Assembly (NCBI RefSeq): GCF_006345805.1
Contig: NC_043015.1
Coordinates: 14,570,001-14,634,000, forward strand
Direction: 5' to 3'
Length of the DNA stretch: 64,000 nt
DNA from: Octopus sinensis
Lineage: Eukaryota
A program made the position numbers and the translations under genes. This document shows, piece by piece, positions 1 to 64,000 of this stretch (position 1 is the first letter of the stretch; each line of letters begins with the position of its first letter). The notes under the pieces were generated by a model. The model did no database searches. It had not been told where the DNA came from and saw nothing but the letters and a program-made list of their open reading frames with translations.

Positions 1-289
1 TGTATCTTTAATGCAAAGACCCCCGTCCCGTTTTTTCGTAGTAGATCATCAGCTATTTACTCTACTGGCCTGGGAGTACAAATTTCCTTTCTCATTATTA
101 GGACATGGTAAAGCTAAAACTAGGGTGAAATATGTGGTGAAAGAGAAATATTTCTTAATGGCTAATACTTCTTTATTAGCAAGTATTCCTATATTTACTG
201 ATGAAATAGTGTCATTCTTTGGCAAGTTCAGCATGACTTGCCAAAGTAATTAACAAGCAAATTACTAAATATAGAGAGACGTTTATATA

Positions 290-1363
290 CAGGATGTTCA
301 GGCTAAATTTGACAGTTTGCACAAAGGAAAAGAAAACACAATACTCCATTCAAAAATAAAAGTATTTTTTAAAAGATCGAAAAGTGTCACCTAGATTATG
401 GCTGGGAGATAATAAATTACACAAAGCAGCCACCCTCAGCTTCTACCACAGTAGCAAGATGGCTCTGTATTTCTAGGAAGGTCTTCAAACTCTTCCTTCA
501 TTTGGCCACTAGCTCAGCCTTAGTGTTGCAGGTGTCTTTCTCAGCCATACCCCAAACATAGAAATCCATGGGATTATAATTGGGGGAAATAGGAGATCAG
601 AAATTGGGGCTGTTGAAGTTGTAGAAAATCTCTGACAACCACTTCTGGCACTTTCTGATTTCTTTACTGCCCACAAGGGGCTACACAGAGGGGACAAACA
701 AGGACAGACAAATGAATTAAGTTGATTACATCGACCCCAGAGCATGACTAGTACTTATTGAATCGACCCCGAAAGGATGAAAGGCAAAGTCGACCTCGGT
801 GGAATTTGAACTTAGAACGTAGCAGCAGACGAAATACTGCTAAGTATTTCACCTGGTGTGCTAATGTTTCTGCCAGTTCACCACCTTCTGGCATTTTCTG
901 GAGGTATGGCAATGAGCCAAATCCTGCTGCCACACACATAACCTTCTAGCAGCAACCCTCTCCAGTCAGGAATTGACCACAGTCTCCAACAGCTTTATGA
1001 AGCTGTCTGAATTGAATCTTGGGCCCTGTTCATCAGTTGTTGAATGAATTATGGTATATGGATGCAGTCAGAATAACTGCCATGTCCCTTCATGCTGGCC
1101 ACAGCTTTGTAGTCTCCACTACAGTTGTCCCTGTCTTGTCTACTAGTCTTTATAGTATCCACAGAACACTGATCAGCAGTCATGGTGTCAGCATTTTGGT
1201 ACCTGGCACAAATCATCACAGATTCAGATGGCTTCCAATCCTCCATGTCAGCAAACTTTTTCTCAAAAATAATTTTAATCTTTATATCGACTGTTCACTA
1301 ACATATAAAGCTATTCCTGAAAAAAGAAGTAAAAAAATTGTAAAATTTAACTAGAACAGCCTG
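290..1363 (-). mobile_element. Decayed Tc1/mariner-superfamily (maT/DD37D-like) DNA transposon, interrupted by a SINE
   Basis: Imperfect TIRs CAGGATGTTCAGGCTAAATTT / AAATTTAACTAGAACAGCCTG flanked by TA; remnant SPNYNPMDFYVWG motif on the minus strand. Confidence 0.75.
650..887 (-). mobile_element. tRNA-derived SINE with Nin/Deu-like core (family A; about 18 copies in window)
   Basis: A-box-like CTGGCAGAA and B-box GTTCAAATTCC head followed by GAGGTCGACTTTGCCTTTCATCCTTTCGGGGTCGAT core. Other copies near 8430, 9815, 13420, 15785, 18475, 26495, 29160, 29390, 36290-37770, 49305, 53480, 62635. Confidence 0.85.
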
Positions 1364-4300
1364 TATTTGTTGGCATAGAGAGAGTTATTTAAAATTTAAT
1401 TCCAAAACATATTGCCTGGAAAGGGTATTTAACCTTAAATTATGGATATGCACCCTCTCATATCCTGCTATCTATGATCCCCACCCTTTTTTTGTCACTC
1501 ACTATATTCATCCCTACATACCTCTGGCCTCCAGCTCTATCATTGTGTATCCCTCTATCTCCCTCCACACTTCACGTCTCCCTGTTTTTCATTTATCTGC
1601 TATTTTATTGTACTTCTGCTCTGCCCACCACCCTTTTTGTACAGCTACCGTCTCCCTGATCCACTCCTACTTCTCTCACCTTTCCTTCAAACTGATTTTA
1701 ACTTTTGATTCTCAGATTTCTATATTAGGGTTAACTTGGAGTAAATATCAACAACAATATGAATGAAATCCCAAAATTAAATTCAATGACAATTCTTAAA
1801 AATATCCTTCAAACAGTTAAGAGAACTTGTTTTCAGCACTGTTGGTAAATCATTTAGTTGTCTCAGTCAGCTGAGACTACAAAGGGAGATGTGTGGTATT
1901 ATGTTTCTGAAGATTTTAATAAAGCACATAAAGTATAAAGAAAAAAAAAAAACATCCAGTTCTCTCCTGTGTGCAAGCAGTAAAGATCCATCTCATTAGT
2001 ACAATTGTTGAAACTAGAATCACAGTGGGAGCATGAGATATGACTTAAGTCACATCATCAATTCTTCTCAGTAACCCATCTATATCTTTCACCTCATATC
2101 TGATCTCTGCTGTCCAAACTACATTATATTTCAATTTCTTTCTGAAATATGGCATCATATATCTGTATAGAATCTACTTTTTCCACTAGTCAACTGTTAT
2201 TGAGACTTTGTCTTCCTTTGGTTCAATTTATTGCTTTCCCATTCGTTTGATATTTTGGATATCTTTGACACACTATTTCTCATCTCTGATAGAACCATTT
2301 CTCAACAATTGGGGTCTCTGCTCTCATTTGATAGTTAGATTACTGTCAATCAAATAGATTCACAAAGTGGAAGATTTATTGTAGCAAAAGGAATATATCT
2401 GATTTTCTACCATATAACTCTGTCCCCAAACTTAGAGCTGTTAGTTTTATGTTAACTATTTTTGTTAGAAAACATACGTGCTATGGTCCATCAAAAACTA
2501 CTAAAAAGGTAACTGATACTCTCTTCTGAGCTATATCCCTACACATCCCTCACATAACCTCAATATCTCCCAAGTGGTTCACTTGGGAAAAATACTGTTT
2601 GCAATAACCAGTTGATCTTTGTAACACCTTCAAATTATCATCATAGAAGTCCAAGGATCACTTTGCAAAGTATTTTTCCCTGCCATTCCTCAATCAAAAT
2701 AGATCTGTTAGTTACTCACAAATCCTTCTTGATTGTGGATTGCTTTTTTTGTTAACTAAATAAGTGGAAAAAGTTAAGTGTCCATGACTATTTTCAGGAC
2801 TTCTCAAACTGGTGGAAGGAAGTTATCTTTATACAAGTGTCTTGACCTAAATGCTTGCGACAAGGTAGCCTTTGTCTTAGACACCTAAGGGTCAGGTGGT
2901 GGAGGTTATATTAACCTTTTGCCTGTCCAAAGTATTTTCATAAATTTGTCCTAAACATCCATGCTTGTTTTCAGACTTTTAGTTAGCCCTTATTTCATAC
3001 ATTCTGGGTAATATAATGCTTTCCATTCATAAGTTTCAAGTTACTTCGGTGGCTGAAAAAAATTGGGAATGTGTATCCTATATGACACATGAACACCAGG
3101 GACATATGTCCTGTGTATCAAATGTGATACACAGGACAGGCAAAAGGTTAAACCAAGTGACATTAAGTGTACCATCCAATAACATGAACAATCTTTCCAA
3201 CAAGTTTCCACAGAGTTTTTGTCTACCAAGGTTTTTGTTGACCTGAAAATCAGAAGATTTTGCCAAGGTGGTATATTCAAACCTGTTGAAATTCCAAAGT
3301 TACAAAGCAGACTTCTTACTCACTGTCCCTACCTGTGTCACTTGTTTTGATTCCAACTACACACACACATGCACACAATTACACAACAAAATCCCTTTCT
3401 ACAGCCATGTATACACAATTACACTATATGCAATTACCATATGAGAATTTCTCATCACTCAAAGGTAACATTTCATGATATTTCTTCAACTACTTTCAAT
3501 GTGATTTCACACTTATCCCTCACCTTACTAAATTCTTCAATTTTTGTCTGCAGGAATATGCCCTTTGTTTTGATGTCTTTGACATATTATCTTCATTCTA
3601 AACACTACAAAGGTAATGGGAACAGTAAAAAAAAAAAAAAAGCTATCCCTTTGAGTCTCTTTTGCTACAGTGATCAGTTATAGAGTTTCTGTAGCATCTG
3701 TAGAATCTTTGATCTCTGATATGGTTCTGGAGAACCCTACAAGGGATCTGCTTTCACACAGCCTCAATAACTTGGGAAAAAGTAATATCACAGATGTAGT
3801 TACCTATCTCTAAATGTAAATGCTTATCACTGTCAATATAGAAAGTTGCCTATTTTTGCAATCATACGTCCTTCTCCTCTTGGATTAGAAGTTCCTTCTC
3901 CAACTTAATGCCACAGTGAGACCAGTGCAGAACCTTCAACTTTTCTACACCATTGACTTCTTCATTTACAAAGACAGATATCTAGGCATTGAAATTACTT
4001 GAAATAGTTGTGATTAGTAAAACAATATATATATGAATATATATATGCACACACATGATTTCATCAAGGTTAAAAACCAGAAAAAAGAGTTTTCTCACTT
4101 TCTTAGCTCTTATTTTGTAGCAAAACAAACATCAAACATATTGATTTCTCATATAAAGATAAGGTTTCAAGTTTATAAAGAAGAGAAATGAGACTGAGTA
4201 AAGCATATACATTTGTCAAGTGTCCTTACATGTAAAAAAATTATAATGTATATTTTTTTAATATACCTATGTCATGTCATTATTTTTATTTTTCCACATT

Positions 4301-4550
4301 GCGATTGATACATATTTACATATATTGTGTTCCCTCTCAGTGGCCTTAATTCTGATCACAGAAAATATGTCATGATATGTGTTGTGACTGCAAAGCTTAC
4401 TTAATGTATGTATGCATGTTTGTTTGCTTTGTACCAACAAAAAGAAAAAAAACTCACAATGATATAAAAGCTGCATAAAAAATAATTTATTTAAAACATG
4501 TTACATAAAAGAAAACTTGTGGTTACCACAAAATTAAATTAATACAGACT

Positions 4551-5041
4551 TCAAATATTTTTGAAGTCAGAGAAAAGTAGGAAATCTTGGAAAGATTTTG
4601 GCAAAGGGAGCTTTGAAACATTAAGGTAAAATAATCTTCCCAGATAATGGCGTATCCATATTCTGCTAATTTGCAGAAGTGTCAGTGGCTGCTGAATAAA
4701 AGAAAACCAGTCATTTTGGTCTACAGTCGTCCAGTCAGCAGTAACATCATCAGAATTCTGTATATAATATCGAATATGATCTTTATCAAAACCAATCAGT
4801 ATGAACTGTTTAATGACTTTTTTAGCCCCTTTTAAAAATGCAAGCTTTACAGGGCAAGATGTTTCTGGAGCGTGAGCGGGACAATTAAAAGAAGCAACAT
4901 GACTTGTATACTTCAATAATGATTCAACAGCTTCAAATCGTCCACTGTGTAAAGCATACCACAGAGGTGTTCGATATTCATTGTCTAAAATATTCAAATC
5001 CAGCCCAGCCTCTAACATGTCTTCAATGCATTCAGAGTGAC
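4551..5041 (-). CDS. ASB-like terminal exon (last ankyrin repeat + SOCS box)
   Basis: Acceptor ctctttttctttag|GTCAC, phase 1, giving HIIALK-G-HSECIEDML; stop TGA at 4553-4551. Confidence 0.92.
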
Positions 5042-6057
5042 CTAAAGAAAAAGAGAAAAAAGAATAAAGTATTAAAAAAGAACTAAAGTTAACAATAAAA
5101 TTTTAAAACGGTATCAAATAAAGAGCTAAAAACCAATTATTTACATTATGTGTATGTATAGATTTATATCTCTGTGTATATGTAAACATACATATATACA
5201 TACACATGCATATATACATATCACATACATGTGTGTGTATAGAAATGTTGAATAGGGAACTAGGAACTTTCTTATTCCAAACTAACTGCTTAAGACTGAT
5301 GTAAAGATATGTAAATGCAGGACTGGGACATAGTTGTTTTAATGAAACATGTATGAAAGAAAATCTATTCCCCATATATACAAATATATTCATATAATAT
5401 ATAAAATTTATATATATTTATATAATATATATATATAGGGACAGGTGCGGCTATGTGGTAAGAAGCGTGCTTCCAAACCATATGGTACTGGGTTCAGTCC
5501 CACTGCATAGCACCTTGGGCAACTGCCTTCTATTATAGCCTCAGGCCGATCAAAGCCTCATGAGTGGATTCGGTCGGTAAAAACTAAGAAAAAAGCCCAT
5601 TTTATGCAGGTGCCATGTAAAAAGCACTTGTGCTGGTACAATGTAAAAGTGCTGATGCCAATGTCATGTTAAAAGCACCCAGTCACAGTGGTTGGTGTTA
5701 GAGAGGGCATCCAGCCATAGAACCAGGCCAATTCAGACTGGAATCTGGTGTAGCTCTCTGGCTTGCCAGTTCCATCAAACTGTCCATCCCATGCCTGCAT
5801 GAAAAATAGTTGTTAAAGGAGGATGATGTGTGTGTCTTTGTGTCTGTTTTTGTCCCCCATCACTGCTTGACATTCGGTGTTGGTTTGTTTATATCTCTGT
5901 AACTTAGTGGTTTAGCAAAAGGAACAAATAGAGTAAGTACCAATTTAAAAAAAAAAGTACTGGGGTTGATTTGTTTGACTAAAAACTCTTCAAAGCAATG
6001 CCCCTGCATGGCTGCAGTCTAATGACTGAAACAAGTAAAAGATAAAATATGATGATG

Positions 6058-6094
<37 letters not shown>

Positions 6095-9000
6095 AATATA
6101 TATATGTATTATATATAATATATACTAGATGTACTCACTGTGACCTGTTGGGTCACAACCACTCCAAGTTGAAAATGTCAATGCGTGGCAGAAAAGGAAA
6201 AAATACTATTTTAAACTTCATGCAATAAAATTCTTAAATAATACAGTTCTCCTGCCTTTGCTATGGCAACATAAACACGACCAAATGTTTCTTCTTTGAA
6301 AACATTCAAATGGTCTTCAACTTTTTTTCCTCACCTTCTTCTTTGCCATTCTTTGTTACAACTGTTCCAAGTGAAATAAATGGGTGCTTCAACATAAAGT
6401 CATGTTTTTGCGAAATCATGATTAATACACAATAAAAAGGATTCTGACAATGTTGTTCATTGACAGTCATATACATCTTCATTATTTCTGAGACATATTC
6501 TTTGTTCATCTGACAGGTGAACTTGCAGTCTCACTATTGCAGGTGCTCATTCATGAATTGAAAATCCTAAAATGGATGCAACTGCTTCAGATGGGCAAAT
6601 ATACCTACCCGTTAGGTATTGACTAATTCCATTAACATTGTTTATTTGAACAGCAACTTGGTCATTTCCTTTCAGCGTGTACTTGATGACGTACTTAATT
6701 AACCTCACTGAGGCAACGATTTCAATGTTGCAGTGGCATTTAAATGCTCTTAAAAGTTCATATGAGATTCAACACCTCCCATTGCAACTGACTTTCACCT
6801 ATAAAGAGATAGCCTCTTTGTCTGTTTTTCTGCCTTTTGATTAAGATGATAAAGATTGATATCTTATTTTAAACATTAGGCTGTCACACATGAAATGTTG
6901 TATTTGAAAAGTAACAATAAAATGTTTCAGAAGTGTTAGAGAACTGATTTATTTAATCAAGGTATGATCCCTGTTCATTTATGACCTTTACCCAACATTT
7001 CTCTAAGTCATACATTCCATCTTTTGCTGTGATAAACTGTCTGAATGCTTCAATCACCTCTTCTCTTTTTAAGAATGTTTAAGTGCATATGAAAAACTCA
7101 AAATGCTTAAATAAGTGATTATCAGTAGGAGAGATATAGGGAGGATGTTGTAAAATCTCATAATTAAGGCTTTGCAACTTTTGGACCATATCTTTTGAAG
7201 TGTGAGGACGTGCATTGTTGTGGAGCAAAATTGGGTCATCTTTATTCACTTGTCTGGGTTGCTTCTTTTTCAAATTCTATTGCATATAATCAATTTCCTG
7301 GCAATACGATGTTGCTGTTACCATTTTCCCTCATTGCAAAACTGAATAATGAATACCACCCTACGCAGACCACTAACTTCTGAAGGAGCAATGGTGGATT
7401 TGGGTAGTGTTTAGGTTACTCTCCTGAATCTAATCCCTGTCCAGCTCTCCTGATGTTGTCAAAGAGTATCCATTTCTCATCACATGTCCAGACCTGTGGC
7501 TGGTGCAAAGTTGCAAGCAGAGCAAGGGTGATGTGGTGGTAGAACAAGTAGAGCTATGGAAGCAAAGAGACAGGCTTGGAAAGATTGGAAGACTGGCACA
7601 ACAGAGAACTATGACATCTATCTCGAAGTGAAGCTAGGAGACAGGTCTGGTTGATGAAGGAAGAAGCAGAAAGGAAGAGGTTTGACAATCTTCTACAGAG
7701 TAAGGACTAGGGGCATGAGGTGTTCTGCATTGGAAGACAGTGCATCAGAGAAAATTGTGATGTTGTAGGAGCGAAGTGTGTATGGATGAAAATAAACTTA
7801 CACTGGAGGCATAGAAGTATCACAATGGGAGGCTACAAAATGTGGAAAGAGTATATTTACACATACACACATTATATTTTCATATTGATATACATACATT
7901 TATAGATCAATAGTTAGAAAAATACCTTTCAAAGCTATGATGTGCATAGCTGTTTTCTGAGCCGAAGAGCTGTCTTTCATATTAACATCACAATTAGCTT
8001 TTGTTAGAAGATGGATAACTTTTGAGAACCCTTCTATTGCTGCCAGCATAAGAGGTGTGTTACCACTGTCATTGTACACATTAGGATTTGCTCCTGCTTT
8101 CAGTAGTTGTTTCACCCCAGTTGCTTTATGTGCTGCATGATGAAGAGCTGTCCATCCATAACAATCAGTTGCATTCACATCACAGTCTGGCCGAGATAGA
8201 ACTTCCTCTAAAATCAAATACTTCTTTTTAATAACTGGAAAAAAAAAAAACAACAACTGAACTGTTAGGAACACCACAAGGTACTCTTCATGCTTTATAA
8301 TGTAATTTTATTAAAAAATGACACTGAAATAATTGGGTGATATTCATGATAATAGTAGCAGCTAACCTAGTTGAAGTGACTTGTTACTAGGATTTTCTTC
8401 AAATATTAGCTTTTGTTAAGGTAGTGACGAGGCAAAATGTTTTGTGGTATTTCAACCGTCTTTATGTTCTGACTTTACCTTTCATCTTTTTGGGGTTGTT
8501 AAAATAAATACAAGTTGAGTACTGGGGTCGATGTAATCGATTTACTCCTCCCAGAAATTGCTGGCCTTGTGCCAAATTTTGAAATCGATTTTAGCTTTTG
8601 ATGAAGAATTACTTTTTTGTTATGTAATTGAAAAGATTTTATTGCTGAATCTCACTTCAATTAGGAAACACTTGAAAAAATAATCTATACATTTCCTTGT
8701 AAATATACTACTATAAATTTGTAATTTAAATTTTATCATTAGATGCTAGAACAAAAAGGAGAAATTTATAAAAAATTCGTCAAATTTTATCTCAGTTTGT
8801 CTAATTTTATCTCAACATAGAACAAATGAAAAATATATAACAAAATTACTCAATTTCATTTATTCATGCAATTCTTATGTTTTACTGAGAACAAATGTAC
8901 TGAGAAAGCAGTTGGGCATAGAAATAACATTTGCAATAATATGGATTAATAACAGATAATACAGACTGGATAATGGATTCTTGAAGTAAAAGAAGACCAA

Positions 9001-12000
9001 GGAAGATGTGAGAGGATAGGATGAGCTCAGATATGAGACCTTTGGGGTTGACAGATGAGATAGCCTAGGGTATAGACCTTGTATCCAGGTCATAATGTAA
9101 AACTAAAAGCTAAAATGATGGTGATGATGATGATAAAAGGTTTTAGCCTAGTGTTGTTGCATCTCAGATAATTTCCATTATATTTGTTAAAATCATTACT
9201 GAATAAGATCAAAATTCAAAGAATTTTGAGTCGCAATATATCAAATTTTCAACATCAATGAACAAGCCTATCTAATTAGTGTTCATTTGATAAGTAGTTG
9301 CCAAGATTCTACTATTGTTACACAGAGAACACTGTCATAGATCATAATAGAATGAATAATCTTTCAAATTATTTTTTTTAATAAACTTTTACTTTAAGGA
9401 AACACTCAATCAGTAGTCATCAATATAAAAAATGTGAATCAGTGTGAGTCAGATTGAAATTGAATAGATTCGATAAAAATTAAATTTAATAAGATGTCAA
9501 AAGAGTTTTTTTGTATTTTGTTATATTCTTAAATTGTGCTGGGGTTCCATACTGTACAAACGAAAAAGTTCATTGCCAGAACCTGTTGACATGAAGAGGC
9601 CAATAACACATTAGACTACTAGCTCAGAAGAACTCAAGAACTCAAATTCTAATCTATTATAATAAAAATAAAGCCAAACTGTTCAACCTATTCCAGCTAT
9701 GGAAAGAAAAAAGATGTAAATTTATGATGATAATGATGTTATTAAATTCTGTGCATTTTGTCAAAATAGAAATTGGTAGGAGTATTAATAAAAACAGTAT
9801 TAGAAACAGTGGTGGAAGATCTGGCAGTAGTGTAGAGCATGCTGGGCAAAATACTTAGTGACATTTCTTCTGGTTTTACATTCTGAGTTCAAATTCTATC
9901 AAAGCTGACTTTGCTTTCATCCATTTGGCATTGATAAAATATATACCAGGCCAATGTAATTGACTATCCAATTCCTACAGAATTTCTGGCCTTGTGCCAA
10001 TTGGGGAAAAGATTATTATTATTATTATTATTCAATGGAAATTGTAGCTGTGATACCAGTGCCAGTGGCATGTAAGAGAACCATCCGAATGTGGCGTTGC
10101 CAGCGCCGCCCCGACTGGCCTCCGTGCCAGTGGCACATAAAAAGCACCATCTGATCGTGGCCGTTTGCCAGCCTTGTCTGGCACCTGTACCGGTGGCATG
10201 TAAAAAGCACCCACTACACTCACGGAGTGGTTGGCGGTAGGAAGGGCATCCAGCCGTAGAAACATTGCCAGATCAGACTGGGCCTGGTGCAGCCTTCTGG
10301 CTTCCCAGACCCCAGTTGAACCGTCCAATCCATGCTAGCATGGAAAGTGGACGTTAAACAATGATGATGATGATTATTATTATTTAGAATTGTGGTTTTA
10401 AAGGTAGTGTTGAAAGTATTGTTAAGTTTGAAAGAATAGGCAGTACTCTTGGTTATCCTAAGTAAGATTGATGAGTTATTACTGAGTTTGAACAACTCCA
10501 AACCAACATCTGCAGGAAAAACTTAAGCAGGAAGGGAATTCCAGAGGTTTTCAGGTTTCCAGTAGACTGTTGGAATGAAAGTGCCCTATGATGCCAAAAG
10601 AACCTGCAATATTGAACCTGAAGAAACATAGATCTATGTACTGGGCATCTGAACAAGAACTTAATCTTAGCTAAACTTTGATAGTTCACCATTGAATCTT
10701 GATATGATGTGTAATCTACAGGAAATATCAGTCTCCTCTCACATAACAATTGTCAGATTTCTGCAGTCAAATACTGATTACTGAGAGACTACAATTGTGA
10801 TTTTTGAGGATAAAAAGAAAGATCTTTGATGAAATGGTATGGTATAATTTTCACACACCTGAATGTTCAAACAGTTCATTTGGAAATGGCTTTTACTCAT
10901 GTCATAAGATATCAACAAGAAATTCATGTCAAAAAGAGAAAAATTATCTTTTGTACATCTAATAAAGGAATATATCTAATTGGCATAAAAAGGGATTAAA
11001 GAACCAGTTTGAAGATAGGGTGTTCACCAGATCTCTAGCCAATTACTTCAAAGGAAGATTTAGTGGGAACTTAATTATCCTGCAGTATCTCATTTTGCCA
11101 GCGTCGAGTAAAGGCTGATTTATTCTTGATGGAAGGTTTTAGATTCAGTCATACATGAAGAGCTGCATACACACAGTTTTCTGTGAAGTTATAATGGAAA
11201 ATGAATGTACTCTGATAAAGAACTCAGAGTACAAATGATCTTAGTGTGCGCACATCAAGCAATCTTTTTCAATAAGTTTTAAACTTTCTGGAAAATGGGC
11301 ACCAGATCCAATATCTTACTGATTTATCAAAAGAACATGGACCCAGTAATATCATCCTAGTACCAACTCAACAGAAAGAGTATGCAGCACAAATGAAATA
11401 TCAAGGTTTGAGATTTGTTATTGATGACCAATGTTTCTAAGGAAACAATCTGGACACTGAAAGAATCTTTGAGGATAAAAGACAGTGTTGTAACATTATT
11501 TACATTTGACGGATATTTGTCCTCATCTTGTTTATTGTTAACATGTTTCAGCTGATACAACCCTCCAGTAGCCCGTGCTCTTAACCACTATGCCTTATGC
11601 CCAAACTTTATGTACATAATTCCTCATCTCTTAAATATAGAACAGTGTTGTAACAGTTGTTCAAGTGAAAATAGTTTCAACATTCCAAGTGTATGACATA
11701 TCTTCTGTTTGGTTCTGAGTTGATCATCAGAATCATACTTATAAAGTGTAGTGATCTTTCATTGATATTTGTTGATATATTGTAAAAAGTGAGTACACAG
11801 TGTTTTGGAAATTTTAGTATTTTCTTACTCTAGATAAAGGTAGATAACTAAGTATTGGCATTCGTATAGGGGTTCTTGTGTCTTTGAAAGAAAATGTTCG
11901 AAGGACTGGTTTAACAGCTAATTGGATTTCATGTTGTACAATATACTTGAGTGAATAAAACTCACAAATCCATAAATATAATTAGAAATATTTAGTTATA

Positions 12001-14459
12001 TACATTAAAAAAAAAGACTGAAAATTTGTTATCAAAGACTAAATGAAATTTTATGTTATGAAGTTTATAGAAAGCATTAGTAGTTTGAACATTTTAAATG
12101 TATTTGAAGCAAATAGCTATTAATTTTTTATTTTGAGTATATAACTGATTTTGTAATTGAAAGATTAAAAGAAAGAATAAAGAGAAATTGTTATTTCATT
12201 TCATTTGTTGAGTCTGAAGGAAGGGGTATTATCTTTGATTATTTACTGATCCTCTGAGACTAGTTAGCTTGATGCTGTTAATGTTTCATTTAAACAGCTG
12301 TAGGTTCACAGCTGCAGGAAAGACAAAAAGAAGGGAGAAGATTCCAGAGGCATGACAATCTAAAGAGGAAGGACTGAATATAATGGTTAGTGTGGTACTC
12401 AGGGATTGGATATCCAAAGTGACAAGCGGTAGGAAGACAAGTGAGATTGAAGTGCTTGAGTGGTGGTGAGTGGGACCAACCAGCTCTGAGGAACAGAAGC
12501 CATTGTTGAGTCCGGAGGAAAAGGTACTGTCTTTGATTTCTGTAGGCCCTCTGAAACTAGGTAGCTTGATGCTATTAGTGTTTCAGGCAAACAAATGCAG
12601 GAAAGGCAAGAGAAAGGAGAAGATTTCAGACATTCTGGGGAAGAAGGACCGAGTATAATAGTTAGAGTATAATGATAGAAAAGGCAGAGAAAAGAGGTAG
12701 CACAGCTGTGGGTCAGAAGCTGGAGTGTGTCTATTAGTGAGTGAATACTAATTAATTGAATGGCTCTTCTCTAGATGCTGACAGTACTTTCCCAGATGTG
12801 AAAGCAATACACCATTGTATGTCTTACTTGAGCCTTGAAATCTGTTAGCAGCTGTTAAGGACTAAAGTATTTTCTGGCCTTGAAGAGAAAGGGCCACTCT
12901 TTTGGATGTGGTCCCAGCTATACTCAGGATATCTATCATCTCACCAGGAGAAACACTCAGTAATTGTGAGGTCCAGTATTTGGAGCAACTGTGAGGGTAC
13001 TGTCCATGTTTAGTGGAGGTGTTGTGTGGCAATGTTTTATATGAGTCTTTTTTTTTGCTGTAAAAATATATTAAAAAAATTAAAAACGAAAACAAGATCA
13101 TGGAACCACACTGAAGGATTTTCTCATGGTTTCCATTTATGGAATCAATACAGGTTTGGCATGTAGTAGCTTAGCTGCATCTGGATGATGCATAGTTGCC
13201 AAAAATTGGGAGGAATGAAAGGTTATGCTATCTGCTTAAGAGTGGGCACTGTTGGATGTGACAGCAAGTGGATCATTGATGGACAAAAAGATGAGAGTGT
13301 TGCACAAAAGCAAAATCCTGAGGAACACCTGCGTTGATTGAAAGAAGGGGCAGAAAGGGTTTTCTTAACAAATGTCACAATGGTGTGATCAAAAGGATGT
13401 ATCAAATTCCAAGATATTAGTTTCAAATTTTGGCACAAGGCCAGCAAGTTCAGGAGAAAGGATACAATGACCCCAGTGCTCAACTGGTCCTTATTTTACC
13501 CATCTCAAAAGGATGAAAGGCAAAGTCAACCTCAGAGGAATTTGAACTCAGAATGCAAAGATGGATGAAATACCACTAGATATTTTGCCTGATGTGCTAA
13601 TGATTCTGCCAGCTTGTTACCTTACAAATCCTGAGATATTGACAGATAATTTGCATGGCAGACATAATTGAAAGCTTTGCTGGGGCTTCAACATCGCTTG
13701 CTTTTCTCACTGGTGAGACATAAGCAAATAGGTCTCCAAGGGATCTGGCTCTGCAGAAGCTGTGCTGGTGGTCACTGATGAAACAGAGATCCAAAGTGTT
13801 GGAAAATGTCAATGTTAATAGCTGTTTCCATTACCTTAGAAATGTTACAGATGAGAGCAACAGAACAATAATGGGCTGGGCTAGAGGGGTTACTTTTCTT
13901 TTGAATGAAACATACTAAGGCATACTTCTAAATGTCAAGTAAATTGTCATAGAGAGTAAGAGATGGGAGAGTTTGGTGAGTGCAAGAGCAAGTTCTGGAG
14001 CTCAATGTTTGATTGTAATGGAAGAGACATAATCAGGGTCAATGGCCTTGTTTATTTGAAGCAGCTGGAGGTATTTCTGCACTTGATGCATTTGTGCAAG
14101 ATGGGGAGCCTACTGGAATAGAAGGGAGTAGATTTGGAAGTTCTCAGATGGGGATGTGTAGTGTAAAGATGGACACAAAGCAAGCAGTGAAGAAGAGGCT
14201 TTCTCCATGGGTGGTACTGTTTACAGAGGCATCGTTATTCTCAAGAGGAAGAAAAGAAAACTCCACAAAGTTGGTGGAGATTCTATTAGCCAGGGACTCA
14301 CAGGATTGGCTGTAGTTTTGGAGGTGAGAAAGCTTGAGGCCCACATGGTACATGAAGGCATCCTTTGCACACTGGATAATGGTCTTACAAAAATTGCACT
14401 GCTGGGTGAACAACTTCCAGATTTGTGGAGTGGGTGACACTCTCCAAGCATTGCAGGCC

Positions 14460-14504
<45 letters not shown>

Positions 14505-17500
14505 ACAGTGTGGACTTGAGACATTGAGATTTTGTTGTGTGTGGGACGTGGTGGGACATGCCTGAAAAGATGTTATTCACTCAGTTATTTCTGATGGGTC
14601 AAGAGTAAGCATGTGAGCTGCCAAGGATCCTCAACTAGTTGGGTGTCTTGAAGGACTAGTGTGCAATATGTGAGTGTGTGTAGGACAGCTTCAATGAAGT
14701 AGAAGTTGGAACTTCCAATAAGTACAGAGACAGACATGGTTTGGAGGTGAGAAAGAGACCATGAGTGTTTGAAGTAATACTTCAAACACTCTTGGTCAAA
14801 TATTCACTGTGTGAGTGGGAAACGGAATAAGCCTATAATAGAAAACAACAGTAGTTGTGGTGGCTTTCAAAGCTATTTTAAAGCAAATTATACTTGAGAT
14901 GTAGCTTTTATTAATATCTGATGTTTCAGTTTCATAATTTTTTCCAGACTACACAGATATAAAAGTCTTCTGCATGTGATGTTAAATCAAAGTTAGTATA
15001 ATAACTGTAGCCATTTCATTTTTATTATAAGCAAATTATCTTAAGATTTAACTCTTAAAACATAATTTCCAATAATTTGCAATCTTTTAACTGATAATCA
15101 ATAAACTTTGTAAGGGAATACACATTTATTTGCTATACACATGTATAGCAAATAAATGAGTGCTGGCGAGAAAGTACCACATATTGACTGCAATATTTTT
15201 ATGTTCAGAATTGTTGAAGCATAGAATAAACAACCAGTGGAGGTTGTTAGCTGTCAGGGACACTGCATCCTCTGAAATTTCTGTTCTTTCTGAAATTAGC
15301 CAACACTATTCCTGATGTTCCATCCTTTCCTCTTGATGGCTTTTTTCACTTTTTTCTTAGTTGTTTCAAGGATTTAATCAAACAAATCACTTCTAGTATT
15401 TATAACTAAGTCTGGTTCTTATTCTGTCAGCTTCTTTTGCTGAACCACTAGGTGATGGGGATGCAAACAAACCAATACTGGTTGTCAAGTAGTGGTGGGG
15501 AGACAAACACAAATACATACTATGGCACCACACAGTTTCCTTCCACCAAATTCACTCACAAGGTAACATTGGTCAGCTTAAAGCTTTAGTAGATTAAACA
15601 TGCCGAAGGGGCAGCACCTGTCTTTTTGTGTCATATTCCATCTATACTGCAAACATTTGGCTATCATTATTGTGTCTCTTTATTTGACTTATTGCTGCTT
15701 TCTGTCTCCTTGTTTACTCTTTTCTGATGAGTTGTAGAACAGCTGAGCATTACATACATAAGCTCATTATCATTTGTAAAATATCAAGCTGGCAGAATCA
15801 TTATTCGCATGCCAGACAAAATGCTTAGTGGCATTCCATCTGTCATTACGCTCTGAGTTCAAATTCTGCTGAGGTTGATTTTACCTTTCATCCTTTAGAG
15901 ATCGATAAAATAAGTACCAAGTGAACATTGATATCATAGAAATTGTCTTACCTCTCCACTAAAATTGCTGGCCTTGTGCCAAAATTTGAAATCATTATTT
16001 TAAGATATCTGTGACAAAGAAAGGGATGAAAAGCAATGATAGAAAGTCTCAGGTTGTTGGATTTCAGAAACAAGACAATGCAGGATTGAGCAAAGTAGTA
16101 AGTTGCTTATACTGAAAACCTGATGGTAAATATATCAAATGAATATATATGATTGAAGTGAATGACTTTTCACTTTACTGGTATGACTTATTTAACTCGT
16201 ACAGTTTATATAATGTCTTCAGTTCAGTACGAATGAGCTGAAAGATTCCTAATCTAATTTCTCGCCATATTACAGTTAGCTATTTTGTTGTAATTATTTT
16301 TTACAAGATTACACTTGACACCATTGATTGCATCACTAGTTTTCATATAGGTTTGGTGATGCATACAGGAAAATATGCTTTATTTCATGATAACTTCTAC
16401 ATTGACAGGAACACCTATACATGCTTTATTGCATACAGGAAAATAGAACTCATATGTGTGTGTGTGTGTGTTTTATTATTAATCAGCAGAAGGTGCATAG
16501 TGACTCAAGGACTGAGAGTTTTGTACCTTGGCATGAAGTTCTCAGCCCTTGATTCACTCTGTAAGTTTTGCTGATTATTAATGAAATAGTTTTCGTATAC
16601 TAATTAATACTGATATTTAATGAAGAAAGAAGAAAGATGAATGTTTGAAACAACTGACCTCAAAATATAAACAAACTAATATCTATAACATGGGAAGAAC
16701 ATAAAAGAATTAAAATTAAAGTACCTACTTGAAATAATAAGAGGTGTATTTTGTCCAGGATCTCTAGTATTGATATCAACACCATTGTCCAAGAGGATTT
16801 GGAAACATTGTAACAAGTCCTTCTGTGCAGCAATATGGATGGCAGCATTTCCACTCTTAGCTGTCATATAGCAGTCACATTTTGCTTCAATTAAAGCTTT
16901 TATAATGTCTGGTTTATTTTCTTTTGTAGCCAAGATCAATGGTGTTTCTCCAGAACTATTTTGGCAGTCAATATCAGCACCGGCTTTGATCAGAGAGTTT
17001 GTGCATTCTATGTAGCCTTTCTCTGAAGACAAAAGTAAAGCTTCTTTCAATTCATTTTTTGGTACACTGCCTGGGACATCCAGAAGCAATGATAAAATAC
17101 GTTGATTGTTCTGCTTCACACAACTAACCACACTGGATGAAAAGTAGAAAATAAAAAATTAAATTCAGTGAACCTTTTTATACAGAACAGAATTCAAGGT
17201 CATTTATAACACTTCAGTAATGAGAATGAATAACCCACAGATGCCATCTGAATGAAATACAACAGTTAAGTTTGTGATGACATATTTCATTACAAAAGAG
17301 CTAACTGGAAATAATAATGCAGTGATGGAAAAACAATATTAGTCAATGGCTAATATCAATTTCATATTTACTGAATGATTCTCTTATCATTTTGACAAGT
17401 ACAACAAAGACTATGATTCACTGATGAGGTCCATAGTAAGTGAAACTTGACTGGAGTTGTCTGCTGTATATGCAGAAGGAAAGCAAAATCCTGGATTTGG

Positions 17501-20500
17501 TATTTTTATAAATTTAGAGACTATTGTAGAAGGTAATTTTTAAAGAATGTAGAAATTTTGACTGTTAAAAATAGCCAACTTCACCATAAGAATAACAGAA
17601 GGATGGAGGTAGGGAGGAAATCACCAAGAGATACCTTCTGCTTAAAAACAAATAATCAAGTTGATGCCAACATAGTGCAGTAATTAAAAATTAATTTATT
17701 AATTCTGGTGAAAATAAATGGGAGGGGAGACAACTTCAAAATTTAGAAGAAGAATGATTTGCAGTAGGGAGTCAGTGTGATCGTTGATTAGTATAACAGC
17801 AGATATATTTCAATCATTTATTTTTTATTTGTTTGTGGCCATGCTGGAGCACTGCATTGAAGGGCTTTAGCTGAATGAATCAACCCCCCCCAGTACTTGT
17901 TTTTATAAAGCCTGGTACTAATTCTATTGGTCCCTTTAGCCAAACTGTTACATTATGGGGACAAAAAACTAACACTGATTGTCAAGGGTGATGGGAAATA
18001 CACGCACATGCATCACACACACACACATATAAACATGCATACACATATATATATAATATATGAAGAGGGGCTGAAAAGTTCCTGGCTTTAAGGGTATTGC
18101 AAAAGGCCTGGTTGGAGGCCCAACCTTTCAGATTCTTTTACAGGGCCTAGAAAAATTGAAGGACCACTATAATAAGTGTGTGAATCTGAGAGGGGAATGC
18201 ATTGAATAAAATTATAATTAACTGATCCTCCTGTATTTTCTTTTACACAAAGCCAGGAACTTTTCAACACTCCCTCGTATATGTGTTAATGACACATGTG
18301 CAGTTAATGGATTTTTTTTCCTTCTCTGGACTTATCTTTTCTCCTCTTCTGACAAAGAGCTATGCTCAAAATGTTAAAAACCTATTCTTTTTTCTACTTT
18401 TATTAAGTGTCCAGCTAATATATTCCATATGTATATCCTCTAGTTTTGTTGTTCATTTTAATGTTCAACTTTTAATGCACAAGGCCTGAAATTTGAGGGG
18501 AAGGTTACATCGACCCCAGTGTTCAACTAGTACTCATTTTATCGAACCTGAAAGGATGAAAGGCAAAGTTGACCTCAGTGGAATTTGAACTCAGAATGTA
18601 AAGACAGACGAAATGCCGCTAAGCAGTTTTCCTGGATTGCTAACAATTCTGCTAGTTCACCACCTTTATAATAGTATATAATATATATCGGTCAGTAATT
18701 CGTATATCAAAAATGAGGCACACTCTAAAACATTAGAGTAGTGATATTTAGAAGATTGTTTGTTACACCAGGCAGAGAGTGGCCATTGGCTTCGTGCCTA
18801 TAAAGCACTTAGGTGTACTGGCTACTGGTCAGACTCAAATGGCTGGAGGCAGCACATAACCTTTCTACAACTGGAGGGAAGAAAATATCATGGTTAGTTA
18901 AATTTGTAAACAAAATGAATTCTGGAATAAAACTCTACTGGCAAAAGTTTGGGTATGATGGAGTCACCACCCTTAGTTTGATTTCAGTTATGTCCATGAC
19001 TCCTGCCGAAGACATCTGAAGTTGGTAGCATTTTCCTAGTTGGTAAATAGGAATTCCATGTTCCCAACATGAATTTCCTCTGATGAGGGCACAAACTCAT
19101 TATCTCATCTTTGGAATTTAAAAATCTACCCAGATCAAGTGAGTTTTACAGGATTCTTGCTCTTTTGGCCAAACAAAGCTTACATCATTTGCTCCTGTTG
19201 AGGTACAGCCCTGGTTGTTCTTGGAAACTCCATTTAATTATGTATGACATACCCTCCTCTTTTAAATGCCATGCATAGCTAGCCAAAGACATGATGTTGC
19301 ACCTCTGTATCATAAAGGAGGGGCCATGATTGCTAAGATGATTACGGAATCAACATATTTCCATGTCTGTGCTCTTGTGCTTGTGGTGTTACTGCTGCTG
19401 TTGTTACTGCCGGACCCATTGCTGCTGTTGCTACTGGTATCATTGCCAATATTGCTGTTATTGATGGTGCTGCAGTTGCTACCACTGCTGGACACATAAC
19501 TGGTGCTTTTATTGCTTCTGTAACTGCTGCTGCTTGATACACTGTTGGTGTAACTGCTACCACCGTTGCAATTGCTGTTGCTACTGTTGTTATTAGCATA
19601 TATGCTGTTGGTGCCATTGCTGTTGTCTTCTTCTTCTTCCAATCAGGACTCACGCCATTAGCCACAAAGAATAATCTCTAATTCAAGTCTACTCTAAGCC
19701 ACTAAGAATGCGCATGGCAACTTGGAGATCCACCCACCACACGTAATAGACTGGCGGTTGCATGGTTGTGCAAGCTACATTGTTATCCTCTTTCTGTAAA
19801 CGGTGGCTTTTATCGAGTGGCGAGCTGAACCATCCTGGAGTACAGAGGATTTGCAATTTAAACTAGGGTCTGAAAGTTTACCACACCATAGTGGGTTACA
19901 CCATGGTTCCTCTGCTTTGTGGCAGAAGTAGGAAGAAAGAGTGAGAGAAAGTTGTCATCATCATCATTGTTCGGCCATGGACGAGACAATGGAATTTACT
20001 ATGTTACGGCAGACTTCACGGTCCATCATAGCATTACGGAGGTCCTGTTGCTGGATGCCTGTATCCCTGGAGATTACATCAGGGTAGGAGAGTGTGCACC
20101 CTCTGGTATCGCGAGCAGATGGCTTCCAGAGGAGAAGAGTAGAAATTGCCTCGTTTTCAGCTCTACAACAATGTCCAGCAAACTGGACTCTTCTACCTTT
20201 CACAAGAGATGATACAGGTGGTAGTTTCCCATATATTTGTACTTTGGTTGGATGATGCTTCCACAAGAGATTTTGAGCTCTCATAAGGAGGCGAATGTAA
20301 GTTCCATCCAACCACCTCTCAAGCTTTTTTGATAACGTCCAGGTTTCTGAGCCATATAGTAGAATTGGTTTGACTGTGGCTTTGAAGATTTTAAGTTTGA
20401 AATCTCTACTTAGATTTGATGACCAGATCTTATACATATCATTACAAGCTGATCAGGCCATACCCTTTCTAATTAGAAAATCTTTTTCAGATGATGATAA

Positions 20501-23500
20501 GTATGACCCAAGATATTTGTAATCAGAAACCATATTTAAGGGCGTATTGTTGAGAGTATGGCTGATGAAATCACTGAGTACAGCGGGGTTCCCCCCACCA
20601 TCACCAGAGCCTCATGGAGCTTAGGTGTTTTTGCTCAATGAACACTCACAATGCCTGGTCTGGGAATCAAAACCGTGTTCTTACGACCGCGAATCCGCTG
20701 CCCTAACCACTGGGCCATTGTGCCTCCACATTGCTGTTGTTGCTGTCAACACCACCACTGCAACTGCCAATACCAGTCACCGCCTTAACCTCATACACAA
20801 CACTTTTGGAAGTGCTTCGATCACCCACTGGGCACTCGTTGTTAACCCTTCATGAACATTCTCCCTCTGCACATGGTTTAGGAGTGCCCACTAATATTTT
20901 TTTAATGCTGGGTACACAACTGAAAGAGACCTTTGTGTCTATCAAACAAACATCTGTATCCCATGTGACTGTATAAAGTGTTTATCCACCAATCTAAGAA
21001 ATATCCTACTTAAGCAAGTCTTGAAATTTTTGCTGGTGCAGCTCCCTATTACAATGATACTTTGGCATTGAATGGGTTTAAGGATTGCTTCTCTGTTATG
21101 CTGGTACTTAACATCTGCAAAAGTTATTTGGTTTGTCCCACCCTTCTCACTTAATGTCACTATTACCTATCTGTCTTTATTCATTCAAACTCTACATATC
21201 TCTCAAGTCATCTAGCAAGTACTGGGAAAGACTATACTTACAAGGTGTAATAAGACTGAAATGTGTCTGGAGATGTCTCACATACTTAGCAAAGATCAGA
21301 CACACCTACATTACACGTCTTCATGTGATTTCTATTTAATATTCAGGTTGGTATCTTTTGTCCAGAATTATGAGGGTTGGCTAAAAAGTTCATAGGCTGA
21401 CCAAGATTCTCTTAAGCAAGGTGAACAAATAAGGTTTATTTTTCAATATAGTCCCCCCTTGTGGGCTACAAACTTCTTCCAGTGCTTGGATTCCATTGGT
21501 GAAAAAGCTTAGTTTTATCCTGTTACTCAAAAAAGTCATCAACAGCAGATGTGATGTCATTAACACTGTGACACTAGTTCCAAATCAAGTGTTTTTTCAT
21601 GTTGGGTAACAGAAGATAGTCAGAAGGGGCTGAATATGGAGGGTGATCAAAGCCAGTCATGTACAACAACCATTGAAACCAAGGCCTTATGTGCTGGAGC
21701 ATTGTCCTGATGAAACAAAACTTCTTTTGCCAGTTTTCCTTGGCATTTGGTCTTGATAGCCTTTTGTAACTGCCTCAGCAAAGTAGCATAGTACTCTCCA
21801 TTAGTGTTGTGGCCCTTTTTGCATCCCCCAAAACTATATGGATTGTCTCTTTGTCATTGGCTCAAAGTGATGAACCCAACACTACCCAACACTCTTCATG
21901 TTATCCCAGTCAATGACCAGAAATATTAATAATCCTTCATGATAGCGTGCTGCTTTTTATCAACCAGTGGCTTGTATCACTTTGTTTGGCAGTCTTGAAA
22001 GAATCTTTTGTTTGTGCTGCTACCACTAACTTGTTTGTCATCAGGGATAACTTTGATGCACTTAAAATGTATTTATGATGTTTATTTCTATTCTGTTGTT
22101 GAAGGATTTTTGGTGTTAAAATGAAGTGTGATTGTATTAAACAGTTTCAAATTTTTTGTTGTCATTTTAAACATCAACAAACAAGAACAACAAAAATCTA
22201 TTCAATCTATCACAGTCATGGATCATCTGTGGTTCATCAATTTTTCTGCATGGCACGTCTGATGAAAAATTACCTCAAATTTTTTCTTTTTTTTTAGTAC
22301 TGCGGCCAGTACACAAGTATGCCCCCTGATTTTGTTTCCTCATAACTTCCAGAAAAATTAATATTTTCTAATGTAATATTCTACAAATATGCTTTAGATG
22401 GTGTAGGTTCCGATTACATTGGAATTTGTTGTGAAAAGAAATTTCCCATGAGTGGGGAGAGGAGTTTCGGAAAATCCATACGAGTTAGCTTTGTTCTCCC
22501 ACAACTTTTAGAAAGATGGTTACTTTTTTTTAATGAAATTTTTTACAAATACCTTTGAGACTGGGTAGATTACGATCATATCACACTTAATATACATTAA
22601 AAAAAAATGGTGAATTCGTACACATTGACACATATCACAATTTTTTTTCAAAATTTCAAGTTTCATTTTGAAGATATACGAAGTGTATCAGTACGTATTT
22701 ATGTATATTTTTCACAAATTCCGATATCATCAGAATCAACACACTGAAGCATATTTGGTGAAAGTTTCATTAAAAAATATCCAATTTTCCTGAAAATTAT
22801 GAGGAAACAAAGTTGGAAAAGGGCACACTTGTGGGCAGAGTTAAAGGACATGGACCACACCCACTTTCGTTTTATTTTTTTTTCTGCAGAAACCTATCTT
22901 TATGACTGCGGAGATTCTGAATCTGCGAACAAAATCGGTATTTCAAAACTTTAATCCCTCCACCCAGTTTTTTACTTTTTTTAGAAATTTTTTTTGGTGA
23001 AATATGGAGATTATGATTTTGAAAAAAACACAAAAACCCCTCCTACTAAAATAGCAGACATAAAAAGTATCTAAACAGAAAACTCGACATGCTAGAAATA
23101 GAAGCTAAGAGACAAATCATGTTTTCAAAATTTTAATTTTCCCCACCCACACTCTTTTCTTTGCCAGAGAGATAGAGAAGAGGAAAATAAAAATTTTGAA
23201 AACGTGTGTTTGGGGTTTTCAAAATCTTCCATTTTTATGTACGCTCCAACCGGAAAGTCCGACAAGGTAGCAACAACAGCCAAACCGAAGATCCACTTTC
23301 TAAATACGAATTACAAAAAAAAAAAAAATAAAAAAAAAAAATAAAATGTCATTTTGTTGTCCTGTATGTGCAAACTAATTTTTACATATCTCTCTTAATT
23401 CCAAAAGACCCTCAACCACAACATGTTCACTTTCTGTCACAGATGCGCTGGCGGAGTGGAGGGGTGTTTATTTATTTTTGAAAAGTTGAAGTTTTACAAA

Positions 23501-25149
23501 ATTTTTTTCAGAATCATAGTCTTTTCTACGTATTTTTCTACGTATTTCGCCAAAGACAATTTCTAAAATAAGCGAAAAATTGGTGGTGGTGGTGGCGGCG
23601 GTAGTGGGGCGGAGAGAATTGAAATTTTGAAATGTTGATTTGTTTTGCAGATTCGGAATCTCCGTAGTCGAGAAAGTGGGTTTCTGTAGAAAAAAAACAA
23701 CAAAAAAACGCCCCCCACCCAATAACCGAAAATGGGTGCGGTCCATGTCCTTTACCTCCGCCCACTTGTGTAGGTTTGCCCTGCGGTCGGTATGGTGAAG
23801 TGTCATGTGGTCCACTTCTTGAAAAGTTTGTTCATGCCTAATCAGACACAATCACACCCTCCAGTCTTAAATAATCCTAATGAACACCATATAAATAATA
23901 CTTAACAAACAACCAGGAGACAGCAAATGTAAAAAAATGAAAAAAAAAGGAAAAATCTCCAGTCACGAAACAAAATTAACTTTCAAAAGTTTGTAAGAAA
24001 ATGAAAGTGACACTGTATTATCAAAGATTAATGGAATGTTTTTTGATGTTCCGCGATTTTGAAAAAATTATGAAAACAGTTCATTAGATCAACACAACTA
24101 TATTTACTTTATCGATACTGTTCAGACGAATGGCAAAGTCGATTCTGGCATAATCGAAATTCGGAACATATAGGGATTATGTTCTGAATTCCGATTATGC
24201 TGAATACTGTAAAGCATTGTGTTCCAACACATGAAAATATTTCAAATAATATCCACAATGATCGAACGTAGAAATGATACTAAAATACAGATCAGCTAGT
24301 CCATCACTTATTTTACTTCTATCGGAATACTTTCCCTCTTTAAAGAATAATCGAATAATCAGAAGTTTTCTGGTTTGTTGATAATAATTGGCGTTAAAAG
24401 TAATTTTAAACAACATTTAATGCTAAAGATTAATTTTCAAAACACTAAATCAATGTTTATTGGGCATTATTGTACGTCGTGATTAGATTTTAATCTAAAT
24501 TTCTGAGTAGTATGAAATCTGTGACTTTTTGGTTTTATTCTCTGTAAAGAAACATTAGTTTGACAATAGATATTATTTAAAATTGTCTGTAGCACTAATA
24601 ATTAGTAAATAAGAGACGAGGAAAATTATAACGATACTTTAAAGAACAAAAGTAATAATCACACAGATAGGTATCTATCGTATATAGTAGAGTAACTGGT
24701 TTTAGAAAAAACAGAAACATTGTCGTGCTGCATTTTTCTGGGTATAAATAGAAATGGTACTAGCAGCGATAACCAAGAGGTGTTATACTAAACAGTCTGC
24801 CTAATTAGGATATATTCCATCAAATTAGAATCTACAGTGCATTAAATCAAGAGACTTTGTTTCTAGCCAATATATTCTTGCTTTATTTTATTTTTGTATT
24901 CCGAATCATAAGTTCAAGCATAGGAGAAACTTATGAAGATCTAAAACAGATCTGTGATACAGACGGTAATCAACAGTTGCGACAAACAAAAATATAACTT
25001 TTTCCGTCTCGAAAGCCGTTTTTTGAGAATGCGAAAGAATGCTGAACTTGTATGTTGCTATCATCAAAAATATTTCGCATAAGTTATTTTCAGAGATTAG
25101 GGAAAACATTATACATATATATATATAACACAGCTTCTTACCTGACCAT
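4551..25149 (-). CDS. Ankyrin repeat and SOCS box-containing (ASB-like) protein, spliced: join(25149-25142, 17132-16729, 8234-7926, 5041-4551), about 403 aa
   Basis: Exons carry ankyrin motifs (GETPLILA, GNAAIHIAA, QNTPLII, GWTALHHAA, GNTPLMLAA, RTPLWYA) and a C-terminal SOCS box (PLTLLQISRIWIRHYL..LPLPKSFQDFLL). GT-AG introns have compatible phases (2,1,1); total 1212 nt = 404 codons including TGA. The 5' end is uncertain. Confidence 0.85.
5438..6048 (+). mobile_element. tRNA-derived SINE with CORE-like domain (family B), containing a family C segment
   Basis: GGCTATGTGGTAAGAAG..GGTTCAGTCCC head, CCTTGGGCAA core, 3' tail ending GACTGAAACAAGTAAAAG; homologous to 61409-61795. Confidence 0.7.
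6125..6850 (-). mobile_element. Internally deleted Helitron with RepHel coding remnant
   Basis: Minus strand reads HCNIEIVASVRLIKYVIKYTLKGND and ISQYLTGRYICPSEAVASILGFSIHE*APAIVRLQVHL (Helitron Rep region); 3' hairpin TGTGACC-caaca-GGTCACA followed by CTAG|T. Confidence 0.85.
6876..7490 (-). mobile_element. Mariner transposase pseudogene, 3' part (D,D34D domain)
   Basis: TCDEKW remnant near 7480, LLHNNARPH and LQHPPY-ISPTDNHLF in ORF 7079-7273. Confidence 0.85.
7926..8234 (-). CDS. ASB-like internal exon (ankyrin repeats)
   Basis: Acceptor poly-T-ccag|TT, donor AAAG|gtatt; encodes IKKKYLILEEVLSRPDCDVNATDCYGWTALHHAA...TAMHIIALK. Confidence 0.9.
10030..10372 (+). mobile_element. SINE-like repeat family C (internal ~62-bp repeat units, (ATG)n tail)
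   Basis: GTGGTTGGCGGTAGGAAGGGCATCCAGC...CATGGAAAGTGGACGTTAAAC(ATG)n. Copies at 32133-32425, 33915-34195, 38430-38903, 47401-47850, 49785-50292. Confidence 0.8.
10460..11350 (+). mobile_element. Highly decayed Penelope-like RT/GIY-YIG remnant
   Basis: Only fragmentary, frameshifted motif similarity judged by eye. Confidence 0.3.
12690..14460 (-). mobile_element. Decayed Jockey/CR1-group LINE reverse transcriptase fragments
   Basis: QHSFCRARSLGDLFAY (QxGFR..RSTxD motif) in ORF 13597-13812; other pieces are weak and interrupted by a SINE. Confidence 0.45.
16729..17132 (-). CDS. ASB-like internal exon (ankyrin repeats)
   Basis: Acceptor tttctacttttcatccag|T; donor TCAA|gtaggt (phase 1) restores an ankyrin register TPLIIS-I-IKKKYLILEEVL across the intron. 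Confidence 0.88.
18061..18277. mobile_element. Mariner-derived MITE
   Basis: TIRs containing TGAAAAGTTCCTGGCTTT / AAAGCCAGGAACTTTTCA with TA flanks; second copy at 52537-52747. Confidence 0.85.
19954..20570 (-). mobile_element. 5'-truncated RTE-clade LINE nested in a SINE
   Basis: ORF 19964-20437 (LKIFKATVKPILLYGSETWTL..RRVQFAGHCCR) and YLGS motif upstream; (TGA)n tail; host SINE GAAAGAGTGAGAGAAAGTTG resumes at about 20577. Confidence 0.88.
21370..21890 (-). mobile_element. Decayed mariner fragment
   Basis: Terminus GAGGGTTGGCTAAAAAGTTC resembles the MITE TIR at 18061; FHQDNAPAH remnant near 21700. Confidence 0.6.
22312..23770. mobile_element. Composite non-autonomous fold-back DNA element with CACAAGT..ACTTGTG ends (CMC/Chapaev/Transib-like)
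   Basis: TA|CACAAGT ... ACTTGTG|TA; two inverted-repeat modules at 22312-22833 and about 22831-23770. Confidence 0.65.
25142..25149 (-). CDS. Probable first coding exon of the ASB-like gene (ATG GTC AG|gtaaga)
   Basis: Strong donor; phase 2 matches the next exon (MVS-VVSCVKQ); good Kozak context (aatATGG); in-frame stops upstream; lies in a CpG-retaining, mostly unique region. Confidence 0.5.
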
Positions 25150-27047
25150 ATTCCTTCTATTATCAAAGGAAAAACAGTATTTACGTTATCAGAGTCTTTG
25201 AGCAGAGCTGCAGAGCTATTTTTATGGAAGGACAAAAGTAGAATTAATACCGTTCACGATATGGAATCGATTTGCGTGCTGTTAAGACATTTCTAAAGTT
25301 GTAAAAAATAATCGCTTTTGGCTATTTCAGTTAGTGGAAGCATGTTTTTATTTTCTCAGAATTAGAATTACATTAATTTGCGAAAATTATAAGGTAACGT
25401 GTGGCGTTTTCCTTTCTCGCATATCCAGGTTTATATTTTTTTATTACCTATTGCTTTTTTTGAATATTTTTTGCTCTCCGTATGATTATTTCTAATAAGC
25501 ATTTTAACGCACCCTGTATTAGATATTTAAGTATCGCTTTTCGTGCGGATAACATCATTGATAAATTCTTCTCAATAGTTCAACATGTATGGTGAAATCT
25601 ATACTTCCCTGATGAGGTCTTAATGGGTTAAACATTTCAAAAGTTGTCTTCCGTAGTTGTCGTATGTGCCTTTATATTAACATTGTACACATTTGCTTAT
25701 TACTTTATCACTGTATTACTAAACAGTGATATGACGTTTACGTTCCCTGGAGACATTATAACTACTTGATCTGCATTTTTGGAGATCAGTGAACTAGAAC
25801 GTCCCTTACTTAAAAAACACGTAACGGTTGGTGACAGGAAGAGCATCCAGGTATTAAATGCTGGAATGGGAGAATTGCGTGAAACTATTTGGGCACTGAT
25901 GGTTGACATATGTACGCAAAAACATACATGTACAAAGAGGTAGGGTAAGATGTTATCCATGAAGGAAAATAAGCATATAGAAAAAAAAAAGAGAAAGGTG
26001 CGGGAGAGAAATATGAAATTATTGCATGAAAACAGACACCTACAGAAAAGAGAGAAGAGGGAGCGAATGGGAGAGTAGGGAAGAGAAAGCTACAGTTAAC
26101 TGAAATAATTAAAATGGAGTTATCCCCCTTTATATGACACACGTAGACAGGCATAAATTATTATTATTAACAAAAATGCTCCTATGCTGATTTATTAAAA
26201 AATATAACTTTATTTAGTTCTTCATTTGATAATAATGTGCACAGATTATTATGTAGGATAAAAAAACAAATGTTCTGAGTGCCAAAACATCTTAGGGTCA
26301 AAGCCTCCGAAGCCAAATGGATTCACTGGTGAACCAATGAGACCAAATCAGCAAGGCCAAAATGGCATCACCAAAAAATGTCCAACACCCATACAATACT
26401 GCCTCAAAAAACCCACCGCCAACACATGCTAGCATGGAAAAACGGACAGTATGTAAGTGAATGAATGGACAACCAACTACAACAATAATAATGGTTTCAA
26501 ATTTTGGCATTGGTCAGCAATTCCAGGGGAATGGTAAGTCACTTATATTAACCCCAGTGTTCAACTGGTGTTTATTATTGATCCCAAGGCAAAGTCGACC
26601 TCAGTGGAATTTGAACTCAGAACATAAAAATGGACAAAGTGTAGTTAAACATTTTGTCTGGCAGGCTAATGATTCTGCCAGAATAATTCTAGTATAGGCA
26701 CTCACCTCTCTAATAATAGCAATGACAATAATAATAATCATAATAATAATAATCATAAATGTTATCCCTATTGTCATCAGAGCATTGGGTTCAATACCAC
26801 TCACTCTGAAAAAAACATCTTAAAACTTTAGAAATTCCCTACAATCTAGGTGTTTTGCAAAAGTTGGTATTACTTGGAATTGCATGCATATTACATAAAG
26901 TACTGTCTGTTTGAGGTCCTTGTTGTGACTTGACAAATAGTACAAACCTCCAGTAGACACAATATCTTCAATCAACAACCTCAAGATATTGTATACTGTG
27001 TAACGTCTACTATAATAGTAATAATAATAATAATAATTATTATTATT

Positions 27048-27320
27048 TGTTCAGAGAGTTGCTGAAGCATGGAACAAACTGCCGGCATCAGTTGTTAGTT
27101 GTCGGAGCACCGCATCCTTCAAAACTTCCATGCTTTCTGAGATTCGCCAACACTACACCTGATTTCCTCCCCTCCATACACACACAAGCATGTATCTGAC
27201 TCATACATTGTTCGCTTTCCAGACATTTGTACATTACTGCATATACTCTATATGCACTTTCTGACAAGTTGTGGTGCACCTGAGCACTGTATACAATAAT
27301 TTCATTATTATTATTATAAT
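27048..27320 (+). mobile_element. 3' end of a CR1-like LINE
   Basis: QRVAEAWNKLPASVVSCRSTASFK-type C-terminus, 3' UTR and (ATT)n tail. Confidence 0.75.
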
Positions 27321-27339
27321 TTCACTATTATTATTATAA

Positions 27340-28950
27340 TCCCTAGGACAGGAAGTCAAGAAAGCTCCTAATGATGCATGGAGCCCATCCTCCATGTGTA
27401 GACACTGATCACTTATACATGAAGAGAGCAAATGGAGGAAGAGAACTGATAAGTGTGGAAAACTGTGTGCATATCGAAATAGAGAGCTTAATGAGATACC
27501 TAGCATAAAGTAAGGAAACGTTGCTAGTGACAGTTAGGAATGAGGGAGTATTGAGAGCAGAGAAAAAAGGGAAAACAAAGGAAGAAGTACAAAAAGGACA
27601 TGAAGAAGAATTACGCAAGAAGGGACTACACAATCAATTCCATGTAGCCATAACAGAAGTTGCTGGAAAAAAATAGGTGGGATTGGCTGATGAAAGGAAC
27701 ACTAAAGAAAAAAGAGACCGAGAGCACAATAAGTGCAAGACCAAGCTTTGGCCATGAGCTGTAGAGTCAACCTTAGGAATGAGCAGGTGTCTCTGCTGTG
27801 CTGCATCTGCAAAAGTGTGGAGGAAACTATTGCCCATATCACAAACGAATGCCCTAGACTTGCCCAAAACCATTGCAAGTTGTGGTGACACAACCAGGCA
27901 GCAAAAGTGCTACATTGGAAACTGTGCAAAAAGTGGGGTCTAGAGAGAGGCAAGACATGGTATGAGCACAAACCACAGAAAGTGATGGAGTTGGAGACGA
28001 GCAAAATCCTCTAGGATTTCCCAATCCAAACAGATCATGTGCTAGAGCATAACAAACTGGACCTAGTGGCAGTGGACAATGTGCACCACATATGCTATAT
28101 AGTTGATGTTGCATGCCCCTTTGACCCACGAAAAGAAAGGCAAAAAGATAGATAGATACAACCCTCTTAAGTACGAAATAGCCTGGCTATGGAAAATGAC
28201 GAAGGTGGAGATAGCACCAAGTATTGTTGGGTCCTTGGGAACAGTATCAGAAGGCATCTAGAGGAATATAAAGGAAATTAGAAGAGTGCCCAGTAGAACT
28301 GTTACAAAAGATTTGTCTCCTTGGCATGGTCAGAATAATCAGGAAAGTATTAGATAGCTGAAAAGAACGAATAGCATGGTACTGTAGGCAGCAGGTAGTA
28401 AGCCTGCTATGCATACAAGACTCCAGGAACTTCAACAAAGCCTTTAATAAAGAGAAAATACAACTACTACTACTACCACTACCACCGCCGCTGCCACCTG
28501 AACAGAGCATGGAAATGATACAAACATGAACCAGAAGGAGTCATTGAGAACAAGGAGTATATGATACTGTTGGGATTTTACAATCCAATGTGAATCCCTA
28601 ATTGAGGCTTGGAGACCAGTTATTGTTGTGGTAGATAAAAGGAAAAAGGAAACCAAGATTACAGATATTGCAATACCTGGGAATGCACGCATAAATGACA
28701 AAGAACTAAAAAAGATTGAGAAGTACAGGGCATTAAAAGATGAAATTGTAAGAATGTAGACTATGAGGAGAGTGTCTGTCATTCCAGTAGTTGCAAGATC
28801 ACTCCAGTAGTTGTAGGGGCACTCAGAACACTAACAACCAAGTTTGAGAAATACGTCAGAGAAATTGGAATTGACATGAGAGCAGAGCAACCCTAAAAAC
28901 TGCCCAGTTGAGGACATCTAGGATTTTGAGATTGGTACTTGGATGTTGAA
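27340..28950 (+). mobile_element. Two tandem decayed RLE-type (R4/NeSL-like) non-LTR retrotransposon fragments
   Basis: CCHC knuckle (CICKSVEETIAHITNEC), WYEHKP, DFPIQTDHVLEHNKLDLV, VDVACPFD; second copy WDFTIQC..ITDIAIPG from about 28500. Confidence 0.85.
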
Positions 28951-30581
28951 TGTCTCCCACAATAATTAACAACCAAATGCCAAAGCTTATAATGTATGGA
29001 AAGAGACCCTGTAAGACCTCTGACAGCAGGCTGCTGTCTGCTCTCACAAAATCTGTCAGAGCAAAAATGATTGAACACTCTGAGAAGTAAAACAATGATA
29101 ATGATAATAATAATAACAATAATAATAATGATGATGTGATGATGATGATGATGATGATTTCAAATTTTGGCACAAGGCCAGCAATTTCAAGGGAGTGGGT
29201 AAGTTGATTACATTGACCTCAGTGCTCAACTGATACTTATTTTATTGACTCAGAAAAGATGAAAAGCAATGTTAACTCTGATAGCATTTGAACTCAGGAT
29301 GTAAAGATGGGTGAAAAGCTCTGCTAAGCATTTTGTCCAGTATAGTAATGATTCCACCAGCTCACCACTTTAATGATAATAATAATAATCCTTTCTACTA
29401 AAGGCACAAGGCCTGAAATTTGGGGGAGGGGACTAGTTGATTACATTGACCCCCAGTGTTTCAATGGTATGTAATTTATCAACCCTGAAAGGGTGAAAAG
29501 CAAAGTCAACCTTGGCAGAATTTGAACTCAAAATGTAAAAATGGGTGAAATACCACTAAGCATTTTGTTCAGCGTGCTAACGATTCTGCCAGCTCGCCAC
29601 CTTAATGATAATAATGATGATAATAATAATAATGATGATAATAATAATGATGATGATGATGATCATCATCATCATCATCATAATAATAATAATAATTGAA
29701 GTGAAAAGAATTCATAGAGCCTGAAAAGTGATTGTGGTGTCTATAATTTTGGTACATTTGAGACCATCACAAAAAGAACAATATTCCTGCATCAAAAGCT
29801 GCAAATACCAAACTTCTTAGGAAGTTTTCAGAAGTACTTGAAGCAGTTCATGTGTTGAGGAAAGTGTTGCATCTCTAAGCTGCATGATGGAGCTGAGATG
29901 TGACACAGACAGATAAATCAAGAGAAGTTAAGTGAATAAAAATCATCATAATAATAATTGCATTGTTACACATGCATATTTGATAGAATAACAGTGAGGA
30001 ATATCAGTGATATTTCAAATATTAATATCTGCTACAGCTGTTTCAATAATTCTTTCATAACATTACAGCAATGATTACAATTAGATAATTATAATTGTAC
30101 ATAATTACAATCATAGAGTATGTAAGACAAACATCTTCAGAGATATTATAAATATGAATAAAAAAACACTTTTATATGTTGGGAAAAGAATCAAGGTGAA
30201 AAATAAAAATAAAAATACAAAGAAGCAGTTAATAAAAGCAGAAAGAAAAGAAAGACGTAGAAGAAAACAAAGGAAAAAGCAAAAAGAAATAATGAAATAT
30301 TTGATGATAAAATATATAAATAAATAGTAAAAATATCTTTTGGGAAGCTGGATGTTGGAATAATTAAGACAGTAAATGGCAACAATAAATTATGATGAGC
30401 TATTTAGATAATATCTACGAGTATTGTACAGATTTAAACACTAAATTTAGTATAGCCAATAATCAAGCTAGTAGATACTAGATTAAGAAATATTTAAGAA
30501 TAATATAGACAGATTTATAGAGACCTTAACAAAGACATATCAACACATAAATATATTCAAAGTATATATTATCATTATACA

Positions 30582-30601
30582 TCTATCTATCTATCTATCT
30601 A

Positions 30602-30699
<98 letters not shown>

Positions 30700-30840
30700 C
30701 GTCCGTCCGTCCGTCCGTCCGTCCGTCCGTCCGTCCGTCCGTCCGTCCGTCCGTCCGTCCGTCCGTCCGTCAGTCCATCCATCCATCCATCCATCCATCC
30801 ATCCATCCATCCATCCATCCATCCATCCATCCATCCATCC

Positions 30841-30891
<51 letters not shown>

Positions 30892-30906
30892 GATCGATCG
30901 ATCGAT
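30582..30906. repeat. Compound tetranucleotide microsatellite (ATCT)(GTCT)(GTCC)(ATCC)(ATCT)(ATCG)
   Basis: Directly visible; source of the spurious [12 protein letters not shown] ORFs. Confidence 0.97.
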
Positions 30907-31439
30907 GAAGCCACCTTGAGCATAATCCTATGAACCTGGAAAAATTTAAAACAGAGTTACTTACTTGCAAATAAATGTGTTAACAAGTGGCATTATTGAC
31001 CGAGGTTACCATGGTCTTTTCCGTAGGCTTTTCTTTCCACGGATAAACCTTATCTGCTTCCCCCTTTACACTTTACATCATGACATTTCTGCGATACACG
31101 ATCCCTATATATCGTTCTTTTTCTCTCTTTTTACAATCCCTTTTGATTGAAAACCTACCCCACTTTTTATTTTTTATTTTTATTTTTATTTGCTTTTTTT
31201 TCTCCCCAAAAATAAAAGCTCTTCTTTGTAATTTGTCCCCTTTGTGTTCAGCTGTGTGTGGCTAATAAAGAAACATATCTATCTATCAAACTGTCTGTCT
31301 GTCTGTCTATCTGTCATGTATGTATATGTGTTCTTCTCTTTCTCTTTTTAATTTTAGAGTAAATTTTGACTGGCCACCTACTTAGTAGCAAGGTTGTGAA
31401 GGAAAGTATCTTTTTTCAACCATCATCCTTTAAATATTA

Positions 31440-31800
31440 AGAAGGTCTTGCTGATTTTTTTTATAGTCCCAGATATTGTGATCATTTGTAACATATGACT
31501 TAAGGATTTGTGTTCTCTCCCCAAGATCCCAAGTTCAGCCATACCTTACTCCAGATGGGTTGGTATGTATCCTGTTGCTCCAATAATAATAGGTATAAAG
31601 CTGAAAGTGTATCTTGGGTACTGGATTTGCAAACAACTTGTCAATGGTCTTTAGATGTCCCCTTTCTCTAGCATTTTTCTAACTACATTCATGTCCAGAG
31701 GGGCAGCTGGTTTCCACAACAGAACATATTTTTTCTTTGTGGTTCCACCCAACGATATCTGACTGAATATTCTTTCAACTTGTTGGTCTCAACAAAGTCA
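31440..31800 (-). mobile_element. RLE-type non-LTR retrotransposon C-terminal fragment
   Basis: FIPIIIGATGYIP-like C-terminal motif; resembles 52880-53860. Confidence 0.6.
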
Positions 31801-32098
31801 ACCGCGTTTGTAAGTATTTGCTTTTTTATTATCCTGTTCCAAACTATTTATGTATGTATGTATGTATGTATGTATGTATGTATGTATGTATGCATGTATG
31901 CATGCATGCATGCTTGCAAGCATGCGTAGGCATGGTTGTGTGGTTAAGAAGCTCACTTTGCAATCATGTGGTTTCAAGTACCATTTCGCTGTGTGGTGCC
32001 TTGGCCAATCTTTTACATAACTCCAGGCCAATAAATACTGATGAGTGAATTTGGTAGATGGAAGTTGCATGGAAGCCTGCTGTATACACACACACACA

Positions 32099-32135
<37 letters not shown>

Positions 32136-32421
32136 TCATCATCATCATCGTTTAACGTCCGTTTTCCATGCTAGCATGGGTTGGACAGTTCAACTGGGGT
32201 CTGGGAAGCCAGAAGGCTGCACCAGGCCCAGTCTGATCTGGCAGTGTTTCTATGGCTGGTTGCCCTTCCTAATGCCAACAACTCTGTGAGTGTAGTGGGT
32301 GCTTTTTACGTGCCTCCGGAACGGGGGCCAGGCGAGGCTGGCAACGGCCACAATCGGATGGTGCATTTTACGTGCCACCAGCACGGAGGCCAGTTGGGGC
32401 GGCACTGGCAATGGCCACGTT

Positions 32422-32450
<29 letters not shown>

Positions 32451-32458
<8 letters not shown>

Positions 32459-32767
32459 ATATTTCGGAATGGTCATTTTGCCAGTTTAGCCAATAAAAAC
32501 ACACGCACTATATATTTGGTGTTATTTTGCTTCAGTGTTATTTATTTTTTACATTAATCTTAATCTTATTTCGGCCAGAGTTCTTTCGTCACACTCCTGT
32601 GACCGCATCAGTGGTCCTTTGTTTTCTTCTTTCTTATTTGTGTCTCTCCTTACTAACCGTCAGCCATTTTGTATTTCTATTGTATGTCTTCATTTGCGCA
32701 TGCTTATATCTCTATGTGCGTCTATTGGCTAAACTGGCAAAATGACCATTCCGAAATATAACAATAT
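32451..32767. mobile_element. Inverted-repeat element with ~45-bp perfect terminal arms and an internal hammerhead-like motif
   Basis: ATATTGTTATATTTCGGAATGGTCATTTTGCCAGTTTAGCCAATA and its exact reverse complement at the right end. Confidence 0.85.
32573..32617 (-). ncRNA. Minimal type I hammerhead ribozyme-like motif (core variant CUGAUGC-G)
   Basis: Minus strand: GGACCA CUGAUGC G GUCACA-GGAG-UGUGAC GAAA GAAC UC UGGCC. Confidence 0.65.
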
Positions 32768-33325
32768 CTGTTTCAACACAAAACTTCACATAAAAAATCT
32801 TGCACAACAAATATTTAAACATATATATATATATATAGTTCCAGTCATTAGAGGACTATGATGAATAAGAGGGGGCTGAGGACTGATCCTTGGTGGAACC
32901 CTACCCCAACCCGGAATTCTTATTTGTATGTATGTATGTATGTATGTGTGTGTGTATGTGTGTGTATATGTGTTTGTATGTGTTTGTGTATGTGTGCATC
33001 ACTGCTTGATGATCAGTGTTGGTGTGTTTATGTCCCTATAACTTAGTGGTTTGGCAAAAGAGATCAATAGAATAAGTATCAGGATTAAAAAAGTACTGGG
33101 GTCAATTAATTCAACTAAACATTCTTCAAGGCAGTGCCCCAGGATGGCCAGAGCCTAATGATTGAACAAGTGAAAAGATAAAAAAGTGACATTTACAATT
33201 ACATATAAACTAATACATATATAGAGACAAAAACAGTATATAGACAAGAGGAACATATATATACCAATGAAGATATATGAATTCAGATATAGAAGCGTGA
33301 ATAAACATGCATAAATATATAGACA

Positions 33326-33709
33326 CTAGCAGTATCGCCCGGCGTTGCTCAGGTTTGTAAGGGAAATAACTATAAAGCATTTTTAGAGAGTTATAGCCAA
33401 AAAATAGCAAAAAAATGGAAAAAAATGATGGTAAATTTTTTTTGAGAGTTAAAAAAGGTCGAGTTGCGTCCCCTAGACAGTCTGTGGTTTGTGTTTCTAA
33501 TTCTCGACCCCATGTCGAATTTATCGATTTTTTTCAGAACTGGAGGAACTTTTCAAAATTTTCGCTGCGTTAGTTTTGAATTATGACATTGGGCTATGTG
33601 TGTGTCAAGTTTCATCAGAATCGGTTGAAAGCAGTGGTCAGGGTGAGGGTACAACCAAACAGACACACAGAAACACACACAGACAAACTGCCGTTTATAT
33701 AGAGAGAGA
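33326..33709 (-). mobile_element. Non-autonomous Helitron
   Basis: 5' A|TC..TATATAAAC; 3' CCTGAGCAACGCCGGGCGATACTGCTAG|T. Confidence 0.85.
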
Positions 33710-34412
33710 TACACACACAGATACACACATGAACATGTACATTCATAGACACACATACACACATACACATATGTACAATAAAGCCCTATGTACACAGATA
33801 TGTAGCTGTATATATGTACAGAAAGATATTCATACACACATAAGTATTACATAAATACACTTCTAAATGTACAAAAATACATACATATACAAATATATGC
33901 ACATATACACACATAGGCATGGCTTGGAAGAGCCCTGTGCTAGTGCTATATAAAAAGATCCTATGCCAGTGCCACATAATGGTAACTGAGCCAGTGTCAC
34001 ATAAAAGCACCCATGCTGGTGCCATGAAAAGAGCAGCCAGCACATACTATACAGTGGTTGGTGTTTGGAAGGGCATCCAACTGTAGAAATCAAGTCAAAT
34101 CAGACTGGAATCTAGTATAGCTCCCTGGTTTGCCAGCTCCTGTCAAATGTCCATGCCAGTATGGAAGGGGGACATCAGACAATGATGACGATGATATATA
34201 CATATGCACACAGAAAATATATATGGATGTACATAAATTTATATTTTGCTTTTATACAGACATAGATGTATTTAGATATACATTCACATACATATATATG
34301 AATATATATACAGATACTGACACTGATAGGTAAATAAAAACCCTTTGATATACAACTGTATGCATTCAGATACAGATTTCTCTCTCTCACTTTCTCTCAC
34401 ACACATTATATA

Positions 34413-34690
34413 TCTCTCTATATATAAACGGCAAAATGTCTGTGTGTGTGTGTCCTTTATACAAATCCACAATTTTTCAGTTACAGGGCTCACACTTTCT
34501 ATAGTCATTTAAAACCGCCCAAGGGTGGTCGTGCACATCTTTACATTTCCCCAGTCACCCCCGCAAAGCCATTAAAAAATCAATAGAAGTGACTTTTTTG
34601 TGAATTTTCTATTCAAAACCCAATCAAAATGCTCGAAACTTGATACGCCAATTGAATGCCAGTCAATTGAATGCCAGGTCATAGTGCTAT
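34413..34690 (+). mobile_element. Internally deleted non-autonomous Helitron
   Basis: Colinear with 58891-59135 and ends TGCCAGGTCATAGTGCTA. Confidence 0.8.
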
Positions 34691-34720
34691 TATATATGTA
34701 TATATATATATAATATATAT

Positions 34721-34762
<42 letters not shown>

Positions 34763-35352
34763 CACATGCATACATTCACATGCATGCACACACTTGCAAT
34801 CATATATAGACACATATATGTAAAATATACTCGTTCAAGTACTTACACACATATATATATATATCAAGGTATATTTGTAGACTGCCAAAGCTTAGCCACA
34901 GGACACACACACATATACTCCTTAGTTATGCACATATTTTTAAGCTGATTTCATGACACATAAAACCTGTGAAGGTACAGGTACCAAAAATACCTAGAAA
35001 TAATTAACAACACACTATGATAAATAATTGATAATTAGAATTTTACAATCTTAAAGAAGCATGAAAAGCATGATAAGATTCAAGACAGAATATTAATAAA
35101 GTAGTAATACATAATATAACATTTTAAATGCATGGTATTTCATAGATAATTAGTAATTTAACACATGATACAGACTTCTTAAAGAAACATGTTAAAGTAT
35201 TAATAAAGTATTAATGTAAGACAATACAATATACATATGTGTTTGTGTGTGTATGTATGTTTGTGTGTGTATATATACATATATATATATATTATATATA
35301 TATATCTATATATATATATATATATTATATATATATATAATATATATATATG

Positions 35353-35429
<77 letters not shown>

Positions 35430-35436
35430 ATGCATA

Positions 35437-35767
35437 GAGGAGCCCTGCTTTGGTAAAGAATGACCATGGGATTGCACCTAGAAAGTTACCCTCCCAGGCA
35501 GAAGTCCGGGCAACGTTGTTTGTAGAAGGCCAGCAGTCGCCCATGCATACCAGCCTCCCTTCCCCACACCACTGATGTTATCCTAGGGAAAGGCAATGAC
35601 TGATACTGCTTGGCACCAGTGATGTCGCAACTCATTTCTACAGCTGAGTTAACTTGAGCAATGTGAAATAGAGTGTCTTGCTCAAGAACACAACATGCAG
35701 CCTGGTCCTGGAATCGAACTCACAACCTCACGATCATAAGCTCAATGCTCTAACCACTGAGCCATGC
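35437..35767 (-). mobile_element. tRNA-derived SINE with Meta-like domain (family D)
   Basis: GCATGGCTCAGTGGTTAGAGC..GTTCGATTCC head, TTGAGCAAGACACT..CTCAGCTGTAGAAATGAG. Related copies at 41906-42230 and 63775-64000; tail shared with 40818-41020. Confidence 0.75.
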
Positions 35768-36289
35768 TTAGTAGTTAGGGCATATATATATATATATATA
35801 TGACAGTTTATATATGACAGTTTTGAGAATATTGAAGTTCAGATAAATAGGCAAAATAATTATCTTAATTCTATTGAGTAATAATTAATACAATGTGAGT
35901 TTGGTAATGTAATAAATGATTAATCTAGACCAATTGATTAGATCATTGTTAGAAAAAACTAGCTGAGTGAACCTAGTATTATTGTGTTTTTAAAATATGT
36001 GGAATCACAGTTTGCAAAGGTTACTTAATCTTAATAATATGTCATAGTCATCTGAAAGTAGATTTTGTCTAGAAATACATGCACAACCTATATGTGTATA
36101 ATTGTCTGCAACAGTGATGTAAGATACTTAGTAGAAGGTAATGTAAAAGAGCATGATGAGTTAAATTGAATATGAAAACCAATTAAATTAATGAATACTA
36201 TGCTTACTGAAAGATGAAAGAGTTACTATTAGTAACCATATTTAAATTATATAATAAATTGTAATATACTATTATATTGCTAATAATGT

Positions 36290-37770
36290 TATTAATAAGT
36301 GGCATTTCATCTGTTTTTATGTTCTGAGTTCAAATTTTGCTGAGTTCAGCTTTAGCTTTCATCCTTTTGTGATTGATAAAATAAGTACCAGTTGAGCATT
36401 ATGGTCAACGTAATCAATTTACCCTCTCCTCCAAAATTGCTGGCTTGTGCCAAAATTGGAAACTAATATTTAAGGCAGCAAGGTGGTAGAATTGTTAGCA
36501 TGTCAGGGAAAATTGTTTGTTCCTTCTCGAGCCACGCCTGGCTCATAAGGGCCGGTTTCCTGGTTTCCTTGGCATATAGGTTCCCCACCTGGATGGGACG
36601 CCGGTCCATCGCAGGTGAGCTGCAAGATGCAGGAGGAAAGAGTGAGAGAAAGTTGTGGCAAAAGAATCAGCAGAAGTTCACTATTATCTTCTGCCAGAGC
36701 CGTGTGGAGCTTAGGTGTTTCGCTCATAAGCACACACATCGCCTGGTCTGAGATTCGAACCCACGATCCCTCGACCACGAGTCTGCTGCTCTAACCACTA
36801 GGCCATGTGCCTCCATGTCAGAGAAAATGCTTAATCGCATTTTGTCATTCTTTATATTCTAAGTTCAAATTCCACTGAGGTAAACTTTACCTTTTATTCT
36901 TTCGGGGTCGATAAAATAAGAACCAGTTGAATCCTGGTGTTGATACGATTGACTTAACTCCTTCCTTGAACTTGCTGGCCTAGTGCCAAATTTTGAAACC
37001 AGTAATATTATTATTAATATCAAAGCGATCATAAAGTGGCAAGCTGGCAGAATCATTAGCACATCAGGTGAAATGCTTAGTAGCATTTTGTCCATCTTTA
37101 TGTTCTGAGTTCAAATTCTGCTGAGGTCGACTTTATCTTTCATCCTTTCGAGATTGATAAAATAAGAACCAGTTCAGCCCTGGGGTCAATGTGATTGCTG
37201 GTCTTGTGCCAAAATTTGAAACAAATATCAAGGCAGTGAGCTGGCAGAATTGTTACAACATCACAAAAAAATAAATAAATAAATAAATAAAAATGCTTTG
37301 TAGTATTTCTTTCAACTCATTAAGATCTTAGTTCAAATTCTGTGGAGGTCAGCTTTACCTTTCATCTTTTCAAGGTTGATAAAAGAAGAACCAGCCAAGT
37401 GCTGGAGTTGATGTAATCAACTTGTTCCTTTTCTTCAAAATTGCTGGCCTTGTACCTAAATTAGAAAGAACATCATTATTAATATTTGTTAGTATGTTAT
37501 ACAAATTTAAGTGCACCTGTATATATGCATGTTTAAATCACTATAATTATCAGGTAGACAGGGTGGCAAACTCACAGAATTGTTAGCACCAGGCAAAGTA
37601 TTTAGCGGCATTTCATCCAACCTTAGGTTCTGAGTTCAAATTCCACTGAAGTCCACTTTGCCTTTCATCCCTTCAGGGTTGATAAAATAAGTACCAGTTG
37701 AGCACTGGAGTCAATCAGATTGACTTACCCCTTCCCATGAACTTGCTGGCCTTGTGCCAAAATTTGAAAG
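36290..37770 (+). repeat. Head-to-tail cluster of five family A SINEs
   Basis: Repeated GTTCAAATT..CCTTTCATCC..GTGCCAAAATTTGAAA-type units near 36290, 36470, 37040, 37230, 37560. Confidence 0.85.
36514..36814 (-). mobile_element. tRNA-derived SINE (family E) with 14-bp TSD, nested in a family A SINE
   Basis: TSD ATGTCAG(G/A)GAAAAT at 36500-36513 and 36815-36828; head GGAGGCACATGGCCTAGTGGTTAGAGC..GGTTCGAATC. Confidence 0.88.
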
Positions 37771-38047
37771 GTAGACACTATCCAATACCATCTTTACCAT
37801 AATTAGTATTATGCTTTTTTCATATTGGGTAATAAAGAAATATCCAAGTAGAGTCATACTTGTATTGAGCAATTTAATTCTTTTATTTAACAAATCTTTC
37901 TTAGTGCTTACTTCTTTAAGTGCTTCAAGGCATACATAAATGGCAGTCTTTTCTATCTTCTTCAAAATATTTTGGCTGAGTAGATACTGCTTTCTTTCAA
38001 CTCATAATCTATATCCTTGGATTTTAAATCAAATGCATATTCTTTAA

Positions 38048-38211
38048 TCCTTTTGTAACCAGATTTCTTTTGAAATACACTATATTTGTTTCAAATTAAT
38101 TTTAGGAAAATGAAAAATTTACTAAAATATTTTGTCATTATTAATCACTTAAAACAAGAAGTTTGTTACATAGAACCAAGAGTGTTCTTCGATGGGTTGC
38201 CATCAAAAGGG
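38048..38211. mobile_element. piggyBac-like MITE
   Basis: TTAA flanks; TCCTTTTG / CAAAAGGG ends; related to 49637-50347. Confidence 0.65.
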
Positions 38212-39689
38212 TTAAGAGATGTTGAATGTTTAAGCCTAAGGTTCGAGAATGATTTACAGTATATGCAAAATAATTAGTTGAAAAACTTATATATTCACAT
38301 CTTCTATTTTATATCTTTTAATTGTTTCAATCATTAGACTGTGGTCATACTGGGGCACTGCTTTGAAGAATTTCAGTTGAATGAATCCACTCCAGTACTT
38401 ATTTTAAGACTGGCATTTATTCTATTGAGGCAAATGAAATCGAAGTCGAAATCAAATTCGGTGACTGGCATCCATTGCTAGTGGAGCGCTAAGAGTACCG
38501 TACGAGTGAGATCATTGCCAGAGCAACAAGCTGGCCTTTGTGCCGATGGTACGTTAAGCACACCATTCAAGTGTGATTGTCACCACGTCGCCTTACTAGC
38601 ACTTGTGCTGGTGGCATGTGAGATACTCAAGCAAGGTTGTTGCCAGTGCCACTAGACTGGCTCCTATGCAGGTGACACGTAAAAAGTACCATTTGGGCGT
38701 GGCTGCTGCCAGTACCACCAAACTGGCCCTCGTGCCAGTGGCACGTAAAAGCACCCACTACACTCTCGGAGTGGTTGGCGTTAGGAAGGGCATCCAGCTG
38801 TAGAAACTCTGCCAGATCAGATTGGAGTCTGGTTTGCCAGACCTCAGTCAAATCGTCCAACCCATGTTGCATGGAAAGCGGACGTTAAATGATGATAATG
38901 ATATCTATATATATATATATACATGAGTGTATGTATGAATTCTAAATGTTTGTGTATGTATGTTGGTGTGTGCATCTACACACATACACACACGTTTGTA
39001 GTTTGTATGTATGTATGTATGTAGGTTTAGTACATACCAGCATTGCTTGTGGGATTTGAACACTGAATCTGCTGTAAACCATATTGCTGAAGTGATCATT
39101 ACCTTCAAGTAACATCACAATTTTGACAATCAAATGAAGAAACTTAACCCAAATAGCTAGCATTTTATACCGGAGGCCTGTTGATGGGGATCACAGTACT
39201 TGCAGTATCAAGTTTGGATGTAAATATGCATGCACACACACACATACATGTGCACATGCATACATACAGATAAACAGACACATACACACACACACATGCA
39301 TGTGTGCATGCACACATACATACAGACACAGACACATGCACACATACGTAGACACACACACACACACATATATTGCCATGAAATATGGAAAATGGTGACA
39401 AGAAGTAGGATGCATTTCACTTGCGATGCCTGAGGAAGATCCTTAAACTTATCTTGAGAAACAGAATTACACATGAAAAAATTCTTCCACAAAAAGCAAA
39501 TCTCAGCAAAGGCAAATTCTTGTTGCACTCTGCTGATTCAACCTACTGTGTCTACTAGTTACATAGCAAGTAGAAACTGCCATGATGTAGACACAGTAGA
39601 AAGGAAAAAAGGCCATTCCCAAAACTCTTGGCTGCAAGCAATCCTGGAAAACCTCAAATGCCCCAGGACATAAATCTAGTGGCATCAAA

Positions 39690-40720
39690 GATAAAGTAGT
39701 ACATAACCACTCTAGAATTAACCACGATAATAAGAAACCTAAAAATAGGCCAAGGAAAATTATTTGGTTTGCCCCTCCCTTTTCCCTTAATGCGAAAACT
39801 AACATTAGCAAAAGATTCCTGTCACTCCTAGACACACTTTCCAGCCACTCAAAGATACAGGAAAATATTTAATAGGTGTTCTGTGAAATTATCATATAGC
39901 TACTGCCCCTGTATGAAGAGTATCATTACATGTGGTCACTACCAAGAGCCTGAATCCAGTTGCAACTGTTGCGACCCAGGTTCCTGTCCACTTGACCAAC
40001 GATGTATGACTAAATCTATCATATATGAGGCAGAAGTTACTGCAACCGTAAATAATAGTACAACTGATAAGAAGACCTATATTGGACTATGTGAAGGAGA
40101 ATTAAAAAATTGCTGTACCAATTACATAGCCTCATTCCCACATAGGGACAAAAGTAAAGCTACTAAGTTGGCTAGCTACATATGGACTTTGAAACATAAT
40201 GAAACACTGCATATAATTAAATGGAAAGTAATTGAGAAATCCATACCTTACTGACTTTGTTTGGCTGAAAGAGCACAGATCCTGTTCAGATCTAAGGTCC
40301 CTAACTTTCTATTGAACTCCAGGTCAGAAATTTTCAGTGGTTGCATGCATATTTTTAAATATATTTTGAAGAATTGGAAACTTCCACCTATTCCTGACTG
40401 GCATGATATCTTTCCAGCCTTATCATTTAAGCTCTAAGGAGAATAGCTCTTTTACCATTTTACTTTTTATTCTTGACATTTCAGTTTCTGTTTTATGTTT
40501 TCTATTTTTCATTTTCTGTTGTTTACAGTTTGTGTTTTCTATATGCTGCCTTCTCAGTTTTTCTGTGTTTCTTCTATTATTCAGTTTCTTTAGTTCGTTA
40601 TGACATGTGGTTTGTGCCTGAAGAATATGTTTGAGTTTTCTCAAAATATGAAACTATTAGTAGCACTTTAATACATGTATTGTGACCTTTAAATAAATAA
40701 TATTTATCTCTCACCAGATG
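39690..40720 (+). mobile_element. Penelope-like retroelement 3' part (GIY-YIG endonuclease + pLTR)
   Basis: [35 protein letters not shown] (GIY-YIG), LCLAE, LNSRSEI..C.H; hammerhead in the 3' region. Confidence 0.9.
40614..40666 (+). ncRNA. Type I hammerhead ribozyme (canonical core)
   Basis: GUGC CUGAAGA [AUAUGUUUGAG-UUUU-CUCAAAAUAU] GAAA CUAUUAG UA GCAC: 4-bp stem I, 10-bp stem II with one bulge, near-palindromic stem III, GUA cleavage triplet. Confidence 0.85.
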
Positions 40721-40817
40721 GAGTACTTTTTTTGTTGAATTTTCTATCATGGATCAGATATATATCTATATCTATATCTATATATATGTATATATATCAT
40801 CATATGTATATATATAT

Positions 40818-41313
40818 TGTGACCTCCTTCAGTCATGAATGACCATGGGATTGCACCTAGAAAGTTACCATCCGAGGCACAAGTCTGGACAAAGTTGTTT
40901 ATGGAAGACCAGCAGTCGCCCATGCATACCGGCCTCCCCTCTCCACACCACCAATGTTATCCAAGGGAAAGGCAAAGGGACTGATAGAGCTTGGCACCAG
41001 TGACGTCGCAGCTCATTTATTAACGTGCAAGTTGGTGTGCAGACATGTGTACCATTAACGTAGTTCTCGAGGAGATTCAGCGTGACAAGGCTGGCCCTTT
41101 GAAATACAGGTACAACAGAAACAAGAAGAAAGAGTGAGAGAAAGTTGTAGTGAAAGAGTACAGCAAGGTCCACCACCACCCCCTGCCGGAGCCTCGTGGA
41201 ACTTTAGGTGTTTACACTCAATAAACACTCACAAGGCCCGGTCTGGGAATCGAAACCGCGATCCTACAACTGCAAGTTCGCTGCCCTAACCACTGGGCCA
41301 TTGTGCCTCCACA
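40818..41313 (-). mobile_element. Composite SINE (family E head joined to family D tail)
   Basis: 41020-41313 resembles the 20577-20730/36514 head; 40818-41020 resembles 35437-35640. Confidence 0.65.
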
Positions 41314-41361
41314 TGTATATATATGTATATGTATATGTATATGTATATATATATATGTATA

Positions 41362-41455
<94 letters not shown>

Positions 41456-41598
41456 GAGAAAATGGAGAAATATATCTAAATCATTCATCAACTATCAGAT
41501 AATACCGAATCATATACTTTATTAAAACACTACACAAGAGCATTAAGATTAGACATTAATACAGTACAATAATTACAATCAATATAATGAGATATAAC

Positions 41599-41653
<55 letters not shown>

Positions 41654-42298
41654 AGTAAAAGGGATTAATAAATCCCGGCAGATATTTAAGACACTCAGTA
41701 TTAAATGAATTTGGTTATCAATAAATTCAAGTAGAATTAATATCTGAGATAATTCTTTACAAGTATTACAAGTAAATCTAAATTTCCCTTGTGTATGATA
41801 GACATGCAGACTGATTTTAGATTGGTGATTGTTGTAATCTACCATTGGAAAGAACTCAATAACAGGGTAATGTTAATTGGTGTCTTCTTGTCTTCTTATA
41901 ACATATGAAGGCATGTGGCTGAGTGGTTAGGGTATTTGGCTCATACATGTAAGGTCATAAGTTCAGTTCCTGACAATGCATTGTGTTCTTGGGCAAGACA
42001 CTTTATTTCACATTGCTCCAGTTCATTCAGCTGGCAAAAATGAGCAGTACCTGTATTTCAAAGAGCCGGCCTTGTCACACTCTATGTCACACTCAGTCTC
42101 CTTGATAACTACATTAAGGGTACATGTGTCTGTGGAATATTCAACCAGTCGCACGTTAATTTCATGAGCAGGCTATTCCATTGATCAGATCAACTGGAAC
42201 CCACAATGTCATAACCAAAGGAGTTCCAGTCTTACAACATGGCCAGATATTCTGACTCATGGCTCTTCAGAGAAGACTAGTAAATGTTTGGTCTATGT

Positions 42299-44511
42299 CA
42301 GGGGTGGCCAAACTGTGGCTTACAAGCCACATGCATCTCCTTGACCTTCAATATGCAGCTCATGGAAATACGTTGGCTGAGCTCCTTTTTTCATTACAGT
42401 TCATATAAAAGGTAAATAAGACAAATTTCAAGCTTTATAATTATTTACTGGATATGAATTGAGACACCATTGGATTAAAATGTAAGTTTAATGTTCATGG
42501 TTAGCAAAAATATTTAAGAATATAAATCCTGATTTTAATGCTAAATCTAAGTGAGGAATGGTGGGAGGCAGGGGGATTAAAGAAATTTCTGGTCAGCAAG
42601 TGTTACAGAGGAATGTCAGAAGACTGAGGTCATGGGTAAGGGGATTAGAGGTTTGGGTGAGCCGAGAGAGTGAGAGTGGTCACAGGTGGCTTAATGAGTC
42701 TAGGCCTGACCACACTCATGTCATGTACATTAAGGCAGTATAACACAAGGCATTGAACTGTGCAGACTTAGGTACACTTTGGACGCAAGTTTTGTTTAAA
42801 AGTGTCTGCAAAAATTTTGTGAAGGAAGATGGCTTCTTCAGATTTTAAGAAACGAAAATATGAAGATGAAAACAGAAATTTTAAGCCAGGGTGGGAGGAA
42901 GATTTTGCATTCACCATTAAAGGAGGTAAAACTTTGTGCAGATATGATTTTAAAATTTCTCTCGCATTCTGTTTATCTCTTGACAAATCAAGTCATACAA
43001 GACAACCCACAGTTGGCAGCATTTATTCATTATGTTTCCTCTGTGAAAGAAAAGATGTTGGACTTAGTGGCATTAAAAGTGATGTCTCTTTCTCAGGCAT
43101 TATGAGGTGGCAGTCAACCAGCAATGTCTTGAGTAGGTTTGTTGATCTGTTGGAGCCTATTATTACTTTTCTTAAACAAAAGAAAAGATCCTGTCCTGAA
43201 TTGGAAAATGATGAATGGATGCAAGATCTGATGTTCTTTACTGAAACTCTCAACTTGGCACTCCAGGGGAATATTAAGATTGTTTCTAATCTTACTCAAA
43301 CAATTTTCAACTTTTAGAATAAAATAAGAGTTTTTCAAAGAAACATATTGTCAAGAAACTTCAGTAACTTTCCCAATCTCAGTAGGAGAGTAAATACATT
43401 CCCTGTTATTGAAATAAAAAACCCCCACAAACTGGAAGAATACAAAGATAAATTACGAGGATTGTTTGATAATTTCCTAGCCAGGTTTGATGACTTGCAG
43501 AAGCTGAAGCCATGCTTTGCCATTCTTGTAAATCCATTTATGGCTGATGTGGTCAATGATGGATGTTTAATTCTTGTACCTCTGGTTATGGAATCATCTG
43601 CTGTGGAAATGGAACTAATGGAATTACAGGAGGACCTGGGTCTAACGATGATCCATAAATCTCAGTCCACAATTGAGTTTTGGAAACAAGTTCCTGAAAT
43701 AAAATATCCTAAACTGAGGAAAACTAATGTGTGGCTCATCTCAATTTTCAGTACAACATACTGCTGTGAATCACTGTACTTTGTAATGAAGTTTGTGAAG
43801 TCGAAGCTTTGTGCAATCCTTACAAACCAACAACTGACAGGGCTAATTCCTACAGCCTTGACAACATATCAACCAGATTTTCAACAACTCACAGCCAAGA
43901 TGAAGACCCACAAGACCTACTAGCAGTAAATAGTGGCTTTAATAGCCTGATATTTGTAGCATTGTCTGTTTGTCATAAAACGACTGTAATTTTGTAAAGT
44001 GGTATCTGATTAAAATATCTCAAATTTTATTGGCTTGCTTTTTTACATATATTCCTCCACGTTTTGACCAGATATTTACTAAGACAATTAAATGTCATTT
44101 AAAATAAAATTGTTTTTCTTGTTTTAGTGTTATTTTCTGCAGTCTAATTTTATGTTACTGAAATGCAAATTTGCACATTTGTCTTAGAAGTTCCCATAGT
44201 TCATTACCATATTTAAAATGCTCAATATAGTTAAAACAATCATCAGTCAAGGTTTTGCAAACATTTGGTATATATATATGTGTGTGTGTATTTTGTGATA
44301 ACTTAAACCAATACAAATTAACAGTTTTAAAAACTGCATATATGAATAAATATTATTACATACATGCATTTCTTAATATTTATATAGAAGTTTTGTAACA
44401 AAATGTATATGTAACAAAAACATGTGTAAATTTTGTTCATGTATTGTGGCTCTCAAACATCTGAACTTTATTGAATGTGGCTCTTACGTTAAGCGAGTTT
44501 GGCCACCCCAG
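42299..44511 (+). mobile_element. hAT (Charlie/SPIN-group) DNA transposon with deleted, pseudogenised transposase
   Basis: TIRs CAGGGGTGGCCAAACT / AGTTTGGCCACCCCAG; 8-bp TSD GTCTATGT/GTATATGT; ORFs 42829-43923 with RWQS, LNLALQG, FWKQ..YP.L, FSTTYCCES (GTF2IRD2/EPM2AIP1-like). Confidence 0.93.
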
Positions 44512-45257
44512 GTATATGTATACTATAAATACAGAGATTGGGTAGAGGTAGATTAGAGGTGATGATTGCAATAGTACAAATAATTACAACAGTAGTGAAA
44601 GTACTAGTAAAAAATGTAATGTGATAATGGTAATCATGATAAGAACAATACAAATAAGAGGAAATTAAAATTAAAAAAATTAGATGATATTGGTGTAGAA
44701 AACTATAATAAGATAAGATGAAGGGTGTAGTTATGGTGAGAGTGGAAGTATGATAAAAGTAAAAATAGAAATAATATAAAAATATAAAGTATAAATAGCA
44801 TGATAGTGTTAAAATATTAAGGAAAAATGGCGTGATTAGAAAAGAGAAGGTTTGGCAAGAGTGAGTGGTAAAGGTTAAAAGTTTAAAGGAATTTAAAGCA
44901 GAGTTTTAGTTCTGATTAGGAAGGAAAGTGAGGGAAATGTGTGGCTGTAATGTGACTTGGTAGTAAGAGAGTGTTTGGCAGAGGTGAAAATATTAAAATA
45001 GAGATGAAAAACAAGAAAGTGAGGATGGGGGGGGGGGGAAAGGGTTGAAGAATAGGAAGAAATGAAAATAAAATAAGACAATGAAGAAGAGTGAGAATAA
45101 TTTAGGTAAAGAAATTTTGGTGTTGCTGCATGCAACACCAAGATTATCACCAGCACCATCACAACTGCTGTCACCACCACCACCACTTACACACACATAT
45201 ATATATATAGTGTATATATAAATACTATATAAATATATATATATAATGTATATATAA

Positions 45258-45315
<58 letters not shown>

Positions 45316-45319
45316 ATAT

Positions 45320-46107
45320 GACTACATATGTGGAAAATCGGTGTGTGTTTGTTTGTGGCGTTGTTAGCTAACACCTCCTACATCGTTTTATTGATTTTGA
45401 TGAAACTTAACACGTGAGTAGAACTCATACCTGGAAACCTTGTGACATATTTAGATTGTTGAAAAAGTCAATAATATAGCTCCTGGAAGGGACCTTTATA
45501 ACTACCTCATATAACTATTTTTTTAAAAACATCCAAGGGAAATAACCCATAGCACCTGTACAATATGTTTTTAAACACTCAAGGGAAATAACCCATTTCA
45601 TTGTTTGTGTTCGATTAATTTTAATATTGATTTATTATGTGTTCTATTTCTAATTTTTGCAGACAATATCACTTTTATACTTTATTTGACACATGAGTAG
45701 AACTCATGTATGGAAACCTCGTGACATACTTAGATTGTTGAAAAAAATTAATAATAGGGCCCTTCCAATGGATCCTTCTATCTACTACATATTATTAATA
45801 TTTTATTTAAACAACCCAAGGGAAATAACCCGTACCACCTGTAGATTTTAGTGAAGTAATCAATATTTGATTCTTACAAGAGCAGTTATACATTTCCCAG
45901 ATGCCTTCACTAAGCAGAATAATGTCTTTGCCTCTCGCCAACCTCCAACAATCTCTCCCTTCTCCAGCTGACAGTTGTTTGTACTTTTCCATGATGGAAA
46001 AAACACTTTTTGTGGCAGTTATAATAAAATTGCTTTCTTATATCAGAGTAATAAGGCATTTCAATAGAACACCTTTACCCCCGGGAATTACCAGGTGCAC
46101 CAGCTAG
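45320..46107 (+). mobile_element. Non-autonomous Helitron with internal diverged duplication
   Basis: 3' CCCGGGAATTACCAGGTGCACCAGCTAG|T; repeated block ACAC(G/A)TGAGTAGAACTCAT..CAAGGGAAATAACCC at about 45410 and 45689. Confidence 0.65.
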
Positions 46108-46549
46108 TATATATATACATAATGTAAATAATATATATATATGCATATATACATATGTATATGTACATACTTACATCTATAAATATATGTATATATGCAT
46201 ATGTGAGCACAGGACTTTGTGAAACATGTACAACACTCATGTGGAACATATGCATGTACACCCACGTGTATATGAAACCATAGACATGTACATATATAAA
46301 TACCCGCACAAAAAGTTCATATACACGTCTATGTATGCACATGCACAAGAAAAATGCAGGGTGAAAGGTAAAATACAGAAAAAATGTGTAAAAATATATA
46401 AAGCAATAAAAATATATCTCTATAAATATGTAAAAAATATATATAAGAAATATAGAGAGATAAAAAAAGCTTGTACGTGGACACAATACAAAGCAAGTTC
46501 TATCTGTGATCTTGGTGAGACCAAAACCGTAACAAATATTTAGCTATAT

Positions 46550-48340
46550 ATGGACATGATCCAAAAGTTCAGTTCTTGAATTTAGACATGTGGCTGAGTC
46601 TAAGCTGCTTTTCCAGATGAGCCGTCTTTCCATGCCACAAAGACTGCACTTTCCACTGCTGTTGGCTAAGATCTTCCAATGGAAGTTGTAACTGACACCT
46701 TTATCTTTTAAGGACCATATATGACTGGATAATTTGGTTGTTTCCTTTTATCCCAGTGCCTGAAGCTCAAGGTGTTATTATTGAACCTGGCCTTGAAATT
46801 CTCCTCTGTAAGGCCTACATAGTTTTTTGTCAAAACTGTGTTCTTAGTGATTGTAGAGTCTACAGTGGCTTCATAAATGATGGTCTCGGACATGCATGCT
46901 CTATTTAGCAGGCACAAATTTTTGCCCCTGCATGAACAGCTGGTTTCATTTTATGATTTTTGTGTGTTGTGTATGGTTATATTTTAAAATTAGTAGTTGA
47001 GCTGAAACTGATTTTTAAGTTATGTCTATTGAAGAGCTTTCTGTAACTATGATTAACTGGAAAATGTCTACCTATCAGTGCTAAGAAATACTTACCTATA
47101 TTAAAGGTCACTTCAGTGGAGTAGGAGGCTGTGAACCAGATAATTTTCCTATTCCTATGCTTCCTTTTCTTTATAATTAGACTGGTGACAGGTGTATAGC
47201 TTATTTCCTTGCTAAATGCACTATCTTTTAGAGCCTTATTATTTACTGGGGCAACGCTATTAAAAATGTCTCTATCGGAGGAGAGGCTAGAAATTCTTTT
47301 GCTAATGTTTTTAACTAAATTTTTAAACGTTGTGGAGGATAGCAGGAACTCACATTAATATAACTAAGTCTATCATTGTGCTTCCTATAAGATTTATAAA
47401 TCATCATCATCATCATCATTTAACGTCTGCTTTCCATCCTAGCATGGGTTGGATGATTTGACTGAGGTCTGGCGAACCAGATGGCTGCACCAGACTCCAA
47501 TCTGATCTGGCAGAGTTTCTACAGCTAGATACCCTTCCTAACGCCAACCACTCCGAGAGTGTAGTGGGTGCTTTTACGTGCCACCGGCATGAGGGCCAGG
47601 CAGGCGGTACTGGCAACAGTCACGCTCAAATGGTGCTTTTTATGTGCCACCTGCACAGGAGCTAGTCCAGTGGCACTGGCAATGACCTCACTGGTATGTT
47701 TTTCACGTGCCACCAGCACAAGTGCTAGCAAGGCGACACAGGTAACGATCACGCTCGAATGGTGTTTTTAATGTGCCATCAGCATGAAGGCCAGCTTATT
47801 GCTCTGGCAACGATCTCACTCGTATGGTACCCTTAGTGCTCCACAGCATGGATAGATTTAAGGATACATCTAGGAAATTGACAACCGTCAGGTTGGTATC
47901 TGTAGTTATGCTAAGACCGAAAGTTTTCATCATTTGGATAATGTCCTTCATAAACTGATCTTGTGCTGGTCCATTGGTATTTGTGGTTAAAGCTCGGGCA
48001 TAATCTTTGTAAATGGCAAAATGTACATCAGGAAAAGTCTTGTCCAACACATTGAGTAGGAATAGTCCAATGAATCGCATATGCCTGCTCCATCATATGA
48101 CCCTATGCTCACATTGAAAGCACCCTCTCTATCGGTAGTCTTGACCCACTCTGCATTCTCACTGAAGAGTAAAGTCTTTCTAGCATGGAAGATTATGGCC
48201 TTATCTTGTGTACTAATTACTCTTCCAGGGCTTAACAATTGTTTCCAGGATCTCAATGTAGGTGGCAGTGTTAACTCTAAGGCATTGTGGAAAGAAATAA
48301 GGAGGCATCACATGTCCTTCATTGCTGACAACCCCTAAAA
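46550..48340 (-). mobile_element. Decayed Penelope-like retroelement (RT + GIY-YIG), interrupted by a family C SINE
   Basis: IIFHARKTLLF, FNVSIGSYDGAGIC, IYKDY (YRDD equivalent), VNFLDVSLNL; TIIYEA..YVGLTE..FKARFNN. Confidence 0.9.
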
Positions 48341-48344
48341 CCAT

Positions 48345-49015
48345 GACAGTTGCAGGAAATTTTGTATGCATAATACTTGGAACTTCAGAAGGGTCTGCAC
48401 ATAACCATCAGTCATTTCTTCTGTTAACTTTTTGATCTTGGTTGAAGTTTTTCTTGTTTGAGAAAAAACCAAATCAAATCTTCTTCTGCTGTATTTTTCA
48501 GTTGGATGAAGAACCTTTTAGATCTGATGTAGTGATTTTCTTTTGATTTTCTGACAAACTGATCTTTCCTCATCATATTAAGTTATATCTGATGTCTTTG
48601 TGGACAACATTTCTGACTGTTCCTTCTGACACATGGAGATCTTTTGTAATTGATCTCATGGACTTTCTGGGATTGTAATCAATGGACTGTTGAACTTGCT
48701 GGATAAATTCAGGTGTTCTGATGATTTCAGAGCATTTAGAATGCATTTAATGCTTTGATATAGATGATACGTTTCCATCTTCAGTTTCTAACTCCTTACA
48801 AACTTTGTAGATGAAAGATCTGGCAATTTTTAAAAATCAAGATATTTCTAAATCACTATGCTCAGCTTTTATAACCACAACAACCGTATGCCTCTTCATT
48901 TCTTGAGTAAGCTGAGAGTCTGCTGTTATTATTTTCTGAAACAAAGATTATACAGAATTAGCAAAAATTGCAGCAATACCCCAAAAAGGTGTCCTCAAAT
49001 ACCTTATGCACCCTG
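48345..49015 (-). mobile_element. Tc1/maT-like transposase fragment
   Basis: Minus strand IRTPEFIQQVQQSIDYNPRKSMRSITKDLHVSEGTVRNVVHKDIRY (HTH region); CAGGGTG terminus near 49015. Confidence 0.7.
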
Positions 49016-49636
49016 CATGTATATATATATATATACACATTTCTTTACAGATTCTGCCTACCAAATCTATTTACAAGGCTGTGGTTGGCTCAAGGCTATG
49101 GTTGGCTCAAGGCTGTAGTAGAAAAGACTTGCCCAAAGTACTGTGCAGTGAGATTGAACTCAAGGCCACATGGTTGGAAAGCAAGCTTCTGAATCCCACT
49201 GCTGCCATGCCTGAAGTGAAAATATAAATAGAACTTATGAGAGAAGATGTGGACATTTAGTGGTGATGTGAGAAAATATGAGAGAGAATTATATAGATAA
49301 TTATTTCTACTAGTAGCAAAAGGCCTGAAATTTTGTGGGAGGGGGCTAGTTGATAGCACTGACCTCTCTATTCAACTAGTACCTATTTTATTGGCCTCAA
49401 AAAGATGGAAGGCAAAATTGACCTTGGCAAAATTTGAACTCTGAACATAATGACAAATGAAATGTAGCTAAACATTTGTATGGTGTGCTAATTTTTCTGC
49501 CCGCTCACCACCTTAGAAGAATTTACAGATTATAACAATAATACTATAGTGTAGAAATCAACAGTGATTGGTAGTATTCAATCATTTGATGTTTGTTTTT
49601 CTCTGCTAACATGGATGTAAATGTTGAGTTATTTAA

Positions 49637-50347
49637 CCCTTTTAATACCAACCTGGCTGAAACTGTCTCTGGCTTTGTAGTACAAATGTCTTGTCTGCAA
49701 AACTTCTGAATTAAAATCTTCCACAATTTATGTTCTAACACTAGCTTAATGATAACTAAGTTATTTTACTAAATTCTTTGTTATCATCATTATCATCATC
49801 ATTGTTTAACATCCGTTTTCCATGCTAGCATGGGTTGGACGGTTCGACCGGGGTCTGGGAAGCTAGGAGGCTGCACCAGGCTCCAGTCTGATCTGGCAGA
49901 GTTTCTACAGCTGGATGCCCTTTCTAACGCCAACCACTCTGTGAGTGTAGTGGGTGCTTTTTACATGCCACCGGCACAGGTGCCAGGGGAGGTTGGCAAC
50001 GGCCACGATCAGTTGGTGCTTTTTACGTGCCACCAGCACAGGTGCCAGGGGAGGCTGGCAACGGCCACGATCAGTTGGTGCTTTTTACGTGCCACCAGCA
50101 CAGGTGCCAGGGGAGGCTGGCAACGGCCACGATCAGTTGGTGCTTTTTACGTGCCACCAGCACAGGTGCCAGGGGAGGCTGGCAACGGCCACGATCAGTT
50201 GGTGCTTTTTACGTGCCACCAGCACAGGTATCACAACTACAATTTCCATTTGATTTTTTGATGTTGATGCACTTGACTCAATAGGTCTCCTCTTAAAATT
50301 AATTGAAAGAAACAGAGCATCTCAACAGAAATATGGTAACAAAAGGT
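49637..50347. mobile_element. piggyBac-like MITE split by a family C SINE
   Basis: TTAA|CCCTTTTAATACC ... GGTAACAAAAGGT|TTAA. Confidence 0.75.
49953..50228. repeat. 62-bp tandem repeat (about 4.5 copies) inside SINE family C
   Basis: Unit GGTGCTTTTTACGTGCCACCAGCACAGGTGCCAGGGGAGGCTGGCAACGGCCACGATCAGTT at 49953, 50015, 50077, 50139, 50201. Confidence 0.95.
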
Positions 50348-51064
50348 TTAAGGCAGGATTTTATGCTGATACCATTCCCGTTGCCATGTTTTTCAAATAA
50401 GGTTATATTTCTCCATGACTAGAAATGTGTTCAGAATGATTGGAAATGAATGACACTACTTGTACAACGGGAACCCTTTTTCTTGTATTCTTTTACTTGT
50501 TTCGGTCATTTGACTGTAACAATGTTGGGACAAGGTTTTTAGTTGAAAAAATTGACCCCAGGGCTTATTCATTATAAACATAGTACTTATTGTATCGGTG
50601 TCTTTTGCTGAACCACTAAGTTATGGGGATGTAAACACACCAATATCGGTTGTCAAGTAATGGTAGAGGGACAAACACAGCCACAAAGACACACACATAA
50701 ATATACACACACATACACACACACCACACACACACACAGACATGCACACACATACACAGAGAAGACAGGAATACATGTACCTCTCATCCAGACCATTGGT
50801 TCCCAAGCTGATAAATAGTCACCCACCACTTCACCAAAATGTTAGCGAAATATTTTACTCTTCTCTCCTTCATAACCAAGAAAACAAAACAGTGTTTGTA
50901 TTCATAATAACTCTCCTTTCTTTGCTCTAGTGTTGTGTTGGGCAAGCTTAAAAAAATGTTTGAAAATATCTAATTTATTAAGGACATCAATTTGACCATC
51001 CTTTAGTGAATCCTTATAGGCTTCTCCTTAAGAGGAAAACTCTCTAAACATGACCTCTTCTTTC

Positions 51065-51405
51065 CATCAATACCAGAACAGCAATTGGGAAATCCCAAAA
51101 CTCAAGAGCTTAACCAAAATTTAAAATTGTCATCGTTGTCGTCGTCATCATCATCATCATCATTATTGTCATCGTCAGCATCACTGCCATTGTCATCAAT
51201 ACCAGGAAAACTATTGGGAAATCCCAGAATTCAAAAGCTTGACAAAATTACAAGTCATCATAATCATCATCATCATCGTCATTGTCATCATCATCATCAT
51301 CATCATTGTTAACATCAGCATCACTGTCATTGTCATCAATACCAGGAAAACAATTGGGAAATCCCAGAATTGAAAAGCTTGACAAAATTACAAGTCATCA
51401 TAATT
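51065..51405. repeat. Three ~130-140-bp tandem units separated by (CAT)n
   Basis: CATCAATACCAG..TTGGGAAATCCCA..AGCTT at 51065, 51195, 51334. Confidence 0.85.
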
Positions 51406-52536
51406 GTCATTTAACGTTCGTTTATTTCCATACCATCAGAGTGGGTTGGGCAGTTTGACAGCAGCTAATAAACAAGAGGACTGTACCATGTTCCAATGTC
51501 TGGTTTGGCTTGGTTTCTGCAACTAGATGCTCTTCCTAATGCCAACCACTTAACAGAGTGTACTGGGGCCTTTTTTCTCTTATTGTGGGACCAGCTCTAG
51601 TGAGGTCACTAAGTACACCTAGACCTTGAGAGAATTACTTTTATCACCAACATTTTCAACTTCTCATATTATAAGCCAATAATACATCTATGCAAAATAC
51701 AAAACCTGTGAGAAATAGCAGCTAAATCTCTTTCAAATCACTGCCAACTGTCTTTAAATAGGAAGGGCACATCAGACAATGTAGTCCTAAAGATAAGAAA
51801 TAGTGAGATGATTAGGAATGGGGTGTGTTTATAGGTTTATTCAACAGAATTTACTTGGGGCTAAATAACAACAACCTCAACAACTTATATCAACAAACCA
51901 ATAAAGGAGCATCAAATGGGGACTTGACATGCTACAAATAGCAGCTGAATAAAATCATACTTCTTTTTGTCTTAGAAAAAGATACACATTGGAAAGCATA
52001 ACACTAGATACACTATGTCTGAAAACAATGTGATGGGCATGGTTGGAATGCATTTGATCATTGATCTGTCTGATCTGGGTGACAATGGAACTAAACAAAA
52101 GGCAACAGCAGTTGTAGCTGCAGCAGCAACAGCAAAAACAATGACGACAACAACAACAACAAAACCACCATCACCACCACCACTACTGCTGCTGCTCATA
52201 TCAACACTGGTGAGTTTCCAGAATCCGGAAACTGAGGAAATCATCACAATTTTAAGGGCCAAAGAAAACCCAACCAAAACACTTAATCACTTTACACAAG
52301 CTTCCTGTGTGCAATGGTGAGCTGCACTTACATCTTGGATAGTGCAGATGTTACACACATATATCCTAGATTGCATTCAAAGAAGAAAAAGACAACTCAT
52401 ATATTTGACATCAAGTTGTTCACCAACACAATCTATTCCATAAAGATATATAATGTTTTCTCCTTGCACTTTCTATTACTATTGGGAATTTCATAACCAC
52501 AGCACCATGCCTGCACCAAGGTATATTATGTATGTA

Positions 52537-52747
52537 TGAGAAGGTGCAGAAAAGTTCCTGGTTTTAAGGATATCATGAAAGGTTGGTTAGAGACCTAAAC
52601 TTCAGAGCTCTTTTACAGGGTTTAGAAAAACTGAAGAACCATTGCAATAAGTATGTGAATCTGAGAGGGGAAAATGTTGAATAAAATCACAATTAACTGA
52701 ACATCTTGTATTTTCTTTTACACAAAGCCAGGAACTTTTCAGCACCA
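52537..52747. mobile_element. Mariner-derived MITE (second copy)
   Basis: Colinear with 18061-18277. Confidence 0.8.
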
Positions 52748-52879
52748 TACATACACATACATATGGATGTATGTATGTTCTCTGCTATTTTTAGTTATTT
52801 AAATTCTTCCTCCAAGGAAGGAGCTGGTTTCTAACAAAGATTCAAAACTCCATCATTGGAATGTAGATAGTGAAAATAA

Positions 52880-53860
52880 TGTCACACTTTAAACTTGAGA
52901 AAAATCTTGCATATTTTTATTGTTCCACTTACAGATTGCATTTGGAATGTACAAGTTAGTTGGTTGATTTTTTTTTCTGAACTCACAAAATCAATTGCAC
53001 CAATTACCATTAGTATAAATGTGAGTTTATAACCTGGATATAGAAACTGAAGGTTTCAAAGCAGTTGTCCATAGTTATTCTCTTTTACTTTGATTTTCAA
53101 AGAGATATTTTAGTGTTGATGTTTATGTATGCATTCAATAGCAGGGGGCTTTTCTATATTTATTTTAGGACAGTCTTTTTTCCGAATGGCATTGTATATT
53201 GTTTTTGTGACAACATCATGTCACATAGGAAGCTAGGAAATTGATGACAATTTTGGAGCACTGCTAATCGCATGTGTGATGCCTTCTGGAGAAATATGAC
53301 ATAATCTATATTTTCAGTTGCATCTTGGAGCTCAAAGGGCTTCACTGCCTCTTTTATTAATTAGGAATTTTGTAGTAATCTTCTGTTCTTGGATTGCAAA
53401 TGCATAACCTTTGAAGTATTGCAAGTTCAGGAGAAGTTTCATTACATGTTCATACTACTGTCGTTTTCTTTCACATTAGGCGAAATGCTTAGCGACATTT
53501 TGTCCATCTTTACATTCTAAGTTCAAATTCCACTGAAGACGACTTTGCCTTTCATCTTTTCAGATCAATAAAAGTACCAGTTGAGCACTAGGGTCAATGT
53601 AATTAACCTACCCGCCCCAAAGTTGCTGGGCTTGTGCCAAAATTTGGAATCAATATCATGTCTTATTCAAGTCTTCAGGAAACATACCCATGCATAATCT
53701 ATTTCGGTCTGCTGAGCAATTCACACTCAACTTTTCTTTGAGGTATGTTAGTTTGGCTGTTTTAGACTTGTATAGGAGGTCATCAGGAAGAGAGTGCTTC
53801 CTGAGGAGCTTGCTGCCAACATACTGGATGTTATTCTCTTCAGTTTTCAGCACCAAGTTA
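52880..53860 (-). mobile_element. Decayed RLE-type non-LTR retrotransposon, interrupted by a SINE
   Basis: GYAFAIQEQKITTK, degenerate CCHC/RHD region, KENNYGQLL..LYPGYK..MVIGA. Confidence 0.7.
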
Positions 53861-53861
53861 A

Positions 53862-54197
53862 TGTATGTAAGCATGTATGTATGTATGTATGTATGTATGT
53901 ATGTATGTATGTATGTATGTATGTATGTATGTATGTATGTATGTACGTATGTATGTATGTATGTATGTAAGCATGCATGTATGTATGTATGTATGTATGT
54001 ACGTATGTATGTATGTATGTATGTATGTATGTATGTACGTATGTACGTATGTATGTATGTATGTATGTATGTATGTATGTATGTATGTACGTATGTATGT
54101 ATTTATGTATTTATGTATGTATGTATGTACGTATGTACGTATGTATGTATGTATGTATGTATGTATGTATGTATGTACGTATGTATGTATGTATGTA
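53862..54197. repeat. (TATG)n microsatellite with TACG variants
   Basis: Directly visible. Confidence 0.97.
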
Positions 54198-54213
54198 CAA
54201 ACACACACTCATA

Positions 54214-55875
54214 TCTCTTATTATAAAAGGCAGATTTTATCTGCCTCCCTTTGTCACTTATAGAAATCTACAATATAGGATTTCTTCAATTACAATTTAC
54301 CTAGCATTTTTAAGAGTAGAATGCATCGGGTCATGCCAGGTCCAGTTTTTAAAATTTAAACTCCAATTAAGCAAAATTTACAGAAAACTCACATTCTGGT
54401 GTGTATGTCAAATGCTTTTCTTAATGTGGTTTATACCACACGCACACGCACACACACAGTGTGCAACGAATAAAATGAAAGTAAATAGCGACAGAGTGAT
54501 TTGAGGAAGACTAAACTGAAAGTATTTAAACCACTACTCAAAAAATAAAAAACACAGCAAACAGAAACAAATAAATACATAACGATTTACTCCTCACACA
54601 ATTTCTTCAATTAGAGTTTACCTAAGATTTTTCAAAGTACTCCATTCGGTCATGCCATAATATATTTCTTTCAATTTCACCCCCAATTAAGACAAAATTC
54701 GAGAAAACTCAATATTTTAACATTTCACTCCAAAAGCATTGATGTACATGTGTGCGTGCGCGAGTGTGTGTGTGTGTGTGTTTGATGGGTTGTGCGACAC
54801 AGAAAGTGTGGTGTGTAAGTGAAGTGCTTTTGTTAGTGTGTGTAAAGAGACAGACAGAGTGAAAGACAGAAATAACTGAACTTTTTTTATTCACTTTTTG
54901 TAGTGAGTGACTGAGAGAGAAAAGAGAGAGAGAGGTTATGTATGTATATATGTATGTATGGCTTCAGTGACACGCACACACAAAAACACATACCTACGTA
55001 CACCTAAAGCACGCACACACACACACACACACAAGCGGAGCGCGAACTTCAAAATTTTGGTAGTATTAATTTGCGAGCGTACTTCTAAGCGCGCGTAATT
55101 GAAAGTTTTCACTATGATATCATCACGTGCAAAAAAATTCGAAGGGTTTTGAACAATTGAGATACAGATGTCACACCTGTATTGAAACCATTGCTAAGCT
55201 GCCGTAATTGCTTAATTAAGACTTTGTTTAAATTGAAAGGGGCAAATATGTGACGAGGTTGAAAAAAAATACCCCAGAAAAAAAAATGTACTGCTGGTAT
55301 TTATATAATTCACTACTATTTTGCTACAATGTCATGAAAAAGAAAAAGTTTAGGTATGTAAATCGAATTCGCCACCCCCTTTTCCCCGTTCGCGTTTGTG
55401 TAAAAAAAATTATTATTTAAGTTTTAAAAATTATTTACTTTGTTCAAAAAATATTAATATTAATTAATTTTCAAGAATTATTTAATTTTATTCTGTAAAA
55501 TAGTAATTAATTCATTTATCTGTAAATCCGCGAGGTTGTTACTCAGGCACCTAGAATGGTAACCTTCAACTAACACTATCTCCTCCGAGACCCTGCGGCG
55601 CAAGTTGACCAAAATTGAGAGTATGGTAGAAGAAGGGTTGCTCTTCCTTCCGTAGAACATAAAATTCAAATCGGACCATGTTAACACCAAAAATTATTTA
55701 CATCAAAAAGATGCTTTTTTCTATGAAAATCCCTATTTTTTACGATTTTTTCACTGCTGTGTCGCCACTTTTCGGTGTATTTCGACCAGAAAAATGTTCA
55801 CAAAATTTTTACTTTTCAAAATTACAATTCCAGCGGGTCGAAACAAACCCGAGCAACGCCGGGCGATACTGCTAG
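54214..55875 (+). mobile_element. 1.66-kb non-autonomous Helitron
   Basis: A|TCTCTTATTATAAAAGG start; AAACCCGAGCAACGCCGGGCGATACTGCTAG|T end; internal diverged duplication (about 54280 vs 54600); CpG-rich, consistent with a young insertion. Confidence 0.85.
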
Positions 55876-56747
55876 TATATATATATATATATGTATGCAT
55901 AAATATGTACATATTATCATCATCATTTTAACATCCACTTTTCCATGCTTGCATGGGATGGACAGATATCACTGAGGCAGATTTTCTGTGGCCAGATGCC
56001 TTTTCTGCTGACAACCCTCACATATTTCCAAATAATATTATATTTCACCATGTCAGACAACACCAACACACACAGCAGACATGTACCTTTCATCTAGATA
56101 ATAAATGCCTCTATTCTTTAGAGATGACTGGGATTGTATCACCACCACTTAATCCCTCCTAATTCTCTTATTTTCCTTCCTCTTGTGGACAACTATAGTG
56201 TGTCCCCCTCCCAGGTTCAGTACTACACCTTGTGTTCCAGTCTTTCCACACAGGAAAAAATAATCCTCTGGAATTCCTTCCTGATCATGTTCTTCATGTA
56301 GCCATTGGCTTGTAACTATTCAAAAGGAACATTAAGCTTGTTGATTGTTTGCTAGTGCATGAAGGCTTATGGAGGTCATGGATACAGCTTCTTTCTCCTT
56401 ACTAAATCAATAAAAGGAAAAAAAAAACGTAGAAAGCTTTACCTTCCTGTCTGAAACACAGATGACTCTTCCTTTATCACTGACATTGCTAATCCTCACA
56501 CTTCTGTCTCCAACTCAAAACATATGAACTTTACATCTTTTCCCAACTTTTCCTTCTCTGCCAAAGAAAAATAAATTGATAAGCACTGGCATGGTTGTGT
56601 GATAAGAAGCTTGCTTCCCAACCACATGATTCTGGGTTCAGTCTCACTGCATGACACCTTAGGCAAGTGTATTCTACTATAGTCTCAGGCACAGGGCGAC
56701 CAAAGCCTTGTGAATGGATTTGGCAGATGGAAACTGAAAGAAGCCCA

Positions 56748-56788
<41 letters not shown>

Positions 56789-56889
56789 TGGAGGTAAAAA
56801 AATACATAAACCACCAGTTTTTGGCATTACAAAAACCCTAAAACTAACCCTAGCCACCGGGTATACGTATTCTTTACCTATATCTCTTA

Positions 56890-57528
56890 CTAGCAGTATC
56901 GCCCGGCGTTGCTCGGGTTTGTAAGGGAAATAACTATATAAGCATTTTTAGAGAGTTATAGCAAAAAAATAGCAAAAAATGCATTAAAAATGGAAAAAAT
57001 ATGATGGTAAATTTTTTTTTAAATCGTTGACTCATCGTAGACATTTTTAGAGAGTTACTTCCCTTATATAATAGCGAAAAAATGCATTAAAAATGGAAAA
57101 AAAAACGATGGTAAATTTTTTTTTAAATCGTAGACTCATGTAGACGCTTTCTTAGCCATTTCTGTTTTGGTGTCTTCAAGCCATGAAGTCGTTGTTCTAA
57201 AAGAACACTGGTCTCCTTGACAACGCATTACGACATTGATTTCCTTACACTCCCTTCCCCACAGGTGCAGGTGTGAGCGTGGACGCCAACTCCGCCGCCA
57301 TCGACACACGAAAAATTATGCATTAAAATGGAATAAAAAATGATGTTAAATAATTTTTAAAATCGTAGACTCATCGTAGACGCGCGCTAATATTCAGACA
57401 GGCTCGATATGAATCACGACTATAAGCTACCCGAATTTGGTTAAACTGCACCGCAAAATGTGGGAGTAGTTAGGAATCTAAATCGAAGGGGACAGACACT
57501 CACACAACTACAGTTTTATATATATAGA
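56890..57528 (-). mobile_element. Non-autonomous Helitron (left arm of inverted duplication)
   Basis: TCTATATATATAAAAC start, hairpin + CTAG|T end. Confidence 0.9.
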
Positions 57529-57534
57529 TATACA

Positions 57535-57910
57535 TAGCGCAGTAGTGGTGAGATGTGACAGCAAAGAAAAGCATACATTCACTCTCTGCATGCAATTAGA
57601 CTCGGAAAGTTCGTGAGGAACCCATTGACCCAATTTGCTGACTTTTCCGATAGCACACAGGTCTCAATGAATGGTTGAATGACCAAATCCAAGCTTCTCT
57701 GCTAGTTCCTCAACAGTTACGATGAGATTTTGTTCCACCAGGGTTTTCAGGATGTCCTTGTCGAGTTCTACAGATCTTTCAGGATGAGGCTCGTCTTCTA
57801 GGCTGTAGTTTATGGCTCGGAATTTCTGGAACCACCATTGACACTGCCTTACGCTTATTGTCCAATCCCCATATACTGCATTAATATTTCTTGTACTTTG
57901 CACACATTTA
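57535..57910 (-). mobile_element. Mariner transposase N-terminal fragment
   Basis: WFQKFR..SLEDEP HTH region and KLGQWVPHEL motif. Confidence 0.88.
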
Positions 57911-58217
57911 TATTCTGTTATTCTTTTATATGTTTCAGCCTTGAGGTTGTGGCCATGCTGGATCATGTGTGTGTGTGTGTGTGTGTCTATCTGTCTGTCT
58001 GTCTGTATGTATATATGTATATATATATGTGTGTGAACAATAATATTTTCAACAGATGTGTTGCAAATGTATCTGATTGTTCTCAAGCTTCAATACTGTG
58101 TGTGTCAGCAAATTGGGTCAATGGGTTCCTCACGAACTTTCCGAGTCTAATTGCATGCAGAGAGTGAATGTATGCTTTTCTTTGCTGTCACATCTCACCA
58201 CTACTGCGCTATGTATA

Positions 58218-58870
58218 TCTATATATATAAAACTGTAGTTGTGTGAGTGTCTGTCCCCTTCGATTTAGATTCCTAACTACTCCCACATTTTGCGGTGCAG
58301 TTTAACCAAATTCGGGTAGCTTATAGTCGTGATTCATATCGAGCCCGTCTGAATATTAGCGCGCGTCTACGATGAGTCTACGATTTTAAAAATTATTTAA
58401 CATCATTTTTTATTCCATTTTAATGCATAATTTTTCGTGTGTCGATGGCGGCGGAGTTGGCGTCCACGCTCACACCTGCACCTGTGGGAAGGGAGTGTAA
58501 GGAAATCAACGTCGTAAGGAAATCAACGTCGTAATGCGTTGTCAAGGAGACCAGTGTTCTTTTAGAACAACGACTTCATGGCTTGAAGACACCAAAACAG
58601 AAATGGCTAAGAAAGCGTCTACATGAGTCTACGATTTAAAAAAAAATTTACCATCGTTTTTTTTCCATTTTAATGCATTTTTTCGCTATTATATAAGGGA
58701 AGTAACTCTCTAAAAATGTCTACGATGAGTCAACGATTTAAAAAAAAATTTACCATCATATTTTTTCCATTTTTAATGCATTTTTTGCTATTTTTTTGCT
58801 ATAACTCTCTAAAAATGCTTATATAGTTATTTCCCTTACAAACCCGAGCAACGCCGGGCGATACTGCTAG
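58218..58870 (+). mobile_element. Non-autonomous Helitron (right arm of inverted duplication)
   Basis: Near-identical reverse complement of 56890-57528. Confidence 0.9.
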
Positions 58871-58890
58871 TTTATATATATATATATATA

Positions 58891-59250
58891 TCTATATATA
58901 AACGGTAAAATGTCTGTGTGCGTGTCCTTTATACAAATCCCCAATTTTTCAGTTAGAGGGTTCGCACTTTCTATGGTCATTCAAAACCGCCCAAGGGATG
59001 TTGTGCACATCTTTACATTTCCCCAGTCGCCCCGCAAAGACATTAAAAAATCAATAGAAGTTACTTTTTTGTGAATTTTCTATCCAAAAGCCAATCAAAA
59101 TGCCCGAAACTTAATACGCCAATTGAATGCCAGCTAGCTGTATGTGATTGGCCGGAGATTTGGACAGTACTCGCGTGTATGTGCGCACGCACGCAGCTCT
59201 ATATGCATGCACTAGCCCTATGACCCGGCGTTGCCGGGTCATAGTGCTAG
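58891..59250 (+). mobile_element. Non-autonomous Helitron with extended terminal palindrome
   Basis: A|TCTATATATAAACGG start; ACTAGCCCTATGACCCGGC-GTT-GCCGGGTCATAGTGCTAGT end. Confidence 0.88.
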
Positions 59251-59288
59251 TATATTTATATACGTACAAACATGCATACGAACATATA

Positions 59289-60158
59289 CGTTAGGGTACC
59301 CAAAAGTAACTGGAAGTATTCTCTGTGGAACAAGTATGCTGTAGTTCAGGCTTCCTCTACTAGAATCCACTTGATGTGACCCTCACGCATCAGTATGCCG
59401 ACAGTCTTACCGACACGTGGTGCATCTTTGCTTTGCAGTCCTTCTGCCCTGTTCGTCGATGTTTACGATGGCTGAAAAGAAAGAAAACCGCGCTTCCGTA
59501 AAATTTGGTTTTCTGCTGGGGGAAACGGCAGCCAAAACAGCTTACAAGGATGCTGTCACGAGCAAAACACAAGTTTACGAATGGTTTCCATGCTTTAGGA
59601 AAGGTCACTTATCGCTTGAAGACAAACCTTGTTCAAGGCGACTGTCAACCTCCCGAATGAATGAAAACATAAAAATTCATGAATTAATCTTAGAGGACCA
59701 TCACTGAACAACTGACAAACTTGTTGATATGATTGGTGTGTCCTGGAGCTCCTGCCAACGAATTTTGTGCGAGGAATTGCGAATAAAAGAGTTGCAGCAA
59801 AATATGTGCCTCGCTTGCTCATGGAAGATCAAATGCAGTCATGACTGAATGCGTGTCGTGAACTGAAAGAACAGTTGGAAATTGATCCGGACCTTTTTTC
59901 GAAAGTCATCACAGGTGATGAAAGCTAGTGTTAGGTTATTTGCAGATGTGGAAGAGGTGGAGGAAAGAAACGATGGAGGTTTTAAAAGGCATCACTTTGC
60001 AAGAGTTACAGCACTGCATCGAACAGTAGTAAACGCGTGTGGACCGATGCTTTGCTTCAAATGGAGAATACTTTGAAGGCGATAAAAGTGTAAACATGCA
60101 AGACTAAGTGAATAAAAATAGTATTGCAAAATTCCGGTTTCTTTTGGGTGCCCCCTTA
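59289..60158 (+). mobile_element. Internally deleted mariner transposon
   Basis: Imperfect TIRs (GGGTACCCAAAAGTAACTGGAA / TTCCGGTTTCTTTTGGGTGCCC) with TA flanks; VYEWF..F..G..SLED, YVPRLL and ITGDES motifs. Confidence 0.88.
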
Positions 60159-60396
60159 TACATACATACATACATAATACATACATACATACATACAAAC
60201 ATACATACATACATACAAACATACATACATACATACACACATACATACATACACACACACATACATACATACAAACATACATACATACACACATACATAC
60301 ACACACACATACATACATACATACATATATATGCAACAACAAATGTAAACAAACCTTTTTATTTTTTGGAAGCGTCGAATGTGTATCGTATCATAC

Positions 60397-60572
60397 AAGT
60401 AATATTTTGAATGTAGTATAGCTGTGAAAACAGTAGAAAGAGTGGGTATTTTACCTTTAGATGATGGAAAAAGTTGTCAGCAGATAGCAACATGATTTTT
60501 CCTGTCATGTAAGCGTAAAATACCCAAACTTTCAGCTATTTTCACAGCTATACGGCATTCAAAATATTACTT
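60397..60572. repeat. 176-bp fold-back (near-complete palindrome), probable MITE
   Basis: AAGTAATATTTTGAATG..TATAGCTGTGAAAA..TGGGTATTTTAC pairs with GTAAAATACCCA..TTTTCACAGCTATA..CATTCAAAATATTACTT. Confidence 0.88.
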
Positions 60573-61408
60573 TCTTGTCTGTGTTATAAATGTAAATATA
60601 TGGCGGTGCCCCAGCATGGCCACAGCTCGTGAGCTGAAACTAGATAAAATAAATAAAAAATACATGAACATATACACATACATCTGTATGTGACTTTATG
60701 TGTGCCTTTGTGTCTGTCCCTCACCCACCACTTGACAACCAGTGTTAGTGTATCCATAACTTAGCGGTTCGGCAAAACACTGATAGAATAAGTACTAGGC
60801 TTAAAAAATACAAGTCCTGGTGGGGGGTCGATTTGTTTGACTGAAGCCTTTAAAGGGGGTCCCTAGCATGGCTGCAATCAAATGAATGAAACAAGTGAAA
60901 AGAAAAAAAAAAGGTAAGAAAATCACGATAGTTTCAGAAACATCAAAAACGAAATCCTTTATGCACAATGGTCACTACCACAAACATAGTTTTGACTCCA
61001 TTTCGTGTTACCCACTCACATCATTCTCTCCTTCAGCCCAGTCTCTTCACTTGACCAATATCGTCTTGTTACACTTTCACAAAGCATAAACACAATTTTA
61101 TATGTAAATGGCATCACAATTTCCAGACACAGCTTTGCAACTACTCCAATCTTAAGTCATTTATGCAGAAACTGGGACCCAAAACAGCCAATGTAGCACA
61201 TAACAACCCACAATTCCCTGTCTTAACTACCATAGCAGAGAACATCAAATGTAGGATGTCCCAGAATTACCTATCTATTTCAAAGAAATCGGGCAAATTT
61301 AAAAAAAAAAAAATCTGATAGAATTTTTTGTTTATTACTTAATTATGATACCAAAATAAAAAGATTTAGAAATCTTATGTCAAGACTTTATTGAAAATTT
61401 TTCAACAT

Positions 61409-61795
61409 AGGTGCAGGAGTGGCTGTGTGGTAAGTAGCTTACTAACCAACCACATGGTTCTGGGTTCAGTCCTACTCTGTGGCATCTTGGGCAAGTGTCT
61501 TCTACTATAGCCCCGGGCCGACCAATGCATTGTGAGTGGATTTGGTAGATGGAAACTGATAGAAGCCTGTCGTATATATGTACATATATATATGTGTGTA
61601 TGTGTTTGTTCCCCTAGCATTGCTTGACAACCGATGCTGGTGTGTTTGCGTCCCCGTCACTTAGCATTTCGGCAAAAGAGACGGATAGAATAAGTACTGG
61701 GCTTGCAAAGAATAAGTCCTGGGGTCGATTTGCTCGACTAAATGCGGTGCTCCAGCATGGCCACAGTCAAATGACTGAAACAAGTAAAAGAGAAT
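61409..61795 (+). mobile_element. Full-length family B SINE (tRNA head + CORE-like domain)
   Basis: GTGGCTGTGTGGTAAG..GGTTCAGTCC; CTTGGGCAAGTGTCTT; tail CCAGCATGGCCACAGTCAAATGACTGAAACAAGTAAAAG. Partial copies near 15350, 17820, 31925, 33000, 49040, 50480, 56583, 60700. Confidence 0.85.
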
Positions 61796-61942
61796 AAAAG
61801 AGAAAAAGAGAAAGAGAATGTGCTCCGTCTGTATCCCTGTAAATTTGAAACCTTCCCTTTGCATTGCGAGACATGTTTTGAAGCATTTCAGGAGTTATCT
61901 TCTATACTGCTAGCTGAATGCATTCTTTAAGTTCAGCTAAAC

Positions 61943-62222
61943 CAGTGGTTCCCAAAGTGGGGGTGGGTGGAAAGATCCAGGAGATGCGTTGAAGAAAAAT
62001 GGGGCAATAATAGGGTGACCAAAATGAGGCAATGGATGTAAAAAAAGCAAAACAAAAAAAAAACCCCAAAATAAAGAGTTAATTAGGTTAAGTTTTATTT
62101 GTGAAATATTGTTGTTTTGAATATGCTGCAGAAAACGGTCTATGTCTGTGATGGTGATGGGGGGGGGAGCACTGGGAATGTGACCAAGGGGCTGGCAGCC
62201 TGAAACCGTTTGGGAACCACTG
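61943..62222. mobile_element. hAT-type MITE
   Basis: Perfect 14-bp TIRs CAGTGGTTCCCAAA / TTTGGGAACCACTG; no matching 8-bp TSD. Confidence 0.75.
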
Positions 62223-64000
62223 ATGGAGGAAGAGGAAATGATTGCAGCCAAATTGAAAAAAAAGCTGTCATGGATAGAATAAGTGGAATCCAACAGGAAT
62301 GGAAACAAAATTAGCAAAAAATGAAAGAATTATAAAATTATAAACAAAAGAGGATTTAAAAAAAAAATTGTCCAATTTCACTGAAATTGATTTTTAATTC
62401 TGAGACATCGTGTACAATGGGCCGTCAAAGTCAATGATATAAATGTATGTGTGTATGTCTCCACATAAATTCAAGGTTTGTTGTCACAAACACATTTTTT
62501 ATCATCCATGTTATTCCTCCTAGTTGAACATATTTCCCTGAGACAACCAATTTGTCACATGGGAAATTTCTTTTATCTGCCTTTATTCTACACAAGCTCA
62601 TCCTATTTTGTTACCTATAATCAATATTCATCAGCATGGCAGAAACACTAGTGCACGAGACTAAATGTTGATCCGTATTTTATCTGTTAACATTCTGAGT
62701 TCAAATCCTGCTGGGGTTGGCTTTGTTCTTATATCCTTCTGAGATCAATAAAATAAGTATCAGTCAAGTATTGTAGTTGATTCAACTGATTATACACCCA
62801 CTTCATACAAATTTATGACCTTGTGCCAATTTATGAAATCAATATTTGTTTACAAAAATAGAAAATGAAAATTAATGTTCCTGCTGATCATTTGCCATTT
62901 ACATCTCTCTTTGAATATAATTTAGTATTTCAGACCAAAACTACCAACCTCCGCTACCAGAATCAAACTTTTATATTTCGTGAGTAATGTATGATCTTCA
63001 ATGTACCAGCCACTAAAACGATTTAGACAGTGTAGTATTTTCAAGTTCTCCCCGTTAGTCATAAAACTATTCCAATGTTATGCTAAAACCCATTAACATC
63101 TTCCTAATTCTAGAGTGGTAGGATAAAAAAAAAAAAAGCAGTAGTTTCTAAATGTTTTACAGTATTAAGTTTCATACATACACACGTGTGCACATGGACA
63201 CACGCATGTGCGTACCCCCCCATGCACACACACACATACGCACACACATGCACGTGCGCACCCCCCATGCACACACACACACAGATGTTATAAGTTCCAA
63301 TCCTAATGAAAATCATCTTTCATCTCTCCTAGGCTGATGTATCAAGCATCTACTTAAGTTAGTCAATCATCTATATCCAACTCCCAACAAATTTGAGGTG
63401 GCCTCTTGTTAATGAAAGAAATCAATATCTTCTTAATGCCAACAAAGGATCACACTCCATTCTTTACACATTTTCTTATGCTTATATCTTCAGTATACTT
63501 ATCCACCTAGAAATCATATGATGCTCAGTATCCATAAACAGACAGCCAAATGATTCATCTCTACTGTTTATAAGGAAATAATGTATTTATATGGAAGAAA
63601 AATAATGAAGGCTTTCTTGCAAAGGAAGAATTTTAGAGTTGGTTTTTATATTAATTATTCTAGCAGGTGCTACAGTGAGGTAAGCTTCTAGACAGCTGAT
63701 TTTTCACCCTGTTTCAATTCTTAGTAAAACCCTTCTTTTTTTACTTCTTTGGTTTTTATTCTGAGCCCCATGAGTGGAGGTGTGTGGCTTAGTGTTTTGA
63801 GTATGACCATGAGGTCAATTCCCAGTGGCAAATTGTGTTCTGGAGCAAGACACTTTATTCACATTGCTGCAGTCCACTCAGCTGACAAAACTGAGTGGTA
63901 CCTGAAATTCAAAGGGTCAGCCTAGTCACATTCTGTATCATGTTGAATCTCCCTGAGAACTACATCAAGTGAATGCATGTTTGTGGAGTACTCAGCCACT

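What the first reader, a model, noticed from the sequence alone, without database searches (positions are those of the whole stretch)
32451..32767. MITE-looking 317-bp element hides a variant hammerhead ribozyme
Seen: ~45-bp perfect terminal inverted arms next to a (TA)n tract enclose, on the minus strand (32617-32573), GGACCA-CUGAUGC-G-GUCACA(GGAG)UGUGAC-GAAA-GAAC-UC-UGGCC. Stem I, a perfect 6-bp stem II, GAAA and an NUH (CUC) site are correctly placed, but core A9 is C with an extra G, and stem III is minimal. Known: Penelope-like elements carry minimal type I hammerheads in their pLTRs and often form inverted pLTR structures. Inference: this is not a DNA-transposon MITE but a non-autonomous, ribozyme-bearing retro-mobilised unit (solo inverted pLTR or retrozyme-like) with a non-canonical core that standard motif searches would miss.
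Basis: partly seen in the sequence, partly recalled or inferred. Interest (0 to 1): 0.75.

Follow-up and report, generated by a model that had tools for sequence, protein, structure and literature searches.

The report
Penelope retrotransposon stump with mutated hammerhead
This apparent MITE is two cut-short ends of an abundant octopus Penelope-type jumping gene joined back to back, and its hammerhead self-cutting RNA motif carries a core change, missing from the family's older copies, that likely weakens cutting yet did not stop the family from spreading.

Summary
The arms and the hammerhead motif are real, but the unit is longer (32451 to ~32822). It is neither a MITE nor a separate non-autonomous element. 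It is a head-to-head pair of 5'-truncated 3' ends of an abundant Octopus Penelope-like element (PLE): 4.4-4.6 kb tandem unit, RT plus C-terminal GIY-YIG, open frames up to 1,120 aa. One arm carries a ~53-nt tail; 95 of 98 inverted pairs examined have a tail at one end only. The motif is a minimal type I hammerhead in the pLTR, and the extra nucleotide after position 9 is the published norm. A9C is derived. Older subfamilies keep canonical A9 (181 exact matches, 3.5% diverged). Younger ones carry C9 (1,388 at 2.6%; 674 with U17 at 0.8%). Copies do not pile up at the predicted cut, and 51 of 100 arms read through it, so templates were mostly uncut. Most likely the ribozyme is weakened or dispensable; cleavage is untested. 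The layout is well known, and the scan found it before in other octopus families. Modest interest: a dated natural loss of a core base, and an RT with an unusually long fingers insertion.

The parts
32425..32454 (.). (AT)n microsatellite at the left end (target-like; boundary with the arm ambiguous by the shared ATAT)
   Evidence: most tail-less arm ends in other copies also run into (TA)n
32451..32725 (-). Long arm: 5'-truncated 3' end (pLTR) of the Penelope-like element, ending at the tail-less terminus
   Evidence: matches query 1-275/276 at 92-99% in 11 of the 30 fetched loci; lies downstream of the RT/GIY-YIG ORF in L006, L065-L072
32573..32617 (-). Minimal type I hammerhead motif, A9C variant: stem I 32617-32612/32577-32573, core from 32611, C9 at 32605, extra G 32604, stem II 32603-32598/32593-32588, GAAA 32587-32584, U16.1-C17 32579-32578
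   Evidence: sister subfamily with canonical A9
32721..32725 (.). Junction of the two arms with 3-5 nt microhomology
   Evidence: sequence of the window against full-length copies
32723..32767 (+). Short arm: second, more truncated copy of the same pLTR end in the opposite orientation
   Evidence: 24 of 100 anchored arms stop within ~20 nt upstream of the 3' anchor
32768..32820 (+). One-sided 'tail': the first ~53-56 nt of the element body that follow the pLTR in tandem full-length copies
32821..32838 (.). (TA)n at the right end

Best explanation
This is a two-armed, doubly 5'-truncated insertion of an octopus Penelope-like retrotransposon, likely made when the element's RT-endonuclease primed two cDNAs in a (TA)n target, and its pLTR hammerhead carries a derived A9C change that likely weakens or abolishes self-cleavage without blocking amplification. 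Shown here: the parent element, its tandem layout, the one-sided tail, and the order A9 (oldest), C9/C17, C9/U17 (youngest). Inferred steps: (1) A tandem copy is transcribed across the pLTR-body junction. (2) The protein nicks both strands of AT-rich DNA and starts reverse transcription at two internal RNA sites ~55 nt apart, as shown in vitro for Anolis PAc. (3) Both cDNAs stop early (~275 nt; ~45 nt plus tail) and join by 3-5 nt microhomology, giving 3' ends that face outwards and mimic a MITE. (4) The RNA templates were mostly uncut at the hammerhead. (5) C9 cannot form the A9-G12 sheared pair (recalled structure), so the ribozyme is probably a weakened relic on which selection relaxed.
For: Parent: the same end follows an RT + GIY-YIG ORF. 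111 protein matches were scored from 8,972 first-look candidates, with open frames up to 1,044 and 1,120 aa. Best database hit 97% to an Octopus vulgaris protein. Tandem copies have hammerheads 4,413-4,574 bp apart in 4 of 4 loci fetched; 14 of 30 N-terminal loci have a direct 5' pLTR. Tail at one end only in 95 of 98 distinct inverted pairs, sizes 118 bp to 5.8 kb. This layout and the two-start-site origin of the tail are published. Exact motif counts: A9 181, C9 2,109, of which C17 1,388 and U17 674. Divergence from own subfamily majority, 30 pattern-picked loci each: 3.5%, 2.6%, 0.8%; p = 0.02 for A9 vs C9/C17 and 7e-7 for C9/C17 vs C9/U17. U17 is absent from both organism-B runs laid, about 35% in an organism-A run and 9% in an organism-C run, while A9 (16-26%) and C9 occur in all four. 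All 56 representative PLE hammerheads in the Cervera 2014 alignment have A9 (their descriptor required it). 51 of 100 anchored arms read through the cut. Junctions at the cut number at most 24 genome-wide against 20 and 18 at control offsets. HHR mutants did not affect PAc insertion in vitro (PMC11167929).
Against: No cleavage assay and no raw RNA reads, so loss of activity is inferred. I found no measured A9C rate in papers read. The A9 vs C9/C17 age gap is modest (p = 0.02), and the bootstrap of my tree had not settled. Read-through was not measured separately for A9 arms, so it may hold for the canonical form too and then says nothing about A9C. The rest of the motif is intact in the youngest subfamily, and its only other fixed change (C17U) obeys the NUH rule, which fits continued function. 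3 of 14 direct 5' pLTRs begin 8-14 nt after the cut, though at AT-rich microhomologies. A circular or re-ligated template would also be read through. 5 of 44 pairs with two cores have A9 in one arm and C9 in the other, which a single uniform template does not explain.
Confidence: 0.8

Rival explanations
1. Same Penelope stump, but the C9 hammerhead is a functional non-canonical core. The extra G could take over position 9, or the ORF protein or a dimer partner could rescue folding. It would process tandem transcripts at a step other than the one that supplies the RT template.
For: Stems I and II and all other core bases are unchanged from the most diverged A9 copies (79-82% to the window copy) to the youngest subfamily. 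C17U keeps NUH. PAc's hammerhead cleaves only with protein. Some natural core variants retain low activity (PMC3088659 section 8). Predicted C9-G12 mispairing is only 6-8%.
Against: No compensatory change accompanies C9. Subfamilies differ by only 3-6%, so an unchanged 45-nt motif is expected by descent (2 changes in ~45 nt versus 16 in ~250 nt of flank). Loop III gives no stable dimer helix (+1.4 kcal/mol). No pile-up of ends at the cut.
Confidence: 0.2
2. A separate non-autonomous retrozyme-like unit that spreads by its own small circular RNA.
For: 57 of 98 inverted pairs examined are 450 bp or shorter. Animal retrozymes are proposed to derive from PLE pLTRs (bioRxiv 10.64898/2026.07.22.740005, abstract only).
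Against: No fixed unit length or shared internal junction: the nearest copies have different junctions. Upstream sequence always continues into the autonomous element's 3' UTR and ORF. Tandem spacing is the 4.4-4.6 kb coding unit.
Confidence: 0.04
3. A DNA-transposon MITE (for example Ginger-like, TGT...ACA ends with a 4-bp ATAT duplication).
For: 53-nt inverted arms whose inner part begins TGTTA and is flanked by ATAT on both sides in this copy. The Ginger terminus rule is recalled.
Against: The right 'flank' is element sequence, the tail. Arms vary from ~50 bp to 2 kb, and the longest inserts hold RT/GIY-YIG sequence, not a transposase.
Confidence: 0.01

Closest known systems
Insertions of endonuclease-positive Penelope-like elements with inverted pLTR and one-sided tail (Arkhipova 2013 PMC3846280, passages; Craig 2021 PMC8557442, passages, section 12, supplement parts 53-54 of 59)
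   Same: Partial tandems, head-to-head inverted truncated copy, tail at one end, (TA)n targets, hammerhead in pLTR, N-rich insert in the ORF
   Different: Tail ~53-56 nt rather than 30-40; here both arms are reduced to pLTR ends so the insert looks like a MITE
Minimal type I hammerheads of metazoan PLEs (Cervera & de la Pena 2014, PMC4209133; main text parts 1-2 of 4, supplement file 2 parts 1-2 of 3)
   Same: CUGANG core, one extra nucleotide before G10.1, G10.1-C11.1, 6-bp helix II, short helix I, near-absent helix III, NUH; the A9 subfamily fits fully
   Different: C at position 9 in most copies (all 56 listed representatives have A); extra nucleotide is G (their consensus H; G in 1 of 56); loop III is not palindromic
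Poseidon PAc of Anolis carolinensis (Frangieh 2024, PMC11167929; parts 1-2 of 4)
   Same: Two ends ~tail-length apart, AT-rich targets, templates apparently uncut at the hammerhead
   Different: PAc hammerhead overlaps the ORF start and has a canonical core; different PLE clade; nothing biochemical is shown for this family
Nematis / Neptune clades of C-terminal EN+ PLEs (Craig 2021, supplementary Figs S1-S2 as text)
   Same: C-terminal GIY-YIG with CCHH and a C-x4-CxxC linker; short CxxC-to-C spacer (7 aa) as in Nematis
   Different: RT motif A-to-B' spacing is 126-134 aa versus 56-57 in canonical-type hits; DKS instead of DKG; Craig 2021 states C-terminal EN+ PLEs lack this fingers insertion

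Membership tests
EN+ Penelope-like element | Single ORF with PLE-type RT and C-terminal GIY-YIG endonuclease | tested here: met
   RT motifs and GIY-YIG/CCHH seen in L065-L072; Pfam GIY-YIG only weak, E 0.0011, below cutoff; no Pfam hit for the whole ORF; RT-structure hits E 0.00065-0.04
EN+ Penelope-like element | Partial-tandem layout forming a direct pLTR | tested here: met
   14 of 30 N-terminal loci have a direct 5' pLTR; unit 4,413-4,574 bp in 4 of 4
EN+ Penelope-like element | Inverted 5'-truncated copy with a tail at one end only | tested here: met
   95 of 98 distinct inverted pairs, including the window copy
EN+ Penelope-like element | Target-primed reverse transcription by the element's protein | not testable with these tools
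   inferred from PAc
Minimal PLE hammerhead (Cervera 2014) | Core CUGANGA with A9 | tested here: not met
   C9 in the window copy and in 2,109 exact matches; met in the 181 A9 matches
Minimal PLE hammerhead (Cervera 2014) | Helix I, helix II with G10.1-C11.1, one extra nucleotide, GAAA, NUH, location in pLTR | tested here: met
Minimal PLE hammerhead (Cervera 2014) | Palindromic 15.2/16.2 and loop III for dimer formation | tested here: inconclusive
   15.2-16.2 complementary, but the 2-nt loop is not palindromic; dimer duplex +1.4 kcal/mol
Minimal PLE hammerhead (Cervera 2014) | Covariation in stems across families | tested here: inconclusive
   0 of 23 copies changed at 10.2 show a compensating 11.2; subfamilies too close, stems invariant at subfamily level
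Minimal PLE hammerhead (Cervera 2014) | Self-cleavage at NUH | not testable with these tools
   only assembled contigs available; genomic ends show no enrichment at the cut
Non-LTR retrozyme | Non-coding unit of fixed length in head-to-tail arrays | tested here: not met
   variable arm lengths, continuity with the coding element
MITE (DNA transposon) | True terminal inverted repeats, uniform length, TSD, transposase partner | tested here: not met
Nematis clade | CX2-5CxxC linker with short spacer before a C-terminal GIY-YIG | tested here: met
Nematis clade | No insertion between RT motifs A and B' | tested here: not met
   128 aa versus 56-57 aa
Nematis clade | RT phylogeny with named reference elements | not tested
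   no named reference proteins were available as usable sequences

The most novel reading that the evidence does not exclude
The C9 form is an active, protein- or dimer-assisted hammerhead: a natural core lacking A9, fixed in thousands of copies of a young PLE lineage whose RT pairs a telomerase-length fingers insertion with a C-terminal GIY-YIG and fits no clade named in the papers I read.
Probability: 0.2. Interest if true: 0.62.

Novelty: new member of a known kind. Interest (0 to 1): 0.3.

Why it matters
The insert itself is an ordinary Penelope stump; its practical lesson is that such stumps mimic MITEs. The family does give a small natural experiment on an open question raised in Craig 2021: do PLEs need their hammerheads? 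Three dated subfamilies differ at one or two core positions (A9/C17, C9/C17, C9/U17), and the C9 forms have about 11 times more exact matches than the A9 form searched. Assaying the three natural versions would show whether the most successful lineage kept or lost self-cleavage. Separately, the RT's long fingers insertion with a C-terminal endonuclease may mark an unnamed PLE clade.

Tried and rejected
Rfam scan at E<=10: no hammerhead match; only microsatellite-driven miRNA-like hits. MITE/Ginger reading: rejected by the tail and the ORF link. First age estimate (5.2/3.2/1.5%) came from loci picked by different criteria and was replaced by equally picked sets. Apparent excess at the cut: 45 matches, but 15 of the 30 fetched were indels or substitutions with the hammerhead still upstream. 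Six of the 15 unfetched show the same one-base deletion, leaving at most 24, several with recurring arm-to-arm microhomology. The control sets (20 and 18) were not fetched and may also hold indels. Covariation search: none. Sequencing runs: no RNA holder listed on record, contigs only, so no read ends. One search did not list the position-17 variant, laid on a U17 copy, resolved this. Lunse et al. 2017 on PLE hammerhead variants was not held, so I have seen nothing of it and it may already report position-9 variants. Literature searches for A9 variants and for octopus PLE hammerheads gave no report of A9C; Roberts 2023 (PMC9901934, passages) did not name position 9. Searches for a C-terminal-EN PLE with IFD returned only Craig 2021 and one preprint. 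Supplement file 1 of PMC4209133 could not be searched. Empty target site and TSD could not be tested (no orthologous locus; (TA)n on both sides).

Full report
Observation. The inverted arms (32451-32503 / 32715-32767, 53 nt, 94%) and the minus-strand motif at 32617-32573 are present as described. A relaxed minimal-hammerhead descriptor finds only this site in the window and nothing in 60 shuffles. Rfam does not detect it. The boundaries given are too short. In the genome search (105 matches, 30 loci fetched), one arm end is followed by the same non-repetitive sequence in copy after copy and the other end runs into (TA)n. In the window this extension is 32768-32820, followed by (TA)n. The insert is therefore about 372 bp and asymmetric.

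Parent element. Walking upstream of the long arm in other copies leads into an ORF ending in a GIY-YIG endonuclease, preceded by a PLE-type reverse transcriptase. A protein search of the genome scored 111 matches from 8,972 first-look candidates, mostly 84-97% identical, with open frames up to 1,044 and 1,120 aa. The best database relative is a predicted Octopus vulgaris protein at 97%; the unnamed relatives are at 22-50%. Of 30 loci picked by the ORF's N-terminal DNA, 14 have a direct pLTR upstream. There the 'extension' is simply the first ~55 nt of the element body. Four such loci fetched in full have hammerheads 4,413-4,574 bp apart. A 34-nt pattern at the pLTR end has 4,252 exact matches.

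Structure of the insert. Among all loci in hand, 98 distinct pairs of outward-facing 3' ends were found. 95 have the tail at exactly one end, 2 at neither, 1 at both; sizes run from 118 bp to 5.8 kb and 57 are 450 bp or less (loci came from several searches, not a random draw). In 100 arms taken in order along one chromosome, 5' truncation points are spread widely, and 24 stop within ~20 nt upstream of the anchor. That is why short MITE-like palindromes are common; the window's right arm is of this class. The two arms meet at 3-5 nt of microhomology (32721/32723-32725). Inverted truncated copies, one-sided tails and (TA)n targets are published PLE features (PMC8557442, passages; PMC3846280, passages). 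Frangieh 2024 (PMC11167929, parts 1-2 of 4) showed for Anolis PAc that both DNA strands are cut and extended, and that reverse transcription starts at two internal RNA sites that bound the tail. I infer the same here: two cDNAs, one from each start site, both truncated and joined head to head.

The ribozyme. [quoted passage not shown] So the 'extra G' is the normal position, though G is rare there (1 of 56 listed). The real departure is C9. Exact 32-nt matches number 2,109 with C9 and 181 with A9. The A9 copies are mostly a distinct subfamily with their own flanking diagnostic sites. The C9 copies split into C17 (1,388) and U17 (674) forms. For 30 loci of each, picked the same way, divergence from the subfamily majority outside the pattern was 3.5% (A9), 2.6% (C9/C17) and 0.8% (C9/U17). 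Contigs from other runs agree: U17 is absent from two organism-B runs, about 35% in one organism-A run and 9% in one organism-C run, while A9 is 16-26% in all four (depth sums are rough). A more diverged group (79-91% to the window copy, different loop II) also has A9 and the same stems, but it was selected on A9. The order is therefore A9, then C9, then C9/U17. The window copy is a C9/C17 member with zero branch length over the aligned region.

Is it active? Not testable directly; only contigs were available. Indirectly, a template cut at this site would stop cDNA about 130 nt from the pLTR end. 51 of 100 arms read through. Genome-wide junctions at the cut are at most 24, against 20 and 18 at two control offsets. 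Of 14 direct 5' pLTRs, 9 extend beyond the cut, 3 begin 8-14 nt after it at AT-rich microhomologies, and 2 begin further on. So templates were mostly uncut or re-ligated, matching PAc, where hammerhead mutants did not affect insertion. I did not measure this separately for A9 arms. G12 is the general base (PMC6155905, passage); that A9 pairs with it in a sheared pair is recalled. No compensating change accompanies C9, and loop III gives no stable dimer helix. Against this reading, the rest of the motif is intact, C17U respects NUH, predicted C9-G12 mispairing is only 6-8%, and some natural core variants keep low activity (PMC3088659 section 8). I put weakened or dispensable at about 3 to 1 over functional.

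Clade. The endonuclease linker is C-x4-CxxC-x7-C, the short-spacer type seen in Nematis in Craig's supplementary alignment. But RT motifs A and B' are 126-134 aa apart in 60 of the 62 proteins where both motifs were matched (90 examined), versus 56-57 in the two canonical-type hits, and 51 of those 60 also show a C-terminal GIY-YIG pattern. Craig 2021 states that C-terminal EN+ PLEs lack this insertion. I could not place the family with named references, so I file it as an EN+ PLE of unassigned clade.

Other papers seen: PMC6765202, PMC13282606, PMC6962438 and PMC9901934 as passages; bioRxiv 10.64898/2026.07.22.740005 as abstract and outline. PMC13282606 lists recently active Penelope-like families in O. 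vulgaris without mentioning ribozymes. Lunse 2017 was not held. Earlier scan notes describe the same kind of insertion in other octopus families; a look-up by this sequence found none.

Verdict. What adds value is the dated A9-to-C change in the expanding subfamilies and the unusual RT.

Noticed in passing
L070:2764-6123 (-) and proteins P0001-P0084: RT with a ~70-aa longer motif A-to-B' spacing (126-134 aa) combined with a C-terminal GIY-YIG and Nematis-like linker; shared by dozens of unnamed relatives; possibly an unnamed PLE clade.
   Followed up: partly
L095, L097, L337, L342, L343: 5 of 44 inverted pairs with two cores have A9 in one arm and C9 in the other (loci partly picked for A9, and L342/L343 may be duplicates). 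This may mean two different template RNAs or pLTRs per insertion, or later mutation.
   Followed up: partly
window 32500-32726, run X7: Many low-share A>G and T>C changes in one probable RNA run of organism B, editing-like for double-stranded inverted arms; no matched DNA run, so untested.
   Followed up: no
L065:2740-3420, L070: Long asparagine-rich low-complexity insert in the N-terminal part of the ORF, absent from unnamed relatives; similar inserts were described in rotifer PLEs.
   Followed up: no
window 4551-5102, 7900-8307, 16676-17158 (-): Exons of an ankyrin-repeat / SOCS-box (ASB-like) gene; whether the insert lies in an upstream intron was not determined.
   Followed up: partly
window 32097-32426: A different interspersed repeat (copies at 10083-10377, 38640-38937, 47392-47687, 49786-50072) ends exactly at the left (AT)n of the insert and does not visibly resume on the right.
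   Followed up: partly
window 56889-57642 / 58104-58871: A 770-bp inverted repeat at 97% identity around an ORF with a mariner HTH match at 57667-58089; not examined.
   Followed up: no
window 39832-40254, 46977-47354, 47987-48307: ORF fragments that by eye resemble other Penelope-like RT/endonuclease pieces (recalled motifs; one DUF7431 hit).
   Followed up: no
protein P0062: An annotated O. vulgaris leucine-rich-repeat gene model contains a 98%-identical piece of this element's ORF over 19% of the query: exonised fragment or annotation error.
   Followed up: no
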